Source: a virus | Length of the DNA stretch: 11,126 nucleotides | Strand: one strand, 5' to 3' | Virus genome (UHGV): UHGV-0334114 | In this document: positions 1 through 11,126 of the stretch, one piece after another | Layout: each line of letters starts with the position of its first letter | How positions within the stretch are numbered: the stretch's first letter is position 1 | Program-made: the position numbers and the translations under genes | Notes under the pieces: model-generated | What the model was told of the DNA's origin: nothing | Database searches by the model: none | What the model saw: the letters and a program-made list of their open reading frames with translations, nothing else

Positions 1-276
1 GAATTTTTTGTTCAGGTCTGGGGAAATGGAGCCAACTTCGACAACACGATTTTGCGCCGTTCATACGAACGGCAGGGGATCCCCTGCCCATGGCGTTACT
101 ACAACGATCGCGATGTACGCACAATCGTTGAGCTGGGGAAAGCCATAGACTTCGATGCCAGAACGGCTATTCCATTCGAAGGTGAGCGCCATAATGCACT
201 TGATGACGCCCGTTACCAGGCAAAATACGTTTCAGTTATCTGGCAAAAACTGATCCCGAATCAGGCTGATTTTTAA
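1..276 (+). CDS. 3'-5' exonuclease, DnaQ-like DEDDh family (C-terminal part; gene starts upstream of window)
   Basis: Frame 1 is open from base 1 (EFFVQVWGNGANFD...), so the gene enters from upstream; the listed ORF start at 52 is an internal TTG. Contains GANFD and HNALDDARYQAKY motifs typical of Exo II/Exo III motifs of DEDDh exonucleases. Sits upstream of xis-int, where lambdoid phages carry recombination/exonuclease genes. Confidence 0.7.
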   Translation, partial: EFFVQVWGNGANFDNTILRRSYERQGIPCPWRYYNDRDVRTIVELGKAIDFDARTAIPFEGERHNALDDARYQAKYVSVIWQKLIPNQADF

Positions 277-340
277 TGTTCAACCCCGGTCGTTGCCCAC
301 CAGCTATAGTGGCGGCGACCATGATTAGCGAACGACGCTC

Positions 341-589
341 ATGGCAAGACTTATTCTGCTCACTGAGTGGGCAAAAGAGGAATTCAGTGAACCGGTCCCT
401 ACTCCGAGTACGTTAAGTAAATACGCTAAAGCCGGAATGATATTTCCTCTCCCCAAAAAAGTTGGAAGACGCTGGCGAGTGGATCCGCAAGCTCGCTTTG
501 TCGGAATGGTAAACAAGCCGGAGGTGATCGCCACAGATCACCCTGCTTTGAAGAGGATACTGGAAGATGGCGCGCCCGCGAAAATATAA
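341..589 (+). CDS. xis: excisionase / recombination directionality factor (Xis-like)
   Basis: 82-aa ORF immediately upstream of int, overlapping it by 23 bp (567-589) as xis/int do in lambda. The basic motif IFPLPKKVGRRWRV resembles lambda Xis (IFPPPVKDGREY, from memory). No obvious Shine-Dalgarno, so the start is uncertain. Confidence 0.6.
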   Translation: MARLILLTEWAKEEFSEPVPTPSTLSKYAKAGMIFPLPKKVGRRWRVDPQARFVGMVNKPEVIATDHPALKRILEDGAPAKI

Positions 590-1697
590 AACCGATGTTC
601 CGGGATTATCTCCGTATTTTGACAAAAGAAATAACAAAGTTTACTGGCGTTACAGGCATCCCATAACAGGCAAAAATCACGGTCTCGGCAGTATTGACCA
701 GAAACTGGCAGAAACTATTGCAGCAGAAGCGAACAGCCGTCTTGCCCGGCAGCAAATGGAACAAATGCTCAGTCTGCAGGAGAAAATTATTAGTGATACC
801 GGCGGTTCATCAACCGTTACCATTTTTCTGAATAATTACAGAAAAATTCAACAGGAAAGATATGAAAACGGCGAGATCAAACTCAACACGCTGAAACAGA
901 AAGCGGCCCCTCTCAGGGTATTTGATGAACGTTTTGGCACCAGACCGTTAGATGCCATAACCGTAAAAGATGTGGTATCAGTACTGGAAGAGTACAAGGC
1001 CAGAGGACATAACAGAATGGGACAAATTTTCAGGAAAGTACTGATCGATGTTTTCCGGGAAGCTCAGCAAACGGGCGATGTCCCGCCAGGCTTTAACCCT
1101 GCAGAATCGGCAAAAAAACCGCAGGTGCGGATATCAAGACAGCGACTGACTTTTGATGAGTGGATGATGATTTATAACGCAGCGGAAAAGGATGGTTACT
1201 TTTTACAGCGCGGTATGCTGCTGGCACTGATGACAGGCCAGCGCCTTTCAGATATTTGCAAAATGCAATTTTCGGATATCCGGGATGGTTATCTTCATGT
1301 CGAACAGCAAAAAACAGGAACCCGGATTGCCATCCCTCTGGCTCTGCGTTGCGATAAATTAAATCTCACCCTGGATGATGTGGTGTCATCCTGCCGCGAT
1401 TGCGTTCTTAGTCCGTGGCTATTGCACCACCATCACGCGAAAGGGACAGCTAAGCGCGGCGGGATGGTTAAGCCAGCAACATTAACCGTTGCATTTAAAA
1501 AAGCCCGGGATTCTGTGGATTACAACTGGCGTGCTAATGGCACCCCACCCTCTTTCCATGAGCAGAGATCTTTATCAGAGCGATTGTTCAGAGAGCAGGG
1601 GGTTGATACCAAAATTTTGCTAGGCCATTCGAATCAAAAAATGACCGATATTTACAACGACGCACGCGGTAAGGAATGGAAAAAACTGGTCATTTGA
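567..1697 (+). CDS. int: tyrosine site-specific integrase, lambda Int family
   Basis: 376 aa. The C-terminal catalytic domain aligns by eye to lambda Int: TGQRLSD (Arg), EQQKTG (Lys), FHEQRSLSERL (His/Arg), LLGHSNQKMTDIY (His and Tyr nucleophile). AGAGGA Shine-Dalgarno 9 nt upstream of the ATG at 567. N-terminal arm-binding region is diverged from lambda Int. Confidence 0.95.
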   Translation: MARPRKYKTDVPGLSPYFDKRNNKVYWRYRHPITGKNHGLGSIDQKLAETIAAEANSRLARQQMEQMLSLQEKIISDTGGSSTVTIFLNNYRKIQQERYENGEIKLNTLKQKAAPLRVFDERFGTRPLDAITVKDVVSVLEEYKARGHNRMGQIFRKVLIDVFREAQQTGDVPPGFNPAESAKKPQVRISRQRLTFDEWMMIYNAAEKDGYFLQRGMLLALMTGQRLSDICKMQFSDIRDGYLHVEQQKTGTRIAIPLALRCDKLNLTLDDVVSSCRDCVLSPWLLHHHHAKGTAKRGGMVKPATLTVAFKKARDSVDYNWRANGTPPSFHEQRSLSERLFREQGVDTKILLGHSNQKMTDIYNDARGKEWKKLVI

Positions 1698-1708
1698 TGA
1701 CCAGTTTT
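1680..1708. terminator. bidirectional intrinsic terminator candidate (12-bp perfect inverted repeat overlapping the int stop codon)
   Basis: AAAACTGGTCAT (1682-1693) and ATGACCAGTTTT (1697-1708) are perfect inverted repeats around a 3-nt loop. The stem is flanked by A6 (1680-1685) and T4 (1705-1708), giving a U4 tail on the + transcript (int) and a U6 tail on the - transcript (ompW-like segment). Confidence 0.5.
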
Positions 1709-1738
1709 GCAGAGGGGTTTTGCAGAGGTTTTGCAGAG
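1705..1738 (+). repeat. three direct repeats of TTTTGCAGAG; candidate integrase arm-type binding sites (P' arm)
   Basis: TTTTGCAGAG occurs at 1705-1714, 1718-1727 and 1729-1738, immediately 3' of int. A fourth near-copy AGTTTTGCAGAAGG lies at 1979-1992 on the other side of the proposed core. Placement mirrors lambda P'1-P'3 versus P-arm sites. Confidence 0.45.
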
Positions 1739-1742
1739 AAAA

Positions 1743-1868
1743 TTAAAAACGATATCCTGCGGAGAACATAAACACCCACGGATCCAGTCGTACCGAGTCT
1801 TTTACGGTAGTAACACCAGATTTGTACTTAGCCGTGGTATCGATATCCATGTACCAGACCGGTAGGTT
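1743..1868 (-). pseudogene. ompW: phage-borne 3'-terminal segment of ompW (41 codons plus stop); probable attP core and replacement 3' end of the integration target gene
   Basis: The - strand frame reads NLPVWYMDIDTTAKYKSGVTTVKDSVRLDPWVFMFSAGYRF then stop, preceded by an in-frame TGA at 1869-1871. It matches the OmpW C-terminus as I recall it (...VWYMDIDTTANYKLGGAQQHDSVRLDPWVFMFSAGYRF). No OmpW-like coding continues upstream in any frame, so this is a fragment, not a gene. Confidence 0.6.
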
Positions 1869-2170
1869 TCAAAAAACACAATAACCAATTGTATTTGAAG
1901 CAAAAAACAAGACTTTGAGATGTTTTTTTGTACCTTTTTTTATGTTTTTAACTGTCTGATTTTATTGAAATCTTTTTTAGTTTTGCAGAAGGAATTTTTT
2001 ACTTGATTGTAACTTTTTCGTTTTTTTGGGGCTAATTGACGCGCAATGCTGGGCGGGGAGCGCACAGCCAAAAAAACCGAAATTGACCGCTAATTACTGC
2101 CAATCATCATCGCTCTGATTGAGCGTAAATCATTCAGGTTTTTCAGTTCTTCCTTCTGCTCTCGCTGACG

Positions 2171-2341
2171 TCAATAAATCCCATCATTGCGATCAACCTC
2201 ATCCTTAACCATTGATGCGAGCAGTTCTTCCAGTTTCTGCGCTGACAGCTTTACCTGGTGATCTTCAGCATCTTCCCGGGCTATTGTGGTTCGCGCAGTG
2301 GCTGATTTTGCTGACATCACCACAGGGGGCAGACGGACCAT
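2171..2341 (-). CDS. hypothetical small protein (56 aa), sole ORF of the b-region equivalent
   Basis: ATG at 2341-2339 is preceded by GGAGG about 10 nt upstream. Product is MVRLPPVVMSAKSATARTTIAREDAEDHQVKLSAQKLEELLASMVKDEVDRNDGIY, predicted helical and acidic at the C-terminus. The listed 93-aa version starts at a TTG 4 bp after the tfa stop and has an odd hydrophobic N-terminus. No family recognised. Confidence 0.3.
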   Translation of the reverse strand: MVRLPPVVMSAKSATARTTIAREDAEDHQVKLSAQKLEELLASMVKDEVDRNDGIY

Positions 2342-2455
2342 TGAACCATGGCCTCCGGAACAAATAAGGGCAAAAATAACAACCACTATCGAAAGCTCAC
2401 AAACTAACCGCAGCACGTTCCTGCATACGACGTGTCTGCGGCATAATCCCAATGA

Positions 2456-3040
2456 TTACTCCCTGACAGGGTTCGTAGGCCACTCAATATCAGGTGCAGT
2501 TGATGTATCAACACGGTTCAGCAACACCCGATACTTTTTCCAGGCTTCCAGCAATGAGGTTTCTTCCTCCGTTGCAATTTCCAGATCTGCAGCATCCTGA
2601 AGCGGCGCAATATGCTCACTGGCTACCTGCATCAGGTTGTTTTTTGTTTCTTCCGCCTCCCGGATCCGGAACAGTTTTTCTGCTTCCGTATCCTTCACCC
2701 AGGCTGTGCCGTTCCACTTCTGAAACTCCCCTTCCGGCGATAACCAGGTAACATTTTCCGGTAACGGACCGAGTTCAGAAATAAATAACTCGTCCCCTGA
2801 CGCTACGTCATAAACCGTTTTCCCCCGATGGTCTTCAACGAGATGCCACGATGCCTCATCACTGTTGAAAACAGCCACAAAGCCAGCAGGAATATCTGGT
2901 GGTGCAATATCGGTACTGTTTGCTGGCAGACCTGTATGAGGCGGAATATATGCGTCACCTTCACCAATAAATTCATTAGTTCCGGCCAGCAGATTATAAA
3001 TTTTTATGGTCCGTGCTTGTTCACTCATTCTGAATGCCAT
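2456..3040 (-). CDS. tfa: tail fibre assembly protein (lambda Tfa-like)
   Basis: 194 aa, the same length as lambda Tfa and near-identical to it as I recall ([50 protein letters not shown]...). Its ATG overlaps the stf stop (TAATG). Confidence 0.9.
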
Positions 3041-6000
3041 TATGCAAGCCTCACAATATAGTTAAATGCGATGTTTTTGACGGTGTTTTCCGCGTTACCC
3101 GCAGCGTTAACGGTGATGGTGTGTCCATGTGAACCAATCGCAACGGAGTGCGTATGCGCACCAATACCTACAGTATGTGCATGTGCGCCAGAACTTGCTG
3201 CAGTACCAGACAGCGAGTGGGTATGAGCACCTGCTGACTGTGTCTGAATACGTTGATAATACGATCTATAGGAAGAAGTCTCCGGGCTTACTTGATACTG
3301 TGAATTCTGGACATAAGTGAACCCACCGCCATCATAAAATGCTAACGCAGAACCGCCGCCTCCTGGCCAACGAATACCATTACCATGAGTATGAACACCG
3401 GCAGACCCCGTAGAGCCACTCAGACTGTGCGTATGCGCCCCGGTGTTATTCGTGGATTTAGTGCCGTAATCAAACGACGATGTGGTTTTCGTCCCCAAAT
3501 CCGTACTGGATGCGCTGGCGCTGTGGGTGTGCGATTTTATGCCGTCCTGTTCCTGAGACAATACGGCCCGGCCACTGGCGGGTTTGCCCTTAATCGTCCA
3601 GCCACGCATATCAGGGATCACGCCTGACGGATAAGCCGCTGCAAGTTTCGGGTAGGCAGATTTGTTAAAAGTCTGCCCCTGCATCAGGGCATAACCAGAC
3701 GGAACGGTATCTGATGGCCACGGGATTGGTGCGCCAACTGGGTAGCTTTCTGGTGGAAGATTTTTCGAGGTATAAACTTCTGCCCAGTCTTCCTCAAAAC
3801 CATAACCGTCTCTTGAAGAACGGTAGAACAGACCACGATTTCTGTAATGCGCCTTCATCTGCAGGGTCCGGCAACTTCCGACTCCGGTATAGAAGTTAAC
3901 CAGAATATAGCTGTCGCCAGAGCGGGCGACATTGTAAGCGCCTGATTCGGCATTCCAGGGAACGGCTCCATTCGAATCCGCATAAGCCCCCGTCGAACGT
4001 CGGGCAAATGCACCAATATTTTCCGGCGTGAGGTTAATATCCGCCGAGCCATCAAACTTAACACCGTTAATTTTTGGGGCTGCCGCAAGTTTCGTCGCGG
4101 TATCGGCGTTCCCCTTCAGTGCCCCGGTGATCCCATCAGTAACAGACAACGGACCTGAAATAGTCCCTCCAGTCGTTGGCAGCGCTCCAATATCTGATGG
4201 TGTAGGTTTCTGATGTGAGCTATACATCGTATAAACAACACCACCGGTAACGCTGGAAGGCTTACTCGCTGAATATGTTGGCGAGGTATAAATAGAAACT
4301 GACGCATTTGCAGTACAATCCCAATGGATATTTACACTCGTCGCATAATTGCCAATCTCAACGTAAATATCATATGTATCGCCGGATGTGTTGATCCAGG
4401 CGAAATTCGTTAATCCGACGGCTGTACGCTTCCACAAAGCCCCGGTAATTCCTTTGGGGTTTCCATTGCCTGCTCGTAGAACCAGTTCTGAAATGCCTGC
4501 CTGATGTGGGGAACCGACGTTGTAACCAGCGCCACCAATCAATGCGATGTAAACGATGGAACTCGCTTGTGGCATGGTAACCGTTGCCAGTTTGAACCAC
4601 CCAGCCCCGCCAGAGAAAGAGATCGTTACTGAATTTAAAGTGCCAATATCTTTCGGTGTTAATGTTATATCCGCAGTCAGTGCTTTCCCGTTAACTTTTC
4701 GGTTAGATGGTACCCTGCCATTCGCATTGTCATTCGCTGCTTTAACTGCCTTCGGTGTCGCGGCAAGCGTTTCAGATGTGATGTTGGTCGCACTGCTGAG
4801 CTGTACTATCCCCTTTTTCGTCGTACTTGCATCCTCAAGCGCCACGGCGGATGCAATATCCTCTGCCCGTTTTGCCGCTGTCTCGGCGCGCGTTGCCGCG
4901 GATTCCGCCGTACTTTTGCTCTGTGCTGCCGCCGTCGCACTGCCAGCTGCCTCTGTCGCCTTCGCGGATGCTGTCGTGGCGCTGCCCTTCGCTGCTGACG
5001 CCTGTCTGGTCGCCTCATCTTTTGAAGCAGACGCCGATGATGCCGATGACGCCGCCGAACTGGCGGACGATGCGGCAGCCGTTTTTGAGGATTCTGCGCT
5101 GGTCTCCGACGCTTTCGCGTTCGTCTCCGATGTCTTCGCTGCGGAAGCAGACCTCGCTGCTGCACTGGCCTGTTCAGTGGCTTCGCCAGCCTTCGTTGTG
5201 GCTGTTGAAGCGGACGATGCGGCGCTTTCTGCCGATTTTCCGGCGGCGCTAGCACTGGCTGAGGCCTGCCCGGCACTTGTTGACGCTGCACTGGCAGACG
5301 ACGCAGCCGCTGTTTTTGAGCCTGCTGCTGCGGAGGCACTCTGTGCTGCTGCCGTTTCAGAGGACTTAGCGTTTGTCTCAGACGTCTTTGCCGCCTTCGC
5401 GGAATTTCCTGCCGCCGTTGCCGAGGAAGCGGCATTACTGGCGCTCGAGGCTGCGCTCGTTTCTGATAATTTTGCCGCCTCTTTTGAAGCCGACGCATCT
5501 CTGGCTGAGGTGGCTGCTTCTGACGCTTTCGTGGTCGCGGTGGATGCAGAAGTGGCAGCTGATTGTTGTGACGCTGCCGCATTCGTTTCTGACGTTTTCG
5601 CCGCACCGGCACTGGTGGCCGCCGCGCTTTTTGAGGACTCTGCAGCGGCAGCACTTTTTGATGCTTCAGTGGCCTTTGCTGATGCCGTTCCTGCGCTGGA
5701 AGACGCAGACTGAGCCGACGAAGCGGCCTGTCCGGCTGACGTGCTGGCTGCTCGTGCTGAGCCTGCAGCATCAGTCGCACGGGTTGCCGCCTCACGGGCT
5801 GATGTGCTGGCATCGCTGGCTGATTTCTTCGCGGCTGCCGTGTTCTGTGCCACCGCGGACGCGTTACGCGCCACCTCTTCCACCATCAGTTCAAAGCGGC
5901 GCAGTGCCTCAGGACGGGCATCATCCTCCGTCATGGCACCGAGAAAATCATTCAGCGTACCGGGTCGGGAATCTTCATACACGGTGATGGTCCCGGCATG

Positions 6001-6210
6001 TGACGGCGGGAATCCTTCCACCAACAGAATAACGCTGTACTGACCGTACTCAACGTCCATGCTGTAACGCCCGGCTTCATCCGGATTTTCTGAGGCCAGC
6101 GTGTTCACCACCACCGTGGTGCTGTTACGTTTTGCTTTCAGCTGGATTGTGCAGTTCTGTACCGGTTTTCCTGTGCCGTCTTTCAGTACACCTGAAATCT
6201 TTACTGCCAT
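3040..6210 (-). CDS. stf: side tail fibre protein (Stf; lambda Stf / Rac StfR-like, mosaic)
   Basis: Preferred start is the ATG at 6210 ([26 protein letters not shown]..., as in lambda Stf), with GGGGTGA just upstream; the listed ORF starts at a GTG at 6216. Has a long Ala/Ser/Thr-rich repeat tract, repeated GAHTHSLSG/HxH motifs, and a conserved C-terminus [22 protein letters not shown]. Confidence 0.9.
4820..5860 (-). repeat. in-frame low-complexity Ala/Ser/Thr-rich repeat tract inside stf
   Basis: Reiterated peptide units (AKTSETNA three times, STATTKA.EAT twice, SAASSAS...), with matching nucleotide-level reiteration. This composition generates the long spurious ORFs in other frames (4556-5713 +, 4806-5813 -, 5373-5987 +). 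Confidence 0.7.
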
Positions 6211-6220
6211 ATTCACCCCA

Positions 6221-6248
6221 CAAAAAAGCCCGCCTGAACCGGCGGGCT
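6221..6248 (-). terminator. rho-independent terminator downstream of lom
   Basis: On the - transcript: AGCCCGCC-GGUUCA-GGCGGGCU (8-bp GC-rich stem, 6-nt loop) followed by UUUUUUG. Lies about 27 bp after the lom stop and just upstream of the stf ribosome-binding site. Confidence 0.7.
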
Positions 6249-6274
6249 GTCATAACACTGTGTTACCTGGCTAA

Positions 6275-6874
6275 TCAGAATTTATAACCGACACCAACGA
6301 TGAAACTGTTGGTACGCCAGTCACCGCTGCCGGAGCCTTCATAAGCGACATCAACGGCCACGGATTCTGTCGGGTTAAACTGCACGCCAGCCCCCCACGC
6401 CAGAGACGTGTTGCTGTGGCGATCGTCATCACTTCCGGTCAGCACATCGTGCGTTTTCCCCGTATTGTCGGTCACCTGCAGATAATCCCCGGAGAAAGTC
6501 GACACACGGCTGTAAGCCACACCCGCCATCGCATACGCGCTGAACCATTCATTCACGCGCACAGACGGCCCCGCCATCACGCTGAACCAGCGGTTACGCA
6601 CGGAATCTTCATGCCAGCGGGTATCGCTGTAATGCGTTTTTTGCTCATCTTCAGCGTTGGCATAACTGAATGACGTAATCAGCCCCAGCGTGTCCGTAAA
6701 CTCATAACGGTATTTCACGTTAATCCCGTTCAGATTATCGCTGCCGGGAGCGTTCGTACGGGCATGAAGATACCCTGCGCTCAGTGTGGCCTGCTGCTCA
6801 GACGCCCATGCAGGCGCACCGGATACGGCCAGACAGATGGCTGCGGACAAAATGGCTGCACAAACTTTACGCAT
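6275..6874 (-). CDS. lom: outer-membrane protein Lom (Ail/Lom/PagC family beta-barrel), moron
   Basis: 199 aa with an N-terminal signal peptide ([24 protein letters not shown]). The C-terminus [26 protein letters not shown] matches lambda Lom. GAGG Shine-Dalgarno upstream. Sits between J and stf as in lambda. Confidence 0.9.
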
Positions 6875-6898
6875 AATTACCTCTCGCTTTTCTGCAAT

Positions 6899-6922
6899 AA
6901 AAAAGGCACCATTTCTGGTGCC
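6899..6922 (-). terminator. rho-independent terminator candidate between J and lom
   Basis: On the - transcript: GGCACC-AGAAAU-GGUGCC (6-bp stem) followed by UUUUUU. Lies about 20 bp downstream of the J stop. The stem is short. Confidence 0.5.
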
Positions 6923-6941
6923 CGTATCTGGGTTATAAAAT

Positions 6942-9900
6942 TCAGCTAATCGTGATGCCTGTAGTGGCTTTCTTCATCACCACAACCAGCAAATCGCTGA
7001 TACTTGCTGTGGGATACCAGTTATTTACCAGCCATGCTGACACCGAAAACTCCAGTGTCATGTGACCGTGACCGGCAGGCATATCAATAACGCCACTGTA
7101 AATCAGCGTATTATCCAGCGCGGTACGGTTATAAATTTCAGCACCGTTTTTCCGCACTATCAGACGGCATGAGGAGTAAATATCAGTATGCTCTTTCTCA
7201 TGTTTAGCGCCGCTGAATGCCACCGCCGGAATAACAATCTGCCGGTCAAACGGCTGATCGTCATAAACCCTGACGGTAATGGTTCCTGATGGCCACCGCT
7301 CCGGTGCACGGGAGTCCCGGGGGAAAGCTTTGCCCACTGTTTTAACGAGATCGCCTTCAATCTGGTTCGCGGACAATTTTCCCAGAACCCGACAGTTCTC
7401 GTTAATCGTGACGTTGTTGAGCGTCCCGGAGTTCGCATTCACGTTACCGCTGATATCGGCATTTTTCGCCGTCAGCCGCCCGTCCGGTGTCAGGGAAAAT
7501 GCCGGAGGATTACCGCCGCTGGTAATGGTGGGGGCCGTCAGGCGTTTCAGGAACACTTCATTCATGAATATCTGATCGCCCTGACCAACAAACATCGGCT
7601 TTGTGTTGCCATTCGCAGGATTAATCATCGCAATCCTGTCTGCTGCCAGCAGCACCTGACTCTGCATGCCGTCAGGGGTGTTCTCAATACCGGCACCGAT
7701 ACCCGCAATATAAAGGCGTCCGTCCTGCATCTGCTGCAGCTTCACTGCCCACATGCTGTTCAGGTTATTATTTGTATCAACCTGAACCTTCTGTATCTGC
7801 TGGATCGCTGCACTCTGGTCTTCCAGTTTCTTATTGACGGTCTGTGTTATTTCATTGCTGACATCCGTTATGGACGTCCTGATTTCAGTCAGGTCAGGCG
7901 CAAGCTGACCGTTATCAATCTGCGTCCACAGCTCCTGAGCCAGATGGGTTTTCCCTATCTCGCCTTTGAAAAAATCCAGATAGCCTGATGCATCATCACT
8001 CGGCTGACCGACAGCCTCCACGAATGCCGATTTGCCAACGGTGTTCACACTGCGAACGTAAAAATAATAATCATGGCCCGGTTTGATATTGATACTGGCG
8101 GCTATCCAGTACAGTGCCGTACCAAGATAACGCGCGCTGGTTTCAACCTGCCTGATATCCGCAATCCGTTTTTCCGAGAACCAGAACTCAAACTGTACCG
8201 TCGGATCATAAACCGCAAGATGCGGCGTGGCGGTTATCTGAAAATAGCCCGGCGTCAGCTCAATCCGCGACGGTGCTGCCGGTGCGGCAATCCGGAATGA
8301 TACCGACGCCGGATCACCCTGCTGCCCCCAGGCATTTACCGCCCTGACTGTCAGCCTGTAGTTCCCCAGCGCCAGCTGCCTGAAGCGGTATGTGGTTTCC
8401 GTCGTCCGGGCCGTGCTGACCAGCCGCTCACTGCCGTCATCCGCTGTTACGGTCAGACGGAGCAGGAAGCTCACGCCCTTCACCACCTTCGGCGTGTCCC
8501 AGCAGGCCAGCACCTGATATTCCCCGCTGTCTGCGGTGACTTCGGCAGTCAGGTGCTGCACCGCTGGCGGCGTGACACCATTCACCGTGCCGCTCTGGTC
8601 GCCGTCAAAGTGCGCCCCGTTATCCACGATGGCTTCTTTTTCCGGTACATGCTGCACGGCGGTGATGGCATACGTGCCGTCGTCGTTCTCACGGATACTC
8701 ACGCAGCGGAACAGGCGCTGGCGCAGCGTCGGCAGCTTCAGCCCCCACACGCTGTATCCGGCAACGCCGTCAGGAACACGGCTCACTTTTACCTTCACGC
8801 CGTCGGTGACGGACTGGACCTCCACGCTGACCGGATTGCCACTTCCGTCAACCAGGCTTATCAGCGTGGTACCGGAGGATGGCAGCGTGATTTCACGGTC
8901 GAGCGTCAGCGTCCGGGTCTGGCTGTTCACCGCCAGCACGCGCCCGCCGATGCTGATACCCGCATAGTCATCATCGCAGATTTCAATGACATCCCCCGGT
9001 ACATGGCGAAGCCCTTCCGCACCCACGCTGAAGTCCACGGTCTGCGTTTCCAGCAGTTCCGTTTTAATCAGCCACAGCCCGGCGCGGTGTGCCTGCCCCC
9101 GGCTGGTACAGCCAAAGGCATCCATCTTCGTGACGTTACGACCGTAACGGAGAATGGCCTGCGTATCTTCAACAAGCTCTGTCGCCGTCTCCCAGCCGTT
9201 ATCCGGGTCAATCCAGTTCACCTCAACGGCATTATGGCGGTCCTTCAGGGCGCTGAAGCTGTAGCGGAACGGCGCGCCATCATCCGGCATCACCACATTA
9301 CTGCGGTTATAGGTCCACACCTTATCCGACGGTCGGTCCTGCACGAACGTCAGCGTCTGCCCGTTCCATACCGGCATACAGCGCATCGCCGAGCAGAAAT
9401 CACTGAGAACATCCCACGCCTTACGCTGTGTGGTCAGCCAGGCATTACAGGTGATGCGCGGCTCCGTGCCACCAAAGCCATCCGGCACCGACTGGTCGCA
9501 ATTCTGGCCGATGACATACAGCGCCCATTTGTCCACATCCGCCGCACCGAGACGCTTCCCCATGCCGTAGCGCGGATGGGTCAGCATATCCCACAGACAC
9601 CAGGCCATGTTGTTGCTGTATGCCGGTTTAAACGTCCCGTCCCAGATACCGTTGTATTGCCGCGTCTGCGGGTTATAGTTCGACGGCACCTGCAGAATGC
9701 GCCCGCGAAGATGATAATTACGGCTCACCTGCTGGCTGCCGAACTGCTCCGAATCCACCTGCACGCCGACCAGTGCCGTGTTCGGGTAGCCCTGTTTCAC
9801 ATCGATGATTTCGGTGTATGACGACCAGAGCGTTTTGTTCTGCAGCTGGTCTGTGGTGCTGTCCGGCGTCATCCTGCGCATCCGTATATTGAACGGGCGC

Positions 9901-10421
9901 GGCGGCAGGTTACCCACCACCACCGAGGCCAGATACTGCGAGGTGGTTTTGCCCTTAATGGTGATGTCTTTTTCCGTCACCCAGCCACCATTACGTTGTA
10001 TCTGAACCAGCAGGCGAACTTCCGACGGATTCCTGTCCCCCTTTGAGGTGGTTTCCACCAGTGCCTGCACACCGAAGGTAAAACGCAGTCGGTCAATGTT
10101 TGCCGACGTGATGGTCCGGGTGATCGGCGTGTCGTATTTCACTTCCGTACCCAGTACCGTCTCGGAACCTGATGATTCAAATCCCTCCGGCGGTGTCTGT
10201 TCCTGCTCACCTGCCCGGAACACCACCGTGACACCAGAGATGTTAGTATTCCCCTCACTGTCCAGCACCGGTGTACTGTTCAGCAGCACGCTTTTTAATC
10301 CATCCACCGGACCTTCAACCGGCCCTTCGCTGATGGCATCGATCACACTCAGCAGCTGCGTGGACTTCAGGTTGTCCCTCGCTTCGCGCGGGGTATGCCC
10401 CTTACTGCTTCCTTTACCCAT
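6942..10421 (-). CDS. J: tail tip attachment / host specificity protein J
   Basis: 1159 aa. The N-terminus [34 protein letters not shown] and most of the protein match lambda J as I recall it. GAGGA Shine-Dalgarno directly upstream of the ATG. A central segment and the C-terminal ~150 aa (receptor-binding region) are clearly diverged from lambda J. Confidence 0.95.
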
Positions 10422-10444
10422 TCCTCACACTCCATAAACAACAA

Positions 10445-10463
10445 AGCCGCCCAAAAGGCGGCT
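10445..10463 (-). terminator. possible intrinsic terminator downstream of the lipoprotein moron
   Basis: On the - transcript: AGCCGCC-UUUUG-GGCGGCU (7-bp stem) followed by the U-rich UUGUUGUUUAUGG. Lies 25 bp after the lipoprotein stop and about 25 bp before the J start. The U tract is interrupted. Confidence 0.4.
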
Positions 10464-10487
10464 CATGAGTTACGGCAGGATTAACTA

Positions 10488-10826
10488 TTATTTACATGCA
10501 TTAACACTATCAGCAAAAATTTTTGGCGTTAATGCTGGTACACGTTCATAAAGAGTAAAACTACTGCCATTTCCTGCTTTTTTGATATCAAGCACAACAT
10601 CATATCCCCCCATAGCCTGTGGAACTAAAAGGCTTACCCCATTCTCAATAGGAAGGGATGTTATAGGTGTTCCATTACCAGCCCATTGTCTGGATATGCA
10701 GCCTGACAATTCATCAATATTTTTTAATGAATTACCTTCCATTACAGGTTTTCCGGATTTTACGTAATCCAAAGACTTACATCCTGTTAAGGCAATAATC
10801 GTGCAGAATAAAATCGTTTTGTTCAT
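10488..10826 (-). CDS. small secreted lipoprotein of unknown function (moron inserted between tail genes I and J)
   Basis: Preferred start is the ATG at 10826, giving MNKTILFCTIIALTGC..., a classic lipoprotein signal peptide with lipobox LTGC; the listed ORF starts 4 codons earlier at a TTG. Mature part is about 95 aa with two further Cys. The gene and its flanks are markedly AT-rich compared with I and J. No good Shine-Dalgarno seen. Confidence 0.7.
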   Translation of the reverse strand: MNKTILFCTIIALTGCKSLDYVKSGKPVMEGNSLKNIDELSGCISRQWAGNGTPITSLPIENGVSLLVPQAMGGYDVVLDIKKAGNGSSFTLYERVPALTPKIFADSVNACK

Positions 10827-10898
10827 ATAGCTAACCAATAGAATAATTATCAGTGTTCGATATAAATATTAAATCAGTTAGAACATGAGTAAATAATA

Positions 10899-11126
10899 TT
10901 ACCGCCCAATTACCACAACCTGACCACCATCCCCTTCATCTGCCGTGCTGATCTCCTGAGATGCCACACGTGACCCCACGCGCATTTCACCGTACAGAAC
11001 AGGCAGGACATTGCCCTGGGCAACCATGTTATCCAGTGAGGAGAAATAGGTGTTCTGTTTGCCGTTATCCGTTGTCTGTGTACGGGGAGTTCTGGCTTTC
11101 GGTGCCAGCATCTGCGCCACACCACC
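10899..11126 (-). CDS. I: tail assembly protein I (C-terminal part; gene starts beyond window end)
   Basis: The frame is open to the window edge (GGVAQMLAPKARTPRTQTTDNGKQNTYFSSLDNMVAQGNVLPVLYGEMRVGSRVASQEISTADEGDGGQVVVIGR then stop), matching the C-terminus of lambda gpI as I recall it. The listed start at 11120 is an internal GTG. Confidence 0.85.
   Translation of the reverse strand, partial: GGVAQMLAPKARTPRTQTTDNGKQNTYFSSLDNMVAQGNVLPVLYGEMRVGSRVASQEISTADEGDGGQVVVIGR

What the first reader, a model, noticed from the sequence alone, without database searches (positions are those of the whole stretch)
1680..2040. attP carrying an OmpW C-terminal coding segment: integration target appears to be the 3' end of ompW, and the window is in phage-map (non-integrated) arrangement
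The - strand at 1743-1868 encodes 41 residues matching the OmpW C-terminus as I recall it, with a divergent middle (AKYKSGVTTVK versus ANYKLGGAQQH) and a stop codon where the host gene would continue upstream. That is the signature of a phage that integrates into the 3' end of a gene and supplies a replacement 3' end. The segment is flanked by direct repeats TTTTGCAGAG (three copies at 1705-1738, one at 1981-1990) that are good candidates for Int arm-type sites. Because the integrase and the tail-fibre genes converge on this intact site with no host DNA between them, the sequence looks like a virion, circular or excised genome rather than an integrated prophage.
Basis: partly seen in the sequence, partly recalled or inferred. 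Interest (0 to 1): 0.6.

Follow-up and report, generated by a model that had tools for sequence, protein, structure and literature searches.

The report
Known phage attachment site inside ompW
This is the attachment site of a common lambda-like E. coli phage that inserts into the outer-membrane gene ompW and brings its own replacement gene end; the site was already mapped experimentally in 2021, so the finding is correct but ordinary.

Summary
Window 1743-1868 (- strand) encodes an OmpW C-terminus: 32/41 identical to K-12 OmpW (E 2e-22), Pfam OmpW E 2.4e-13, with a TGA just upstream. TTTTGCAGAG occurs three times exactly at 1705-1738 and once as TTTTGCAGAA at 1981-1990.

The attP reading is supported. 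Aligning the window with empty K-12 ompW and both prophage-host junctions of E. coli SCU-125 confines the crossover to a 23-bp block, window 1834-1856. Integration rebuilds an intact 212-aa OmpW with 7 substitutions. The integrase is a lambda-Int homologue with an arm-binding domain. The repeat marks the outer edge of the P arm in four diverged P arms.

None of this is new. The integrase is 100% identical to IntE of the published "PPompW" prophages (Nakamura et al. 2021, PMC8112680). That paper sequenced this attP from excised circles, and GenBank annotates the 121-bp duplication (= window 1741-1861).

The "virion or excised genome" inference is not supported. The same int-ompW'-tail junction sits in 17 complete E. 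coli chromosomes. In SCU-125, the closest match at 99.4%, it is the internal junction of two prophages in tandem between yciE and ompW.

Small additions here: the 23-bp crossover block, the candidate arm and IHF sites, and the mosaic origin of the phage's ompW piece.

The parts
341..589 (+). excisionase (xis), overlapping the start of int
   Evidence: Pfam Exc PF07825, E 1.3e-7. The corresponding gene is annotated as excisionase in SCU-125, EC4115 and AZ 190 (WP_000113189.1), and as xisE in LC567818.
567..1697 (+). lambda-type tyrosine integrase with an N-terminal arm-binding domain
   Evidence: Pfam Arm-DNA-bind_1 PF09003 E 7e-22 and Phage_integrase PF00589 E 1.3e-16. Lambda Int structure 5j0n matches at E 8.5e-56 over residues 14-375. 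100% identical to IntE of PPompW_14040 and to the SCU-125 Int.
1682..1708 (.). perfect 12-bp inverted repeat (AAAACTGGTCAT/ATGACCAGTTTT) over the int stop codon; candidate two-way terminator for int and, in a lysogen, for the rebuilt ompW
   Evidence: the repeat finder I3. RNA fold -14.9 kcal/mol on the + strand (z -3.0) and -17 kcal/mol on the - strand (z -5.3). The function is inferred; the simple terminator scan did not call it.
1705..1738 (+). three tandem TTTTGCAGAG repeats (1705-1714, 1718-1727, 1729-1738): candidate arm-type Int sites, P'1-P'3 equivalents
   Evidence: Exact copies. They lie directly after the int stop, as P'1-P'3 do in lambda (my recollection of the lambda attP sequence). 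Providencia phage PSTCR8lys, whose Int is 51% identical, has three tandem TTTTGG(G/T)G repeats in the same place. Binding is not tested.
1743..1833 (-). phage-borne replacement for the last 29 codons of ompW plus the stop (part of the P' arm)
   Evidence: In lysogens it is fused in frame to the host ompW 5' part.
1834..1856 (-). common core: 23-bp block TGGTACATGGATATCGATACCAC (- strand) shared by attP, attB and both prophage junctions; the strand exchange must occur here
   Evidence: Four-way alignments A1 and A2. The block is 23/23 identical in Escherichia and Shigella and 17-23/23 in other Enterobacteriaceae. It encodes the invariant WYMDIDT motif.
1857..1992 (+). P arm, AT-rich, ending at the fourth repeat copy
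   Evidence: Alignments A3 and A4 of four diverged P arms. For the SCU-125 prophage A and P-EibA arms, similarity to the window stops right after GTTTTGCAGA(A/G)G.
1949..1961 (-). IHF-consensus match AATCAGACAGTTA in a conserved block of the P arm
   Evidence: The only WATCARNNNNTTR match in the att region. There are 4 in the whole window against 0.62 expected. The conserved block is visible. Binding is not tested.
1981..1990 (+). TTTTGCAGAA: candidate outer arm-type site of the P arm (P1 equivalent)
   Evidence: Starts 125 nt after the core here and 127 nt after it in SCU-125 prophage A. It is conserved in P-EibA and SC407 while the surrounding sequence diverges.
1741..1861 (.). the 121-bp stretch annotated in GenBank as 'duplication due to insertion of PPompW'
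   Evidence: repeat_region of LC567818, placed on the window by the offset of the int stop codon. The 121-bp attL/R is described in PMC8112680.

Best explanation
Window ~1705-1992 is the attP of a lambda-like 'PPompW' phage.

Shown:
- The integrase (567-1697) is a lambda-Int-type enzyme with both an arm-binding and a catalytic domain.
- It exchanges strands within a 23-bp block (1834-1856) that is identical to the ompW codons for WYMDIDT(T).
- On the int side of that block the phage carries its own copy of the remaining 29 codons and stop of ompW (1743-1833). Insertion therefore joins the host ompW 5' part to a phage 3' end and keeps a full-length 212-aa OmpW. That protein has 7 substitutions in the stretch between the last two conserved segments.
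- The displaced host 3' end is left as a fragment beside yciE.
- The window shows the unrecombined P-O-P' order.

Inferred:
- The three tandem TTTTGCAGAG repeats next to the int stop (P' arm), and the single copy about 125 bp from the core at the far edge of the P arm, are the arm-type sites bound by the Int N-terminal domain.
- The IHF-consensus site at 1949-1961 bends the P arm.
- The hairpin at 1682-1708 terminates int transcripts and, in the lysogen, ompW transcripts.

The P-O-P' order arises both in a free or circular phage genome and at the internal junction of two prophages integrated in tandem at ompW. The window alone cannot say which.
For: OmpW similarity.

Crossover mapping: attB (K-12), attL-type (SCU-125 ompW side, AZ 190), attR-type (FDAARGOS_1282, SCU-125 yciE side) and P-O-P' (window, SCU-125 internal junction) switch partners only at the 23-bp block.

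Intact chimeric OmpW.

Int and Xis domains.

Identity with published PPompW: Int 100%. 300 bp of int 3' end plus att are 99.7% identical to eleven LC5678xx records annotated 'duplication due to insertion of PPompW'. PMC8112680 reports the 121-bp att and attP sequenced from mitomycin-induced excised circles.

Arm sites.

IHF match. Hairpin.

Prevalence: the attL-type junction is in 1715 of 5426 complete E. coli genomes.
Against: No binding data exist for the repeats, the IHF site or the core-type sites, and no terminator assay. The simple terminator scan did not call the hairpin. The published att is given as 121 bp, not 23 bp; the narrower block is my inference from junction sequences, not from cleavage mapping. 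The attP PCR in the paper was done on O145:H28 prophages, not on this exact sequence. The source of the window could not be traced.
Confidence: 0.93

Rival explanations
1. The window comes from a bacterial chromosome and shows the internal junction of two PPompW prophages integrated in tandem at ompW. The int end of one prophage abuts the tail end of the next. On this reading it is not a free phage genome. This concerns only where the sequence came from; the site is an attP-type sequence either way.
For: The best match to the whole window is such a junction in SCU-125 (99.4%, 100% coverage). The outer borders of that array are yciE and ompW. 17 complete chromosomes carry the junction, EC4115 among them. 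Tandem PPompW arrays are published. Only one record in the phage collection has the junction, at 92.5% over the window.
Against: No complete genome matches the window exactly. SCU-125 carries an extra methyltransferase module. Many single prophages (for example B2.3 and AR_0017, 99.1% over 1741-11126) have the window-type tail arm at the yciE side, and B2.3 has a second match place to the 1600-2200 query, not inspected. If that place is the int-side junction, such a prophage would give this junction on excision. Excised circles of PPompW do occur.
Confidence: 0.5
2. The window comes from a free, circular or excised phage genome.
For: The P-O-P' order with an intact int, xis and tail module. 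PPompW prophages excise and circularise on induction. A record named Escherichia phage 204576 carries the junction.
Against: The arrangement does not discriminate, because tandem arrays produce the same junction. The PPompWs studied in PMC8112680 were not packaged.
Confidence: 0.45
3. The ompW fragment is not the phage's own attP. It would be either a decoy attB carried in a prophage for other phages to integrate into (the 'attB-in-PP_3' idea of PMC8112680), or host DNA picked up by faulty excision.
For: PMC8112680 notes the same 121-bp ompW-like sequence next to the integrase genes of prophages that sit at other loci, and calls it a potential attB.
Against: Here the fragment lies directly beside the cognate Int, with the repeat motif on both sides. 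Lysogen junctions show recombination at exactly this block. The fragment is not a recent E. coli pick-up: its middle 47 bp are at most 53% identical to any same-length allele in the 80 species examined.
Confidence: 0.03

Closest known systems
PPompW prophages of STEC/EPEC (Nakamura et al. 2021, PLoS Pathog, PMC8112680; GenBank LC567818-LC567841)
   Same: Identical integrase protein. The int 3' end and att are 99.7% identical. Same 121-bp ompW duplication, same lambda-like layout, and the same occurrence as tandem arrays.
   Different: The window lacks the 21-bp secondary attB (attB-in-PP_1) described for the O145/O157 PPompWs. Its tail-fibre region is of a different type; the PPompW records match only the first 300 bases of the 1560-2160 query. 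The paper treats the whole 121 bp as att and does not describe arm-type sites in the passages I read.
Bacteriophage lambda attP / Int / Xis / IHF system
   Same: Int homologue over its full length, including the arm-binding domain, with xis upstream and overlapping int. int converges on attP with the tail genes on the other side. Three tandem repeats lie next to the int stop, one sits at the far edge of the P arm, and an IHF-consensus site lies between that one and the core. The lambda layout is from my own knowledge of its sequence.
   Different: The target is inside a coding gene rather than the gal-bio intergenic attB. The P' arm is lengthened by about 90 bp of replacement coding sequence. 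The repeat motif (TTTTGCAGAG) is unrelated to lambda's CAGTCACTAT-type sites. The identity block is 23 bp against 15 bp in lambda.
Phage 21 and e14 integration into icd; more generally elements that insert into the 3' end of a gene or tRNA and carry a replacement 3' end (established knowledge, Campbell and colleagues)
   Same: attP carries a diverged copy of the target gene's 3' end, so the gene stays intact after insertion and a displaced 3' fragment is left at the other prophage end.
   Different: Different gene, and here the replacement changes the protein. Seven residues differ in a stretch that is hypervariable among Enterobacteriaceae. I did not compare the sequences with phage 21 or e14.

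Membership tests
PPompW prophage group (PMC8112680) | Integrase more than 90% identical, over more than 90% of its length, to the PPompW integrase (the paper's search criterion) | tested here: met
   376/376 identical to IntE of PPompW_14040, LC567818. This is not the paper's reference gene EC112648_1574 itself but a PPompW record from the same accession series.
PPompW prophage group (PMC8112680) | 121-bp ompW-derived att sequence next to int | tested here: met
   The GenBank repeat_region maps to window 1741-1861. 99.7% identity over 300 bp.
PPompW prophage group (PMC8112680) | Integrated in ompW, between yciE and ompW | tested here: met
   Shown for relatives with the same site: FDAARGOS_1282, SCU-125, AZ 190, SC407. 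The window itself contains no host flank.
Lambda-type attP (heterobivalent tyrosine integrase system) | Tyrosine recombinase with a separate N-terminal arm-binding domain | tested here: met
   PF09003 E 7e-22, PF00589 E 1.3e-16. Lambda Int structures match at E 1e-55.
Lambda-type attP (heterobivalent tyrosine integrase system) | Short core shared by attP and attB at which the partners switch | tested here: met
   23-bp block at 1834-1856, from four-way alignments.
Lambda-type attP (heterobivalent tyrosine integrase system) | Arm-type sites, different from the core sequence, on both arms and bound by the Int N-terminal domain | tested here: inconclusive
   The motif is present three times plus once. 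Its position is conserved across diverged P arms and a parallel arrangement exists in a 51%-identical system. Protein binding cannot be tested with these tools.
Lambda-type attP (heterobivalent tyrosine integrase system) | Accessory bending-protein sites (IHF) and an excisionase | tested here: inconclusive
   One IHF-consensus match in a conserved P-arm block. A Xis gene is present. No Xis sites were identified.
Elements that replace the 3' end of their target gene (phage 21/e14-icd type) | Integration regenerates a full-length open reading frame from the host 5' part and the element's 3' part | tested here: met
   212-aa OmpW in SCU-125, annotated as a full-length ompW gene there and in AZ 190.

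The most novel reading that the evidence does not exclude
The phage-borne ompW end may be a small conversion module rather than a neutral repair patch. On this reading every lysogen swaps 7 of 11 residues (ANYKLGGAQQH to AKYKSGVTTVK) at what should be the tip of the last surface loop of OmpW. By standard 8-strand barrel topology this is the loop between strands 7 and 8; that assignment rests on my own knowledge and was not modelled here. The variant was not found as a native allele in 80 Enterobacteriaceae species representatives. Because OmpW is the colicin S4 receptor (PMC2649078) and a phage receptor in Serratia (PMC10132071), the swap could change sensitivity to colicins or phages in the roughly one third of sequenced E. 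coli that carry it.
Probability: 0.12. Interest if true: 0.5.

Novelty: already known. Interest (0 to 1): 0.15.

Why it matters
It matters little as a discovery. The site, its target and its tandem arrays are published and annotated in GenBank. It is useful for annotation: the int-ompW'-tail junction should be read as a PPompW attP-type junction and not as proof of a free phage. About a third of complete E. coli genomes carry the corresponding int-ompW junction. The refinements made here give ready targets for a footprinting or mutagenesis study, but they do not change the picture. These are the 23-bp crossover block, the candidate arm-type, IHF and terminator elements, and the mosaic origin of the replacement segment. 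The only open biological question is whether the altered OmpW loop has a phenotype.

Tried and rejected
- mEp460_ev081 looked like a phage relative with the same int region, but its integrase gene is different (1281 nt) and there is no ompW piece beside it.
- IMG/VR contig L008 carries the P'-core sequence, but what follows is unrelated to the P arm, so it was not used for arm comparisons.
- AZ 190 was fetched as a possible diverged P' arm. The P' arm is identical; the 90% identity comes from a divergent host ompW allele.
- Rfam found nothing credible in 1500-2500.
- The simple promoter/terminator scan found nothing beyond chance in the att region.
- The 21-bp attB-in-PP_1 of the paper is absent from the window.
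- A literature search for the repeat motif returned only unrelated primer sequences.
- The colicin S4 paper holds no loop-level data on OmpW.
- Attempts to trace the window's source failed. A window-specific gapped pattern gave no hit in viral or metagenome contigs. The exact tail-fibre protein is only on two short ENA contigs that stop before the att site.
- A second, degenerate repeat copy about 56 nt from the core (window ~1912-1921, TTTGAGATG; TTTTGCGATG in SCU-125 prophage A) was considered as a P2 equivalent. It is too weak to claim.
- I looked by eye for inverted core-type sites (TGGTA...TACCA, 12 bp apart). This stays speculation.

Full report
**1. The observation**

The - strand of 1743-1868 translates to NLPVWYMDIDTTAKYKSGVTTVKDSVRLDPWVFMFSAGYRF followed by a stop.
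- It is 32/41 identical to residues 172-212 of K-12 OmpW, E 2e-22.
- It matches the C-terminal end of Pfam OmpW, profile positions 155-195 of 195, E 2.4e-13.
- An in-frame TGA lies directly upstream at 1869-1871.
- TTTTGCAGAG is exact at 1705-1714, 1718-1727 and 1729-1738. The copy at 1981-1990 is TTTTGCAGAA.
- The integrase (567-1697, +) and the tail module converge on the site. The module comprises tfa 2456-3040, stf 3040-6216, lom 6275-6874 and J 6942-10421, all on the - strand.

One correction: DNA homology to ompW starts at 1856, so the first three residues (NLP) are arm sequence.

**2. What it is**

I compared four kinds of sequence:
- the empty site in K-12 (L003);
- junctions where ompW's 5' part meets the phage int side (SCU-125 L005; AZ 190 L096);
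- junctions where yciE and the old ompW 3' end meet the phage tail side (FDAARGOS_1282 L002; SCU-125 L004);
- the window itself.

In alignments A1, A2 and A5 the partners switch at one place only. This is the 23-bp block TGGTACATGGATATCGATACCAC (- strand), window 1834-1856. To one side of the block, the tail-side junctions follow the window and the int-side junctions follow K-12. To the other side the pattern is reversed. The window is therefore P-O-P', an attP-type site, and ompW is the target.

The lysogen's ompW is a full 212-codon gene. It differs from the K-12 protein in that stretch by seven residues. The displaced host 3' end is annotated as an OmpW fragment beside yciE.

**3. The recombinase**

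The integrase carries:
- the lambda Int arm-binding domain (PF09003, E 7e-22);
- the catalytic domain (PF00589, E 1.3e-16);
- a weak central-domain match, below Pfam's cut-off.

It aligns with lambda Int structures over residues 14-375, E 8.5e-56. An excisionase-family gene (341-589, PF07825) overlaps its start. An enzyme of this type needs arm-type sites in attP; this is established knowledge of the lambda system.

**4. The repeats as arm-type sites (inference)**

- Three exact tandem copies lie between the int stop and the ompW stop. This is where lambda has P'1-P'3, as I recall the lambda attP sequence.
- The fourth copy starts 125 nt after the core. In prophage A of SCU-125, which has a clearly diverged P arm, TTTTGCAGAG starts 127 nt after the core.
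- In alignments of four P-arm types (window, SCU-125 A, P-EibA, SC407) the motif is conserved. For the two most diverged arms, similarity to the window ends right after it. That is what one expects of the outer boundary of a functional attP.
- Providencia phage PSTCR8lys has an Int 51% identical. It carries three tandem repeats, TTTTGGGGAAG twice and TTTTGGTGGGG once, directly after its int stop. The architecture is therefore shared while the motif differs.
- A single IHF-consensus match (AATCAGACAGTTA, 1949-1961, - strand) lies in a conserved P-arm block.
- A perfect 12-bp inverted repeat at 1682-1708 spans the int stop and folds well on both strands. It could terminate int transcripts and, in a lysogen, ompW transcripts. 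The native ompW terminator hairpin stays with the displaced fragment.

None of these protein-DNA contacts is tested.

**5. Already known**

- The phage collection holds eleven records (LC567818-LC567841) named PPompW, or Stx2a phages embedded in PPompW. They match the int 3' end and att at 99.7% and are annotated 'duplication due to insertion of PPompW'.
- That repeat_region maps to window 1741-1861.
- The window's Int is 376/376 identical to IntE of PPompW_14040.
- The paper behind these records (Nakamura et al. 2021, PMC8112680) states that lambda-like prophages are integrated in ompW with a 121-bp attL/R.
- It also states that the attP-flanking regions were amplified and sequenced from excised, circularised genomes after mitomycin C treatment.
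- It further reports that four O157:H7 strains carry two PPompWs in tandem.
- The site is very common. 1715 of 5426 complete E. coli genomes have the int-P'-ompW junction at 80% coverage or more.

**6. The 'non-integrated' inference**

- The same int-ompW'-tail junction covers 100% of a 601-bp query in 17 complete chromosomes.
- The closest match to the whole window is SCU-125, at 99.4% and 100% coverage.
- I walked that locus outwards: trpA-yciF-yciE, host-type ompW fragment, prophage A up to its int, phage-type ompW fragment (the window's junction), prophage B up to an identical int, full ompW, yciC.
- EC4115 shows the same internal junction with phage genes on both sides.
- Tandem integration therefore produces exactly this arrangement inside a chromosome.
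- Conversely, prophages such as that of B2.3 match 1741-11126 at 99.1% on the tail side. B2.3 also has a second match place to the 1600-2200 query, which I did not inspect. If that place is the int-side junction, such a prophage would recreate the window's junction on excision.
- I could not find the source. No complete genome or phage record is identical. A window-specific pattern found nothing in viral or metagenome contigs. The exact tail-fibre protein is only on two short contigs.

The origin stays open, at about even odds.

**7. Origin of the replacement segment**

- Across 80 Enterobacteriaceae species representatives the flanking peptides VWYMDIDT and RLDPWVFMFSAGYRF are almost invariant, while the stretch between them is hypervariable. 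The phage thus targets the conserved edge of a variable region.
- At the DNA level the phage copy is a mosaic. It is 23/23 and 42-43/44 identical to Escherichia at its two ends. Its middle 47 bp are at most 53% identical to any allele of the same length.
- The best overall match is 101/117, to the long-loop allele of Citrobacter meridianamericanus, with a 15-nt gap.
- Synonymous and non-synonymous sites are both heavily changed in the middle. This points to an old, foreign allele and gives no sign of recent selection.
- Whether the resulting loop change has a phenotype is unknown. OmpW is the colicin S4 receptor and a phage receptor in Serratia, which is the basis for the low-probability novel reading.

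**8. Verdict**

Both restate a published, database-annotated system. The claim that the arrangement indicates a free phage genome does not follow. New here are only the narrowing of the crossover to 23 bp, the candidate arm-type, IHF and terminator elements supported by comparison, and the mosaic origin of the ompW piece.

Noticed in passing
L004 (SCU-125, NZ_CP051700.1) ~32570-42726: In prophage A the terminase large-subunit gene is split into two partial genes. Between them lies about 10 kb carrying its own tyrosine integrase, a RepA-type helicase, SSB, an Icd-like protein and a second prohead-protease/major-capsid fusion gene. It looks like a satellite or second element inserted into terL.
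   Followed up: no
window 2406-2621; L001 20807-21022 and 21857-22072: This 216-bp stretch, at the 3' end of the tail-fibre assembly gene, occurs once in the window but twice in SCU-125. There it flanks a SAM-methyltransferase module that the window lacks. This is consistent with gain or loss of the module by recombination between the repeats.
   Followed up: partly
window 2171-2452 (-): A 93-codon ORF between attP and tfa has no Pfam match. The corresponding stretch in related genomes is annotated as a truncated DUF4376 pseudogene with an internal stop. It is probably a decayed tail-fibre-region remnant.
   Followed up: partly
window 1682-1708: A perfect 12-bp inverted repeat spans the int stop codon and shares its last four T with the first TTTTGCAGAG copy. 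It folds at -14.9 and -17 kcal/mol on the two strands. It is a possible two-way terminator that stays with int after integration.
   Followed up: partly
L005 29369-29458 and L096 2289-2378 (between ompW and yciC); L004 11487-11819: A YkgJ-family fragment is annotated upstream of ompW in SCU-125 and AZ 190, and a full ykgJ-like gene sits near the tail end of SCU-125 prophage A. PMC8112680 describes a ykgJ/ecpE-derived secondary attB in such prophages. I did not examine the link.
   Followed up: no
L088 (JAATUR010000067.1, labelled E. coli SCPM-O-B-8794): The ompW 3' end of this record has the long-loop peptide VKYKSNGAVLPAGHYSDN, identical in that stretch to Escherichia albertii (L059) and unlike the other E. 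coli representatives. This could be a divergent lineage or a naming issue.
   Followed up: no
L008 (IMGVR_UViG_643886067_000001) 5390 onwards: This contig matches the window at 99.8% from int through the core (window 1-1861). It then continues into GC-rich sequence unrelated to any P arm. This may be a rearranged or truncated PPompW.
   Followed up: no

What the first reader, a model, noticed from the sequence alone, without database searches (positions are those of the whole stretch)
1680..1738. Palindromic terminator overlapping the int stop codon, followed by tandem 10-mer repeats
A perfect 12-bp inverted repeat with a 3-bp spacer spans the int stop codon, flanked by an A-run on one side and a T-run on the other. 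It could end int transcription on the + strand and ompW transcription on the - strand after integration. It might also act as an RNase III-type processing site, analogous in role though not position to lambda sib. Three TTTTGCAGAG repeats follow immediately and would lie in the 3' UTR of the reconstituted ompW.
Basis: seen in the sequence. Interest (0 to 1): 0.4.

Follow-up and report, generated by a model that had tools for sequence, protein, structure and literature searches.

The report
Phage attP arm: terminator hairpin plus integrase sites
The palindrome and repeats form one outer arm of the attachment site of an ompW-integrating lambda-like phage: the three repeats are most likely integrase "arm" binding sites, and the palindrome is most likely a two-way transcription stop shared by the phage int gene and the rebuilt host ompW gene, which is an ordinary kind of element in a slightly unusual arrangement.

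Summary
A perfect 12-bp inverted repeat (1682-1693 / 1697-1708, 3-nt loop) encloses the int stop codon (TGA 1695-1697). Three exact TTTTGCAGAG copies lie at 1705, 1718 and 1729.

The repeats are not incidental 3'-UTR sequence. They match the arm-type integrase sites of a lambda-family attP (like lambda P'1-P'3 and the phage 21 dodecamers). The same triplet, always spaced 13 + 11 bp, follows int in 64 distinct loci with at least eight different insertion targets. A single direct copy marks the far end of the other arm.

The palindrome is a conserved RNA hairpin. In relatives whose neighbouring int sequence differs at 22-38% of positions, the 24 stem bases differ at 0-1, while the loop and stop codon vary. 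Four pair changes are compensatory. ompW integrators keep pairing on both strands and a T6 run on the ompW strand. Three non-ompW relatives pair only on the int strand. In most other targets a GC-rich hairpin sits on the other side of the repeats.

Best reading: a bidirectional intrinsic terminator. A sib/RNase III role is not supported. No transcript ends were mapped. This is a new member of a known kind, of modest interest.

The parts
341..589 (+). xis (excisionase), overlapping the start of int
   Evidence: Pfam Exc PF07825, E = 1.3e-7. Annotated as excisionase in homologous records.
567..1697 (+). int, a lambda-family tyrosine integrase with an N-terminal arm-DNA-binding domain; stop codon TGA at 1695-1697
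   Evidence: Pfam Arm-DNA-bind_1 PF09003, E = 7e-22, and Phage_integrase, E = 1.3e-16. Match to lambda Int structures 5j0n/1z1b, E about 1e-55 over residues 14-375.
1682..1708 (.). Hairpin-forming palindrome (12-bp arms, 3-nt loop); proposed bidirectional intrinsic terminator shared by int (+) and the reconstituted ompW (-)
   Evidence: No equivalent in 300 shuffles. Stem conserved and compensated across relatives.
1680..1685 (-). A6 on the + strand = T6/U6 run directly after the 8-bp core stem on the ompW-sense strand (also the Lys-Lys codons of int)
   Evidence: Sequence. AAAAAA is kept in all but two of the ompW-type hairpin variants seen (the L010/L110 variant has AAAAGA). It is interrupted in the three non-ompW relatives.
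1704..1714 (+). Arm-type site, outermost of the int-proximal (P') arm; its first 5 nt are shared with the right arm of the hairpin
   Evidence: Family consensus RGTTTTGCAGRRG.
1717..1727 (+). Arm-type site, middle of the P' arm (13 bp after the first)
1728..1738 (+). Arm-type site, innermost of the P' arm (11 bp after the second)
1743..1865 (-). Phage-borne, diverged 3' end of ompW (stop codon = TTA at 1743-1745 on the + strand) that replaces the host 3' end on integration
   Evidence: Pfam OmpW, E = 6.7e-13. Alignment with K-12 ompW and with attL/attR of PPompW_132418. Translation.
1834..1856 (.). Core identity with attB (GTGGTATCGATATCCATGTACCA); the crossover must lie here
   Evidence: attL carries the phage version of ompW' up to this block and host sequence after it. 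attR is the reverse.
1980..1990 (+). Solitary arm-type site (GTTTTGCAGAA) at the outer end of the int-distal (P) arm
   Evidence: Homology among three different PPompW-type P arms ends right after it. Equivalent solitary copies occur in attP-form loci L020 and L084 and in phage 21.

Best explanation
Positions 1680-1738 are the outer end of the int-proximal (P') arm of the attP site of an ompW-integrating lambdoid phage of the PPompW family. Two functions are packed together there.

(1) The three GTTTTGCAGAG units are arm-type binding sites for the N-terminal domain of the phage integrase. They are the counterparts of lambda P'1-P'3 and of the three phage-21 dodecamers. Together with a fourth direct copy at 1980-1990 on the other arm, they would let Int bridge arm and core DNA in the recombination complex. 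The crossover lies in the 23-bp identity at 1834-1856.

(2) The palindrome is transcribed into a stem-loop that acts as a bidirectional intrinsic terminator between two convergent genes.
- On the - strand, after integration, it would end ompW transcripts about 60 nt past the ompW stop: an 8-bp core stem, then U6. The host terminator has been displaced to the far end of the prophage.
- On the + strand it would end or cap int transcripts. The stem is followed by UUUU, which is supplied by the first arm site.

Shown here: the anatomy, the position of the crossover, the conservation and covariation, and the distribution across relatives. Inferred: Int binding to the repeats, and actual termination on either strand.
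For: Repeats:
- Int has the lambda arm-binding domain (PF09003, E = 7e-22) and is homologous to lambda Int over its whole length.
- The triplet occurs directly after int in 64 distinct loci, always spaced 13 + 11 bp, with consensus RGTTTTGCAGRRG. The int C-termini and the downstream target sequences differ: ompW, icd and at least six others.
- Within E. coli variants the units are constant while the spacers vary, and the unit number changes by whole 11-bp units in L007 and L123.
- A solitary direct copy lies on the other arm in every attP-form locus: +245 in the ompW type, +176 and +177 in L020 and L084. In the window, homology among three different P arms stops right after it.
- Phage 21 has the same layout with GTTTTGGGGAAG. 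Its GenBank record annotates the three copies as attP subsites P1P2P3. e14 has TTTTGATAA x3 with the same 13/11 spacing.

Hairpin:
- All 22 distinct sequences recovered with a pattern that left both arms unconstrained carry it.
- In divergent ompW integrators the 60 nt of int before it differ at 13-23 positions, but the 24 stem bases differ at 0-1. The loop and the stop codon change (TTG/TGA to ATA/TAA or TTA/TAA).
- Double, pair-preserving changes occur at three of the twelve stem pairs: A-T to G-C (L106/L124), C-G to T-A (L102/L123 and L017/L052) and T-A to C-G (L020).
- 95.8% of cells pair on the + strand and 92.3% on the - strand, against less than 50% when the partners are slid.

Use of the - strand:
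- ompW integrators fold at -9 to -16 kcal/mol on both strands and keep A6/T6.
- The three relatives with other targets (L017, L052, L020) fold at -10.7, -7.2 and -12.5 on the + strand but only -0.8, -0.2 and -3.1 on the - strand.
- In L014 and L018 a two-gene insertion separates int from the arm. The hairpin stays with the repeats, is lengthened to 14 bp, and has a T-run only on the - strand.
- In most other target groups there is no hairpin at the int stop, but a strong GC hairpin (-15 to -20.6 on the - strand) lies between the repeats and the host-gene fragment. In phage 21 that hairpin is annotated as a terminator. The ompW type has none there, because its ompW stop is 4 nt from the repeats.
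- The native ompW 3' flank, including its hairpin shared with convergent yciE, is wholly replaced on integration.
Against: - No transcript 3' ends, Int footprints or termination assays are available.
- The consensus terminator scan did not call the hairpin on either strand. This is probably because stem extension uses up the T-run, but it remains a negative result.
- On the + strand only four U's follow the core stem, and the int stop codon lies in the loop, so a terminating ribosome would melt the stem.
- The statistical support for covariation is modest: 25-34 of 500 shuffles reach the observed values, and only 14 distinct hairpin variants are known, many closely related.
- The contrast between ompW and non-ompW relatives rests on two independent lineages.
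- One target group (L019/L025) shows no strong hairpin on either side of the repeats, so a phage-supplied terminator is not universal.
- The insertion target of L014 and L018 could not be seen.
Confidence: 0.7

Rival explanations
1. The hairpin serves only the int transcript (+ strand), as a terminator or a 3'-end stabiliser like lambda tI. Its ability to pair on the ompW strand is a free consequence of Watson-Crick symmetry and has no role.
For: All 14 variants pair on the + strand (95.8% of cells). The three non-ompW relatives keep only + strand pairing through G.U pairs, and all 5 one-sided right-arm changes are G.U on the + strand.
Against: - ompW integrators of similar divergence show no + strand-only wobble in most variants. 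Their commonest variant (right arm ACGACCAG) is an A.C mismatch on the + strand and G.U on the - strand.
- The T6 run on the - strand is conserved only in ompW types.
- In L014 and L018 the hairpin is detached from int, yet retained, lengthened and followed by T's only on the - strand.
- Its position alternates with the downstream GC hairpins of other target groups.
Confidence: 0.15
2. The palindrome is a DNA site for a dimeric protein, such as an accessory recombination factor or a repressor, or an Int core-type site, rather than an RNA structure.
For: It lies inside attP, next to the arm-type sites. Perfect dyad symmetry is typical of operator-like sites.
Against: - Both half-sites change together while the sequence itself is not kept.
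- In L017, L052 and L020 the DNA dyad is broken at 3-4 of 12 positions, but RNA pairing persists through G.U.
- The 3-bp spacer does not fit a core-type site with a 6-8 bp overlap region, and the palindrome lies outside the attP/attB identity.
- There is no full IHF consensus match in 1691-2010; only the partial core TTGAT is found.
- Most Int relatives with the same arm motif lack the palindrome.
Confidence: 0.05
3. The hairpin is an RNase III processing site that gives sib-like retroregulation of int.
For: It sits at the 3' end of int and forms a perfect duplex.
Against: - The duplex has only 12 bp. Folding of 76-91 nt around it adds no longer helix. By established knowledge RNase III substrates, including lambda sib, are about two helical turns.
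- The hairpin lies between int and the crossover, so it remains attached to int in both phage and prophage. sib works because integration separates it from int.
Confidence: 0.04
4. The repeats act at the RNA level in the ompW 3' UTR (for example as an Hfq or sRNA platform) or are a meaningless tandem duplication, not Int sites.
For: They would be transcribed between the ompW stop and the hairpin in lysogens. No Int binding has been tested.
Against: - The identical triplet with fixed 13/11 spacing follows int in phages inserting at icd and other targets, and a copy lies on the non-transcribed-with-ompW P arm.
- The units are conserved while the spacers drift.
- Phage 21 and e14 have the same architecture with different motifs.
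Confidence: 0.04

Closest known systems
Phage 21 attP (record OL657228; arm 'dodecamers' and alternative icd 3' end)
   Same: The order of parts is the same: int stop, three tandem T-rich arm repeats, a terminator hairpin for the host gene, a phage-borne 3' fragment of the host gene, the core, then a fourth direct repeat at the far end of the other arm. The Int proteins are homologous. The long attP is explained by the need to carry the host gene's 3' end; that this explanation was proposed for phage 21 is from my own recollection of Wang et al. 1997, which I could not retrieve.
   Different: The motif is GTTTTGGGGAAG rather than GTTTTGCAGAG, with spacing 13/12 rather than 13/11. The target is icd, not ompW. 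The terminator hairpin lies between the repeats and the host-gene fragment, not on the int side overlapping the int stop codon.
Lambda attP arm-type sites P'1-P'3 and P1
   Same: Int is homologous (E about 1e-55) and has the same arm-binding domain. By established knowledge of lambda, three adjacent arm sites abut the int stop codon, with about 10-11 bp periodicity. P1 on the other arm is in the same orientation, about 175 bp away. Loci L020 and L084 reproduce that distance.
   Different: The motif differs (lambda C/AAGTCACTAT). Here the P' sites lie about 112-136 bp from the core centre, against about 55-80 in lambda, because about 93 bp of ompW coding sequence intervenes. No inverted P2-like copy was found. 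Lambda has no hairpin at the int stop.
Lambda tI terminator / sib retroregulator
   Same: A hairpin at the 3' side of int that could define the end of int transcripts.
   Different: tI/sib lies across attP from int and is separated from it by integration; this hairpin is not. sib forms a long RNase III substrate in read-through RNA, whereas this stem has 12 bp.
e14 element attL region (E. coli K-12)
   Same: Three tandem repeats with identical 13/11 spacing, followed by a GC hairpin and a phage-borne icd 3' end. IntE is a homologue, 52-53% identical in its N-terminal and catalytic domains.
   Different: The motif is TTTTGATAA. Extra genes separate int from the arm, as in L014 and L018. There is no hairpin overlapping the int stop.
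Bidirectional intrinsic terminators between convergent genes (e.g. the native ompW-yciE hairpin)
   Same: A single hairpin between two convergent genes, with an A-tract on one side and a T-tract on the other. The native ompW flank has such a hairpin, GACCCCGTAATATACGGGGTC.
   Different: The phage hairpin is AT-richer (-14.9 against -16 kcal/mol). It overlaps a stop codon and an Int arm site. Its longer T-run is on the ompW strand, whereas the native one has its T-run on the yciE strand.

Membership tests
Arm-type integrase binding sites of a lambda-family attP | The cognate integrase carries an N-terminal arm-DNA-binding domain | tested here: met
   PF09003, E = 7e-22 over residues 2-71. Full-length homology to lambda Int.
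Arm-type integrase binding sites of a lambda-family attP | A short motif, unrelated to the core sequence, is repeated on both arms flanking the crossover | tested here: met
   Three copies at 1704-1738 and one at 1980-1990, on either side of the core at 1834-1856.
Arm-type integrase binding sites of a lambda-family attP | The motif follows the integrase lineage, not the insertion target | tested here: met
   64 distinct loci with at least eight targets share the motif and the 13/11 spacing. Phage 21 and e14 integrases have different motifs in the same layout.
Arm-type integrase binding sites of a lambda-family attP | The sites lie within, and delimit, the functional attP | tested here: inconclusive
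   Homology among three P-arm variants ends just after the fourth copy. This suggests a boundary, but no minimal-attP assay exists.
Arm-type integrase binding sites of a lambda-family attP | Direct binding by the Int N-domain | not testable with these tools
   Needs EMSA or footprinting.
Rho-independent (intrinsic) terminator | A stable stem-loop with a short loop | tested here: met
   12-bp stem with a 3-nt loop, -14.9 (+) and -14.4 (-) kcal/mol. The 8-bp core alone gives -9.4.
Rho-independent (intrinsic) terminator | A U-run immediately 3' of the stem | tested here: inconclusive
   On the - strand, U6 follows the 8-bp core. On the + strand, only U4 then GCAG follows. The consensus scan called neither strand, apparently because the stem extension absorbs the T-run.
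Rho-independent (intrinsic) terminator | Located just downstream of a gene end | tested here: met
   It begins 34 nt past the ompW stop on the - strand and overlaps the int stop on the + strand.
Rho-independent (intrinsic) terminator | Pairing, not sequence, is conserved | tested here: met
   Three of the twelve stem pairs show double changes. 0-1 of 24 stem bases differ, against 13-23 of 60 in the flank. The shuffle control is only moderately significant.
Rho-independent (intrinsic) terminator | Transcript 3' ends map to the U-run | not testable with these tools
Lambda sib-type retroregulator (RNase III site) | Lies across attP from int, so that integration uncouples it | tested here: not met
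   The hairpin is on the int side of the crossover and remains in attL next to int.
Lambda sib-type retroregulator (RNase III site) | A long (about 20 bp or more) duplex in read-through RNA | tested here: not met
   Only the 12-bp helix forms in 76-91 nt folds.

The most novel reading that the evidence does not exclude
The hairpin may be more than a passive two-way stop. Three features coincide at it:
- the int stop codon sits in its loop;
- its right arm shares 5 nt with the outermost Int arm site;
- it is shared with convergent ompW.

It could therefore act as a gated terminator. Ribosomes finishing int, or Int protein bound at the outermost arm site, would alter hairpin formation. That would couple int expression, ompW read-through into the prophage, and Int occupancy of attL.
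Probability: 0.08. Interest if true: 0.5.

Novelty: new member of a known kind. Interest (0 to 1): 0.3.

Why it matters
- **Defining the site.** The work replaces the annotated '121-bp att sequence' of the widespread PPompW prophages (present next to ompW in about a third of complete E. coli genomes) with a functional attP of about 310 bp. The parts are a 23-bp core, a diverged ompW 3' replacement, a P' arm with three Int sites and a P arm with one. That is useful for predicting excision competence and for engineering.
- **A general rule.** Phages of this Int lineage that insert into the 3' end of a host gene usually bring a terminator for that gene. The ompW group has placed it on the int side of the arm sites, where one hairpin can serve both convergent genes.
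- **Limits.** None of this changes current ideas about site-specific recombination or termination.

Tried and rejected
- **Terminator scan.** The consensus scan did not flag the hairpin. I judged this a consequence of its rule that extends the stem into the T-run, not evidence of absence, and I record it as a negative.
- **Rfam.** Searching 1-3200 found no RNA family at the site.
- **IHF sites.** A full consensus search in 1691-2010 found none.
- **CII promoter motif.** A search for TTGYN6TTGY, to locate a pI-like promoter, found nothing in xis or int.
- **Literature.**
  - Searches for the repeat motif and for arm-type sites of ompW, icd or phage 21 phages gave nothing usable.
  - The 1997 phage 21 attP paper is not held.
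  - The PPompW paper (PMC8112680) defines only a 121-bp att duplication and mentions neither arm sites nor a terminator.
- **L014/L018 downstream sequence.** Attempts to see it failed, so their insertion target is unknown.
- **Looser viral scan.** A looser hairpin pattern in viral contigs returned only chance matches beyond those already found.
- **Considered and rejected.** A sib/RNase III site, a DNA-binding palindrome, a core-type Int site and RNA-level repeats; see the rival explanations.
Full report
**What is in the sequence.**

Gene content:
- The window carries xis (341-589) and int (567-1697) on the + strand.
- Int is a lambda-family tyrosine integrase. It has the Arm-DNA-binding domain (PF09003, E = 7e-22) and matches lambda Int structures at E about 1e-55.

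The palindrome:
- The inverted repeat AAAACTGGTCAT/ttg/ATGACCAGTTTT occupies 1682-1708. It encloses the TGA stop at 1695-1697.
- A perfect 12-bp inverted repeat with a 3-8 nt loop was never produced in 300 dinucleotide shuffles.
- The RNA folds at -14.9 kcal/mol on the + strand and -14.4 on the - strand.

The repeats and the ompW fragment:
- Exact TTTTGCAGAG copies start at 1705, 1718 and 1729, so the first shares its TTTT with the hairpin's right arm.
- With the preceding G the unit is an 11-mer.
- A fourth direct copy, GTTTTGCAGAA, lies at 1980-1990.
- On the - strand, 1743-1865 encodes the last 40 residues of an OmpW protein (Pfam OmpW, E = 6.7e-13).

**Where the crossover is.**

Identifying the relatives:
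- The region is 99.5-99.8% identical to the 'PPompW' prophages of STEC and to phage 204576.
- About a third of complete E. coli genomes have this int next to ompW.
- The paper that described PPompW defines a 121-bp att duplication, equal to window 1741-1861. It does not mention arm sites or a terminator (PMC8112680; annotation).

I aligned the window with attL and attR of PPompW_132418 and with the empty K-12 site:
- The 121 bp are not identical between phage and host.
- attL keeps the phage version up to GTGGTATCGATATCCATGTACCA (1834-1856) and then switches to host sequence. attR is the mirror image.
- The crossover is therefore within that 23-bp block.
- Positions 1741-1833 are a phage-encoded, diverged replacement for the ompW 3' end.
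- Identity to the host stops 2 nt beyond the ompW stop codon. Integration therefore replaces the whole native ompW 3' flank, including the hairpin it shares with convergent yciE, with the repeats, the palindrome and int.

**The repeats are arm-type integrase sites (inferred).**

Distribution:
- A scan of viral contigs for two adjacent units, plus a metagenome scan, gave 64 distinct loci where the triplet directly follows an int gene.
- Spacing is 13 + 11 bp in all 64, with consensus RGTTTTGCAGRRG.
- The int C-termini and the downstream sequences fall into at least eight groups. One group is the icd-inserting type, recognisable by ...TTACAT, which is the icd stop region.
- The motif therefore tracks the integrase lineage, not ompW.

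Variation within E. coli:
- The units are invariant while the spacer bases vary.
- Two variants have gained a fourth unit of exactly 11 bp.

The other arm:
- Every locus in unrecombined attP form has one more direct copy on the far arm: at +245 in the ompW type, and at +176/+177 in L020 and L084.
- The latter distance is close to the lambda P'1-P1 distance as I recall it.
- In the window, homology between three otherwise different P arms ends immediately after that copy.

Known elements with the same layout:
- Phage 21 has three GTTTTGGGGAAG units after int, annotated as attP subsites P1P2P3 in OL657228. These are followed by an annotated terminator, an icd 3' fragment and a fourth copy on the other arm.
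- e14 has three TTTTGATAA units with the same 13/11 spacing, then a hairpin and an icd fragment.
- The N-terminal domains of all these integrases are related but differ in the first strands.
- Binding itself was not tested.

**The palindrome is a selected RNA hairpin.**

Ascertainment and conservation:
- The metagenome pattern constrained neither arm: GANTGG, 25 free bases, then the repeats. All 22 distinct sequences it recovered, together with those already held, carry the hairpin.
- In seven divergent ompW integrators from other genera or from metagenomes (those with an assembled int have Int about 68% identical), the 60 nt of int just upstream differ from the window at 13-23 positions. The 24 stem bases differ at 0-1.
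- The loop and stop codon do change: TTG/TGA becomes ATA/TAA or TTA/TAA.

Double, pair-preserving substitutions:
- A-T to G-C in L106/L124, at the cost of an Ile-to-Val change in Int.
- C-G to T-A in L102/L123 and again in L017/L052.
- T-A to C-G in L020.

Pair counts:
- 95.8% of cells pair on the + strand and 92.3% on the - strand.
- Less than 50% pair when the partners are slid.
- Three pairs show changes on both sides.
- Only 25-34 of 500 shuffles reach the observed values, so the formal support is moderate, as expected from 14 variants.

A dimeric protein site is unlikely. The half-site sequence is not kept, and in three relatives the DNA dyad is broken while RNA pairing persists.

**Which strand.** Four lines of evidence point to use of the ompW (-) strand in ompW integrators, in addition to the int (+) strand.

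1. *Tail.* On the - strand the 8-bp core stem is followed by T6. On the + strand it is followed by TTTT and then GCAG. AAAAAA is kept in all but two of the ompW-type hairpin variants seen (the L010/L110 variant has AAAAGA), although AAG codons would be synonymous.

2. *Contrast between targets.*
   - The three relatives that insert elsewhere (L017, L052, L020) have G.U pairs that hold only on the + strand. They fold at -10.7, -7.2 and -12.5 kcal/mol on the + strand, against -0.8, -0.2 and -3.1 on the - strand. Their T-run is also interrupted.
   - L017 and L052 have a separate GC hairpin next to their own target gene.
   - ompW integrators fold equally well on both strands. Their commonest variant (right arm ACGACCAG) is an A.C mismatch on the + strand but G.U on the - strand.

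3. *Detached hairpins.*
   - In L014 and L018 a two-gene insertion separates int from the arm.
   - The hairpin stays beside the repeats and is lengthened to 14 bp by pairing GC with the GC of the first unit.
   - It is followed by T's only on the - strand.

4. *Complementary positions.*
   - Most other target groups have no hairpin at the int stop (0 to -7 kcal/mol on the - strand).
   - They have instead a strong one (-15 to -20.6) between the repeats and the host-gene fragment.
   - The ompW group has the reverse arrangement.

The + strand also appears to be under selection. Pairing there survives in every variant, and all five one-sided changes in the non-coding right arm of the non-ompW relatives give G.U on the + strand.

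**Mechanism proposed.**
- After integration, ompW transcription runs through the phage-borne 3' end and the three arm sites, then terminates at the hairpin and its U6 tail. That gives a 3' UTR of about 60 nt and prevents antisense transcription into int and xis.
- int transcripts end or are capped at the same hairpin. Its U-run on that strand is supplied by the first arm site.
- The arm sites themselves act at the DNA level during integration and excision.
- What is shown: the geometry, the crossover position, the conservation and the comparative distribution.
- What is inferred: termination and Int binding.

**What it is not.**
- A sib-like RNase III site is not supported. The helix has 12 bp and no longer duplex forms in 76-91 nt folds. 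The hairpin also lies on the int side of the crossover, so it is never uncoupled from int.
- Rfam has no family here.
- The consensus terminator scan did not call it. I attribute this to stem extension absorbing the T-run, but it remains a caveat.
- One target group (L019/L025) has no obvious hairpin on either side of the repeats, so a phage-supplied terminator is common but not universal.

**Novelty and score.**
- Both components are known kinds of element.
- New here: the arm motif of this Int lineage, the corrected anatomy of the PPompW attP, and the placement of the terminator on the int side of the arm sites, overlapping the int stop codon and the outermost arm site.
- Interest is modest (0.3).

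Noticed in passing
window 1746-1865 (- strand); L008, L009, L011: The phage-borne ompW 3' end does not restore the host protein. It replaces the segment between the last two beta-strands: K-12 TTANYKLGGAQQHDSVRL becomes TTAKYKSGVTTVKDSVRL here. Other PPompW variants carry TTASYKFNGTPVKD, or a version 5 residues longer. By barrel topology this should be the last extracellular loop, so these prophages may alter a surface epitope or receptor of OmpW.
   Followed up: partly
window 1560-2100; 22 E. coli chromosomes (e.g. L002): The unrecombined int-attP-tail-fibre arrangement of the window is found intact inside 22 complete E. coli chromosomes. Those prophages therefore did not integrate through this attP. 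This matches the 'attB-in-PP_3' sequences described in PMC8112680.
   Followed up: partly
L014 2690-3897 and L018 (same region): A two-gene cassette (306 aa and 96 aa, - strand) is inserted between int and the hairpin plus arm repeats. Int has acquired a new C-terminus...KKIII. The function of the cassette was not examined.
   Followed up: no
window 2499-2697 (- strand): Full-length match to Rfam RF02111 'IS009' (225 bits, E = 2e-56), inside the tail-fibre-assembly ORF 2456-3040.
   Followed up: no
L015 about 2600-2630: In a Kluyvera MAG the int gene has an in-frame TAA (GAA to TAA) six codons before the normal stop, while the hairpin and repeats are intact. This could be a sequencing error or a truncated Int.
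   Followed up: no
L007 605-650; L123: Two variants carry four arm units instead of three, through gain of exactly one 11-bp unit. L120 has only two units.
   Followed up: partly
L003 2160-2220 (K-12 ompW-yciE intergenic): The native hairpin GACCCCGTAATATACGGGGTC downstream of ompW has its T-run on the yciE strand and none on the ompW strand. The host ompW terminator therefore lacks a canonical U-tail.
   Followed up: no

What the first reader, a model, noticed from the sequence alone, without database searches (positions are those of the whole stretch)
1698..2455. Near-absent b region: a single unrecognised 56-aa ORF between attP and tfa
In lambda the stretch between tfa and attP is several kb of non-essential cargo, and such slots in temperate phages are frequent sites for accessory or defence cargo. 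Here it is reduced to about 760 bp with one small ORF (2171-2341, -) with a plausible GGAGG ribosome-binding site, encoding an acidic, probably helical peptide. Either cargo has been lost, or this small protein is the accessory function.
Basis: inference. Interest (0 to 1): 0.4.

Follow-up and report, generated by a model that had tools for sequence, protein, structure and literature searches.

The report
Dead tail-fibre chaperone remnant beside attP
The 56-codon ORF is a broken leftover of an old tail-fibre chaperone gene sitting next to the phage attachment site, and this copy recently lost a methyltransferase cassette, so the finding is ordinary.

Summary
The ORF (2171-2341, minus, 56 aa, GGAGG 10 nt upstream) exists, but it is not unrecognised. 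It matches residues about 110-165 of roughly 190-aa DUF4376 proteins. These are encoded directly after the tail-fibre gene and are the last gene before att in phiP27, Rac-SA53 and SerU-LTIIb. The N-terminal 100 or so codons are missing. The ORF ends at a TGA where intact homologues have R, Q or H. Homology continues 26 more codons to the ancestral TAG at 2090-2092. RefSeq already annotates this stretch as a pseudogene.

It has three tandem GTTTTGCAGAG repeats (1704-1739). Next comes a phage-borne ompW 3' end (1741-1861), whose identity block with the chromosome is at 1834-1856. A fourth repeat lies at 1980-1991.

The closest relative (99.4% identical) carries a 1,049-bp ybcY-type methyltransferase cassette between tfa and a tfa 3' fragment. 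The window is a recombinant between those two repeats, with the crossover at 2437-2474. "Cargo lost" is therefore supported and "accessory protein" is not. The few polymorphisms give no sign of purifying selection. One 99%-identical relative has lost the ORF's start. No promoter or defence-family match was found.

The parts
341..589 (+). xis (excisionase), overlapping int by 23 nt
   Evidence: Pfam Exc PF07825, E 1.3e-7. Annotated as excisionase in SCU-125.
567..1697 (+). Lambda-type tyrosine integrase of the PPompW family
   Evidence: Pfam Arm-DNA-bind_1 (E 7e-22) and Phage_integrase (E 1.3e-16). The 3' end of int and the adjacent att DNA (window 1600-1859) are 99.6% identical to PPompW records.
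1704..1739 (+). Three tandem GTTTTGCAGAG(G/A) repeats directly after the int stop. Candidate Int arm-type sites (P' arm).
   Evidence: Matches with 0-1 mismatch occur only here and at 1981 in the whole window. Binding is inferred, not tested.
1741..1861 (.). 121-bp att segment of PPompW phages: a phage-borne, diverged copy of the ompW 3' end
   Evidence: Maps onto the 'duplication due to insertion' feature of LC567822. It differs at 27 of 121 nt from the chromosomal copy. att was defined experimentally in PMC8112680.
1743..1868 (-). ompW 3' fragment (41 codons plus stop), annotated as an OmpW-family pseudogene in relatives
   Evidence: Translation ends ...DPWVFMFSAGYRF*. PGAP annotation.
1834..1856 (.). 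23-bp block identical in attP, attL and attR. The strand-exchange region lies here or in the next 5 nt.
   Evidence: int-side copies are phage-type up to this block. Far-side copies are chromosome-type up to it.
1862..2089 (.). AT-rich P arm and spacer (GC 0.36-0.39), with a fourth arm-type-like repeat at 1980-1991
   Evidence: This stretch is contiguous with the chromosomal ompW 3' end in single lysogens such as EFF60.
2090..2359 (-). Relic of a DUF4376 tail-fibre chaperone gene. It covers the C-terminal 88 or so codons, lacks the N-terminus and has an internal TGA.
   Evidence: PGAP pseudogene at these coordinates. tblastn gives 54-62% identity over all 88 codons, across the stop, to phiP27 L57, Rac-SA53 tail4, SerU-LTIIb stf2 and an Actinobacillus phage. 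Alignment. phrog_1141 positions 106-191 of 194, E 1.5e-20.
2171..2341 (-). The 56-aa ORF of the finding: the part of the relic from an internal Met to the premature TGA (2171-2173)
   Evidence: At the stop position the aligned intact or longer homologues have R, Q or H.
2352..2356 (-). GGAGG, 10 nt upstream of the ATG. It lies in frame and encodes the Gly-Gly of 'SGGHGS', at the point where homology to DUF4376 proteins begins.
2360..2455 (-). Spacer between the relic and tfa. 2406-2455 is the conserved sequence that follows tfa genes. Lambda itself matches from 2399 onward, into tfa. 2360-2405 is junction DNA of unknown origin.
   Evidence: (H27). A weak hairpin lies at 2425-2409.
2437..2474 (.). 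38-bp identical stretch that contains the crossover which deleted the methyltransferase cassette
   Evidence: Three-way alignment of the window, the SCU-125 tfa' flank and the SCU-125 full tfa.
2456..3040 (-). tfa, a lambda-type tail-fibre assembly protein (intact, 194 aa)
   Evidence: Pfam Caudo_TAP, E 1.9e-44. phrog_105, E 8.8e-101.

Best explanation
The interval 1698-2455 has no working cargo gene. It consists of four parts.
- A lambda-type attP of an ompW-integrating phage, about 1700-2000. It has three arm-type repeats next to int, a phage-borne ompW 3' end with the 23-bp exchange block at 1834-1856, and a fourth repeat in an AT-rich arm.
- About 90 bp of spacer.
- A 270-nt dead remnant of a DUF4376-type tail-fibre chaperone gene (2090-2359).
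- The 96-nt trailer of tfa.

The 56-aa ORF is what remains open inside the remnant.

The likely history is this. An ancestor ended with a tail-fibre gene followed by a DUF4376 chaperone as the last gene before att, as phiP27 and Rac-SA53 still do. A tail-fibre module swap joined a lambda-type stf-tfa module into the middle of the old chaperone gene. Its 3' 88 codons were left stranded and later acquired a nonsense codon. A second swap left a tfa 3' fragment plus a ybcY-type methyltransferase, which is the common state today. In the window's lineage, homologous recombination between tfa and that fragment deleted the methyltransferase cassette.

Shown: the homology, the truncation, the stop, the recombinant junction and the att segments. 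Inferred: the order of events, Int binding to the repeats, and the non-function of the peptide.
For: Homology of the ORF.
- The translation read through the stop matches about 190-aa proteins at 54-62% identity over all 88 codons.
- The phiP27, Rac-SA53 and SerU-LTIIb genes start at or overlap the stop of a tail-fibre gene and are the last or next-to-last gene before att.
- Those three carry Pfam DUF4376 at residues about 70-177.
- Homology starts at residue about 104 of the homologues. The stop falls on a position that is R, Q or H in them.
- PGAP calls the same pseudogene in all inspected relatives.
- DUF4376 proteins are experimentally supported tail-fibre chaperones in Alteromonas phage V22 (PMC7289586, PMC10579305).

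Signs of decay.
- TGA is present in all 75 relic-bearing loci that reach the stop position (72 IMG/VR contigs and 3 E. coli chromosomes).
- Polymorphisms inside the ORF are 6 nonsynonymous to 2 synonymous. That ratio is what neutrality would give, though the count is small.
- Database variants include in-frame deletions, chimeric 3' ends and a TGG read-through.
- L077 lacks the start.
- No sigma-70-like promoter lies on that strand. There is no PADLOC or Pfam family match. GC is ordinary at 0.48-0.50.

Cargo loss.

attP.
Against: - The ORF keeps an ATG with a usable GGAGG.
- It lies on the same strand as the late tail genes with only a weak hairpin in between, so it is probably transcribed during lytic growth and could be translated.
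- The relic is retained at 95% identity or more in about 950 of 5,426 complete E. coli genomes. The TGA allele is nearly fixed. That fits recent common descent but does not exclude some use.
- Eight polymorphisms are too few for a real selection test.
- No expression data were available.
Confidence: 0.9

Rival explanations
1. The 56-aa peptide is a working small protein. For example, it could be a fragment of the helical body of the chaperone that is made late in infection and acts on tail-fibre assembly of this or a competing phage.
For: - ATG with GGAGG at 10 nt.
- Same strand as the late operon, with no strong terminator after tfa.
- Retained in about 950 genomes.
- DUF4376 chaperones are predicted to trimerise through an alpha-helical body (PMC10579305).
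Against: - It lacks the N-terminal 103 or so residues and the last 26 residues of the parent protein.
- Polymorphisms are 6 nonsynonymous to 2 synonymous.
- Variants exist with deletions and swapped ends.
- L077 has lost the start and 37 codons.
- The resident fibre uses a lambda-type Tfa, not a DUF4376 chaperone.
- No own promoter was found.
Confidence: 0.05
2. The phage never had cargo here. The short form is ancestral, and the methyltransferase form of relatives arose by insertion.
For: A few single lysogens, such as EFF60, share the short form.
Against: - The window's tfa 3' end is identical to the full tfa of SCU-125 and not to the diverged tfa' fragment. The DNA just beyond the tfa stop is identical to the tfa' flank. 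An ancestral short form would carry the tfa' allele.
- The cassette form is found in nearly all of 70 IMG/VR relatives.
- The relic-tfa' arrangement covers at least 80% of the junction query in about 1,100 genomes. Only 4 records match the window's junction at 99% or more.
Confidence: 0.05
3. The relic DNA is kept because it works in cis, as an extended part of the attP P arm or as a terminator or processing site for the late transcript.
For: - A weak fifth repeat-like match lies at 2136-2146.
- The relic always sits at the att-proximal end of ompW prophages.
Against: - In ST131-type prophages a 0.9-kb Ash/Rha cassette separates the relic from the att arm. A fixed distance to the core is therefore not needed.
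- No terminator-like site or Rfam family was found in 2090-2359 on the minus strand.
Confidence: 0.05

Closest known systems
DUF4376 (PF14301) tail-fibre chaperones: phiP27 L57, Rac-SA53 'tail4', SerU-LTIIb 'stf2'; experimentally, Alteromonas phage V22 gp27
   Same: The relic is 54-62% identical to the C-terminal 88 residues of these proteins in phiP27, Rac-SA53, SerU-LTIIb and an Actinobacillus phage. It is 69-73% identical to partial E. coli DUF4376 proteins. Like them it is the last coding sequence before att.
   Different: - Only the C-terminal half is left.
- It has a premature TGA.
- It is not coupled to a fibre gene.
- It does not reach any Pfam threshold on its own.
PPompW prophages and their 121-bp att (Nakamura et al. 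2021, PLoS Pathog, PMC8112680)
   Same: The integrase 3' end, the arm repeats and the 121-bp ompW-derived att segment are the same (99.6% over window 1600-1859).
   Different: - The O145:H28 PPompW prophages hold about 7 kb with four T3SS effector genes (espO, nleG, espM, nleG) between J and att, and no relic was found in the PPompW records. The window holds only the relic.
- The window shows the attP-type arrangement, not attL or attR.
tfaD - ybcY - tfaX region of the DLP12 prophage of E. coli K-12 (gene names from my own knowledge; architecture)
   Same: The unit lost from the window has the same architecture: tfa, a 45-aa ORF, a class I SAM methyltransferase on the opposite strand, then a tfa 3' fragment. 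A stranded 3' end of a tail-fibre chaperone gene is the same kind of fossil as the relic.
   Different: In DLP12 the fragment is followed by appY and ompT, not by a DUF4376 relic and att. The window has lost the unit altogether.
Lambda b region (ea47, ea31, ea59 and others, between tfa and attP)
   Same: Same map position: a non-essential slot between the last tail gene and attP. It is variable among relatives.
   Different: Lambda has several kb of intact genes on the opposite strand. Here no intact gene is left.

Membership tests
DUF4376 tail-fibre chaperone (functional member) | Significant match to Pfam PF14301 | tested here: not met
   The 56-aa, 88-aa and 93-aa translations give no DUF4376 hit even at E up to 10. 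Full-length homologues score 58-66 bits. The relationship is nevertheless shown by tblastn and by phrog_1141 and phrog_7703.
DUF4376 tail-fibre chaperone (functional member) | Complete protein of about 187-192 aa with the N-terminal part | tested here: not met
   Homology begins at residue about 104 of the homologues. The upstream 34 or so codons of the open frame are unrelated sequence.
DUF4376 tail-fibre chaperone (functional member) | Uninterrupted reading frame to the family's C-terminus | tested here: not met
   TGA lies at 2171-2173, and 26 further homologous codons run to TAG 2090-2092. TGA is present in all 75 loci that reach that position.
DUF4376 tail-fibre chaperone (functional member) | Placed directly after, and coupled to, its cognate tail-fibre gene | tested here: not met
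   It follows a lambda-type tfa after a 96-nt gap. In phiP27, Rac-SA53 and SerU-LTIIb the gene overlaps or abuts the fibre gene.
Accessory (moron or defence) gene of a prophage cargo slot | Intact gene with its own promoter or terminator, or atypical composition | tested here: not met
   No promoter-like site on the minus strand in 1600-2700. GC is 0.48-0.50, like its surroundings.
Accessory (moron or defence) gene of a prophage cargo slot | Match to a known defence or accessory family | tested here: not met
   No PADLOC hit. No Pfam family above threshold.
Accessory (moron or defence) gene of a prophage cargo slot | Kept intact under purifying selection in relatives | tested here: inconclusive
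   6 nonsynonymous to 2 synonymous polymorphisms in 72 IMG/VR and 3 E. coli loci, plus deletion and chimeric variants. This points to neutrality, but the numbers are small.
Lambda-type attP (PPompW) | Adjacent integrase with an arm-binding N-terminal domain | tested here: met
   PF09003, E 7e-22, at residues 2-71.
Lambda-type attP (PPompW) | Repeated arm-type sites on both sides of the core | tested here: met
   Three tandem copies at 1704-1739 and one at 1980-1991. The pattern is met. Binding by Int is not testable here.
Lambda-type attP (PPompW) | Core identical to the bacterial site, consistent with attL and attR of lysogens | tested here: met
   The 23-bp block at 1834-1856 is shared by attP-type, attL and attR sequences. 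The 121-bp att was confirmed by sequencing of excised circles in PMC8112680.

The most novel reading that the evidence does not exclude
The stranded C-terminal fragment of the DUF4376 chaperone is translated from the late transcript. It would then act as a decoy that interferes with fibre maturation of co-resident or superinfecting phages that depend on a DUF4376 chaperone. That would be a form of inter-phage competition built from a gene fossil.
Probability: 0.03. Interest if true: 0.5.

Novelty: already known. Interest (0 to 1): 0.1.

Why it matters
It matters little by itself. RefSeq already annotates the relic as a pseudogene, and the att site has been described. The useful points are practical.
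- Small ORFs next to att sites in lambdoid prophages can be stacked fossils of earlier tail-fibre module swaps and should be checked by reading through stops.
- The slot is a cargo site in this phage family. Relatives hold a methyltransferase, Rha/Ash regulators, IS elements with a kinase, or T3SS effectors there.
- The direct repeats of tfa 3' ends allow clean loss of cargo.

Tried and rejected
- Pfam on the ORF: only sub-threshold noise (US6, Reticulon, DUF5646).
- Rfam on 1500-2700: nothing in the interval. The only hit is IS009, inside tfa.
- Promoter and terminator scan: no more sites than expected from shuffles. Only a weak 5-bp hairpin follows tfa.
- IHF consensus scan: one-mismatch sites at 1905-1920 and 1949-1961, but the count is not above chance.
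- PDB sequence search with a full-length DUF4376 homologue: no meaningful hit.
- AlphaFold2 of the 145-aa homologue P0013 with a 6-row alignment: mean pLDDT 47. This is too poor to use, so no fold search was run.
- I first thought the relic travels with the tail module to other att sites, because some matches stop at window 2093 or 2108. Inspection showed these are also ompW prophages with an Ash/Rha cassette inserted between the relic and the att arm. That idea was dropped.
- PADLOC on the lost methyltransferase: only a marginal mad2 match (E 0.004), not taken as evidence of defence.

Full report
LAYOUT
The window is the att-proximal end of a lambdoid E. coli phage. On the plus strand lie the end of an exonuclease gene (1-276), xis (341-589) and int (567-1697). 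On the minus strand lie tfa (2456-3040), a 1,058-aa side tail fibre gene (3040-6216), lom (6275-6874) and J (6942-10421). The finding concerns the 758 bp between the int stop and the tfa stop.

THE OBSERVATION
The ORF is there. ATG is at 2341-2339 and TGA at 2173-2171, giving 56 codons. GGAGG lies at 2356-2352, 10 nt upstream. The open frame extends further up to a TTG at 2452, giving 93 aa. The peptide is only mildly acidic, with pI 5.2. An open frame of this size is not unusual: the window has 68 ORFs of 40 aa or more.

WHAT THE ORF IS
Read through its stop, the frame continues for 26 more codons to a TAG at 2090-2092.
- This 88-codon translation matches phage proteins over its whole length, across the stop. 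Identity is 62% to SerU-LTIIb 'stf2', 58% to Rac-SA53 'tail4', 55% to phiP27 L57 and 54% to an Actinobacillus phage protein.
- The first three were inspected. They are 187-192-aa proteins encoded directly after a tail-fibre gene. Each is the last or next-to-last gene before the att site.
- They carry Pfam DUF4376 at residues about 70-177.
- In the alignment, homology starts at residue about 104 of the homologues. The ATG of the ORF falls on an internal M or L. The TGA falls on a position that is R, Q or H in the intact or longer homologues. A single change, such as CGA to TGA, would explain the stop.
- The 56 aa alone hit phrog_1141 ('tail fiber protein') at positions 111-165 of 194 (E 2.6e-9) and phrog_7703 (E 4.6e-14).
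- PGAP annotates exactly this stretch (window 2090-2359) as a 'DUF4376 domain-containing protein' pseudogene. It appears in every RefSeq relative inspected.
- DUF4376 proteins are tail-fibre chaperones. gp27 of Alteromonas phage V22 is needed to produce an active fibre (PMC7289586). These chaperones are modelled as helical trimeric caps that resemble intramolecular chaperone domains (PMC10579305).

SIGNS OF DECAY
- The relic occurs in 954 of 5,426 complete E. coli genomes at mostly 95% identity or more.
- In 72 IMG/VR contigs and 3 E. coli chromosomes that reach the stop position, the TGA is always present.
- Inside the 56 codons there are six nonsynonymous polymorphisms (V45M, A52V, A54S, A63T, Q67L, D85N in relic-frame numbering) and two synonymous ones. 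The count is small and shows no sign of purifying selection.
- The protein database holds a rare TGG read-through form, forms with a phiP27-like 3' end, and two in-frame deletion forms.
- Locus L077 is 99% identical in the shared relic and att-proximal DNA. It has a 388-bp deletion that removes the GGAGG, the ATG and 37 codons.
- No promoter-like site lies on that strand. GC is ordinary. There is no PADLOC or Rfam match.

THE REST OF THE INTERVAL IS attP
- Window 1600-1859 is 99.6% identical to the int end of the 'PPompW' prophages.
- Their annotated 121-bp 'duplication due to insertion' maps to window 1741-1861. The att was confirmed experimentally by Nakamura et al. (PMC8112680).
- The segment is a phage-borne copy of the ompW 3' end, ending ...DPWVFMFSAGYRF*. 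It differs from the chromosomal copy at 27 of 121 nt.
- int-side copies are phage-type and far-side copies are chromosome-type, right up to a 23-bp identical block at 1834-1856. Strand exchange must therefore occur there or in the next few bases.
- Three tandem GTTTTGCAGAG repeats follow the int stop (1704-1739). A fourth lies at 1980-1991 in the AT-rich arm. This is the arrangement expected for the arm-type sites of an integrase with an Arm-binding domain. Binding is inferred.
- attP therefore takes up about 1700-2000.

THE CONTIGUITY DOES NOT PROVE A FREE PHAGE GENOME
In the closest relative, SCU-125, the same sequence is the joint between two tandem lambdoid prophages at ompW. Both prophages encode identical Int and Xis proteins.

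CARGO LOSS
- SCU-125 matches all 11,126 bases at 99.4%, in two pieces.
- The gap between the pieces is a 1,049-bp insert. It holds a 45-aa ORF and a class I SAM methyltransferase on the opposite strand. The insert lies between the full tfa and a 59-codon tfa 3' fragment that directly precedes the relic.
- In a three-way alignment the window is identical to the fragment's flank up to about 2436 and identical to the full tfa from about 2475. A shared 38-bp stretch lies in between.
- The window is thus a deletion product of recombination between the two direct repeats.
- The cassette form is seen in nearly all of 70 IMG/VR relatives.
- The cassette itself is in 3,798 of 5,426 genomes. The same architecture is present in DLP12 of K-12.
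- Only 4 records match the window's tfa-relic junction at 99% or more.

WHAT OTHER RELATIVES HOLD IN THIS SLOT
- Ash and Rha regulators between the relic and the att arm in ST131 and others.
- IS elements and a protein kinase in O157:H7.
- About 7 kb holding four T3SS effector genes in O145:H28 PPompW.
- In L012, a different fibre gene with an endosialidase-type intramolecular chaperone lies upstream of the same methyltransferase, tfa' and relic stack.

This stacking supports a history of repeated tail-fibre module replacement, each event stranding the 3' end of the previous chaperone gene.

VERDICT
Of the two interpretations, 'cargo lost' is supported and 'accessory protein' is not. The feature is an already annotated pseudogene next to a described att site. 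Interest is low.

Noticed in passing
window 2499-2697 (-): Rfam family IS009 (RF02111) matches at 225 bits (gathering score 117), entirely inside the 3' part of the intact tfa coding sequence. In this window, the sequence this 'RNA family' matches is ordinary tfa coding DNA.
   Followed up: no
window 10488-10838 (-): A 116-aa ORF with a lipoprotein-like N-terminus (...LTGCKS) lies between the tail assembly gene and J. Local GC is 0.36-0.38 against 0.55 around it. It hits phrog_914 (unknown function) and has no Pfam or PADLOC match. It looks like a moron and is a better candidate for an accessory function than the finding.
   Followed up: partly
window 1743-1868 (-); L079 39191-39829: Integration replaces the last 30 or so residues of OmpW with the phage-encoded version. 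Seven residues differ (ANYKLGGAQQHDS becomes AKYKSGVTTVKDS). Lysogens therefore make a hybrid OmpW.
   Followed up: partly
window 1857-1860: The attP-type junctions (window, L001, L003, L009) read G at 1857, just after the 23-bp core block. Both the attL and attR copies examined read C. The window and L009 also have C at 1860 where the others have T. This was not explained.
   Followed up: partly
window 4550-5850: The tail-fibre gene has a long Ala/Ser/Thr-rich low-complexity stretch (GC about 0.62, strong AT skew). It produces long spurious ORFs on both strands (4556-5713 plus, 4806-5813 minus).
   Followed up: no
window 2456-2458 and 2171-2455 (-): The tfa stop codon (TAA) is in the same frame as the 93-aa open frame that contains the relic. 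Read-through of that stop would extend Tfa into it. This is probably coincidence.
   Followed up: no
L080 about 12800-22550 (SCU-125 chromosome 997,800-1,007,550): In the neighbouring tandem prophage the large terminase gene is split into two fragments. Between them sits an element of about 10 kb with its own integrase, a RepA-family helicase, an Icd-like protein, SSB, DUF1441 and a prohead protease/capsid fusion gene. This looks like a satellite or island inserted in the terminase gene.
   Followed up: no

What the first reader, a model, noticed from the sequence alone, without database searches (positions are those of the whole stretch)
3040..6210. Long mosaic side tail fibre with an expandable Ala/Ser/Thr repeat shaft and HxH-motif tip
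The 1056-aa Stf is longer than the 774-aa lambda Stf I remember and resembles Rac StfR in its repeat shaft and distal part. The tract at 4820-5860 contains nucleotide-level reiterations that could mediate recombinational length variation. The C-terminal GAHTHSLSG/HxH repeats resemble the metal-coordinating needle of T4 gp37-type fibre tips. Together with the altered J, the phage carries two independently mosaic adhesins.
Basis: partly seen in the sequence, partly recalled or inferred. Interest (0 to 1): 0.4.

Follow-up and report, generated by a model that had tools for sequence, protein, structure and literature searches.

The report
Known mosaic lambdoid side tail fibre
This is an intact but ordinary prophage side tail fibre gene of E. 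coli, already catalogued in hundreds of genomes, built from known modules: a long alanine-rich coiled-coil rod and a T4-type iron-needle receptor tip. Its repeat tract is a protein heptad pattern, not a DNA repeat that drives rapid length change.

Summary
Window 3040-6210 (minus strand) encodes an intact 1056-aa Stf, lying between J/lom and tfa. The exact protein is RefSeq WP_021541869.1, found on 144 public contigs. 495 of 5426 complete E. coli genomes carry a place that covers at least 80% of the gene.

The Ala/Ser/Thr tract is real. It is 49 unbroken heptads (xSAxxAx, aa 115-457), the proximal coiled-coil rod described for Ur-lambda Stf. It is exactly 15 heptads longer than lambda's rod and the same length as Rac StfR's.

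The "nucleotide reiterations" are only the degenerate echo of the heptads:
- The longest exact repeat is 14 nt.
- Tandem Repeats Finder finds no array.
- Repeats are no stronger than in synonymous-codon shuffles (p=0.6).

Across Stf alleles the rod length does vary in heptad quanta, through several independent in-register indels. Among the 120 nearest protein clusters only one has a shaft indel. Their variation lies in about 40-aa fibre motifs and in a head cassette (aa 930-993) bounded by HxH motifs.

The tip (aa 821-1056) is a true homologue of the T4 gp37 tip (2XGF, E 2e-81), with all seven HxH sites aligned, but its receptor-contacting head differs.

J also has a divergent C-terminus. Verdict: real, correctly recognised, mosaic, already known. 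Low interest.

The parts
3040..6210 (-). stf coding sequence, 1056 aa (stop codon 3040-3042); identical to RefSeq WP_021541869.1
5929..6210 (-). N-terminal collar domain (aa 1-94), the part that docks the fibre on the tail tip
   Evidence: Matches the Ur-lambda StfN chain 9e7m_Ta at E 2e-51. Pfam PF08400 covers aa 1-134. Role taken from PMC12617516.
4840..5868 (-). Proximal rod: 49 unbroken heptads xSAxxAx (aa 115-457). Ala fills heptad positions 3 and 6, the a/d core positions.
   Evidence: Heptad autocorrelation and register. A single-chain AF2 model gives one continuous helix over aa 98-471, mean pLDDT 71. The equivalent lambda region is described as the proximal coiled coil.
4987..5301 (-). 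The 105 aa (15 heptads, aa 304-408) that lambda Stf lacks and Rac StfR shares
4651..4839 (-). Conserved fibre motif unit [10 protein letters not shown]...AATPKAVK at the end of the rod and the hinge (aa 458-520). The similarity to StfR ends at nt 1487 (aa 496). Some close relatives carry an extra 44-aa copy here.
   Evidence: (Mu-type fibre S 8ju3/5yvq)
4228..4641 (-). Beta-sandwich knob module (aa ~524-661). It is absent from lambda Stf and not matched in Rac StfR. It is shared at about 91% with phi458, CMS-2020a and Cyrano, and at 49-72% with other phages including Yersinia, Salmonella and some large (about 170-kb) Escherichia phages.
   Evidence: The AF2 model has pLDDT 70-88 in this domain only. 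Foldseek top hits are WceF 6TGF and tailspike 6E1R; treat this as a lead only.
4021..4173 (-). Fibre repeat unit TATKLxxAxxIxGVxFDGSAxINL (aa 680-730). 25 of the 120 nearest clusters carry a second 40-aa copy after aa 703.
3751..4020 (-). Domain related to tail fibre protein S of PDB entry 8ju3 (aa 731-820)
   Evidence: 8ju3_A, stretch E 2e-20, aa 731-827
3043..3750 (-). T4 gp37-type receptor-binding tip: collar, needle and head (aa 821-1056)
   Evidence: 2XGF at E 1.9e-81. Pfam Collar PF07484 covers aa 826-873.
3232..3423 (-). Variable head cassette (aa 930-993), bounded by GAHTHS (aa 924-929) and GAHTHSLSG (aa 994-1002). It aligns to the T4 head region without meaningful similarity.
   Evidence: This variant is present in 720 of 5426 complete E. 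coli genomes and in only 2 phage records.
3121..3531 (-). Span holding the seven HxH motifs (aa 894, 926, 940, 996, 1010, 1019, 1028; window 3523-3531, 3427-3435, 3385-3393, 3217-3225, 3175-3183, 3148-3156, 3121-3129)
   Evidence: The T4 needle holds seven coordinated iron atoms (PMC6957217).
2456..3040 (-). tfa, the tail fibre assembly chaperone (194 aa). Its start overlaps the stf stop. It is 94% identical to lambda Tfa and 96% to TfaR.

Best explanation
The region encodes an intact lambdoid side tail fibre (Stf) with its Tfa chaperone. By homology with Ur-lambda Stf it is a homotrimeric accessory adhesin. It would make the first, reversible contact with the outer membrane and speed adsorption before the central fibre J engages its own receptor.

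The modules, in order:
- A collar domain (aa 1-94) that clamps the fibre to the tail tip.
- A short linker.
- An Ala-core alpha-helical coiled-coil rod of 49 heptads. Fifteen of these heptads (about 15-16 nm) are extra relative to lambda, and the rod has the same length as in Rac StfR.
- A hinge carrying the conserved [17 protein letters not shown] motif.
- A beta-sandwich knob.
- A fibre repeat.
- A domain like tail fibre protein S of PDB entry 8ju3.
- A T4 gp37-type collar-needle-head tip. Its seven HxH motifs would each give six histidines per trimer to bind an iron ion. Its head (aa ~943-993) carries the receptor specificity.

The gene is a mosaic assembled by recombination at conserved fibre motifs and HxH motifs. 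The Ala/Ser/Thr 'repeat' is the heptad pattern of the rod. Rod length has changed in evolution by in-register heptad indels. It is not a rapidly variable DNA repeat tract.

Shown here: the ORF, the module homologies, the heptad register, the alignment of the HxH motifs, the mosaic boundaries and the distribution of length variants.

Inferred: trimer state, iron binding, the adsorption role, the receptor, and the recombination mechanism.
For: - Gene order I / small ORF / J / lom / stf / tfa, with family matches for each.
- Exact protein in RefSeq on 144 contigs. 495 complete genomes hold a place covering at least 80% of the gene, at 95.6-100% identity among those listed.
- N-terminal domain matches the Ur-lambda StfN cryo-EM chain (E 2e-51) and the tip matches 2XGF (E 1.9e-81).
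- The published Ur-lambda Stf architecture is collar / linker / proximal coiled coil 102-393 / hinge / distal part with receptor-binding domain, and its receptor is OmpC (PMC12617516).
- Heptad periodicity z 7-11 at all multiples of 7. Ala fills 47 of 48 and 34 of 48 heptads at the two core positions.
- AF2 gives a continuous helix over aa 98-471.
- The difference from lambda is exactly 105 aa.
- 27 of 39 Stf representatives differ in spacer length by exact multiples of 7 (binomial p 1e-14). Counting distinct lengths only, 7 of 16 do so (p 0.004). The gaps of 105, 112, 70, 49, 168, 56, 28, 21 and 7 aa lie at different positions.
- Piecewise matches to 48 PHROG families, mostly annotated as tail fibre proteins, and module-wise matches to different phage groups.
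- The head cassette, bounded by HxH motifs, is exchanged in about 28% of the nearest clusters.
- The T4 needle binds seven irons through these histidines (PMC6957217).
Against: - No experiment shows that this prophage makes virions or that the fibre is assembled.
- In the window, and in the one other genome that carries the whole stretch (SCU-125), int/xis sit next to the tail fibre end. This is an unusual order for a prophage.
- Trimer state and metal binding rest on homology only.
- The head has no characterised relative, so the receptor is unknown.
- The AF2 model of aa 497-830 is poor (mean pLDDT 50), so the knob fold is tentative.
Confidence: 0.88

Rival explanations
1. The shaft is a contingency-type repeat tract. 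Nucleotide repeats recombine or slip often, giving phage populations with mixed fibre lengths.
For: - A 21-nt periodicity and degenerate 45-nt copies exist.
- Alleles do differ by whole heptads.
- The lambda junction shows a few bases of microhomology.
Against: - Longest exact repeat is 14 nt.
- Tandem Repeats Finder finds no array in the shaft.
- Nucleotide self-similarity equals the synonymous-shuffle expectation (p 0.6).
- No higher-order protein duplication beyond the heptad pattern (p 0.07).
- Among the 120 nearest clusters only one, seen on a single contig, has a shaft indel (4 aa). The other length differences lie elsewhere.
Confidence: 0.05
2. The Ala/Ser/Thr tract is a disordered low-complexity spacer, or a beta-structured fibre shaft, rather than a coiled coil.
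For: - Low-complexity composition (70-82% A+S+T).
- Ala-only cores are weak drivers of coiled-coil assembly (general knowledge).
- The single-chain AF2 confidence is only moderate (pLDDT 55-90).
Against: - An unbroken heptad register over 49 repeats, with nearly invariant Ala at positions spaced 3 and 4 residues apart.
- Length differences between alleles keep the heptad phase.
- AF2 predicts one helix of 374 residues.
- The collinear lambda region is modelled and imaged as a trimeric coiled-coil rod (PMC12617516).
Confidence: 0.04
3. The gene is a relic in a defective prophage and no longer functions as an adhesin, as is assumed for the cryptic prophage Rac.
For: - The context has remnants: a partial tfa, a DUF4376 pseudogene and an ompW fragment. 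The int/xis position is unusual.
- Only about 11 kb is visible, so the completeness of the prophage is unknown.
Against: - J, lom, stf and tfa are all intact long ORFs.
- The upstream tail genes in identical prophages are annotated without pseudogene flags.
- The 3.2-kb ORF is kept open in hundreds of genomes, at 95.6-100% identity among those listed.
Confidence: 0.1

Closest known systems
Rac prophage StfR (E. coli K-12 b1372, 1120 aa)
   Same: - N-terminal domain and the whole 49-heptad shaft are collinear without gaps: 94.8% nt over nt 1-1487, 85% aa over aa 1-579.
- The distal part (aa 685-1056) is 77% identical.
- Seven HxH motifs.
- TfaR is 96% identical to this tfa.
   Different: - No nucleotide match over nt 1488-2145 (aa ~497-715), and the protein match lapses over aa ~580-684, which includes most of the knob. 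StfR is 243 nt longer over this stretch.
- The head differs in sequence and length: the spacing between the third and fourth HxH motifs is 56 residues here and 39 in StfR.
- The window has no pin invertase gene next to tfa, whereas pinR follows tfaR in Rac.
Ur-lambda Stf (774 aa; orf-401 + orf-314 in lambda PaPa)
   Same: - Same gene position and the same collar domain (chain 9e7m).
- Same coiled-coil rod type, collinear over aa 1-303 and 409-495.
- gp37-type tip about 64-69% identical.
- Tfa 94% identical.
   Different: - The rod here is exactly 15 heptads (105 aa) longer.
- The knob and Mu S-like modules add about 177 aa in the distal half.
- Lambda has eight HxH motifs and a different head.
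- Lambda's receptor is OmpC. The receptor here is unknown.
T4 gp37 receptor-binding tip (PDB 2XGF) and the T4/lambda receptor-binding protein family (PMC9659904)
   Same: - Collar and needle align over aa 821-1056 with all seven HxH motifs in register. The last 50 residues are nearly identical.
- A gp38/Tfa-type chaperone gene lies immediately downstream.
   Different: - The head segment that holds the T4 residues contacting OmpC and LPS (about 933-955) has no meaningful similarity here. The span between the flanking HxH motifs is about 18 residues longer.
- The rest of the protein is unrelated to gp37's shaft.
Tail fibre protein S / S' of PDB entries 8ju3 and 5yvq (Mu-type, from memory)
   Same: The motif [10 protein letters not shown]...AATPKAVK (aa 443-505) and the domain at aa 731-827 match 8ju3 (stretch E values 9e-09 and 2e-20).
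   Different: The N-terminus, rod, knob and tip all differ. Only two cassettes are shared.

Membership tests
Lambdoid side tail fibre Stf (PF08400 family) | N-terminal 'prophage tail fibre N-terminal' collar domain | tested here: met
   PF08400 at E 1.4e-71 over its full length, aa 1-134. Chain 9e7m_Ta at E 2e-51.
Lambdoid side tail fibre Stf (PF08400 family) | Gene lies after J and lom and directly before a tfa chaperone gene | tested here: met
   ORF order and Pfam matches for J, Ail_Lom and Caudo_TAP.
Lambdoid side tail fibre Stf (PF08400 family) | Proximal coiled-coil rod following the collar | tested here: met
   49 heptads. Helix predicted over aa 98-471. Collinear with the lambda rod.
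Lambdoid side tail fibre Stf (PF08400 family) | Assembles as trimers on the tail tip and speeds adsorption | not testable with these tools
   Needs virions, electron microscopy and adsorption assays.
T4 gp37-type receptor-binding tip | Sequence homology to the solved collar-needle structure | tested here: met
   2XGF at E 1.9e-81, aa 821-1056 against chain residues 27-242.
T4 gp37-type receptor-binding tip | Seven HxH motifs in register along the needle | tested here: met
   All seven align with those of T4. The T4 needle holds seven irons.
T4 gp37-type receptor-binding tip | Iron ions bound by the histidines | not testable with these tools
   Needs metal analysis or a structure of the purified tip.
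T4 gp37-type receptor-binding tip | Head domain homologous to T4's, so that the OmpC/LPS specificity could be transferred | tested here: not met
   aa ~943-993 aligns with gaps and almost no identity, and the spacing of the flanking HxH motifs is longer. No characterised phage shares this head.
T4 gp37-type receptor-binding tip | gp38/Tfa-type chaperone encoded immediately downstream | tested here: met
   PF02413 at E 1.9e-44. 94% identical to lambda Tfa.
Repeat-driven length-variable (contingency-type) gene | Tandem nucleotide repeats similar enough for slippage or homologous recombination | tested here: not met
   Tandem Repeats Finder reports nothing in the shaft beyond one 25-nt tract of a 9-nt unit (5030-5054). 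Longest exact repeat is 14 nt. Self-similarity is not above the synonymous shuffle.
Repeat-driven length-variable (contingency-type) gene | Repeat-number differences among otherwise near-identical alleles | tested here: not met
   1 of 120 nearest clusters has a shaft indel, and it is 4 aa, not a heptad multiple.

The most novel reading that the evidence does not exclude
Rod length in Stf fibres may be a selected 'reach' trait, quantised in heptads. This allele and Rac StfR are in the longest class seen, a 349-aa spacer against 25-300 aa in other representatives. Length may be tuned to the thickness of the host's O-antigen or capsule layer, and the added knob may be an extra glycan-binding module. 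Rod length, knob and the head cassette bounded by HxH motifs would then be three independently exchangeable host-range controls.
Probability: 0.2. Interest if true: 0.35.

Novelty: already known. Interest (0 to 1): 0.15.

Why it matters
The practical value is limited. The locus is a clean natural example of the modular plan of lambdoid side fibres. Its junctions fall at conserved motifs that could guide host-range engineering: the [17 protein letters not shown] motif, the TATKL...FDGSA.INL unit and the HxH motifs flanking the head. The heptad-quantised rod length polymorphism is a tidy observation that could be tested against host surface type across thousands of E. coli prophages. Nothing here changes current understanding of tail fibres.

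Tried and rejected
- Tandem Repeats Finder at a low score threshold found only a 9-nt x 2.8 array.
- The repeat finder gave only short, 60-94% identical families.
- A test for higher-order protein duplications in the shaft, against shuffles within heptad columns, was not significant (p 0.07).
- The junction of the 315-nt difference from lambda shows only scattered microhomology. The direction of the event (insertion or deletion) cannot be told.
- AF2 on aa 497-830 with a 33-sequence alignment gave a poor model (mean pLDDT 50). Only the knob is usable. The Foldseek hits to WceF and a tailspike are therefore a lead, not a classification.
- A literature search for 'His boxes' found no held paper using the term. 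The link to the work of Tetart and Krisch on motif-bounded adhesin swaps in T-even phages rests on my memory.
- None of the papers returned for '8ju3' looked, from title and abstract, like a description of that structure, and none was opened.
- No tRNA gene in the window.
- I considered a hidden gene on the opposite strand of the shaft (385-aa ORF at 4556-5713). I rejected it as a by-product of GCN-rich periodic codons; no database search was run on it.
Full report
**What is there**

The minus strand of the window carries a lambdoid tail-tip operon:
- a partial gene I (10899-11120);
- a small ORF (10488-10838);
- J (6942-10421);
- lom (6275-6874);
- a long ORF (3040-6210; ATG start, 1056 aa);
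- tfa (2456-3040), whose start overlaps the long ORF's stop.

Pfam gives the expected families. The long ORF matches PF08400 'prophage tail fibre N-terminal' over aa 1-134 (E 1.4e-71), the Collar domain PF07484 at aa 826-873, and the phage fibre repeat. tfa matches Caudo_TAP, and J and Lom match their own families.

**How common it is**

- The exact protein is RefSeq WP_021541869.1, 'prophage tail fiber N-terminal domain-containing protein'. It is recorded on 144 contigs.
- Seven complete E. coli genomes carry the gene at 100% identity. In all, 495 of 5426 hold a place covering at least 80% of it, and the best of these are collinear at 95.6-95.9%.
- No record in the phage collection covers 80% of it.
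- It is therefore a catalogued prophage allele, not a new one.

**The Ala/Ser/Thr tract**

Composition is 70-82% A+S+T over aa ~115-457. Residue autocorrelation shows z = 7.4-10.7 at every multiple of 7 up to 119, and nothing else rises above z 1.8.

Written in register, the tract is 49 unbroken heptads xSAxxAx. Ser fills position 2 in 37 of 48 heptads. Ala fills position 3 in 34 of 48 and position 6 in 47 of 48. These two Ala positions have the a/d spacing of a coiled coil with an alanine core.

A single-chain AF2 model gives one continuous helix over aa 98-471 (mean pLDDT 71). The helix breaks exactly at the GIVQLSSAT motif.

The collinear part of Ur-lambda Stf has been described from cryo-EM, cryo-ET and AlphaFold3. 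Its plan is collar 1-91, linker, proximal coiled coil 102-393, hinge, and a distal part with the receptor-binding domain (PMC12617516). The 'repeat shaft' is therefore the known proximal rod.

**Are there DNA repeats?**

- Tandem Repeats Finder reports only a 9-nt x 2.8 tract.
- The repeat finder reports a 45-nt family at 60-78% identity, spaced in multiples of 21 nt.
- The longest exact direct repeat in the gene is 14 nt.
- I compared the best ungapped self-diagonal with sequences that encode the same protein but have synonymous codons reshuffled. The observed score was 29; the null was 30.3 +/- 4.4, and 60% of shuffles reached it.
- At protein level, higher-order duplication beyond the heptad pattern is not significant against shuffles within heptad columns (p 0.07).

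The nucleotide reiterations are what any gene for this heptad protein would show. They are short compared with what homologous recombination normally needs (general knowledge).

**Does the rod length vary?**

Over evolutionary time it does.
- Against lambda, the alignment is collinear for aa 1-303 and 409-495, with a single gap of exactly 105 aa (15 heptads). Only scattered microhomology marks the junction.
- Against Rac stfR, the first 1487 nt align without a gap at 94.8%, so the rod has the same length.
- I scanned 1.84 billion representative proteins with the N-terminal domain. In 39 representatives that have both anchors, I measured the spacer between that domain and the GIVQLSS motif. It ranges from 25 to 349 aa, with 17 distinct lengths. 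27 of 39 differ from this allele by an exact multiple of 7 (binomial p 1e-14). Counting distinct lengths only, 7 of 16 do so (p 0.004). This allele is in the longest class.
- Gaps of 105, 112, 70, 49, 168, 56, 28, 21 and 7 aa lie at different places. Several independent in-register events must have occurred.

On a short time scale it does not.
- Among the 120 nearest protein clusters, only one (a single contig) has a shaft indel, and that is 4 aa.
- Their length classes come instead from other parts. There is an extra 40-aa copy of the TATKL...FDGSA.INL unit after aa 703 (25 clusters) and an extra 44-aa copy of the [17 protein letters not shown] unit after aa ~478 (3 clusters). Other classes have indels in the tip head, a re-patterned stretch around aa 736-812 (2 clusters), or a 14-aa deletion in the N-terminal domain (1 cluster).

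**The tip**

aa 821-1056 match the solved T4 gp37 tip 2XGF at E 1.9e-81, and the last 50 residues are nearly identical. There are seven HxH motifs, at aa 894, 926, 940, 996, 1010, 1019 and 1028. All seven align with the T4 motifs. In T4 these histidines coordinate seven iron atoms along the needle (PMC6957217).

The segment between the third and fourth motifs corresponds to the T4 head. That head carries the residues contacting OmpC and LPS (T939, V941, G943, Y949, A955). Here it has no meaningful similarity to T4. The motif spacing is 56 residues here, 39 in StfR and 48 in lambda.

Among the 120 nearest clusters, identity to this allele drops to about 0.72 exactly between aa 930 and 993. On both sides of this stretch, in the GAHTHS and GAHTHSLSG motifs, it is 0.98-1.0. 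This is a cassette exchanged between conserved motifs. It agrees with what I recall of motif-bounded adhesin swaps in T-even phages (Tetart and Krisch; from memory, not verified here).

This head variant occurs in 720 of 5426 complete E. coli genomes. In the phage collection it occurs in only two uncharacterised, unannotated records. Its receptor is therefore unknown.

The relation of lambda Stf/Tfa to T4 gp37/gp38 is long established, and a family of more than 200 T4/lambda-type receptor-binding proteins has been described (PMC9659904).

**The middle and the mosaic**

- The nucleotide match to StfR ends at nt 1487 (aa 496), just after AATPKAVK, and resumes at nt 2146 (aa 716), inside the TATKL unit.
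- The intervening module (aa ~497-730) is about 91% identical to phi458 and to the large (about 108-kb) phages CMS-2020a and Cyrano. It is 49-72% identical to Yersinia, Salmonella and some large (about 170-kb) Escherichia phages.
- aa 731-827 match tail fibre protein S of PDB entry 8ju3.
- The whole protein hits 48 PHROG families piecewise, mostly annotated as tail fibre proteins.
- An AF2 model of aa 497-830 was poor overall (pLDDT 50). It gave a beta-sandwich with pLDDT 70-88 for aa ~524-661, whose best Foldseek matches are domains of WceF (6TGF) and an Acinetobacter phage tailspike (6E1R). I treat this only as a hint of a carbohydrate-related knob.

**J**

J is 94-100% identical to lambda J up to about aa 800. 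Identity then falls to 38-63% over aa 801-950 and to 32-54% over aa 1001-1159.

**Mechanism and verdict**

The best-supported reading is an ordinary, intact side tail fibre. It would work as in Ur-lambda: four trimers clamp to the tail tip by the collar domain. They reach out on an Ala-core coiled-coil rod, here about 15-16 nm longer than lambda's (inferred from about 0.148 nm rise per residue). They then bind an outer-membrane receptor reversibly through a gp37-type tip that Tfa helps to fold.

Diversity arises by exchange of modules at conserved motifs and by occasional in-register heptad indels. It does not arise from an unstable DNA repeat.

All of these features are already described for this family, and the exact allele is already in the databases. 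Interest is low.

Noticed in passing
window 10488-10838 (- strand): A 116-aa ORF lies between I and J in a low-GC stretch (0.39-0.46, against 0.55-0.64 in J). Its N-terminus looks like a lipoprotein signal (MNKTILFCTIIALTGC). It has no Pfam match, matches PHROG 914 of unknown function, and is annotated hypothetical (WP_001332187.1). It may be an inserted accessory gene ('moron'), perhaps an exclusion lipoprotein.
   Followed up: partly
window 6942-7500 and 7570-8020 (- strand; J aa ~1000-1159 and ~800-950): The C-terminal receptor-binding part of J is only 32-54% identical to lambda J, while aa 1-800 are 94-100% identical. The central fibre probably does not use LamB in the way lambda does.
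   Followed up: partly
window 341-2456: xis (341-589) and int (567-1697) sit on the plus strand, followed by a 126-nt ompW 3' fragment (about 1743-1868) and a DUF4376 remnant (about 2090-2359). This places int, the attachment site and the tail fibre end in the vegetative phage order on a chromosome. Strain SCU-125 shows the same order. It suggests tandem prophages at ompW or a rearrangement.
   Followed up: partly
window ~2406-2621: Relatives (B2.3, SCU-125) carry about 1 kb here that includes a class I SAM-dependent methyltransferase gene, between the tfa 3' end and a duplicate copy of it. The window lacks this cassette, as if it had been lost (or gained elsewhere) by recombination between the two tfa 3' copies.
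   Followed up: partly
window 4556-5713 (+ strand) and 4806-5813 (- strand, other frame): Long ORFs of 385 and 335 aa overlap the shaft on the opposite strand and in another frame. They are most likely by-products of the GCN-rich periodic codons. Lambda's old annotation has a similar antisense 'orf206b' over its stf.
   Followed up: no
window 6275-6874 (- strand): Lom is only 43% identical to lambda Lom but 82-90% identical to the fragments of Rac LomR. The lom-stf-tfa block as a whole is therefore Rac-like rather than lambda-like.
   Followed up: no

What the first reader, a model, noticed from the sequence alone, without database searches (positions are those of the whole stretch)
6942..7500. 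J protein is lambda-like over most of its length but has a divergent C-terminal receptor-binding region
The N-terminal ~800 residues are near-identical to lambda J as I recall it, but the last ~150 residues (...[127 protein letters not shown]) are only loosely similar to the LamB-binding C-terminus of lambda J. A central segment also looks replaced. This modular swap predicts a different receptor or altered host range.
Basis: partly seen in the sequence, partly recalled or inferred. Interest (0 to 1): 0.5.

Follow-up and report, generated by a model that had tools for sequence, protein, structure and literature searches.

The report
Lambda-type J protein with OmpC-binding tip
This prophage's tail-tip protein J matches phage lambda's for its first 820 residues but ends in a different, already characterised receptor-binding domain that uses the porin OmpC instead of LamB; it is the common form in wild E. 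coli, so the finding is real but ordinary.

Summary
J (6942-10421, minus strand, 1159 aa) is 97% identical to lambda J over aa 1-820. It drops to 33% with a 28-residue length difference over aa 821-905, the alpha-helical shaft. It recovers to about 90% nucleotide identity over aa 946-990, then falls to 41% over the Ig-like receptor-binding domain (RBD, aa 1031-1159).

The gene is a mosaic. The hub and FNIII part is lambda-like. The shaft and beta-prism fibre are of the phage 21 type (98% and 95%). The RBD module is 99-100% identical in DNA to O157 prophage PPompW, with one substitution (T1154 for A).

The same module, aa 993-1159, is the part grafted onto lambda J as "gpJ 1A2" by Brödel et al. 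(Nature 2024). That chimera delivers DNA independently of LamB through OmpC. It worked on 20 of 23 OmpC variants, including EDL933's, but not on K-12's.

This RBD's DNA occurs in 3377 of 5426 complete E. coli genomes, and lambda's in 98. Lambda is the outlier. Interest is low.

The parts
6942..10421 (-). Gene J (tail-tip attachment / central tail fibre protein), 1159 aa plus stop codon. The reading frame is intact.
   Evidence: ORF list and translation. NCBIfam NF049904 lambda_TipJ scores 2374.9 bits against a cut-off of 1950 and matches model positions 1-1163 of 1163. Six Pfam J domains are present in order. PDB lambda gpJ 8iyk matches with E=0.
7962..10421 (-). J aa 1-820: hub domains and the two FNIII/Ig domains, of the lambda type.
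   Evidence: 97% aa identity to lambda J and 97-98% to phage 21, mEp460 and 2H10, but only 74-76% to the O157 prophage J proteins (PPompW_EH1846, Stx1_499). Pfam FNIII-A_GpJ, Phage-tail_3, Ig_J and Ig_J_second.
7707..7961 (-). It corresponds to the alpha-helical shaft between FNIII-2 and the beta-prism fibre, and is about 28 residues longer than in lambda.
   Evidence: 33% identity and 28 gap columns against lambda, but 98% to phage 21 and 96% to PPompW_EH1846. Nucleotide identity to lambda is 19-50% here. A single-sequence AF2 model predicts helices at aa 811-836 and 842-912, with pLDDT 86-90 over about aa 849-889. Domain naming follows PMC11101478. This DNA occurs in 3552 of 5426 complete E. 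coli genomes.
7446..7586 (-). J aa 946-992: a conserved island (PMFV...[30 protein letters not shown]) inside the beta-prism fibre. It is the likely crossover site between fibre and RBD modules.
   Evidence: About 90% nucleotide identity to lambda, flanked by 19-66% on both sides. It is conserved in all ten J proteins aligned. Brödel et al. placed their chimera junction at its end, lambda aa 964, which is window aa 992.
6945..7445 (-). J aa 993-1159: the module equivalent to the natural part of the engineered 'gpJ 1A2' chimera. It comprises the end of the fibre plus the RBD.
   Evidence: A frameshift-tolerant alignment to the machine-read 1A2 DNA shows five apparent differences in these 167 residues. 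Four of the five sit at or beside visibly damaged text, and the fifth is T1154 against A. From aa 961 on, DNA identity to PPompW_EH1846 is 99-100%, and the only aa difference there is T1154A.
6945..7337 (-). J aa 1029-1159: the Ig-like receptor-binding domain (Pfam Ig_GpJ_C).
   Evidence: PF12421 E=1.1e-36, covering profile positions 1-135 of 135. The AF2 model of aa 1009-1159 has pLDDT 82.8. The top Foldseek hits are 9wca and 9wcb (A8 gpJ, alone and with OmpC) and 8xck and 8xcj (lambda gpJ, alone and with LamB), with query TM-scores 0.81-0.84. Identity over aa 1031-1159 is 41% to lambda, 63% to phage 21 and 59% to A8.
6275..6874 (-). lom (Ail/Lom outer-membrane protein), immediately downstream of J as in lambda.
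   Evidence: Pfam Ail_Lom E=1e-124. Only 43% identical to lambda Lom.
3040..6216 (-). stf (side tail fibre), 1058 aa. This is the second host-range determinant of the virion.
   Evidence: Pfam phage_tail_N, Collar and Phage_fiber. The C-terminal 234 aa are 68% identical to lambda Stf (orf-314).
2456..3040 (-). tfa (tail fibre assembly protein).
   Evidence: Pfam Caudo_TAP. 94% identical to lambda Tfa.

Best explanation
The gene encodes an intact lambda-family tail-tip protein J assembled from exchangeable modules. The N-terminal 820 residues (hub and FNIII domains, which build and close the tail tip) are of the lambda type. The alpha-helical shaft and beta-prism fibre are of the phage 21 type. 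The last ~170 residues, which carry the Ig-like RBD, are the allele found in O157 prophages (PPompW, VT1-Sakai) and many Stx phages. That allele is the one engineered onto lambda as 'gpJ 1A2'. A virion carrying this J is therefore expected to bind the trimeric porin OmpC rather than LamB, in an OmpC-allele-dependent way: EDL933-type and most natural variants are accepted, K-12-type is not. By analogy with the lambda-LamB and A8-OmpC structures, binding should spread the three RBDs, and that movement should pass up the fibre and shaft to open the tail tip. What is shown here: the sequence mosaic, the near-identity of the RBD module to 1A2 and PPompW, the conserved fold, and the prevalence. What is taken from the literature: OmpC dependence and LamB independence of that module. 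What is inferred: that the module behaves the same way in this J, with its longer shaft and T1154, and that the prophage makes functional tails.
For: The mosaic structure has sharp boundaries. The RBD module is 99-100% identical in DNA to PPompW_EH1846 with a single aa change, and it equals the natural part of gpJ 1A2 within text-recognition noise. [quoted passage not shown] It reaches >75% delivery at the highest MOI for 20 of 23 OmpC variants and fails on G1, G2 and G40. It was also used to target O157 strains. The grafted module alone switched lambda's receptor, so specificity resides in aa 993-1159. The fold is conserved with both solved receptor complexes. J is full length, passes the lambda_TipJ model and has only six private substitutions relative to nine relatives. 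Isolated phages with this RBD class are recorded on E. coli C and ECOR13 and never on K-12, which fits the allele specificity, though only weakly.
Against: No experiment was done on this phage. The 1A2 sequence was available only as machine-read, recoded DNA with dropped letters. Four positions in the module (1050, 1051, 1069, 1109) cannot be read with certainty, and F1069L looks clean in that text. Receptor choice in this family can change with very few mutations. Phage 21, whose RBD is 81% identical to the OmpC-using A8, natively uses LamB and gains OmpC use with one J mutation. The effect of T1154 is therefore untested. The window lies at a junction of adjacent prophages, so whether this prophage is active is unknown.
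Confidence: 0.85

Rival explanations
1. The C-terminus is ordinary allelic variation of lambda J and the phage still uses LamB.
For: The fold and domain family are the same as lambda's RBD. Phage 21, whose RBD is only 48% identical to lambda's, still uses LamB natively, so divergence alone does not prove a change of receptor.
Against: Identity is 41% with sharp module boundaries, not diffuse drift. The near-identical 1A2 module gave about 5% delivery at MOI 50 into LamB+ wild-type MG1655. It gave efficient delivery into the lamB/ompC double-deletion strain once a suitable OmpC was supplied.
Confidence: 0.04
2. The RBD uses OmpC plus another porin, or a shifted set of OmpC alleles, because of T1154 or the different fibre and shaft context. 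Under this reading the 1A2 data transfer only partly.
For: Single J mutations expand receptor use in phage 21 and lambda. T1154 is absent from all nine relatives aligned, although an RBD DNA sequence identical to the window's occurs in other E. coli genomes. The shaft is 28 residues longer than in the lambda backbone used for 1A2.
Against: The difference is one conservative Ala/Thr change six residues from the C-terminus. Natural J proteins with this RBD (PPompW, 640R1) already carry the long shaft, so the long shaft with this RBD is the native combination.
Confidence: 0.08
3. The gene is a relic in a defective prophage. It is conserved in sequence but no longer makes infectious tails, so its receptor specificity has no present function.
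For: The window spans a junction where a tail-gene block abuts the int-xis end of another prophage at ompW, with tail-fibre gene fragments between them. Most E. coli genomes carry several copies of this RBD (median 2 places per genome), and many of these are likely in cryptic prophages. C211G and R640C change residues otherwise conserved in the relatives.
Against: The 1159-codon frame is uninterrupted, and lom, stf, tfa and the 3' end of I around it are also intact. J is 98% identical to that of the phage vB_EcoS-640R1.
Confidence: 0.1

Closest known systems
Phage lambda gpJ (NP_040600 / P03749; PDB 8iyk, 8xck, 8xcj), whose receptor is LamB
   Same: Same protein family, the same domain order and 97% identity over aa 1-820. 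The fold of the Ig-like RBD is the same (TM 0.83-0.84). The gene neighbourhood I-J-lom-stf-tfa is also the same.
   Different: The shaft segment is 33% identical and 28 residues shorter in lambda. The RBD is only 41% identical. The window's RBD module does not work through LamB according to the published 1A2 data.
gpJ 1A2 chimera (Brödel et al., Nature 2024, PMC11338833) and its natural counterparts: J of O157 prophage PPompW, VT1-Sakai and many Stx1a/Stx2a phages
   Same: Window aa 993-1159 equals the grafted 1A2 part within text-recognition noise, apart from T1154A. DNA identity to PPompW_EH1846 is 99-100% from aa 961 on. 57 phage records carry this RBD class at 88% identity or more.
   Different: 1A2 has a lambda backbone with the short shaft. 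PPompW's N-terminal 735 aa are only 68-80% identical in DNA to the window. The window combines a lambda-like hub with this RBD, as does phage vB_EcoS-640R1 (97-99% identity in every segment).
gpJ A8, equal to the J RBD of phage 2H10 (PDB 9wca closed; 9wcb open, with OmpC G17 of EDL933)
   Same: An OmpC-using member of the same RBD family and the best structural and sequence match in the PDB (E=4e-118; TM 0.81-0.82).
   Different: Only 59% identical over the RBD, with a 6-residue and a 5-residue length difference in two places. A8 accepts K-12 OmpC and 1A2 does not.
Phage 21 J (UMO75436, 1160 aa), whose native receptor is LamB and which gains OmpC use with one mutation
   Same: The long shaft (98%) and the fibre (95% and 92%) match, and total length differs by one residue.
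   Different: The RBD is 63% identical and the native receptor is reported as LamB.

Membership tests
Lambda-type tail-tip attachment protein J (NCBIfam NF049904 lambda_TipJ) | Full-length match above the curated cut-off | tested here: met
   2374.9 bits against a cut-off of 1950; residues 1-1159 match model positions 1-1163 of 1163.
Lambda-type tail-tip attachment protein J (NCBIfam NF049904 lambda_TipJ) | Domain order FNIII-A, Phage-tail_3 hub, Ig_J, Ig_J_second, Phage_Tail_Tip fibre, Ig_GpJ_C | tested here: met
   All six Pfam domains are present in that order with E-values from 1e-31 to 1e-42.
Lambda-type tail-tip attachment protein J (NCBIfam NF049904 lambda_TipJ) | Gene context: downstream of tail assembly gene I and upstream of lom, stf and tfa | tested here: met
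   The C-terminus of gpI is at 10899-11126, and lom, stf and tfa lie downstream. One extra small ORF is inserted between I and J.
Lambda-type tail-tip attachment protein J (NCBIfam NF049904 lambda_TipJ) | Forms a trimer that closes the tail tip and extends the central fibre | not testable with these tools
   Inferred from 97% identity to the solved lambda hub region.
LamB-binding lambda RBD allele | Close sequence identity to lambda J aa ~1003-1132 | tested here: not met
   41% identity over aa 1031-1159.
LamB-binding lambda RBD allele | Infection depends on LamB | not testable with these tools
   By proxy it is not met: the near-identical 1A2 module gives about 5% delivery at MOI 50 into LamB+ MG1655 and works in a lamB deletion background.
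1A2 / PPompW-type OmpC-binding gpJ RBD | Near-identity over the transplantable module (lambda aa 965 to the end, which is window aa 993-1159) | tested here: met
   At least 162 of 167 residues match the machine-read 1A2 sequence, probably 165-166 of 167. One substitution relative to PPompW_EH1846.
1A2 / PPompW-type OmpC-binding gpJ RBD | Ig-like RBD fold shared with solved gpJ-porin complexes | tested here: met
   AF2 pLDDT 82.8; Foldseek TM 0.81-0.84 to 9wca, 9wcb, 8xck and 8xcj.
1A2 / PPompW-type OmpC-binding gpJ RBD | OmpC-dependent, LamB-independent entry that is selective for OmpC alleles | not testable with these tools
   Published for the 1A2 chimera only.
A8 / 2H10-type OmpC-binding RBD (PDB 9wca, 9wcb) | Same allele (high identity, same loop lengths) | tested here: not met
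   59% identity, with 9 gap columns from two length differences. It is related but is a different allele.
Phage 21-type J | Long alpha-helical shaft and phage 21-type fibre | tested here: met
   98% identity over aa 821-905 and 95% over aa 906-990.
Phage 21-type J | Phage 21-type RBD | tested here: not met
   63% identity over aa 1031-1159. Nucleotide identity drops from 92% to 57-66% after about aa 1010.

The most novel reading that the evidence does not exclude
This RBD allele is the most widespread J tip in wild E. coli, yet its tested twin cannot use K-12 OmpC. The commonest lambdoid receptor specificity may therefore have gone largely unseen in K-12-based phage genetics. Its OmpC-allele selectivity, possibly tuned by small changes such as T1154 or by the longer shaft, could help determine which E. 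coli lineages exchange lambdoid and Stx prophages. A separate idea is that the uncharacterised lipoprotein gene inserted between I and J could be a receptor-masking superinfection-exclusion factor.
Probability: 0.2. Interest if true: 0.45.

Novelty: already known. Interest (0 to 1): 0.15.

Why it matters
It matters mainly as calibration. Lambda's LamB-binding J tip is not typical of natural lambdoid prophages; the form seen here is the typical one. Knowing that this allele targets OmpC in an allele-selective way helps predict the host range of lambdoid and Shiga-toxin prophages, and it is already used to build OmpC-targeted delivery particles. Nothing in the window extends that knowledge beyond one more natural combination of known modules.

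Tried and rejected
1. I looked for receptor data on natural phages carrying this RBD. The receptor-prediction preprint 10.64898/2026.04.02.716166 covers Drexlerviridae-type GpJ only and has nothing on lambdoid J tips. PMC12315714 is not the source of the PhiR phages and gives no receptor data. No paper describing PDB 9wca or 9wcb was found in the library.

2. I tested whether divergence from lambda, A8 or phage 21 is concentrated in the loops of the predicted Ig-like domain. It is not: strands are 39-64% identical and loops 44-66%. The RBD is a wholly different allele, not a re-looped one.

3. Plain tblastn of the window's C-terminus against the machine-read 1A2 DNA gave fragmented hits of 46-60% identity, because letters were dropped in the text. 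I replaced it with a frameshift-tolerant alignment.

4. I asked whether the I-J lipoprotein ORF goes with this RBD type. Among the fetched loci it occurs only in SCU-125. It is absent from PPompW_EH1846 and 640R1, which carry the same RBD, and absent from the whole phage collection. No link was found.

5. The single-sequence AF2 model of aa 800-940 is confident only over part of the helical shaft (mean pLDDT 63) and says nothing reliable about the beta-prism part.

6. The reading 'within normal allelic variation of lambda J' was rejected on the sharp boundaries and the 41% identity.

Full report
**What is in the window.** The minus strand carries, from high to low coordinates:
- the 3' end of tail assembly gene I (10899-11126);
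- a small ORF (10488-10838);
- J (6942-10421, 1159 aa);
- lom (6275-6874);
- a 1058-aa side tail fibre gene stf (3040-6216);
- tfa (2456-3040).

The plus strand carries a lambda-type integrase (567-1697). The best genomic match is E. coli SCU-125 at 99.4% identity. There the same tail block abuts the int-xis-exo end of a neighbouring prophage at a fragment of ompW.

**Checking the observation.** Against lambda J, identity by segment is as follows.

| J residues | Identity to lambda J |
|---|---|
| 1-820 | 97% |
| 821-905 | 33%, with 28 gap columns |
| 906-990 | 78% |
| 991-1030 | 62% |
| 1031-1159 | 41% |

Nucleotide identity in 90-nt windows shows abrupt steps. It is 91-98% up to about aa 800, 19-64% from about aa 811 to 930, about 90% over aa 946-990, and 49-66% from about aa 997 to the stop. 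GC content also dips to 0.48 around 7751-8250, against 0.58-0.64 in the windows spanning 8001-9500. The observation, including the 'replaced central segment', is confirmed and is not a chance pattern.

**What the pieces are.** J passes the curated lambda_TipJ model over its whole length and has the six Pfam J domains in order. I use the domain names of the lambda gpJ structures (PMC11101478).
- aa 1-820 are the hub and the two FNIII domains.
- aa 821-905 fall in the alpha-helical shaft.
- The following stretch is the beta-prism central straight fibre.
- aa 1029-1159 are the Ig-like receptor-binding domain (RBD).

A single-sequence AF2 model predicts helices over aa 811-836 and 842-912, with pLDDT 86-90 for about aa 849-889. 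This fits a shaft about 28 residues longer than lambda's. An AF2 model of aa 1009-1159 (pLDDT 82.8) has as its best PDB matches the A8 gpJ fibre, closed and bound to OmpC (9wca, 9wcb), and the lambda fibre, closed and bound to LamB (8xck, 8xcj). Query TM-scores are 0.81-0.84. The fold is conserved. The sequence differs throughout the domain, in strands as much as in loops.

**Mosaic parentage.** Comparison with nine other J proteins gives this picture:
- The hub and FNIII part is 97-98% identical to lambda, phage 21, mEp460 and 2H10, but only 74-76% to the O157 prophage J proteins.
- The shaft and fibre are 98% and 95% identical to phage 21 and 96-98% to PPompW_EH1846.
- From aa 961 to the end the DNA is 99-100% identical to PPompW_EH1846, with a single amino-acid difference (T1154 against A).
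- Phage 21 stays at about 80% nucleotide identity or more until about aa 1020, then falls to 47-66%.
- The conserved island at aa 946-992 lies between the two variable blocks and is the obvious crossover point.
- Phage vB_EcoS-640R1 has the same overall combination, at 97-99% in every segment.

**Which receptor.** Brödel et al. [quoted passage not shown] Lambda residue 964 corresponds to window residue 992, the G of ...ADISG. Their supplement prints the DNA of 'GpJ 1A2'. That text is recoded and machine-read with dropped letters, so I aligned it to the window protein while allowing frameshifts.

Across the aligned stretch (aa 942-1159 and the stop codon), 201 codons match exactly and 9 more are compatible. 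Within aa 993-1159 there are five apparent differences. Four of the five sit at or beside damaged text, though F1069L reads cleanly there. The fifth is A for T at 1154, and A is also the residue in PPompW and 640R1. The window's RBD module is therefore the 1A2 allele.

The published data for 1A2 are these:
- It delivers efficiently into MG1655 deleted for lamB and ompC when EDL933 OmpC is supplied, and not when K-12 OmpC is supplied.
- It reaches only about 5% delivery at MOI 50 into wild-type, LamB+ MG1655.
- Across 23 OmpC variants it reaches >75% delivery at the highest MOI for 20 and fails on G1, G2 and G40.
- It was later used to target O157 strains.

Grafting this module alone changed lambda's receptor. 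I therefore infer that the window's J uses OmpC, independently of LamB and selectively among OmpC alleles. The conformational relay (RBD spreading, fibre twist, shaft flip, tip opening) is inferred by homology with the solved lambda-LamB and A8-OmpC complexes.

**A caution.** Receptor identity does not follow sequence clusters in this family. Lambda and phage 21 both use LamB natively yet share only 48% RBD identity. Phage 21 (LamB) and A8 (OmpC) share 81%, and one J mutation gives phage 21 the use of OmpC. The assignment here rests on near-identity to a tested module, not on membership of a class, and the effect of T1154 is untested.

**How common it is.**

| DNA segment | Complete E. coli genomes with a match (of 5426) |
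|---|---|
| Window RBD | 3377 (1004 records at 99% or more) |
| Window shaft segment | 3552 |
| Lambda RBD | 98, all at 99% or more; the five records listed are laboratory strains (DE3-type and K-12/B derivatives) |

In the phage collection, 57 records carry this RBD class at 88% identity or more. They include VT1-Sakai, the PPompW prophages, many Stx1a and Stx2a phages, P-EibA and several PhiR isolates. The PhiR isolates of this class are recorded on E. coli C or ECOR13; none of the 57 records lists K-12 as host. Lambda is the unusual one, and this J is the ordinary wild form.

**Functional state.** The frame is intact. Only six residues are private relative to nine relatives: K15R, C211G, S257N, R640C, A845T and A1154T. 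Whether the prophage is active cannot be told from the window, which lies at a junction of adjacent prophages.

**Verdict.** However, the module, its receptor and its use in engineering are already published, and the allele is ubiquitous. The finding is already known and of low interest.

Noticed in passing
window 10488-10826 (-), between gene I and gene J: A low-GC (about 0.39) ORF encodes a ~112-aa protein with a lipoprotein signal (MNKTILFCTIIALTGC...). It is inserted where lambda has only 60 nt. It matches phrog_914 (unknown function) and no Pfam or NCBIfam family. It has no tblastn hit in the 50,697-record phage collection, but it is present next to gene I in 337 of 5426 E. coli genomes. 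A phage lipoprotein beside the receptor-binding gene recalls T5 Llp and Cor-type exclusion factors (from my own knowledge). Among the fetched loci its presence does not track the RBD type.
   Followed up: partly
window 1-2456; ompW fragment at about 1743-1868 (-): The integrase (567-1697, +) is followed by a 3' fragment of ompW (...DPWVFMFSAGYRF) and then remnants of tail-fibre genes before tfa. In E. coli SCU-125 the same junction joins the tail end of one prophage to the int-xis-exo-dicB end of another. That record also holds about 1 kb more, including a class I SAM-dependent methyltransferase gene, which the window lacks.
   Followed up: partly
window about 4800-5890 (-), inside stf: Residues ~110-470 of Stf are a long Ala/Ser/Thr-rich repetitive stretch. 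This makes the protein 1058 aa. The region has GC 0.60-0.62 and strong AT skew, and it generates long, probably spurious overlapping ORFs: 4556-5713 on the plus strand and 4806-5813 on the minus strand in another reading frame. The receptor-binding tip (aa 825-1058) is 68% identical to lambda Stf, with differences in the His-rich repeat region.
   Followed up: no
window 6275-6874 (-): Lom is only 43% identical to lambda Lom, although J upstream and Tfa downstream are 94-97% lambda-like in their conserved parts. lom is therefore another swapped cassette.
   Followed up: no
J aa 211 and 640 (window about 9789-9791 and 8502-8504): Two of the six private substitutions involve cysteine. C211G removes a Cys present in all nine relatives compared. 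R640C adds a Cys where the relatives have Arg or Lys.
   Followed up: no
related loci L004 (phage 21), L009 (2H10) and PDB 9wca: The engineered A8 RBD is 100% identical to the RBD of phage 2H10 and 81% identical to that of phage 21. Phage 21 is reported to use LamB natively, while lambda, also a LamB user, shares only 48% with phage 21. Receptor use in this RBD family therefore does not map simply onto sequence clusters.
   Followed up: partly
window 8553-9821 (+) and 10048-10437 (+): Long antisense ORFs (422 and 129 aa) lie inside the GC-rich part of J. They are most likely by-products of composition, not genes. Neither was submitted to a family search.
   Followed up: no

What the first reader, a model, noticed from the sequence alone, without database searches (positions are those of the whole stretch)
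10422..10898. AT-rich lipoprotein moron inserted between tail genes I and J, next to a diverged J receptor-binding domain
In lambda, I and J are directly adjacent. Here about 480 bp of AT-rich DNA separates them and encodes a 112-aa lipoprotein (lipobox LTGC, two extra Cys), followed by a hairpin plus U-rich tract before the J ribosome-binding site. That is the architecture of a horizontally acquired moron. Small phage-encoded outer-membrane lipoproteins near tail genes (T5 Llp, phi80/N15/HK022 Cor) block the phage's own receptor and give superinfection exclusion. The adjacent J C-terminus is the part that diverges from lambda, so the lipoprotein may be a receptor-masking partner matched to this J specificity. 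I do not recognise the protein family, so the function is a hypothesis.
Basis: partly seen in the sequence, partly recalled or inferred. Interest (0 to 1): 0.72.

Follow-up and report, generated by a model that had tools for sequence, protein, structure and literature searches.

The report
Uncharacterised lipoprotein cassette in phage tail genes
A 430-bp AT-rich insert between tail genes I and J of a lambda-like E. coli prophage encodes a real, conserved outer-membrane lipoprotein of unknown function that travels with lambda-type tail-tip genes in many bacteria, but it is not a partner matched to this phage's receptor-binding domain.

Summary
About 430 bp of 29-40% GC DNA (window ~10466-10895, minus strand) separate I from J and encode a 112-aa lipoprotein: lipobox LTGC, Lys at +2, and two further Cys that are nearly invariant in the family. 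The hairpin plus U-tract before J did not arrive with the insert, because lambda's empty I-J spacer already has it.

The protein matches phrog_914 (unknown function) and no Pfam or PADLOC family. It is not homologous to Cor, T5 Llp, or the mEp021/mEp010 exclusion lipoproteins. The phiKO2 homologue gp19 was annotated "putative moron".

The family usually lies immediately 5' of I, in Klebsiella, Kluyvera, Yersinia, Serratia, Pseudomonas-like and soil phages. It sometimes lies between T and H, and lies between I and J only in E. coli. In 12 of 13 phage loci a terminator-like hairpin follows the gene.

The "matched to this J" idea fails. The 98-100% identical lipoprotein sits beside at least four J C-terminal types. 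This J type is in 3350 of 5426 E. coli genomes, the insert in about 335.

Most likely it is an envelope-level exclusion or conversion factor that works independently of J's receptor specificity. That function is inferred, not shown.

The parts
10899..11126 (-). 3' end of tail-tip gene I (cut off by the window end); stop codon at 10899-10901
   Evidence: The translation is 97% identical to lambda I residues 149-223.
10466..10895 (-). The inserted cassette: about 430 bp that replace about 17 bp of the lambda-type I-J spacer
   Evidence: Alignment with the empty sites of lambda and vB_EcoS-689R5. GC fraction 0.29-0.40 against 0.54-0.60 in the flanks. Present at 95% identity or more in 333-337 of 5426 complete E. 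coli genomes.
10827..10898 (-). 72-nt AT-rich leader with weak sigma-70-like hexamers: TTTACT-16/17-TAATAT/AATATT (10893 to 10865) and TTTAAT-16-GATAAT (10873 to 10846)
   Evidence: A custom scan found at most 8-9 of 12 matches. The tool's own scan reported none on this strand. The score is not above background: 11% of control windows score as well.
10488..10826 (-). Lipoprotein CDS: 112 aa plus stop. The signal peptide is residues 1-15 (10782-10826), and the lipobox Cys16 codon is at 10779-10781.
   Evidence: ORF and translation. phrog_914 match at E 7e-33. The family alignment keeps Cys16, Cys43 and Cys111. AlphaFold2 model with pLDDT 83.7. RefSeq lists it as WP_001332187.1, 'hypothetical protein'.
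10434..10464 (-). Terminator-like hairpin GAGCCGCC-TTTT-GGGCGGCTT (10444-10464) followed by a T-rich tract. It is ancestral to the I-J spacer.
   Evidence: The same element is in lambda and 689R5, which have no insert.
10430..10433 (-). GGAG ribosome-binding site of J, 8 nt before the ATG
   Evidence: Read from the sequence. It is identical in lambda.
6942..10421 (-). Tail-tip and host-specificity gene J (1159 aa). The C-terminal part from about residue 806 (6942-8006) diverges from lambda J. The last 170 aa are at 6945-7454.
   Evidence: BLASTP against lambda J gives 83% identity overall. The C-terminal type is shared with VT1-Sakai, PPompW and Stx2a phages and with 3350 of 5426 E. coli genomes.

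Best explanation
The insert is one copy of a mobile accessory cassette of lambda-type tail modules. It is a small gene, normally followed by an intrinsic terminator.

Predicted protein: the product is a lipoprotein that Lol should sort to the inner leaflet of the outer membrane. The evidence is lipobox LTGC, Lys at +2, and no Asp at +2 anywhere in the family. The mature 97-residue protein (Cys16 to Lys112) has a short tether and then a compact alpha/beta domain. Two nearly invariant Cys (43 and 111) probably pin that domain with a disulfide.

Predicted expression: because the gene lies in the late tail operon in the sense orientation, the Q-antiterminated late transcript must transcribe it. 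Any constitutive transcription in a lysogen would stop at the hairpin before J.

Proposed function: I think it is most likely an envelope-level exclusion or conversion factor that acts at the periplasmic face of the outer membrane. It would act independently of which receptor J recognises. One possibility is that it interferes with a step common to lambda-type tail tips after adsorption, such as outer-membrane insertion of gpI or exit of gpH. Another is that it acts on a conserved envelope component.

Shown: the gene, the family, the lipoprotein signature, the synteny, the terminators, and the lack of linkage to J's receptor-binding domain. Inferred: localisation, the disulfide, expression in lysogens, and every functional statement.
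For: - Gene and family: (125 clusters at 50% identity).
- Lipoprotein signature: 126 of 129 full-length members have a lipobox Cys, none has Asp at +2, and 117 keep both other Cys.
- Fold: pLDDT 83.7, alpha/beta.
- Position in lambda-type tail modules, always on the sense strand:
  - I|J in E. coli.
  - Immediately 5' of I in Fraca, phiKO2, Serratia OS31, Kluyvera, Klebsiella, Yersinia, a soil contig and 13 of 13 further IMG/VR loci.
  - T|H, the slot of the HK97 gene 15 exclusion moron, in Enterobacter (PMC3594210).
- A terminator-like hairpin follows the gene in 12 of 13 phage loci.
- Independence from the J receptor-binding domain.
- The lipoprotein is exchanged independently of I, K and L. 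For example, Fraca and locus L066 share K at 94% identity but their lipoproteins at 22%.
- Precedents for exclusion genes in or beside tail genes: HK97 gp15 and Cor (PMC3594210), and Lpp021 and Lpp010 (PMC11893012).
- gpI is a virion tip protein whose hydrophobic helices are proposed to enter the outer membrane (PMC11101478, PMC12617516). This puts a phage component within reach of an inner-leaflet lipoprotein.
Against: - There is no experimental or transcriptomic evidence for any function, and no paper mentions the protein.
- There is no match to any PADLOC defence model.
- Lipoprotein divergence does not track I any better than it tracks K or L, so nothing points to a specific pairing with I.
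- Promoter predictions are inconsistent. In several loci the gene abuts or overlaps K, which leaves no room for its own promoter.
- A Shimwellia homologue is chromosomal, next to ecotin and outside any prophage. The fold can therefore serve a non-phage role.
Confidence: 0.4

Rival explanations
1. Receptor mask matched to this J. Like T5 Llp or Cor, the lipoprotein would bind and inactivate the specific outer-membrane receptor recognised by the adjacent J C-terminal domain.
For: It is a small outer-membrane lipoprotein next to the host-specificity gene. Llp, Cor and Lpp010 provide precedents (PMC3594210, PMC11893012). Most sampled insert-bearing loci (25 of 37 with a complete J) do carry the window's J type.
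Against: The same lipoprotein occurs with at least four J C-terminal types. This J type is about ten times more common than the insert in E. coli, and it occurs in 52 phage records that lack the insert. Close homologues accompany J proteins of 1186 to over 3100 aa in other genera. There is no homology to Cor, Llp, Lpp021 or Lpp010.
Confidence: 0.1
2. Bor-like lysogenic conversion that is unrelated to phages. The lipoprotein would alter envelope properties of the lysogen, such as serum or stress resistance, adhesion or protease tolerance, and so benefit the host.
For: The insert is present in pathogenic lineages: UTI89, S88, 042, O104:H4 and APEC strains. The nearest solved structure is Flpp3, deposited as a Francisella tularensis virulence determinant. 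A chromosomal homologue lies beside ecotin in Shimwellia. Lambda itself carries the envelope morons bor and lom, and a lom homologue follows J in this window.
Against: The gene keeps a tight, deeply conserved position inside tail-tip modules, including in soil and Pseudomonas phages. That is not expected for a host-niche virulence factor. There is no homology to Bor/Iss, since Pfam gave no hit. Own-promoter evidence is weak.
Confidence: 0.2
3. A late-cycle function for the phage's own burst. Made from the late transcript, the lipoprotein would modify the outer membrane of the dying cell so that progeny are not inactivated on debris and vesicles, or it would assist lysis and egress.
For: The gene is always sense-oriented within the late tail operon. 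In several loci it abuts or overlaps K with no spacer, which implies co-expression with late genes.
Against: The conserved terminator straight after the gene fits a unit that is also transcribed without antitermination. The gene is not in the lysis cassette and does not resemble the o-spanin Rz1. There are no data on debris inactivation.
Confidence: 0.15
4. A passenger with no selected function in this prophage.
For: No function has been shown. PGAP even truncates the gene to 84 aa in some genomes.
Against: The ORF is intact at 98-100% identity in most of the sampled insert-bearing loci and the insert is at least 95% identical in all 337 genomes that carry it. The lipobox and both other Cys are kept over deep divergence, and the synteny is conserved.
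Confidence: 0.05

Closest known systems
phrog_914, including Klebsiella phage phiKO2 gp19 (annotated 'putative moron gene product')
   Same: The protein matches the phrog_914 profile over its full length at E 7e-33. phiKO2 gp19 is a family member, 48.6% identical to the Fraca homologue. It lies in the tail module and is followed by an annotated terminator.
   Different: phiKO2 gp19 lies between K and I, not between I and J. It belongs to a subfamily only about 25% identical to the window protein. No function is known for any member.
HK97 gene 15 moron (gp15 superinfection exclusion protein)
   Same: Both are an extra small envelope-protein gene inside the tail operon. The Enterobacter homologue of the window protein occupies the same T|H slot as HK97 gene 15 (PMC3594210). 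gp15 acts on DNA entry without blocking the receptor, and it also has chromosomal relatives (YebO). The lipoprotein family likewise has a chromosomal member in Shimwellia.
   Different: gp15 is an inner-membrane protein of the YebO family, not a lipoprotein, and the two proteins have no sequence relationship. Exclusion by the window protein is untested.
Cor (phi80, N15, HK022, T1 group) and T5 Llp
   Same: These are small phage-encoded outer-membrane lipoproteins encoded near host-specificity genes, with conserved Cys residues.
   Different: There is no homology. Against the Fraca Cor only the signal peptide aligns. Against PDB 8a60_B (the deposited 'lytic conversion lipoprotein', which I take to be T5 Llp) only residues 1-19 align, at E 0.12. 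Neither appears among the fold matches. Cor and Llp act on FhuA, whereas the window protein is not linked to any one J type. Fraca encodes both a family member and a Cor.
mEp021 Lpp021 and mEp010 Lpp010 exclusion lipoproteins
   Same: They are lipoproteins encoded in the structural gene cluster of temperate coliphages. Expression from a plasmid was shown to exclude phages that use OmpA or LamB (PMC11893012).
   Different: They are 72 and 82 aa, are encoded downstream of J on the opposite strand, and are not homologous beyond the signal peptide.
Francisella Flpp3 (DUF3568) and the BamC N-terminal domain
   Different: Sequence identity is only 6-10% and no Pfam family is matched. The fold class is generic, because KA1, DUF302 and Bet v 1-like proteins score similarly.

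Membership tests
Bacterial lipoprotein (Lgt/LspA/Lnt substrate) | N-terminal signal peptide with a positive n-region, a hydrophobic h-region and a lipobox [LVI][ASTVI][GAS]C | tested here: met
   The N-terminus reads MNK-TILFCTIIA-LTGC. A lipobox-like Cys is conserved in 126 of 129 full-length family members. LPAM_1 hits occur in some members.
Bacterial lipoprotein (Lgt/LspA/Lnt substrate) | Outer-membrane sorting: no Asp at position +2 | tested here: met
   Position +2 is Lys here. Across the family it is A, S, K, T, V, G, E, I, L, Q, Y or M, and never D. Actual localisation is inferred from the +2 rule.
Bacterial lipoprotein (Lgt/LspA/Lnt substrate) | Acylation and globomycin-sensitive processing | not testable with these tools
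   This needs labelling and fractionation experiments.
Moron (Juhala/Hendrix sense) | An extra gene between two genes that are adjacent in related phages | tested here: met
   Lambda and 689R5 have I and J separated by only about 60 nt.
Moron (Juhala/Hendrix sense) | Nucleotide composition different from the flanks | tested here: met
   GC fraction is 0.29-0.40 against 0.54-0.60 in the flanks. The gene is 0.37 against 0.56-0.58 in the flanks.
Moron (Juhala/Hendrix sense) | Its own terminator | tested here: inconclusive
   A good hairpin with a T tract follows the gene, but it pre-exists in empty sites. In other slots 11 of 12 phage homologues are followed by such a hairpin.
Moron (Juhala/Hendrix sense) | Its own promoter | tested here: inconclusive
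   Only 8-9 of 12 hexamer matches were found in AT-rich DNA, which is not above background.
Moron (Juhala/Hendrix sense) | Expression from the repressed prophage | not testable with these tools
   This needs RNA-seq or 5'-RACE on a lysogen.
phrog_914 | A significant full-length match to the profile | tested here: met
   E 7.3e-33, protein residues 1-112 against profile positions 1-118 of 118.
Cor superinfection exclusion lipoprotein | Sequence homology of the mature protein | tested here: not met
   The family HMM aligns only the signal peptide of the Fraca Cor. No Pfam hit at E up to 1.
T5 Llp (lytic conversion lipoprotein) | Sequence or fold similarity to Llp (PDB 8a60_B) | tested here: not met
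mEpimmI Lpp021 / Lpp010 | Sequence homology of the mature protein | tested here: not met
   Only the signal peptides align.
Lambda Bor / Iss | A match to a Pfam model covering Bor/Iss | tested here: not met
   No Pfam family matched at E up to 1.
Known anti-phage defence systems (PADLOC) | A match to any PADLOC protein model | tested here: not met
   Zero families matched at E up to 1.
DUF3568 / Flpp3 | Sequence membership in the Pfam family | tested here: not met

The most novel reading that the evidence does not exclude
The lipoprotein is a receptor-independent exclusion factor aimed at the penetration machinery of lambda-type tail tips. Anchored on the periplasmic face of the outer membrane, it would intercept the gpI hairpin or N-domain, or the gpH C-terminus that gpI releases, as they cross the outer membrane. 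It would thereby block DNA entry by superinfecting phages, and abortive ejection of progeny on debris, whichever receptor J uses. This would explain three observations: the gene sits beside I across Enterobacteria, Pseudomonas-like and soil phages; it ignores the J receptor-binding-domain type; and it is restricted to modules with the L-K-I-J tip genes.
Probability: 0.2. Interest if true: 0.75.

Novelty: new member of a known kind. Interest (0 to 1): 0.42.

Why it matters
About 6% of complete E. coli genomes carry this gene, including UTI89, S88, 042, O104:H4 and APEC strains. Relatives sit in the tail modules of prophages of Klebsiella, Enterobacter, Yersinia and Pseudomonas-like hosts. Yet it has no name, no Pfam family and no paper.

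If it excludes phages, it would be a new, widespread envelope-level resistance determinant, which matters for phage therapy host-range prediction. It would also be a handle on how lambda-type tails cross the outer membrane, a step that recent cryo-EM work describes as unresolved.

If it is a conversion factor instead, it adds to the bor/lom class of prophage envelope genes found in pathogens.

The test is simple: clone one 339-bp gene and plate a phage panel on the strain expressing it.

Tried and rejected
Searches that led nowhere:
- The genome-contig scan returned only one locus.
- The afdb50 fold library was unavailable.
- The diverse alignment A3 had no stretch conserved enough for a viral scan.
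- The phiKO2 paper could not be retrieved.
- Literature searches for WP_001300316 and WP_001332187 found nothing, and moron/lipoprotein term searches found nothing on this protein.

Analyses that were uninformative:
- I tested for co-evolution by comparing pairwise identities of the lipoprotein with those of I, K and L. The correlations were low and equal for all three (0.35-0.41 within K|I loci), so this gives no support for a specific lipoprotein-I pairing.
- The promoter scan across 14 loci was inconsistent.

Ideas considered and rejected:
- o-spanin (Rz1): the genomic context and composition are wrong.
- Tail assembly factor or virion component: a Sec/Lsp-exported lipoprotein cannot meet cytoplasmic tail assembly.
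- The 1047-aa and 782-aa hits to the family profile (P0091, P0115): P0091 is an Ig_7 repeat protein, so that match is spurious; P0115 matched no Pfam family and was not explained.
- The hairpin as the insert's own terminator: rejected for this site.
- The phiAH14a tail-slot lipoprotein p83 as a family member: only the signal peptide and tether align.

Full report
**What is in the window.**
All the relevant genes are on the minus strand. The window ends inside tail-tip gene I (10899-11126), whose product is 97% identical to lambda I over residues 149-223. J starts at 10421 and runs to 6942, giving 1159 aa. Between them lie 477 nt with a GC fraction of 0.29-0.40, against 0.54-0.60 on either side.

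The ORF from ATG 10826 to the stop at 10488-10490 encodes MNKTILFCTIIALTGCKSLDYV...NACK, 112 aa. It has a positive n-region, a hydrophobic core, the lipobox LTGC, Lys at +2, and two further Cys in the mature part (Cys43, Cys111).

**Boundaries, and the hairpin.**
I aligned the region with the empty I-J junctions of lambda and phage vB_EcoS-689R5. About 430 bp (approximately 10466-10895) replace about 17 bp of spacer.

The hairpin GAGCCGCC-TTTT-GGGCGGCTT with its T-rich tail (10434-10464) scores -16.7 kcal/mol for the 39-nt stretch 10434-10472, z = -4.3. It is not part of the insert. Lambda has AAACCGCC-TGC-GGGCGGTTT at the same place, with a compensatory stem change, and the sequence from the hairpin to the J start is conserved. 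The claim that the insert arrived with its own terminator is therefore wrong for this site.

**The protein family.**
- The protein matches phrog_914 ("unknown function") end to end at E 7e-33.
- It has no Pfam hit, no meaningful NCBIfam hit and no PADLOC hit.
- The exact sequence is on at least 1000 contigs, named only "hypothetical protein", "lipoprotein" or "phage protein".
- RefSeq carries it as WP_001332187.1 in UTI89 and 042, but as a truncated 84-aa call, WP_001300316.1, in strain AR_0017.
- Homologues of 48-62% identity occur in Kluyvera, Klebsiella, Enterobacter and Jejubacter.
- A profile search of 1.8 billion representatives found 125 clusters, nearly all 105-125 aa.
- Of 129 full-length members, 126 have a lipobox-like Cys, none has Asp at +2, and 117 keep both other Cys. 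Cys16, Cys43 and Cys111 are invariant in a 36-sequence alignment whose mean column identity is 32%.
- No Pfam family covers any of the 36 members scanned.

**Structure.**
The AlphaFold2 model has mean pLDDT 83.7. It shows a short helix, a five-stranded sheet and two helices, and the two conserved Cys lie in those two helices. The best structural neighbours are:
- DUF302 and KA1 domains;

All share only 4-13% identity with the model, so the resemblance is generic. Among viral models only a family member from Pseudomonas phage phiAH14a matches.

**Where the family lives.**
- In E. coli the gene sits between I and J. Of the complete genomes, 334 have the whole I-insert-J junction. All of the near-identical IMG/VR loci in which both flanks could be read show the same order.
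- Elsewhere it lies immediately 5' of I, after K. This holds in coliphage Fraca, phiKO2 (gp19, "putative moron gene product"), Serratia OS31, Kluyvera and Klebsiella.
- In Yersinia, 4.7 kb of immI-like cargo separates it from K, but it still abuts I.
- In a forest-soil contig the K stop codon overlaps its start.
- It lies immediately 5' of I in 13 of 13 further IMG/VR loci of Pseudomonas-like and soil subfamilies.
- In an HK97-like Enterobacter prophage it lies between T and the tape-measure gene. That is the slot of the HK97 gene 15 moron (PMC3594210).
- phiAH14a carries a second copy of the pair "family lipoprotein plus I paralogue" on the immunity side of its genome.
- Shimwellia blattae has a chromosomal copy next to ecotin.

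The I|J position seen in the window is therefore the exception, and "immediately 5' of I" is the rule.

**Terminators and promoters across the family.**
In 12 of 13 phage loci the gene is followed, within 40-65 nt, by a GC-rich stem, a run of T and then the ribosome-binding site of the next tail gene. Many of these stems (CCGCC...GGCGG) resemble the lambda I-J hairpin.

Promoter-like hexamers upstream are good in a few loci (Fraca, OS31, Yersinia) and absent in others. Several loci have no upstream spacer at all. In the window, the 72-nt leader has only 8-9 of 12 matches.

The "gene plus terminator" half of the moron architecture is thus well supported for the family. An independent promoter is not established.

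**Is it matched to J?**
No, for four reasons.
1. Among IMG/VR loci with a 98-100% identical lipoprotein and a complete J, the last 170 aa of J fall into at least four types. Twenty-five loci have the window type. Six have a type 44% identical to it, three a type 63% identical, and two a type that does not align.
2. The window's J C-terminal DNA is present in 3350 of 5426 complete E. coli genomes, while the insert is in 333-337.
3. Fifty-two phage records, including VT1-Sakai, PPompW and Stx2a phages, have this J C-terminus at 95% identity or more. No record in the phage collection has the lipoprotein above 31% identity.
4. Across genera, lipoproteins 52-58% identical to this one sit in modules whose I, K and L are only 33-43% identical to the E. 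coli ones, and whose J proteins range from 1186 to over 3100 aa. Conversely, Fraca and locus L066 share K at 94% identity but their lipoproteins at 22%. The cassette is exchanged independently of the tail genes.

**Comparison with known exclusion lipoproteins.**
The family HMM aligns only the signal peptides of Fraca Cor, mEp021 Lpp021 and mEp010 Lpp010. Lpp021 and Lpp010 were shown experimentally to exclude phages (PMC11893012). A profile search of PDB sequences finds the chain deposited as "lytic conversion lipoprotein" (8a60_B), which I take to be T5 Llp, only through residues 1-19, at E 0.12. The protein may work like these lipoproteins, but it is not a member of their families.

**Mechanism.**
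*Shown:* a conserved exported lipoprotein gene, placed in the sense orientation in the late tail operon, usually followed by a terminator, and mobile between slots and between phage lineages.

*Inferred:*
- outer-membrane inner-leaflet location, from the +2 rule;
- a Cys43-Cys111 disulfide;
- obligatory late expression from the antiterminated transcript;
- possible lysogenic expression that would stop at the hairpin.

*My preferred reading* (confidence about 0.4) is an envelope-level exclusion or conversion factor whose target is common to many hosts or to lambda-type tips, rather than a particular receptor. Recent structures show gpI as a virion plug whose hydrophobic helices are proposed to insert into the outer membrane (PMC11101478, PMC12617516). 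That makes a gpI- or gpH-directed block conceivable, but the identity matrices give no specific support for it.

*Rivals:*
- a J-matched receptor mask (0.1);
- Bor-like conversion unrelated to phages (0.2);
- a late-cycle role protecting progeny or aiding egress (0.15);
- a functionless passenger (0.05).

**Verdict.**
The feature is real. It is a widespread and uncharacterised family, with a prior "putative moron" annotation in phiKO2. It is a new family-level example of a known kind of thing, namely prophage tail-module envelope morons. Interest is moderate: the surprise is limited, but the gene is common, unnamed and very easy to test.

Noticed in passing
window 2499-2697 (-): There is a full-length Rfam hit to IS009 (RF02111), 225 bits against a gathering score of 117. 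It lies entirely inside the tail-fibre assembly ORF at 2456-3040.
   Followed up: no
window 52-1697 (+) against 2456-6216 (-): An exonuclease fragment, Xis (341-589) and a lambda-type integrase (567-1697) converge on the tfa and stf genes, with about 750 bp between them. This is a phage-form (attP-like) junction or a pair of tandem prophages. Only 9 of 5426 E. coli genomes have this junction; in the five best matches the record span is about 1 kb longer than the query and includes a methyltransferase gene that the window lacks.
   Followed up: partly
window 10488-10826 (-); L001 14109-14363: PGAP annotates the gene as a truncated 84-aa protein (WP_001300316.1, starting at the internal Met29) in strain AR_0017, but as the full 112-aa lipoprotein (WP_001332187.1) in UTI89 and 042. 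The conserved signal peptide shows that the long form is correct.
   Followed up: yes
window 10434-10464 (-); L003 764-790: Lambda's own I-J spacer holds a terminator-like hairpin that is conserved with a compensatory stem change. Very similar CCGCC...GGCGG stems, each with a T run and a GGAG, precede I, H or J in distant phages. This could be a shared boundary or linker element of tail operons.
   Followed up: partly
L090 4962-5948; L093 16239-17310 (Pseudomonas phage phiAH14a): This phage has two 'lipoprotein then I' pairs. One is in the tail module, with an unrelated 140-aa lipoprotein p83 followed by I (p84). The other is downstream of the repressor, with the family member p33 followed by an I paralogue p32. 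p33 is mis-called in the record; the true ORF is 115 aa. p32 is 79% identical to p84, and the C-terminal ~80 residues are almost identical.
   Followed up: partly
L096 2266-7000 and L097 (Yersinia prophages): The K-to-I interval has grown to about 4.7 kb. It carries Arc/Mnt-like repressors and Bro-N/ANT/KilA-N antirepressor genes, an immI-like module, ahead of the lipoprotein.
   Followed up: no
L094 7001-7339 (Shimwellia blattae chromosome): A family member 38% identical to the window protein is chromosomal. It lies between a yidB-like gene and ecotin, near copC/copD/yebY, with no phage genes within 7 kb.
   Followed up: no
window 6275-6874 (-): A full-length Ail/Lom outer-membrane protein gene follows J, so this tail region carries two envelope accessory genes.
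   Followed up: no
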